Position numbers and translations under genes: made by a program. A DNA stretch of 13,255 bases from Candidatus Heimdallarchaeota archaeon (GTDB lineage Archaea; Asgardarchaeota; Heimdallarchaeia; Heimdallarchaeales; Heimdallarchaeaceae). Below, one piece after another: positions 1 through 13,255 of the stretch (position 1 is its first letter; each line of letters starts with the position of its first letter). The stretch is taken from positions 1-13,255 of the forward strand of contig JAAFKJ010000150.1 in assembly GCA_021399395.1 (NCBI GenBank), given 5' to 3'. The notes below the pieces were generated by a model. It had not been told where the DNA came from. It did no database searches and was given only the letters and a program-made list of their open reading frames with translations.

Positions 1-84
1 ATGTGGATTTTCAATTTTTTTGACTTACAGTCGGAAGAAAAAACTCTTAATGCTGAATAGTTATTTTTCAATCGGTGTTAAAAC

Positions 85-1257
85 ATGGTTTCAGATAATG
101 AAGTCATATCATACTTTGAAAATCCTAAGACTCCTCTCCCTATGAATTTCATTTCAGAAGGTGTCAAGGAGGTTAATACAATTATTGCAGCAATAAATCC
201 CAGGGCAACAGAAGAAGTTATCAGAGGGATTCTAAGAGCTGCAAAGAAAACTCTTTCAGTTGTAATATTCGAACTCGCATTAAGTGAAATGTCTCTCAGC
301 GGTGGATATACAGGCTATACACCACAAAAGTTTGCTGACAGATGTAGAACCGCTGCTGAAAAAGAAAAATGGTTTGCTTATTCTCTTCATGCAGATCACC
401 TTACTGTAAAGAAGGGAACAGAAGAAGAAATGTCAAACGTAATGAAAGAAATCGAAGCACGAGTAGAAAGTGGTTTTACTGGATATGCTATAGATACTTC
501 TTTCCTATTTGATAGAGAAGCTAATGATGTAGCTGGACAACTCAAAAACATTATCTCAAAGGGGCTGATTCTGTTTGATTTTCTGAAGGAAAAGATGGGT
601 CAAAAAGAATATGGTCTTGAAGGAGAAGTTGGAGAGATAGGTATTACCGAGTATACCTCTGTTGAGGAAGCTACATATTATGTTAAAGCTCTAGCTGAAA
701 AAGGAGTTTACATTGACTATTTGGCAATTGCCAATGGTTCAACTCATGGTGTAAGTGTAAATGCTAAAGGTGAAGTTGTTCCACAACTAGGAATCAATGT
801 TCAAAGAACTGTTGAAATTGTAAAATCTTTAAAACAGCAAGGTTTCTCAACCAAGATAGCTCAACATGGGATTACCGGAACTCCTGTAGAAGTTATAGCT
901 TCAACCTTTCCACATGGAAGCATCGTTAAAGGAAATATCGGAACTTTCTGGCAGAGGTTGGTTCAGAAAATTCTCGCTGAACATGAACCTGATCTATATG
1001 CAAAAATGAGGAAATGGGTTTTAGATAAATATGGGAAACCAGATGTTGAAGAAGCAACAACTTATGCCAAAAGTTCTAAATACGCATGGAAAGAATTTTT
1101 TGATGAAGTAGAGAATATAAGTGCAGAAGCTAAAGAAGCAATCATAGATAAAGCTGAGAAAGACATGAATGCGTTCATAGAAGCTTTGAAAATGAACAAC
1201 ACAGCTGTGTTTTGTTACAAATATATGTCTGAAAACCAATTATTGGAAAAATATTAG
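85..1257 (+). CDS. fba: Class II (metal-dependent) fructose-bisphosphate aldolase family protein
   Basis: Class II aldolase motifs in the expected order: LHADH, GFTGYAIDTS, EGEVGEIG, LAIANGSTHG, AQHGITG, KGNIGT. GGTG SD-like site at 74-77. Lies 11 nt upstream of an FBPase gene. Confidence 0.9.
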   Translation: MVSDNEVISYFENPKTPLPMNFISEGVKEVNTIIAAINPRATEEVIRGILRAAKKTLSVVIFELALSEMSLSGGYTGYTPQKFADRCRTAAEKEKWFAYSLHADHLTVKKGTEEEMSNVMKEIEARVESGFTGYAIDTSFLFDREANDVAGQLKNIISKGLILFDFLKEKMGQKEYGLEGEVGEIGITEYTSVEEATYYVKALAEKGVYIDYLAIANGSTHGVSVNAKGEVVPQLGINVQRTVEIVKSLKQQGFSTKIAQHGITGTPVEVIASTFPHGSIVKGNIGTFWQRLVQKILAEHEPDLYAKMRKWVLDKYGKPDVEEATTYAKSSKYAWKEFFDEVENISAEAKEAIIDKAEKDMNAFIEALKMNNTAVFCYKYMSENQLLEKY

Positions 1258-1268
1258 GAATTGAGAAA

Positions 1269-2186
1269 ATGGATGTCAATAAATTTCATACTATAGAATC
1301 CTATATTGATGAGGTGCAACCTGAATCTCTTAGAGAAATAATCAAATCATTGATTGAGATAAGTTTAGATGTTCCCAAACAAATTCTAACCTTTTTGCTT
1401 GGAGAAAATGATTATTCCGGGACGCTTAATCTCTCAGGTGATGAACAGTTAAGCCTAGATATCGCGACCCAAGAACTATTCTTACAAAGGATGCCGAACA
1501 ATCTCTACAGTTTATTGTTGGGTGAAGAAACTGATGAAGACAACATAATGACAGGAACTGGTGAATATATTATCTTAGGTGATTTCATTGATGGTTCTTC
1601 CATTGTTAGAAGTAGAAGTCCAGGAGCTATCGTTAATATTATTGATCAAAAAGGCTACACTGTTGCTGCATTAACAGTTAGTTATACATTATATTTACGC
1701 TTTGATCTTGCTACAGACGTGGGTTTCATACAGTTTGTTCATGATGAAGAATCTTTTCGAGTGGTGCGAGATAACTTGGACATTAGTCCTAGTAAGAATC
1801 CTGTGTTTGGTTTAGGTGGTAAATATAATGATCATTCTGCAAAGGAGAAACTTTTCGTGGATGCTTTAGATATTAAAGGAAAAAACCGATATGGTGGGTG
1901 CATGGTTCAAGATATGAATAATGTTTTCGAGAAAACCGGTGTTTTTGGATATTTTACACCAAAATTGCGATTTTGCTATGAAATTATTCCTTATTTGTAT
2001 ATCTTATCAAAAGTAAATGGTGATGGGTTTTATATCACAGCTGATGGACATGAGATTAAACGCGAACTGATAAGACCTCTTGATGTAAATAAATTGACAT
2101 CATTACATTATCTTCATCAAAGAGCTGGGTTCGTTGGTGGGTCGAAAGACCTTATTGATCTCTGGTTTAAGATTGAAGATCTTTAG
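1269..2186 (+). CDS. fbp: Class I fructose-1,6-bisphosphatase family protein (divergent, FBPase/SBPase fold)
   Basis: NLSGDEQLSLD, GEE (canonical SEE), DFIDGSS (canonical DPLDGSS), RYGGCMVQD, KLRFCYE (canonical KLRLLYE). Likely co-transcribed with the aldolase. Confidence 0.82.
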   Translation: MDVNKFHTIESYIDEVQPESLREIIKSLIEISLDVPKQILTFLLGENDYSGTLNLSGDEQLSLDIATQELFLQRMPNNLYSLLLGEETDEDNIMTGTGEYIILGDFIDGSSIVRSRSPGAIVNIIDQKGYTVAALTVSYTLYLRFDLATDVGFIQFVHDEESFRVVRDNLDISPSKNPVFGLGGKYNDHSAKEKLFVDALDIKGKNRYGGCMVQDMNNVFEKTGVFGYFTPKLRFCYEIIPYLYILSKVNGDGFYITADGHEIKRELIRPLDVNKLTSLHYLHQRAGFVGGSKDLIDLWFKIEDL

Positions 2187-2217
2187 ATTTTTTCCTCTTT
2201 CTTTTTTTTGTTATTTT
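2187..2217 (+). terminator. Putative archaeal oligo-T terminator of fba-fbp
   Basis: ATTTTTTCCTCTTTCTTTTTTTTGTTATTTT directly after the TAG, in a convergent intergenic gap. Confidence 0.55.
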
Positions 2218-2247
2218 ACAACTCTTTAGGCAAATTCCACGATTTAA

Positions 2248-2694
2248 TTAATTTTCGTCCTCAATCCTTTTCTTTTCTTCTTCTTCTGTTTTTCTTCGTC
2301 TAATTTCTTTTTCACTTAGAAGCATGTAAATGAAGTATCTAATTGGTTCATGAAGTGGTTGATAGATATTTGGATCAAAATCTTGTACATGAGGACAGAG
2401 GTCATCAATAACGAATTCATCCATTTCTAGGTCATATATTAGGGGATAGTATGTGCATCCTTCAGGTCTGTTTTCGTAGATACTACAAAGACCATTCTTA
2501 AGGAAAAAACATTTGTTTTCAATATTTCTTAAAACCATGAATCCATCTTGTTCTTCTAGAAATTCATCAATTTTAAATCCTAAACCAGAAATTCTTGTGA
2601 TATCCTTCTCTGATAACGGCATTTCTGTCTCTAAACAGCAGTCATAGCAGTTTTCAGAATAGGGACAATAAAATTCTGATTTAGTAGTAGTCAT
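2248..2694 (-). CDS. YkgJ-family (CxxCxxCC-type) cysteine-cluster protein, putative Fe-S/Zn binding
   Basis: CPYSENCYDCC, CFFLKNGLCSIYENRPEGCTYYP and a further LCP. Charged C-terminal tail. Lies 12 nt downstream of the mutase gene. Confidence 0.85.
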   Translation of the reverse strand: MTTTKSEFYCPYSENCYDCCLETEMPLSEKDITRISGLGFKIDEFLEEQDGFMVLRNIENKCFFLKNGLCSIYENRPEGCTYYPLIYDLEMDEFVIDDLCPHVQDFDPNIYQPLHEPIRYFIYMLLSEKEIRRRKTEEEEKKRIEDEN

Positions 2695-2706
2695 TTTCTT
2701 ACCTAT

Positions 2707-4083
2707 TTATTGAATTTTTGCGATTTCATTTTTGATTCTATCCCCAAATTCAAGTGCTAGTTTTTCTATGACCTCTTGACTATCCGCTTCTATTGTCATT
2801 CTGATTATTGGGGAAGTGTTTGATGCTCTTATTAGAACCCATCCATCTTTTAGATTGACTCTAACACCATCTAATGTGTTTATTTCTTCATATTTTAAGG
2901 AGAGGTTTTGCTTAAGATTCTCTACAGCTGTAAATTTAATTTGGTCATCACATTCTATTTCAGTCTTTTTTAGTGGATAGATTGGGATTTTTCCCACTAA
3001 AGTTGACAGTTTTTGTTTTTCTCTATTAAGTATTTCTGCGATTTTTAGTGGAGTAACAACCGCATCATCAAATAGAAAATACTCTGGTATGATTATATGC
3101 CCACTTGATTCTACACCCAAAAGCGCTTTTTCTTTCTTGGCTTCAATAGTTAGAAAAGTATGACCAACAGGTATCTGTTTAACTTCAAACCCTAAAGGTT
3201 CAAGTTGTTCAGCAACAGCTTTAGAGCATTCAACATTTGCTATTATGATACCTTTGTGTTCTGCTAAACCAAATTTTCCGATTATAATTCCTGTTTGATC
3301 AGCTGAAAGAATATTACCTGTATCATCTACAATTACTGCTCTATCGCCATCTCCATCAAAAGCTACTCCAAAATCACATTCTTTCTTCTGAACCATTTTC
3401 ACAAGTTTTTCAAGGTTTTTCGGTTTGGGGTCTGAAGGTCTTCCTGAAAAAGTTGGGTCGGTTTCACAGAAAATGGGAACAACTTCAATGCCCAATAAAC
3501 TGAACAAATTAGGCGCAGACAATGTTGTGCTTCCACCACCACAGTCAAGAGCAATTCTTAATTTCTCAGTGAAATTGAATCTATCTTTGAAGAATGTTTC
3601 ATATTCACTTGATATGTCTTTGATTTCCAAATTCCCCAGTTTATTCCAAGAAACAATGTTGTAATCCTTACTTATAGCAATGTCACGAATCTTCAGTATC
3701 TCTTCTTCAGAGAATCCTACTCCATCTGAATGATAGAACTTAATTCCATTCCATTCTGGAGGTAAATGACTTGCCGTAATGAATGCTGTAGCTTTTTTGT
3801 CAAGCTTCCAACCAGCATAAAGGGTTTGACCAAATGCCGTTGTTCCAACATATGTTATATCAACACCAGTTGAAAGAACTCCGGAAATGAAAGAATAAGC
3901 AAGAGGATAACTTGATTGTCTGATTTCATTTCCAACTGCAACAGCTTTCCCTTTTAGTTTCTGACTAACATAGGTCCCAAAAGCTAGTCCAATTTGATAC
4001 ATAATGGTTGAAGTTAAATCTTCATTGTACAGACCTCGAATATCATAAGCTCTGAATATATGGGAAGGGATTTCATCATTCAT
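2707..4083 (-). CDS. Alpha-D-phosphohexomutase (phosphomannomutase/phosphoglucomutase)
   Basis: IFRAYDIRG, phospho-Ser loop ITASHLPPEWNGIK, metal loop FDGDGDR, sugar loop GVESSGH, C-terminal LIRASNTSP. Confidence 0.93.
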   Translation of the reverse strand: MNDEIPSHIFRAYDIRGLYNEDLTSTIMYQIGLAFGTYVSQKLKGKAVAVGNEIRQSSYPLAYSFISGVLSTGVDITYVGTTAFGQTLYAGWKLDKKATAFITASHLPPEWNGIKFYHSDGVGFSEEEILKIRDIAISKDYNIVSWNKLGNLEIKDISSEYETFFKDRFNFTEKLRIALDCGGGSTTLSAPNLFSLLGIEVVPIFCETDPTFSGRPSDPKPKNLEKLVKMVQKKECDFGVAFDGDGDRAVIVDDTGNILSADQTGIIIGKFGLAEHKGIIIANVECSKAVAEQLEPLGFEVKQIPVGHTFLTIEAKKEKALLGVESSGHIIIPEYFLFDDAVVTPLKIAEILNREKQKLSTLVGKIPIYPLKKTEIECDDQIKFTAVENLKQNLSLKYEEINTLDGVRVNLKDGWVLIRASNTSPIIRMTIEADSQEVIEKLALEFGDRIKNEIAKIQ

Positions 4084-4100
4084 TGTTTTAGGTGAAAATT

Positions 4101-4153
4101 CTTTGTATAAAAATCTAATTGCTTCTGAAATTTCTGCAGAAAAGTCTTATATT
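4101..4153. promoter_or_regulatory. Divergent archaeal promoters for the mutase (-) and plsY-like (+) genes
   Basis: Minus strand: TTTTTATA at 4113-4106, about 23-30 nt before ATG 4083. Plus strand: purine-rich GAAAA (4139-4143) then CTTATAT (4146-4152), about 26-32 nt before ATG 4178. Both spacings fit leaderless transcripts. Confidence 0.55.
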
Positions 4154-4177
4154 GAAGTTTGCTACAATTTCTAAAAT

Positions 4178-4921
4178 ATGCACTTAGCAGTGGTTTATGT
4201 GATAGTTTTTCTTAGTTCTTATGTTGTTGGATCTATCCCCTTTAGTTGGATTGTGACAAAACTTGTAACCGGTAAGAATTTGAGAGAAGAAGGGTCAGGA
4301 AATGTTGGGGGAAGGAATGTTTATCGAGCAACTCAGTCCAAAAAATGGATGTGGGTAGCAGGTTTATTAGATGTTTCTCGCTCTGTTGTAGCCGTAGCAG
4401 TTCCATTTATTGTTTCAGAAATATTATATTTCCAATATCACCCAGAGTATACTTCGGTACTTGCGAATTTCTTCCCTTTTGATACACACCTTAGTTTTTG
4501 TCTAACTATCGCTGGACTTGGTGCAATTCTAGGACATAATTGGCCACTTTACCTGCTGTCCAGTGGGGGAAAAGGAATCACTGTAGTATTAGCATCAATG
4601 CTTGTAGCAAATCCCATAATAATTGTATTTTGGATTGTTCTTTGGCCAATTGTAATTACAATTGTAGGTTATTCATCTATAGCATACATTGTTGTTACTG
4701 CTCTATGTGGAGTCAGTGCATTATTTTTACCAGAAGCAATGTTGATGCCTTGGGCAAAAAGTAATCTTGCCATCGGGATTCTATTATTGAGTATATCTTT
4801 AATAATGCTGAGCCGACAACGAGATAATTTCCGAAAGATAAAGTCAGGTGAAGCAAAGAAAATGAAAATATGGAAAGCTTTAGGTGGTAAAAAAAAGATG
4901 TCTGAAGAGATATTGAAATGA
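4178..4921 (+). CDS. plsY: PlsY-family (acyl-phosphate:glycerol-3-phosphate acyltransferase-like) integral membrane protein
   Basis: YVVGSIPFS, motif 1 LREEGSGNVGGRNVYR, AILGHNWP, motif 2 GGKG, several hydrophobic helices. Motif 3 is degenerate (RQRDNFRKIKSGEA). Confidence 0.85.
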   Translation: MHLAVVYVIVFLSSYVVGSIPFSWIVTKLVTGKNLREEGSGNVGGRNVYRATQSKKWMWVAGLLDVSRSVVAVAVPFIVSEILYFQYHPEYTSVLANFFPFDTHLSFCLTIAGLGAILGHNWPLYLLSSGGKGITVVLASMLVANPIIIVFWIVLWPIVITIVGYSSIAYIVVTALCGVSALFLPEAMLMPWAKSNLAIGILLLSISLIMLSRQRDNFRKIKSGEAKKMKIWKALGGKKKMSEEILK

Positions 4922-4955
4922 AGGAGAAAGTAAAACACTACTCTCTTTTTCTTTC
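4922..4955. terminator. Possible bidirectional pyrimidine-tract terminator between plsY and arsM
   Basis: Plus strand CTCTCTTTTTCTTTC and minus strand TTTTACTTTCTCCTT within a 34-nt convergent gap. Confidence 0.4.
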
Positions 4956-5798
4956 TTACTTAAAAGCAGTAACTGTGATACTTTGAACTGAGGTTCCAAG
5001 CGCCATAAGATTCTCTTTATCTTCATCAAGATCGTCTATGTCAACCTCTACCCCATCAAGAATAATTTTGAGATCCGATTTTCCTTCTCCTTTTTCAACT
5101 GCTATTTCTGGTTCAATATTGCCTTTTTTTTCTAAAACTTGAATGTCCTTGAAACCTGCTTTCTCAATCATACCCAAATAAACATCCTTCAATTCTGCTC
5201 CGGCTACACATGCAGCAAGAAGTTTTTTGTTGCTTCTGACTGATTCTGGAAGCGGTTTAAGAAGAACAATATCTGAGATTGACAATCTTCCTCCTGGTTT
5301 TAGCACTCTATATGCTTCATCAAATACACGTTGTTTTTCTGGTGACAAGTTTATTACACAATTAGAAATAATTACATCTGCATGATTATTAGCTACTGGT
5401 AAATTTTCTATTTCACCTAATCTGAACTCAACATTTGTTATGTTATTTTTCTCTGCATTATTTCTGGCCAAATCAATCATATTTGGTGTCATATCTACTC
5501 CTATAACTCTACCAGAAGAACCAATTTTGGTTGACGATAAGAACACATCTAATCCTCCACCTGATCCTAAGTCAACAACTGTTTCTCCTTCTTTTAATGA
5601 TGCAATTGCAGTTGGATTCCCACATCCAAGACCCAGAATTGATTCGGTTGGAATACTATCTAATTCATCTTTTGTATATCCTATTGCTTTACTAATATTT
5701 TCAGAACCAGATTTAGTATCACCACAACAAGATGTATTTTTCTTTGCTATTTTTCCGTATTCTCTTCTAACAGTTTTTCTTACTTCACTTTTTTCCAA
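4956..5798 (-). CDS. arsM: Arsenite S-adenosylmethionine methyltransferase
   Basis: N-terminal CC pair (C24-C25), GY...LGLGCGNP (C59), SAM motif DLGSGGGLD, GVDMT, ISNCVINL, CVAGA. TTG start preceded by an AGGTG SD. Confidence 0.92.
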   Translation of the reverse strand: MEKSEVRKTVRREYGKIAKKNTSCCGDTKSGSENISKAIGYTKDELDSIPTESILGLGCGNPTAIASLKEGETVVDLGSGGGLDVFLSSTKIGSSGRVIGVDMTPNMIDLARNNAEKNNITNVEFRLGEIENLPVANNHADVIISNCVINLSPEKQRVFDEAYRVLKPGGRLSISDIVLLKPLPESVRSNKKLLAACVAGAELKDVYLGMIEKAGFKDIQVLEKKGNIEPEIAVEKGEGKSDLKIILDGVEVDIDDLDEDKENLMALGTSVQSITVTAFK

Positions 5799-5819
5799 TT
5801 TTTTACACCTTTCTAGATT

Positions 5820-6068
5820 TCAATCTTTCAATATTTCTTCCATTGTAGGCTTAAGAACTACTTTTACCATGTTATCTACTGCATCAGCTTTCATTAGAGA
5901 GATACTAGTTATAACTCCCTTGTCCTTCATTGCTATTACAACTAACCTGTCACCTTGACTAAGTCCCATACTGTCACGTAAACTCTTTGGGAGCACTATT
6001 TGACCTCGACTATCTACATTTACGATACCTTCAACATGGCAGCATCCTACATCTTTCTCTTGATTCAT
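5820..6068 (-). CDS. AbrB/MazE/SpoVT-fold protein, HgcC-like (HgcAB-associated family)
   Basis: CCHVEGIVNVDSRGQIVLPKSLRDSMGLSQGDRLVV matches the AbrB pattern VDxRGQIxLPKxLRxxxGLxxGD. The N-terminal CC and the ISLMKAD...MVKxxLxP tail resemble HgcC as I recall it. Lies 21 nt upstream of arsM. Confidence 0.8.
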   Translation of the reverse strand: MNQEKDVGCCHVEGIVNVDSRGQIVLPKSLRDSMGLSQGDRLVVIAMKDKGVITSISLMKADAVDNMVKVVLKPTMEEILKD

Positions 6069-6096
6069 TGGCCTCAGAAAAAAATTAACATAGGAA

Positions 6097-6122
6097 TTTA
6101 TAAAGATTCTGATATTTCAGAA
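6097..6122 (-). promoter_or_regulatory. TATA box plus palindromic operator upstream of the AbrB-like-arsM unit
   Basis: TTTATAAA at 6097-6104, about 29 nt before ATG 6068. Perfect inverted repeat TTCTGA-N4-TCAGAA at 6107-6122 over the BRE position. Confidence 0.55.
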
Positions 6123-6194
6123 AATTTGGAAAAATATGAATTTGTTGCTATCTGAGTCTAAATGCTTTTATTCTTCTATCAATTGTTGATTTTG

Positions 6195-6692
6195 ATGTGC
6201 AGAGCTACAATTATAACTGGAACTCCAGGGACAGGTAAAACAACGCTAACCAAATTACTTGAAAAGGAAGGTTATTCAGTTTTAGAAGTGGGAAAAGTAG
6301 TAAAAGAAGAAGAACTTTATGACTTCTTTGATGAAAATATGAAAAGCTATGTTGTAGACGATAGCAAACTTAACGATTATTTAATTCAGAAAATAAAAAA
6401 TCATTCAGCAGATTTGCCTTTAATTATTGAAGGCCATGTAGCGCGACTCCCTCCCGCTTATGTATCGCACTGCATTGTTCTCAGATGTTCGGTTCTTAAC
6501 TTACGACAGAGACTGGTGGTACGAGATTATGCCGAACCGAAGATCGATGAGAACGTTGAAGCAGAGATTATGGAGATTATTTTGACTGACATGCTTCACC
6601 TTTATGGTGAAGAAAACGTTACAGTAGTCTCGACTGATGGGGCAATTGAGGACTCTTTTGAACGTCTAATGTCAGTCTTAAGAGCAAAGTAA
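6195..6692 (+). CDS. Archaeal/eukaryotic-type adenylate kinase AK6/Fap7 family ATPase
   Basis: Walker A GTPGTGKTT, IIEGH (hhh[DE]xH), LRC...LRQRL..RDY...KIDENVEAE. I prefer ATG 6195 over 6162 because the family starts just before the P-loop and a TATA-like CTTTTATT lies at 6165-6172. Confidence 0.88.
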   Translation: MCRATIITGTPGTGKTTLTKLLEKEGYSVLEVGKVVKEEELYDFFDENMKSYVVDDSKLNDYLIQKIKNHSADLPLIIEGHVARLPPAYVSHCIVLRCSVLNLRQRLVVRDYAEPKIDENVEAEIMEIILTDMLHLYGEENVTVVSTDGAIEDSFERLMSVLRAK

Positions 6693-6699
6693 GAAGATT

Positions 6700-7059
6700 T
6701 TATCCTGCTATTCTTATAGATAAAATTCCTCTTTTATCTTTTATAACTGAGACAGCTTCGTTTGGAGCTACAATTGTAAATCCTTTAGATTTGTTACTTC
6801 TTGCAAATAACTTAGCCCATTTGAAGTCATCTCCACCTTCAATTGAGAACAATTTGATGCCAACGAACCTATCATAGTCAATCTTAGTCATTGTTTTTTC
6901 AATTAAGGTCAGTTCTTCTTCATGTGAAAGTCCATCTTCAAGAACAAGTATTGTGTTCCTAACAACTTTTGATAATATATAACTCACTTTTTCTTCAGAA
7001 GATAGATCATTTGTTTCTGAATATGGTATGAAATCTACTCTATACTTCAATTCTGTCAC
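6700..7059 (-). CDS. oapB: OapB/ArvB family protein (DUF2073)
   Basis: LSSEEKVSYILSKV..ILVLEDGLSHEEELTLIEKTMTKIDYDRFVGI and GFTIVAP match DUF2073. The GTG start overlaps the GTPase stop (GTGA). Confidence 0.82.
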   Translation of the reverse strand: MTELKYRVDFIPYSETNDLSSEEKVSYILSKVVRNTILVLEDGLSHEEELTLIEKTMTKIDYDRFVGIKLFSIEGGDDFKWAKLFARSNKSKGFTIVAPNEAVSVIKDKRGILSIRIAG

Positions 7060-7670
7060 CTTACCTTCCTCGCCATCTTGGCGATTGTATCGTAGAGTGT
7101 TTCTATACCATCACCTTGTGTAGCTGATACAGGAACCACTGTATATTCTTGAAAAGCATCTTTAACTACTCTAATATCTGCATCTATCAAATCAATCTTG
7201 TTAGGTACAAGTATGAATGGTTTCTTTTGATGTTCCAAATTTCCAATAATGGTAAAATTGACTTGATCAAAAGGCGATTTAGCTGCATCAATCACTACTA
7301 AAGCAACATCTACATTTTCTAAGAATTTAATTGCTTCCACAATTCCTCTTGTTGCTTCTTTGGCTCTTTGCATTGCTTCTCCTGCAGATAATCCGTGTTT
7401 CATAAATTCTTTTGGATTAACTGAAGAAGCAATTCCTGGCATATCTATCAATGTAAGGTCAAGTTTTGTACCATTTGAAGAAAAGTTCACTTTCTCAAGC
7501 TTTTGAATTGTTCTTGTTTCATGTGGAATCTCACTTACAATTCCCACTTCTTGGTCAGCCCAATCCTTACCCATTTTATTAGCAAGTGTTGTCTTTCCAG
7601 CGTTAACTTCACCATAAAACCCTAAATTTATTGATTTTGGCTTTGTTTTCAGCCATAATCTCCATGACAC
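7056..7670 (-). CDS. oapA: Era-like single-domain small GTPase OapA/ArvA
   Basis: G1 GEVNAGKTTLAN, G2 region SEIPHETR, G3 DMPG, family segment EAMQRAKEATRGIVEAIKFL, G4 NKID, G5 VSA. GGTGA SD at 7680-7676 before GTG. Coupled to DUF2073. Confidence 0.87.
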   Translation of the reverse strand: MSWRLWLKTKPKSINLGFYGEVNAGKTTLANKMGKDWADQEVGIVSEIPHETRTIQKLEKVNFSSNGTKLDLTLIDMPGIASSVNPKEFMKHGLSAGEAMQRAKEATRGIVEAIKFLENVDVALVVIDAAKSPFDQVNFTIIGNLEHQKKPFILVPNKIDLIDADIRVVKDAFQEYTVVPVSATQGDGIETLYDTIAKMARKVR

Positions 7671-7857
7671 TCATTTCACCTTGTGAATCATATTCCGTAG
7701 TTAACTTAAACAGAAATATTATTGACATCACACGCTGGTATTACGAATGACAGATTAACAATTATTGAAAGAGAGAAATTGGAGGAATGTCCTAGTTAAA
7801 AGTTTATTTAAAACATATTTATTTCATGAATAGAGAAACTGTGGAATGAGCTAGAAT

Positions 7858-8940
7858 ATGTTTATCATGGGAACTAATTTGAAACTGTGGTTGAAACTTC
7901 TCATGAAAAATAGATTCAATATTAGTTTACGTTACTTACCTAGGATTTTTCTGATTTCAGTTGTCATAACTTTATTCACTCCACTTACACTATATGAACT
8001 TCTCAAGTTTAGAAAACAAGCAAAAAACATTGAAATTAAAAAAGATCCAATTTTTATTATAGGTCATTGGAGAACAGGTACAACGCATTTACAGAATTTA
8101 CTTCTAAATGACAACCAATTTGGATATCTGAATCTTGTAGAAGCTACTTTCCCACATTTAATGTTAGGAAACTACAAATTAATTCGCTTCTTAATGAAGC
8201 CACTTATTCCAAAGACCAGACCTATGGATGCAATGAAAATGGGACCTGATACACCACAGGAACATGAATTTGCTTTAACTAACTTATGCTTACATTCCCC
8301 TTTAACTTCTTTGTTTTTCTTGAATAAAGAAGAGGAATATCTGAAATATGCATCATTTCAGCATGCTCCTGAAACAGAACTTTCTGAATGGAAACAAGCA
8401 TTTAGCAATCTACTAAGAAAATTAACATTCAAAGAGAAAGGAAAGCAATTATTATTGAAAAATCCATTAGATATTTTTCGAATTAGTCTGCTTCTAGATA
8501 TCTTTCCTAATTCTAAATTCATCCACATCTATAGAAATCCATACAATGTGTTCTATTCGATGATCAAGCTTTATCAAACTAATACCAAATTATTTTGGTT
8601 CCAAAAACCTGATTTTAACTTGGAAAACTTCATTTTTCGAATTTATTCTGCTATGTACCAAGAATTATACAAAGAATTGCACAAAATTCCACCTACTAAT
8701 ATCATTGAAATAAAATATGAGGATCTAATTGATTGTCCATCTCAACAGTTGAATAGAATTTATGACCATTTATCTTTTGGAGATTATGATTTAGTAAAAG
8801 AGAATATGGAGCAATACATTTTGTCACTTAAAGAATATGAAGTTGATTATTATGATATCTCCCATGAAAATAAGCAACTAATCTATTCTAAGTGGCAGGA
8901 ATTTATTGATAAGTGGAATTATGAAATAGCAATTGAATGA
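7858..8940 (+). CDS. PAPS-dependent sulfotransferase family protein (Sulfotransfer_3-like)
   Basis: 5'-PSB loop PIFIIGHWRTGTTHL, RPMD, PQEHE, LLKNP, 3'-PB FIHIYRNP...S, YEDL..P. Confidence 0.88.
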   Translation: MFIMGTNLKLWLKLLMKNRFNISLRYLPRIFLISVVITLFTPLTLYELLKFRKQAKNIEIKKDPIFIIGHWRTGTTHLQNLLLNDNQFGYLNLVEATFPHLMLGNYKLIRFLMKPLIPKTRPMDAMKMGPDTPQEHEFALTNLCLHSPLTSLFFLNKEEEYLKYASFQHAPETELSEWKQAFSNLLRKLTFKEKGKQLLLKNPLDIFRISLLLDIFPNSKFIHIYRNPYNVFYSMIKLYQTNTKLFWFQKPDFNLENFIFRIYSAMYQELYKELHKIPPTNIIEIKYEDLIDCPSQQLNRIYDHLSFGDYDLVKENMEQYILSLKEYEVDYYDISHENKQLIYSKWQEFIDKWNYEIAIE

Positions 8941-8999
8941 ACTATTTTTCTCAAAAAACATTAGTAATCATTAAAAGGAAATAAGACTAATATTTACAA

Positions 9000-9545
9000 G
9001 TGAAAAGAAAAACTCTCTTACTTAGAATCCTGTTTGACTTAGGCGGATCATTGATAGGCGCAGGTTTAGCTTACTTTGCCTTTTTCATCGTGGGAGCTAT
9101 TAACTCTATAAGTCAATGGGAACAAATTATTGGGTTTGTTGTTCTATTGGTTGCTAGTGGATTTGTAGTAGGATTTTTCGCATTCAAAAAAGACGGTATC
9201 TTTCTAGCAGGATTTATTGGTCTAGTTTTTCTTGTTATTCTTACAATCTATGGTGTTTTAGGAATTGGTTTGTATGAGGTTCTACCTAACTATGCATTAA
9301 CTCTCATTCTTAGTATAGTTGAGGGGATAATCTTCTTCTGTGTTCCAGTTCTAGCTGCTTTTCTAGGTGGGATTTTAACACCAACTCTATGGCAGTATTC
9401 GAAAAAGGAAATACATGAGATTAAAGATGCTGTTATTGTTAAAAAAGATGAAGAAAAACTTATAGAAAAAATATACTGTAAAACTTGTGGTTCAGAAGTT
9501 CCCAGACATTCCAGAGCATGCATAATATGTGGAAAAAAAGTTTGA
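9000..9545 (+). CDS. Hypothetical membrane protein, about 4 TM helices with a C-terminal zinc ribbon
   Basis: Four Gly-rich hydrophobic segments, a charged linker, then CKTCG-x8-CIICG at the C-terminus. GTG start. Confidence 0.75.
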   Translation: MKRKTLLLRILFDLGGSLIGAGLAYFAFFIVGAINSISQWEQIIGFVVLLVASGFVVGFFAFKKDGIFLAGFIGLVFLVILTIYGVLGIGLYEVLPNYALTLILSIVEGIIFFCVPVLAAFLGGILTPTLWQYSKKEIHEIKDAVIVKKDEEKLIEKIYCKTCGSEVPRHSRACIICGKKV

Positions 9546-9564
9546 AATGAAACATATAATCTAT

Positions 9565-10710
9565 TCAAAGGCATTTCATTTCTTTTGGAGTGTTAGAAAG
9601 TCTAACAGATCCTTCTTTTGTAACAACACAATCGTCTTCAAGACGAATACCAAATTCATCTGGAAAATACAGACCAGGTTCTACTGTTATAACCGAATTT
9701 TCTAAAAGAGCTCTGCTAGGGTTATCAGGAGTACCTTTTCGTATACCAATACCTATATCGTGGGTTTCTATTCCAATAGGATGACCGGTTGAATGAATAT
9801 AAAATTTCTCAGGATCATATCCATATTCGACAAATTTGTCTCTGACTGCTTGCTCAACCTCTTCTGCTTGAACTCCTGCTCTGATTTTTGAATATGCCGC
9901 TTCTTTTGCCTGATCAACAGCTTCGTAAACATGCAGAACATTTTCAGGAGGATTATTACCTATCCAATATGTGTGTGTGATGTCTGAATTGGATCCTTCG
10001 TAAGCAACTCCATAGTCAATTAGTAGAACTTGTTGTGATTCAATTTTCTTTTGACCTGCTTTGTGGTGGGGTATGGCAGCATGAGCTCCCGAAGCTACAA
10101 TTGCTTCAAAAGCTATACCTCCTCGTCTGTTTGCTTCATACTCAATCAAAGCTGCTATTTCTTTTTCTGTGACACCAGGTTTGATTTGAGGTTCAACAAT
10201 CTCTTCCATCAACTCTTCAGCTAATTGAGCTGAAATTCTATGATTTTCTATCTCTTTTTTTGTTTTAACTGCTCTGATATCGAAAATAAGGTCTTTAGCG
10301 GAGATATAGTTTAATTGAGGATTAATTTTAGTTAATGCTTTATGAGTTCCACTTGTTAGAATATCATAACTGAAATTAGAGAAGACTTCATCTTCTTCTA
10401 CGATATTTATTGCCATTTTAGAAGCTGGTGAAAAACTGTTTAGTAATGTTTTAATTGAATCTTTTAGCTCATCTCCTTTTTTATATGGAACTACTTCATA
10501 GTTTGAATCATCAACCATCATAGCTTCCATACCCGATGTAATTACAGTTGGTTTTCCTGTTTGAGGTATAAGAGTCAGCGTTGGGCTAGAAAACCACCTT
10601 TCTAGTAAATAACGTTGGTGAATATCATAGGAATGGTGACAGAAAACAATCCATCCATCTACCCCATGATTTTTCAGAACACTTTGAATTCTTTTAATTT
10701 TCTCTTTCAA
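9565..10710 (-). CDS. M24B Xaa-Pro peptidase/prolidase family metallopeptidase
   Basis: RAVKT..EI, IVASG...AIPHH, LIDYG, SDIT, HSTGHPIG, THD, TVEPGLY, GIRLEDD. TTG start overlaps the end of cofC by 17 nt. Confidence 0.92.
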   Translation of the reverse strand: MKEKIKRIQSVLKNHGVDGWIVFCHHSYDIHQRYLLERWFSSPTLTLIPQTGKPTVITSGMEAMMVDDSNYEVVPYKKGDELKDSIKTLLNSFSPASKMAINIVEEDEVFSNFSYDILTSGTHKALTKINPQLNYISAKDLIFDIRAVKTKKEIENHRISAQLAEELMEEIVEPQIKPGVTEKEIAALIEYEANRRGGIAFEAIVASGAHAAIPHHKAGQKKIESQQVLLIDYGVAYEGSNSDITHTYWIGNNPPENVLHVYEAVDQAKEAAYSKIRAGVQAEEVEQAVRDKFVEYGYDPEKFYIHSTGHPIGIETHDIGIGIRKGTPDNPSRALLENSVITVEPGLYFPDEFGIRLEDDCVVTKEGSVRLSNTPKEMKCL

Positions 10711-11326
10711 ATTCTACACATTCCTTAAATATTGAATGAAGGTCATTCGGTAATAATTCATTGTTAGCTATTTTGATTAAATCTTTAAATGTGTCTATGT
10801 CTCTGTAAGCTTCATTATATGTCAGTAAGGCTATTCCAATTGAATTATTCTCAAAAAATTCTTTAAATCTAAGCGATGAGTTCTTACCAAATAATCCTGG
10901 GAAGCTGTGTGTCTTACTAAAACAAACTAAACTGGTACCTTTATCCTCTGTAGGAGCTAATACAACATCTGATGTTTTAATATGATTCTCAAGAATATTT
11001 TCTATATGGGTTGAGGTGATTAGTGGTAAATCAGCCATTGTAATAACAATTGTTTCTTCATCAATCTCTCTAAGAGCTGTCAAAATGGAACCGTTTAAAT
11101 CTCCCACTCTGTCTATCAGTATCTCAAAATTCCCATAAAATTCCAATTCTGATTTCTGAGTTAAGACATATACTTTATCAATTCCTTTTACCTTCAAAGC
11201 TTCATATATTACATTTTGTGTTATATTACTTAGAAGTTGTTCTAGAATTGTTAAATTCAAATCGGAACGGAGTCTACTTTTATCTGAAACTGTTCCTCTA
11301 TATGGGATGATTATTGCTTTTGCCAT
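10694..11326 (-). CDS. cofC: 2-phospho-L-lactate/PEP guanylyltransferase (F420 biosynthesis)
   Basis: IIP....KSRL, GDLN, MADLP, VVLAPTEDKGT, FGKNS, DIDTFKDL. Same operon as cofD. Confidence 0.85.
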   Translation of the reverse strand: MAKAIIIPYRGTVSDKSRLRSDLNLTILEQLLSNITQNVIYEALKVKGIDKVYVLTQKSELEFYGNFEILIDRVGDLNGSILTALREIDEETIVITMADLPLITSTHIENILENHIKTSDVVLAPTEDKGTSLVCFSKTHSFPGLFGKNSSLRFKEFFENNSIGIALLTYNEAYRDIDTFKDLIKIANNELLPNDLHSIFKECVEFEREN

Positions 11327-11328
11327 TT

Positions 11329-12102
11329 CTATCCCTTAAAATATTTTGATATTATATTCTCCATAAACGAAGGGTTATTTATGAGTGGTCTAGCTATGGA
11401 AATAGCTTTTGCTCCCTTTGATAAAGTCTGTTGTATGCCCTCTATTGTTCTTATAGAATTATTGGCAATTATGGGAATATCTGTTGCTTGTACAAACTCC
11501 TTAATTAACTCTAGATTAGCTTCGTCTTTTTCCGGAATCATTGCATCAATATGGATATATTCACATCTGGATCTCTCTAAGGTTTTAATTAATACATTTA
11601 CATTTTCAACAACATGTCCTCGGATTTTGATGCCAAATATAATTGAGGGAAAATTGAAGCTAATCTCTTGTAAAAGTTCTTCCAAGCGAGCTAAATCTAA
11701 TAATAAAGTTTGACCACCATCAATAGCTATAATCTCTTTCTGTCTGCAATGGGCATTTATCTCTATGTAATCTACATATTGCTCAAGATTCTTTAGCCAA
11801 GACCTACTCATATTATCAATTTCTACAATTCTTACATTTGCAGCGATTTTTTGTTCCATTCTTATTTTCTTCAATAGGATATTATCTTTGCACCATTTTT
11901 TAATTTCTGGATTCTTCTCTGGAAGTAAAAATTCTTCTCTCCCCTTATCAACTAACAACCGTGTAGCAAATTTATTTTTTTTATCAATTGATAATCCACC
12001 TAAGGTTACCATACCTGCATTGAAATCTAACATCTTTTGGCAGAATTGCGAATTTGCAATTCCTGCCATTGCAGACTGAATTATTGGAGGATAAAACATC
12101 AT
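11329..12102 (-). CDS. MJ0144-like dihydrouridine-synthase-like FMN TIM-barrel oxidoreductase, function unknown
   Basis: SAMAGI, TLGGLSID, GREEF, EINAHCRQ, KIR, HIDAM, IIANNSIR, ISIAR. At 257 aa it has no room for a tRNA-binding helical domain. Confidence 0.85.
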   Translation of the reverse strand: MMFYPPIIQSAMAGIANSQFCQKMLDFNAGMVTLGGLSIDKKNKFATRLLVDKGREEFLLPEKNPEIKKWCKDNILLKKIRMEQKIAANVRIVEIDNMSRSWLKNLEQYVDYIEINAHCRQKEIIAIDGGQTLLLDLARLEELLQEISFNFPSIIFGIKIRGHVVENVNVLIKTLERSRCEYIHIDAMIPEKDEANLELIKEFVQATDIPIIANNSIRTIEGIQQTLSKGAKAISIARPLINNPSFMENIISKYFKG

Positions 12103-13034
12103 AGTGATTTTCCTTTATTAAGTATCATTGTTGCAAGATCTTTAGCAACAGTAGTGTCTTTGAACAATATATTAGCAGTTAAAACAGTTAATCCCGTTTC
12201 TCTTTCAATAGGATTTATCAACTCTTTATCCGATATATCAATGATGAAAGTATCACATACATCCTGATACATTTTCGCTATTTCAACAGGTGAAACTACA
12301 TAACCTTCAGTTTTCATAAGGCGAGCAGTTGGACCACTGATAGGTGAATTTCCTATAATAGGACTAATTGCAATTACTCTTTGTCTGTTTTTGACCAATT
12401 TGCTTTTTATTTGCTTTAAATTGATAATAGGTCCTATACTAGTTATAGGGTTACTGGGGCCAATTATTACATACTGATCATCATCAATACTCTGTAAAGC
12501 CATTTTTGGTGTCTTGGCATCCCTAATATTTTTGATATATACTTTATCTATTTCAATTTCTCCTCTCCCCTTTACCCAAAATTCTTGAAAGTGAATATCA
12601 TCTCCCACACTTGTAATAATTCTAGTTTCGATATGAGTGTCTGAGCTTGGGAATATTCTTGATTTAATTTTTAAATTACTTCTAATTTTCTCAGTAATTT
12701 CTGATAATTTTTTCCCTTTTTTGATTTGATCAGTTCTAAAAATATGCGTGGAAAAGTCCTTATCTCCGATTTTAAACCAAGTTTCATATCCTAAGTTACC
12801 TAAAAATTCTAATGTATGGAAAGTGTCACCTTTGATTCCCCAGAATTTTTCAGTATCCAAGATATTACATAACAAATAGATGATTGTGTCAATGTCAGGC
12901 GAGACGTATAAACCATAAATCCTAATGTCATCAGCAGAATTAGCGATTATAGATATTTGATTATCAGGTATAATGTCCCTAAATCCTTGAATTAGTTTTG
13001 GAGTTCCAGTTCCTCCTGAAAGAAAGGTAATCAT
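12099..13034 (-). CDS. cofD: 2-phospho-L-lactate transferase (LPPG/EPPG:Fo transferase)
   Basis: LSGGTGTPKL, NSADD, VSPDIDT, WGIKGDTF, WFKIGDKD, HFQEFWV, IGPSNPITSIGPI, ISPIIG..PISGP. Confidence 0.95.
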   Translation of the reverse strand: MITFLSGGTGTPKLIQGFRDIIPDNQISIIANSADDIRIYGLYVSPDIDTIIYLLCNILDTEKFWGIKGDTFHTLEFLGNLGYETWFKIGDKDFSTHIFRTDQIKKGKKLSEITEKIRSNLKIKSRIFPSSDTHIETRIITSVGDDIHFQEFWVKGRGEIEIDKVYIKNIRDAKTPKMALQSIDDDQYVIIGPSNPITSIGPIINLKQIKSKLVKNRQRVIAISPIIGNSPISGPTARLMKTEGYVVSPVEIAKMYQDVCDTFIIDISDKELINPIERETGLTVLTANILFKDTTVAKDLATMILNKGKSL

Positions 13035-13082
13035 AATAAAACCTTCAATTTATTTCTGAAAAGGTTAGGGATTATAAAAGAA

Positions 13083-13255
13083 TTAAGCTTTCTTTGTTTT
13101 CTTAGTTGTTGCTTTCTTGGCTGTCTCTTTTGGCTTAGTTGTTGCTTTCTTGGCTGTCTCTTTTGGCTTAGCTTCTGCTTTCTTGGCTGCTTCCTTTGGC
13201 TTAGTTGTTGCTTTCTTGGCTGCTTCCTTTGGCTTAGTTGTTGCTTTCTTGGCTG
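13083..13255 (-). CDS. 3' end of a gene running off the window: Lys/Ala/Thr/Pro-rich, histone-H1-like repeat tail (not in the ORF track)
   Basis: Manual translation of 13253-13083: AKKATTKPKEA AKKATTKPKEA AKKAEAKPKET AKKATTKPKET AKKATTKKTKKA* (TAA at 13085-13083), followed by TTCTTTT. Confidence 0.75.
   Translation of the reverse strand, partial: AKKATTKPKEAAKKATTKPKEAAKKAEAKPKETAKKATTKPKETAKKATTKKTKKA
13101..13255. repeat. 33-bp coding tandem repeat, at least 4.7 copies
   Basis: Unit CTTAGTTGTTGCTTTCTTGGCTG(TCTCT/CTTCC)TTTGG starts at 13101, 13134, 13167 (variant), 13200 and 13233 (cut by the window edge). No spacers between copies. Confidence 0.95.

What the first reader, a model, noticed from the sequence alone, without database searches (positions are those of the whole stretch)
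10694..13034. DUS-like flavoenzyme between cofD and cofC: candidate missing archaeal dehydro-F420-0 reductase
Seen: an MJ0144-like TIM-barrel gene overlaps cofD (ATGA) and ends 2 nt before cofC, so it is embedded in the F420 operon. It keeps the DUS-type N-x-x-C motif (EINAHC), KIR, H and terminal AR residues but has no C-terminal tRNA-binding domain. Established: DUS enzymes use FMN, NAD(P)H and a Cys to reduce a C=C bond. When CofC/CofD use PEP, the product is dehydro-F420-0, whose enolpyruvyl C=C is reduced in mycobacteria by the FMN-dependent C-terminal domain of FbiB. Archaeal CofE lacks that domain, and I know of no firmly identified archaeal equivalent. Inference: this protein acts in F420 biosynthesis, reducing dehydro-F420, EPPG or PEP to the lactyl form, rather than modifying tRNA.
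Basis: partly seen in the sequence, partly recalled or inferred. Interest (0 to 1): 0.82.

Follow-up and report, generated by a model that had tools for sequence, protein, structure and literature searches.

The report
Archaeal 'Dus' gene inside F420 operon
A flavin enzyme long labelled as the archaeal tRNA-modifying 'Dus' sits inside the genes that build coenzyme F420 and is probably the missing enzyme that finishes the coenzyme's lactate linker.

Summary
On the minus strand of this Heimdallarchaeaceae contig lie cofD (12099-13034), a 257-aa MJ0144-family Dus-like barrel (11329-12102) and cofC (10694-11326), joined by an ATGA overlap and a 2-nt gap.

The family is the literature's uncharacterised "archaeal Dus".

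- **Asgard sample (201 genomes).** It occurs in 41, all cofD-positive, and in 0 of 68 cofD-negative genomes. In 40 of 41 it lies directly downstream of cofD.
- **Exclusive with the known reductase.** 71 other genomes carry an FbiB-C-terminal-type nitroreductase, the known dehydro-F420-0 reductase. In 64 of them it lies directly upstream of cofD. Only one genome has both, and that hit is weak and unlinked.
- **Other phyla.** The cofD linkage recurs in Halobacteriota (36 of 100) and in Methanobacteriota (cofE-cofD-arfA-Dus-like).
- **tRNA role unlikely.** Haloferax has the family, yet its tRNAs lack dihydrouridine. Its COG0042 gene, HVO_2478, neighbours cofD.

Best reading (0.7): an FMN-dependent reductase that turns the PEP-derived enolpyruvyl group into the lactyl linker of F420. 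The substrate (PEP, EPPG or dehydro-F420-0) is unresolved.

Caveats: 25 Asgard and 48 Halobacteriota cofD-positive genomes lack it, including five congeners. There is no biochemical evidence.

The parts
12099..13034 (-). cofD, the 2-phospho-L-lactate (or enolpyruvyl) transferase of F420 biosynthesis. It is the first gene of the trio, and its stop overlaps the next start (ATGA).
   Evidence: TIGR01819 324.1 bits, over the cut-off of 257.45; PF01933 156.9 bits. Sequence read.
11329..12102 (-). MJ0144-family ('archaeal Dus') FMN-type TIM-barrel protein, 257 aa. Proposed enolpyruvyl-to-lactyl reductase of the F420 side chain.
   Evidence: TIGR00736 168.7 bits (below the cut-off of 218.7); Pfam Dus 42.9 bits. 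AF2 model pLDDT 96.5. Best structural matches are Dus catalytic domains, TMq 0.64-0.70. Synteny and co-occurrence.
10694..11326 (-). cofC, the guanylyltransferase that activates 2-phospholactate or PEP. It starts 2 nt after the Dus-like stop.
   Evidence: PF01983 72.7 bits; TIGR03552 92.5 bits (cut-off 105, not reached). Sequence read.
9565..10710 (-). M24-family Xaa-Pro peptidase-like gene. It overlaps the cofC end by 17 nt. It is a conserved downstream neighbour in Asgard loci, and a role in the pathway is not shown.
   Evidence: PF00557 182.7 bits. The same neighbour follows cofC in L018 and L029 and in L109 and L114. By size it also follows in L111-L113.
13082..13255 (-). 3' end of the upstream gene, cut by the window edge. 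It encodes a Lys-rich tail built from 33-nt tandem repeats. By synteny with relatives it is probably the tail of an Rpb5/RpoH-like gene. Context only.
   Evidence: Sequence read. In L018, L029, L109 and L111-L113 the gene directly upstream of cofD carries RNA_pol_Rpb5_C.

Best explanation
The 257-aa protein is a stand-alone FMN-binding TIM-barrel reductase of the Dus/dihydroorotate-dehydrogenase kind. I propose that it works in F420 biosynthesis, not on RNA. Its proposed job is to reduce the C=C of the PEP-derived enolpyruvyl group to the L-lactyl group that links the deazaflavin FO to the glutamate tail. Where it is present it would do, with an unrelated fold, what the FbiB C-terminal nitroreductase domain does in mycobacteria and in many other Asgard archaea.

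Inferred mechanism, by analogy with Dus (the Dus chemistry is recalled, not from a call): reduced FMN gives a hydride to C3 of the enolpyruvyl group. The invariant Cys119 of the E-I-N-A-H-C-R-Q loop protonates C2. Invariant Arg/Lys/Asn residues (R53, R55, R91, R120, K159, R161, N116) hold the phosphate and carboxylate.

Which carrier of the enolpyruvyl group is reduced is not settled:
- free PEP, giving 2-phospho-L-lactate for CofC: about 0.3
- dehydro-F420-0, the CofD product: about 0.3
- EPPG, between CofC and CofD: about 0.1

Shown: gene order, co-occurrence, mutual exclusion with the nitroreductase, fold, and conserved catalytic residues. Inferred: substrate, chemistry and electron donor. 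The donor is probably NAD(P)H or F420H2 here. In methanogens it is probably the Cys-rich 'methanogenesis marker 9' module fused or linked to the barrel.
For: **1. Operon.** cofD, the Dus-like gene and cofC are joined by an ATGA overlap and a 2-nt gap. Both junctions are bridged by independent contigs.

**2. Asgard sample of 201 genomes.**
- The family occurs in 41 genomes (117-243 bits). One further hit of 43 bits, G104, was dropped as an ordinary Dus.
- cofD occurs in 133.
- All 41 family-positive genomes are cofD-positive. None of the 68 cofD-negative genomes has the family.
- By coordinates, 40 of 41 lie directly downstream of cofD on the same strand, with a gap of 110 nt or less. The 41st, G080, is split over contig ends.
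- The family is spread over 8 taxonomic families: f1, f3, f5, f11, f12, f14, f19 and f22.

**3. Displacement.**
- In the same 201 genomes, an FbiB-C-terminal-type nitroreductase (TIGR03553, 74-176 bits) occurs in 71 genomes, in families f7, f9, f10, f13, f16 and f18.
- In 64 of the 71 it lies directly upstream of cofD. Two more lie 1.4 kb away.
- It occurs as NTR-cofD-cofC, as cofE-NTR-cofD, or as a CofE::NTR fusion followed by cofD.
- Only G088 has both, and its nitroreductase hit is weak (66 bits) and on another contig.
- That domain is the known dehydro-F420-0 reductase (Bashiri 2019, passages).

**4. Recurrence outside Asgard.**
- Of the 80 best loci from at least 558 genomes, 48 have cofD within 6 kb, and 47 of these have it upstream on the same strand. 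23 have cofC downstream.
- Halobacteriota sample: the family is in 100 of 151 genomes, all cofD-positive. 36 of the 100 lie directly downstream of cofD.
- Methanobacteriota sample: the family is in 121 of 121 genomes, one copy each.
- The order cofE-cofD-arfA-Dus-like was seen in L030 and L057 and in 6 of 6 further genomes fetched.

**5. Named control genomes.** Of 14, the family (E<=1e-15) and cofD ring in the same three only: M. jannaschii, H. volcanii and M. acetivorans. Neither rings in Sulfolobus or in the bacteria.

**6. Fold and site.** AF2 model pLDDT 96.5. The best matches are Dus catalytic domains, then DPD, DHODH, OYE and FabK, all flavin C=C reductases. All 19 invariant residues of 101 sequences sit in the model's strands 2-8 or in the loops just after strands 1, 4 and 8, except E57, G130 and L140, which lie in other loops or a helix.

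**7. Against a tRNA role.**
- H. volcanii tRNAs lack dihydrouridine (Grosjean 2008, one passage).
- The window's own genome has a separate DusB-like Dus: 155 bits to Pfam Dus, and only 26% identity over 78 aa to this protein.

**8. The gap is open in print.**
- The archaeal 'CofX' reductase and the 'CofB' lactate kinase are unidentified.
- MjCofC plus MjCofD in yeast make only dehydro-F420-0. The reduction in methanogens is ascribed to a stand-alone nitroreductase 'or a yet-unknown enzyme' (Lee 2024, passages).

**9. Haloferax mutant.** H. volcanii HVO_2478 (COG 0042) has the locus tag next to cofD, HVO_2479. Its deletion gives a growth defect in defined medium.
Against: **1. Not universal among F420-pathway genomes.**
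- 25 of 133 cofD-positive Asgard genomes have neither this family nor the nitroreductase. They include f2 (7 of 7), f6 (3 of 3) and f8 (2 of 2).
- 48 of 148 cofD-positive Halobacteriota genomes lack the family. Five of these were re-searched. They gave only 18-24-bit barrel hits and 30-42-bit nitroreductase hits.

**2. Missing in close relatives.** Five of 16 same-genus genomes lack it. In the three I read (G193, G097, G151), cofD and cofC simply abut. All five keep two cofE copies. The pathway genes therefore persist without it.

**3. Other contexts.** In the Methanosarcina and Methanocellales loci read it is not beside cof genes. It sits beside CitG-like, DUF447 and dihydromethanopterin reductase genes. 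In Archaeoglobus it lies between dapF and NUDIX or ARMT1-like genes.

**4. Published assays.** Archaeal CofC/CofD pairs prefer 2-phospholactate (Hasan 2022, passages), and older work proposed a lactate kinase. If that kinase exists, no reductase is needed.

**5. Score below cut-off.** The window's protein scores below the curated TIGR00736 cut-off (168.7 against 218.7).

**6. Relatedness.** Kin are not independent. At the family level the exclusion is 8 against 6 of 20 cofD-positive families. By my own hypergeometric arithmetic, run in no call, that gives about P = 0.02.

**7. No direct evidence.** There is no biochemical or genetic evidence on F420 for any member.
Confidence: 0.7

Rival explanations
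1. It is what its name says: an RNA (tRNA or rRNA) dihydrouridine synthase, the archaeal branch of the Dus family. On this reading its place beside cofD is inherited gene order without a functional meaning.
For: - It is homologous to Dus. Pfam Dus gives 42.9 bits. E. coli DusB (6ei9) gives E = 6.8e-18 with the family profile. The best structural matches are Dus catalytic domains.
- The catalytic Cys, the Lys of the K-x-R motif and the FMN-binding motifs are kept.
- The literature classes the family as 'archaeal Dus' (Kasprzak 2012, passages).
Against: - It has no helical RNA-binding domain (257 aa).
- The motif changes from N-x-G-C-P to N-x-H-C-R and from H-x-R to H-x-D are family-wide.
- It is found only in cofD-positive genomes, and in none of 68 plus 3 cofD-negative ones.
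- H. volcanii has the family but no dihydrouridine in its tRNA.
- Dihydrouridine is rare or absent in hyperthermophilic archaea, yet M. jannaschii has the family (control).
- The window's own genome has another, DusB-like Dus.
- No experiment supports the name. A 2026 paper calls the family 'not well-characterized to date'.
Confidence: 0.08
2. It works in deazaflavin or flavin metabolism, but at another step. Candidates are one of the unassigned archaeal steps between GTP and 5-amino-6-ribitylaminouracil or FO, or the supply or recycling of reduced flavin or F420 for the pathway.
For: - In Methanobacteriota it directly follows arfA (GTP cyclohydrolase III) within cofE-cofD-arfA-Dus-like.
- One Archaeoglobus locus has RibD_C and a MoCF_biosynth/FAD-synthase-middle-domain gene (PF00994, PF24102) a few genes downstream.
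- Linkage to cofD does not by itself say which step.
Against: - Riboflavin synthesis is needed by cofD-negative archaea too, yet 0 of 68 such Asgard genomes have the family. Sulfolobus does not ring either (control).
- The exclusive pattern with the FbiB-type nitroreductase, at the same operon place, points to the enolpyruvyl reduction step.
Confidence: 0.1
3. It belongs to methanogen-type cofactor or methyl-coenzyme M reductase maturation, such as methanopterin biosynthesis or an MCR-linked function. On this reading the F420 linkage is secondary.
For: - It is fused to the 'methanogenesis marker 9' domain (TIGR03277, 166-180 bits) in the Methanoperedens (L066) and Methanosarcina (L090) proteins scanned; the Methanocellales ORFs (L036, L025) carry the same Cys-rich C-terminal extension by sequence.
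- In 19 Methanobacteria loci marker 9 is a separate gene about 1.7 kb downstream, after the MCR component A2 gene.
- In Methanosarcina and Methanocellales it is followed by CitG-like, DUF447 and dihydromethanopterin reductase genes (TIGR02700, 404 bits).
Against: - The family is present in non-methanogens: Heimdall and other Asgard archaea, Halobacteria and Archaeoglobus.
- The window's genome has no marker 9 (the genome is 82% complete).
- In many of these lineages the gene next door is cofD.
Confidence: 0.05
4. It is a small-molecule flavoenzyme with an unrelated substrate, and its association with cofD reflects co-regulation or shared ancestry of an old gene cluster only.
For: - Five same-genus genomes keep cofD, cofC and cofE without it.
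- Many F420-pathway genomes lack both it and the nitroreductase.
Against: - The order cofD then Dus-like is kept across three phyla, despite otherwise different neighbourhoods.
- Co-occurrence is strict in one direction.
- It is exclusive with a known pathway reductase.
Confidence: 0.07

Closest known systems
'Archaeal Dus' subfamily of Kasprzak et al. 2012, equal to NCBIfam TIGR00736 (the MJ0144 family of RNA dihydrouridine synthase-like proteins)
   Same: - It has the family's hallmark motifs, N-x-H-C-(K/R) and H-x-D.
- It is about 250 aa and a single barrel.
- TIGR00736 is by far its best family match, covering positions 1-226 of 231.
   Different: - It scores 168.7 bits, under the curated cut-off of 218.7. 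The Heimdall branch is a divergent wing of the family, and other Asgard members score 196-243 bits.
- The family's name asserts an RNA function that has never been tested and that my evidence contradicts.
Bacterial and eukaryotic tRNA dihydrouridine synthases (DusA/B/C, Dus1-4; for example E. coli DusB 6ei9, T. maritima TM0096 1vhn, human Dus2)
   Same: - It shares the FMN TIM-barrel fold (TMq 0.64-0.70).
- Cys119, the Lys159-x-Arg161 motif, His184 and the phosphate-binding end of the barrel align with their Dus counterparts.
- The likely chemistry is hydride transfer from FMN plus a proton from Cys, across a C=C conjugated to a carbonyl.
   Different: - It has no C-terminal helical RNA-binding domain.
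- Identity is only 13-19%.
- Motif residues around the Cys and His are changed.
- Its genomic company is cofD and cofC rather than anything RNA-related.
FbiB C-terminal nitroreductase domain and stand-alone nitroreductase-type dehydro-F420-0 reductases (TIGR03553)
   Same: - It is proposed to do the same job, reducing the enolpyruvyl group of the F420 precursor with FMN.
- It occupies the equivalent place beside cofD in Asgard operons, and the two are mutually exclusive there.
   Different: - The fold is unrelated (nitroreductase alpha+beta against TIM barrel), so this is an analogue and not a member.
- The nitroreductase lies upstream of cofD or is fused to cofE, while this gene lies downstream of cofD.
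- The substrate may differ: PEP or EPPG rather than dehydro-F420-0.
MurB, UDP-N-acetylenolpyruvylglucosamine reductase (recalled, not from a call)
   Same: It is a chemical precedent: a flavoenzyme that reduces an enolpyruvyl ether to a lactyl ether, by hydride to C3 and a proton to C2.
   Different: MurB has a different fold and cofactor (FAD, PCMH-type) and a different pathway (peptidoglycan).
Class 1 dihydroorotate dehydrogenases and dihydropyrimidine dehydrogenase
   Same: They share the FMN barrel and a catalytic Cys. They are the next-best structural and profile matches.
   Different: Sequence matches are weak (E 1e-8 to 1e-12 for other family members). It has no orotate-binding Asn pattern that I tested.

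Membership tests
MJ0144 family / 'archaeal Dus' (TIGR00736) | Score at or above the curated NCBIfam cut-off (218.7 bits) | tested here: not met
   It scores 168.7 bits, E = 1.4e-49, over positions 1-226 of 231. It is still the best family by more than 120 bits. Only 5 of the 41 Asgard members pass the cut-off.
MJ0144 family / 'archaeal Dus' (TIGR00736) | Motif N-x-G-C-P changed to N-x-H-C-(K/R), and H-x-R changed to H-x-D (Kasprzak 2012) | tested here: met
   N116-A-H-C-R120 and H184-I-D186 are present. H118, C119, R120 and D186 are invariant in 101 sequences. The motif description comes from passages read.
MJ0144 family / 'archaeal Dus' (TIGR00736) | Single-domain barrel of about 240-270 aa | tested here: met
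   It is 257 aa, and the AF2 model shows one (beta/alpha)8 barrel. Relatives are 238-274 aa, apart from the marker-9 fusions.
tRNA dihydrouridine synthase (Dus, PF01207) | FMN-binding barrel with catalytic Cys and Lys | tested here: met
   Pfam Dus gives 42.9 bits, over its cut-off of 20.4. C119 and K159 align to the DusB catalytic residues. The fold matches.
tRNA dihydrouridine synthase (Dus, PF01207) | C-terminal helical domain that binds tRNA | tested here: not met
   Only profile positions 74-226 of 311 are matched. The model ends with one helix after strand 8. Foldseek TM normalised by target is 0.52-0.59.
tRNA dihydrouridine synthase (Dus, PF01207) | Makes dihydrouridine in RNA | not testable with these tools
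   Indirect evidence only: H. volcanii has the family but no D in its tRNA.
Dehydro-F420-0 reductase of the FbiB C-terminal / nitroreductase type (TIGR03553) | Homology to the nitroreductase fold | tested here: not met
   The protein has no TIGR03553 hit, and its fold is a TIM barrel. The claim is 'works like', not 'is a member'.
Dehydro-F420-0 reductase of the FbiB C-terminal / nitroreductase type (TIGR03553) | Encoded with the F420 tail genes, and present where cofD is present | tested here: met
   40 of 41 Asgard members are adjacent to cofD. 41 of 41 and 100 of 100 family-positive genomes are cofD-positive.
Dehydro-F420-0 reductase of the FbiB C-terminal / nitroreductase type (TIGR03553) | Reduces dehydro-F420-0 to F420-0 with FMNH2 | not testable with these tools

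The most novel reading that the evidence does not exclude
On this reading the whole 'archaeal Dus' subfamily is not an RNA-modifying enzyme at all. It would be the long-sought missing enzyme of archaeal F420 biosynthesis: a PEP reductase, or 2-phospho-L-lactate synthase. It would make the otherwise orphan metabolite 2-phospholactate directly from PEP and replace the never-found lactate kinase 'CofB'. In methanogens, the unexplained 'methanogenesis marker 9' protein would be its Cys-rich electron-input module.
Probability: 0.3. Interest if true: 0.92.

Novelty: new variant of a known kind. Interest (0 to 1): 0.85.

Why it matters
F420 is central to methanogenesis, to anaerobic methane oxidation, and to antibiotic and xenobiotic chemistry. 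Where its lactyl linker comes from in archaea has been an acknowledged gap since the lactate kinase 'CofB' was postulated. The gap was restated in 2019 as 'CofX' and again in 2024 as 'a yet-unknown enzyme'.

This locus names a concrete and widespread candidate that can be tested with existing tools. These include an H. volcanii COG0042 deletion strain that already exists and yeast strains that accumulate dehydro-F420-0.

It would also correct the standing classification of the only 'archaeal Dus' family. That in turn affects inferences about dihydrouridine in archaea and in LUCA.

It would give a first functional handle on methanogenesis marker 9.

It could also simplify heterologous F420 production.

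Tried and rejected
- **Complex prediction.** CofD (alignment A3) with the Dus-like protein (A2) scored 0.01 against a mark of 0.32. The verdict was 'no answer'. It is not used as evidence either way.
- **RNA runs.** No RNA holder is listed for window 10600-13100, so nothing can be said about expression.
- **Fusions longer than 477 aa.** A 'longer' homologue search with A1 found none. The tool itself calls this weak evidence.
- **DUF763 as a third analogue.** It lies beside cofD in about ten Halobacteriota genomes. However, it occurs in 57 of 151 genomes: 41 without and 16 with the Dus-like family. It also occurs in Sulfolobus. I read it as a lineage marker and dropped it.
- **Thermoproteota as an outgroup.** I tried to reach it through L023, whose title says Thermoproteota. 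The genome proved to belong to the same phylum sample as the window, so one search repeated 151 genomes and added nothing. Thermoproteota, Thermoplasmatota and the bacteria were therefore not surveyed beyond the 14 control genomes.
- **Literature searches without a hit on function.**
  - 'MJ0144' found 0 papers.
  - 'CofX' hit only the known Bashiri preprint; 'phosphoenolpyruvate reductase', 'PEP reductase', 'dehydro-F420 reductase' and '2-phospholactate synthase' had no occurrence in any of the 25 listed papers (45 held a term).
  - 'methanogenesis marker protein 9' found one unrelated listing.
  - 'COG0042' together with 'F420' found 0 papers.
- **Limits of the library.** It lacks most subscription journals, so these blanks are not proof.
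- **Supplements were closed.** Two may bear on this and I could not see them:
  - Supplementary Text S1, Section S4, of Pfeiffer and Dyall-Smith 2021.
  - Table S3 and Fig. S2 of Hasan 2022, which give the identity of 'Ca. H. archaeon'.
- **Residue distances.** I placed residues by secondary structure only and did not measure distances to a modelled FMN.

Full report
**What is in the window.** The window is contig C58 of an 82%-complete Heimdallarchaeaceae MAG. The closest named homologues say so, and the genome handle is G000.

On the minus strand lie four tightly packed genes:
- cofD, 12099-13034: TIGR01819 324 bits, over its cut-off.
- A 257-aa Dus-like gene, 11329-12102.
- cofC, 10694-11326: PF01983 72.7 bits.
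- An M24 peptidase gene, 9565-10710.

The cofD stop and the Dus-like start share ATGA. Two bases separate the Dus-like stop from the cofC start. Contigs from runs other than the likely source bridge both junctions without a differing letter, and one of them comes from a different study.

**What the protein is.**
- Its best family is NCBIfam TIGR00736, the 'MJ0144 family RNA dihydrouridine synthase-like protein'. It scores 168.7 bits over nearly the whole profile, which is under the curated cut-off of 218.7. DusB scores only 42 bits.
- An AlphaFold2 model built on 101 relatives is very confident (pLDDT 96.5, pTM 0.93). It shows a single (beta/alpha)8 barrel with no extra domain.
- Foldseek puts Dus catalytic domains first: 1vhn, DusB 6ei9, human Dus2, DusC and the T. 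thermophilus Dus, at TMq 0.64-0.70 and 13-19% identity. Dihydropyrimidine and dihydroorotate dehydrogenases, old yellow enzymes and FabK follow. All of these are flavin-dependent C=C reductases.
- Nineteen residues are invariant across 101 family members: G14, G35, E57, R91, E114, A117, H118, C119, R120, Q121, G130, L140, K159, R161, D186, N214, N215, S235 and R238.
- Except E57, G130 and L140, which lie in other loops or a helix, they sit in the model's strands 2-8 or in the loops just after strands 1, 4 and 8, which is where barrel active sites lie.
- The profile alignment to DusB pairs C119 with the catalytic Cys and pairs K159-x-R161 with the Dus K-x-R motif. It pairs N214/N215 and S235...R238 with DusB's A-N-G and G-R stretches, which I take (recalled) to be its FMN-binding motifs.

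**What the literature calls it.**
- Kasprzak et al. 2012 defined an 'archaeal Dus' subfamily by exactly this protein's peculiarities. N-x-G-C-P has G replaced by H and P by K/R, and H-x-R has R replaced by D (passages).
- A 2022 paper uses the M. jannaschii protein Q57608 as the type of 'archaeal Dus'. That this accession is MJ0144 is my recollection.
- A 2026 paper says the family is 'not well-characterized to date'.
- The RNA function is therefore an untested inference from homology.

**Gene neighbourhood across archaea.**
- A pattern scan of one genome per species found at least 558 genomes with a relative. The 80 best loci span Asgard lineages, Methanobacteria, Methanocellales, Methanosarcina, Methanoperedens, Archaeoglobus and Halobacteria.
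- I used HMMs built in-session from the window's CofD and CofC. CofD lies within 6 kb in 48 of the 80 loci, and in 47 of these it is upstream on the same strand. CofC lies downstream in 23. Several loci are cut short upstream, so 48 is a lower bound.
- Pfam and NCBIfam scans of representative loci give these arrangements:
  - Asgard: (cofE-)cofD-Dus-like-cofC.
  - Halobacteria: cofD-Dus-like.
  - Methanobacteriota: cofE-cofD-arfA-Dus-like-atwA-marker 9.
  - Methanosarcina and Methanocellales: Dus-like::marker 9 fusion, then CitG-like, DUF447 and dihydromethanopterin reductase.
  - Archaeoglobus: pyrF-dapF-Dus-like, then NUDIX or an ARMT1-like gene.

**Co-occurrence.**

Asgard sample of 201 genomes:
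- The family is in 41. I dropped a 42nd hit of 43 bits as an ordinary Dus.
- cofD is in 133.
- All 41 family-positive genomes have cofD. None of the 68 cofD-negative genomes has the family.
- By coordinates, 40 of the 41 lie directly downstream of cofD. The last one is split across contig ends.

Halobacteriota sample of 151 genomes:
- 100 have the family and 148 have cofD.
- All 100 are cofD-positive, and the 3 cofD-negative genomes lack the family.
- 36 of the 100 are directly downstream of cofD. Of these, 17 are short forms of the Halobacteria type and 19 have open frames of 314-406 aa (17 of them 368-406 aa), the size of the marker-9 fusion.

Methanobacteriota sample:
- 121 of 121 genomes have exactly one copy. 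I did not run cofD on that sample.

Named controls:
- Of 14 control genomes, the family and cofD ring in the same three archaea and nowhere else.

**The displacement test.**
- In the same 201 Asgard genomes, TIGR03553 finds 71 genomes (74-176 bits; none reaches the cut-off, which is tuned to actinobacterial FbiB). They belong to families f7, f9, f10, f13, f16 and f18.
- The Dus-like gene is in families f1, f3, f5, f11, f12, f14, f19 and f22.
- The only genome with both is G088. Its nitroreductase hit is weak (66 bits) and lies on a different contig from cofD.
- In 64 of the 71 the nitroreductase lies directly upstream of cofD. NCBIfam confirms the FbiB C-terminal domain as its best family. It occurs as NTR-cofD-cofC, as cofE-NTR-cofD, and as a CofE::NTR fusion (NF009810, 302.5 bits).
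- Bashiri et al. had noted such a fusion in Lokiarchaeum as an oddity.
- Within one phylum, then, the F420 operon carries either the known dehydro-F420-0 reductase or the Dus-like barrel, next to cofD, and essentially never both. This is the pattern expected of non-orthologous gene displacement. It is the strongest single argument for the proposed function.

**Arguments against an RNA role.**
- H. volcanii has the family (controls), yet its tRNAs contain no dihydrouridine (Grosjean 2008).
- Dihydrouridine is rare or absent in hyperthermophilic archaea, yet M. jannaschii has the family.
- The protein lacks the helical RNA-binding domain.
- The window's genome encodes a separate DusB-like protein (L002:1495-2274, 155 bits to Pfam Dus) that is only 26% identical over 78 aa.
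- In H. volcanii the COG0042 gene is HVO_2478 and cofD is HVO_2479. Its deletion is viable but has one of the three worst growth defects in defined medium. A missing tRNA modification that the organism does not make cannot explain that phenotype.

**How it most likely works.**
- The published state is as follows.
  - Mycobacteria use PEP, make dehydro-F420-0 and reduce it with the FbiB C-terminal domain.
  - Archaea have a one-domain CofE. The lactate kinase 'CofB' and the reductase 'CofX' are both unidentified.
  - Archaeal CofC/CofD pairs prefer 2-phospholactate in vitro.
  - MjCofC plus MjCofD make only dehydro-F420-0 in yeast, and M. mazei CofD works in a PEP-based pathway in E. coli.
- A flavin ene-reductase beside cofD fits either end of this puzzle.
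- I propose hydride transfer from reduced FMN to C3 of the enolpyruvyl group and protonation of C2 by Cys119. The invariant basic residues would bind the phosphate and carboxylate.
- For dehydro-F420-0 as substrate speak the displacement of an enzyme with that substrate, and the fact that linkage is tightest to cofD rather than cofC.
- For PEP, giving 2-phospholactate, speaks the 2-phospholactate preference of CofC/CofD from M. jannaschii and M. mazei. M. jannaschii rings for the family in the controls, as does M. acetivorans, a congener of M. mazei.
- EPPG, between the two enzymes, would reconcile both lines of evidence but is the most speculative.
- I cannot separate these three here.

**Caveats.**
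- The enzyme is not universal among genomes with the F420 tail genes.
  - 25 cofD-positive Asgard genomes have neither enzyme.
  - 48 cofD-positive Halobacteriota genomes lack the family. Five of them were re-searched with the family profile and with TIGR03553, and they have neither.
- Five of the 16 other genomes of the window's own genus lack it.
  - In three that I read, the operon is Rpb5-cofD-cofC-M24 with cofD and cofC abutting.
  - All five keep cofE.
- So either a third solution exists (the classical lactate route, or another analogue), or the enzyme is conditionally dispensable.
- Related genomes are not independent. At the level of taxonomic families the exclusion is 8 against 6 of 20.
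- Only Asgard, Halobacteriota and Methanobacteriota were sampled.

**Verdict.** It is a new functional variant within the Dus/DHODH flavoenzyme kind. It would reassign a named family and fill a long-open step of a major cofactor pathway. The decisive experiments are simple and partly prepared by existing strains.

Noticed in passing
L066:5950-7065, L090:5959-7098, L036:5962-7104; L030:8450-8926: The Dus-like barrel is fused at its C-terminus to the Cys-rich 'methanogenesis marker 9' domain (TIGR03277, 166-180 bits) in Methanoperedens (L066) and Methanosarcina (L090); Methanocellales (L036) shows the same extension by sequence only. In 19 Methanobacteria loci marker 9 is a separate 158-aa gene about 1.7 kb downstream. 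This is a Rosetta-stone link that gives marker 9 a first functional partner. The window's own genome has no marker 9.
   Followed up: partly
L090:7085-9567, L036:7083-9204, L103:3323-6341, L058:7342-8697: CitG-like and DUF447 genes travel with this system in three settings. They follow the fusion, together with dihydromethanopterin reductase, in Methanosarcina and Methanocellales. They follow cofE-cofD directly in a Halobacteriota genome that lacks the Dus-like gene (G508). A long CitG-like gene lies two genes after cofD-Dus-like in Haloterrigena. Their role is unknown.
   Followed up: partly
L101:2963-4060, L100:5584-6688 (G492, G481): DUF763 lies directly downstream of cofD in about ten Halobacteriota genomes that lack the Dus-like gene. 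However, DUF763 also occurs in 16 genomes that have the gene, and in Sulfolobus.
   Followed up: partly
L105:4949-5866, L106:3025-3945 (G015, G054): In Heimdall-order family f2 (cofD-positive, with neither the Dus-like gene nor the nitroreductase), a conserved 305-aa ORF sits directly upstream of cofD. It has no Pfam hit. By ESM-atlas features and structure it looks like a divergent MBL-fold hydrolase. It may be a lead to a third solution.
   Followed up: partly
window 9565-10710: An M24 Xaa-Pro peptidase-like gene overlaps the cofC end. It follows cofC in several Asgard families (L018, L029, L109, L114, and L111-L113 by size), whether or not the Dus-like gene is present.
   Followed up: no
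window 13082-13255: The upstream gene, cut by the window edge, ends in 33-nt tandem repeats that encode a Lys-rich tail with an A-K-K-A-T-T-K-P-K-E-type unit. In relatives the gene at this place is an Rpb5/RpoH homologue with an N-terminal restriction-endonuclease-like domain and a long tail.
   Followed up: no
window 4178-4921: A PlsY-type glycerol-3-phosphate acyltransferase (PF02660, 111 bits) is encoded in an Asgard archaeon. This is a bacterial-type ester-lipid gene.
   Followed up: no
window 6700-7670: An origin-associated protein OapB (PF09846, 78 bits) is overlapped by a small GTPase gene. A replication origin may be near.
   Followed up: no
L023 (record title 'Thermoproteota archaeon'): This contig's genome (G203) gave the same hits as G076 of the window's own phylum sample. 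The phylum in the public title therefore disagrees with the placement used by the genome collection.
   Followed up: yes
G000:C169:12247-12924 and G000:C172:2479-3159: The genome has two cofE copies (251 and 189 bits), as do all five same-genus genomes checked. The reason for the duplication is unknown.
   Followed up: no
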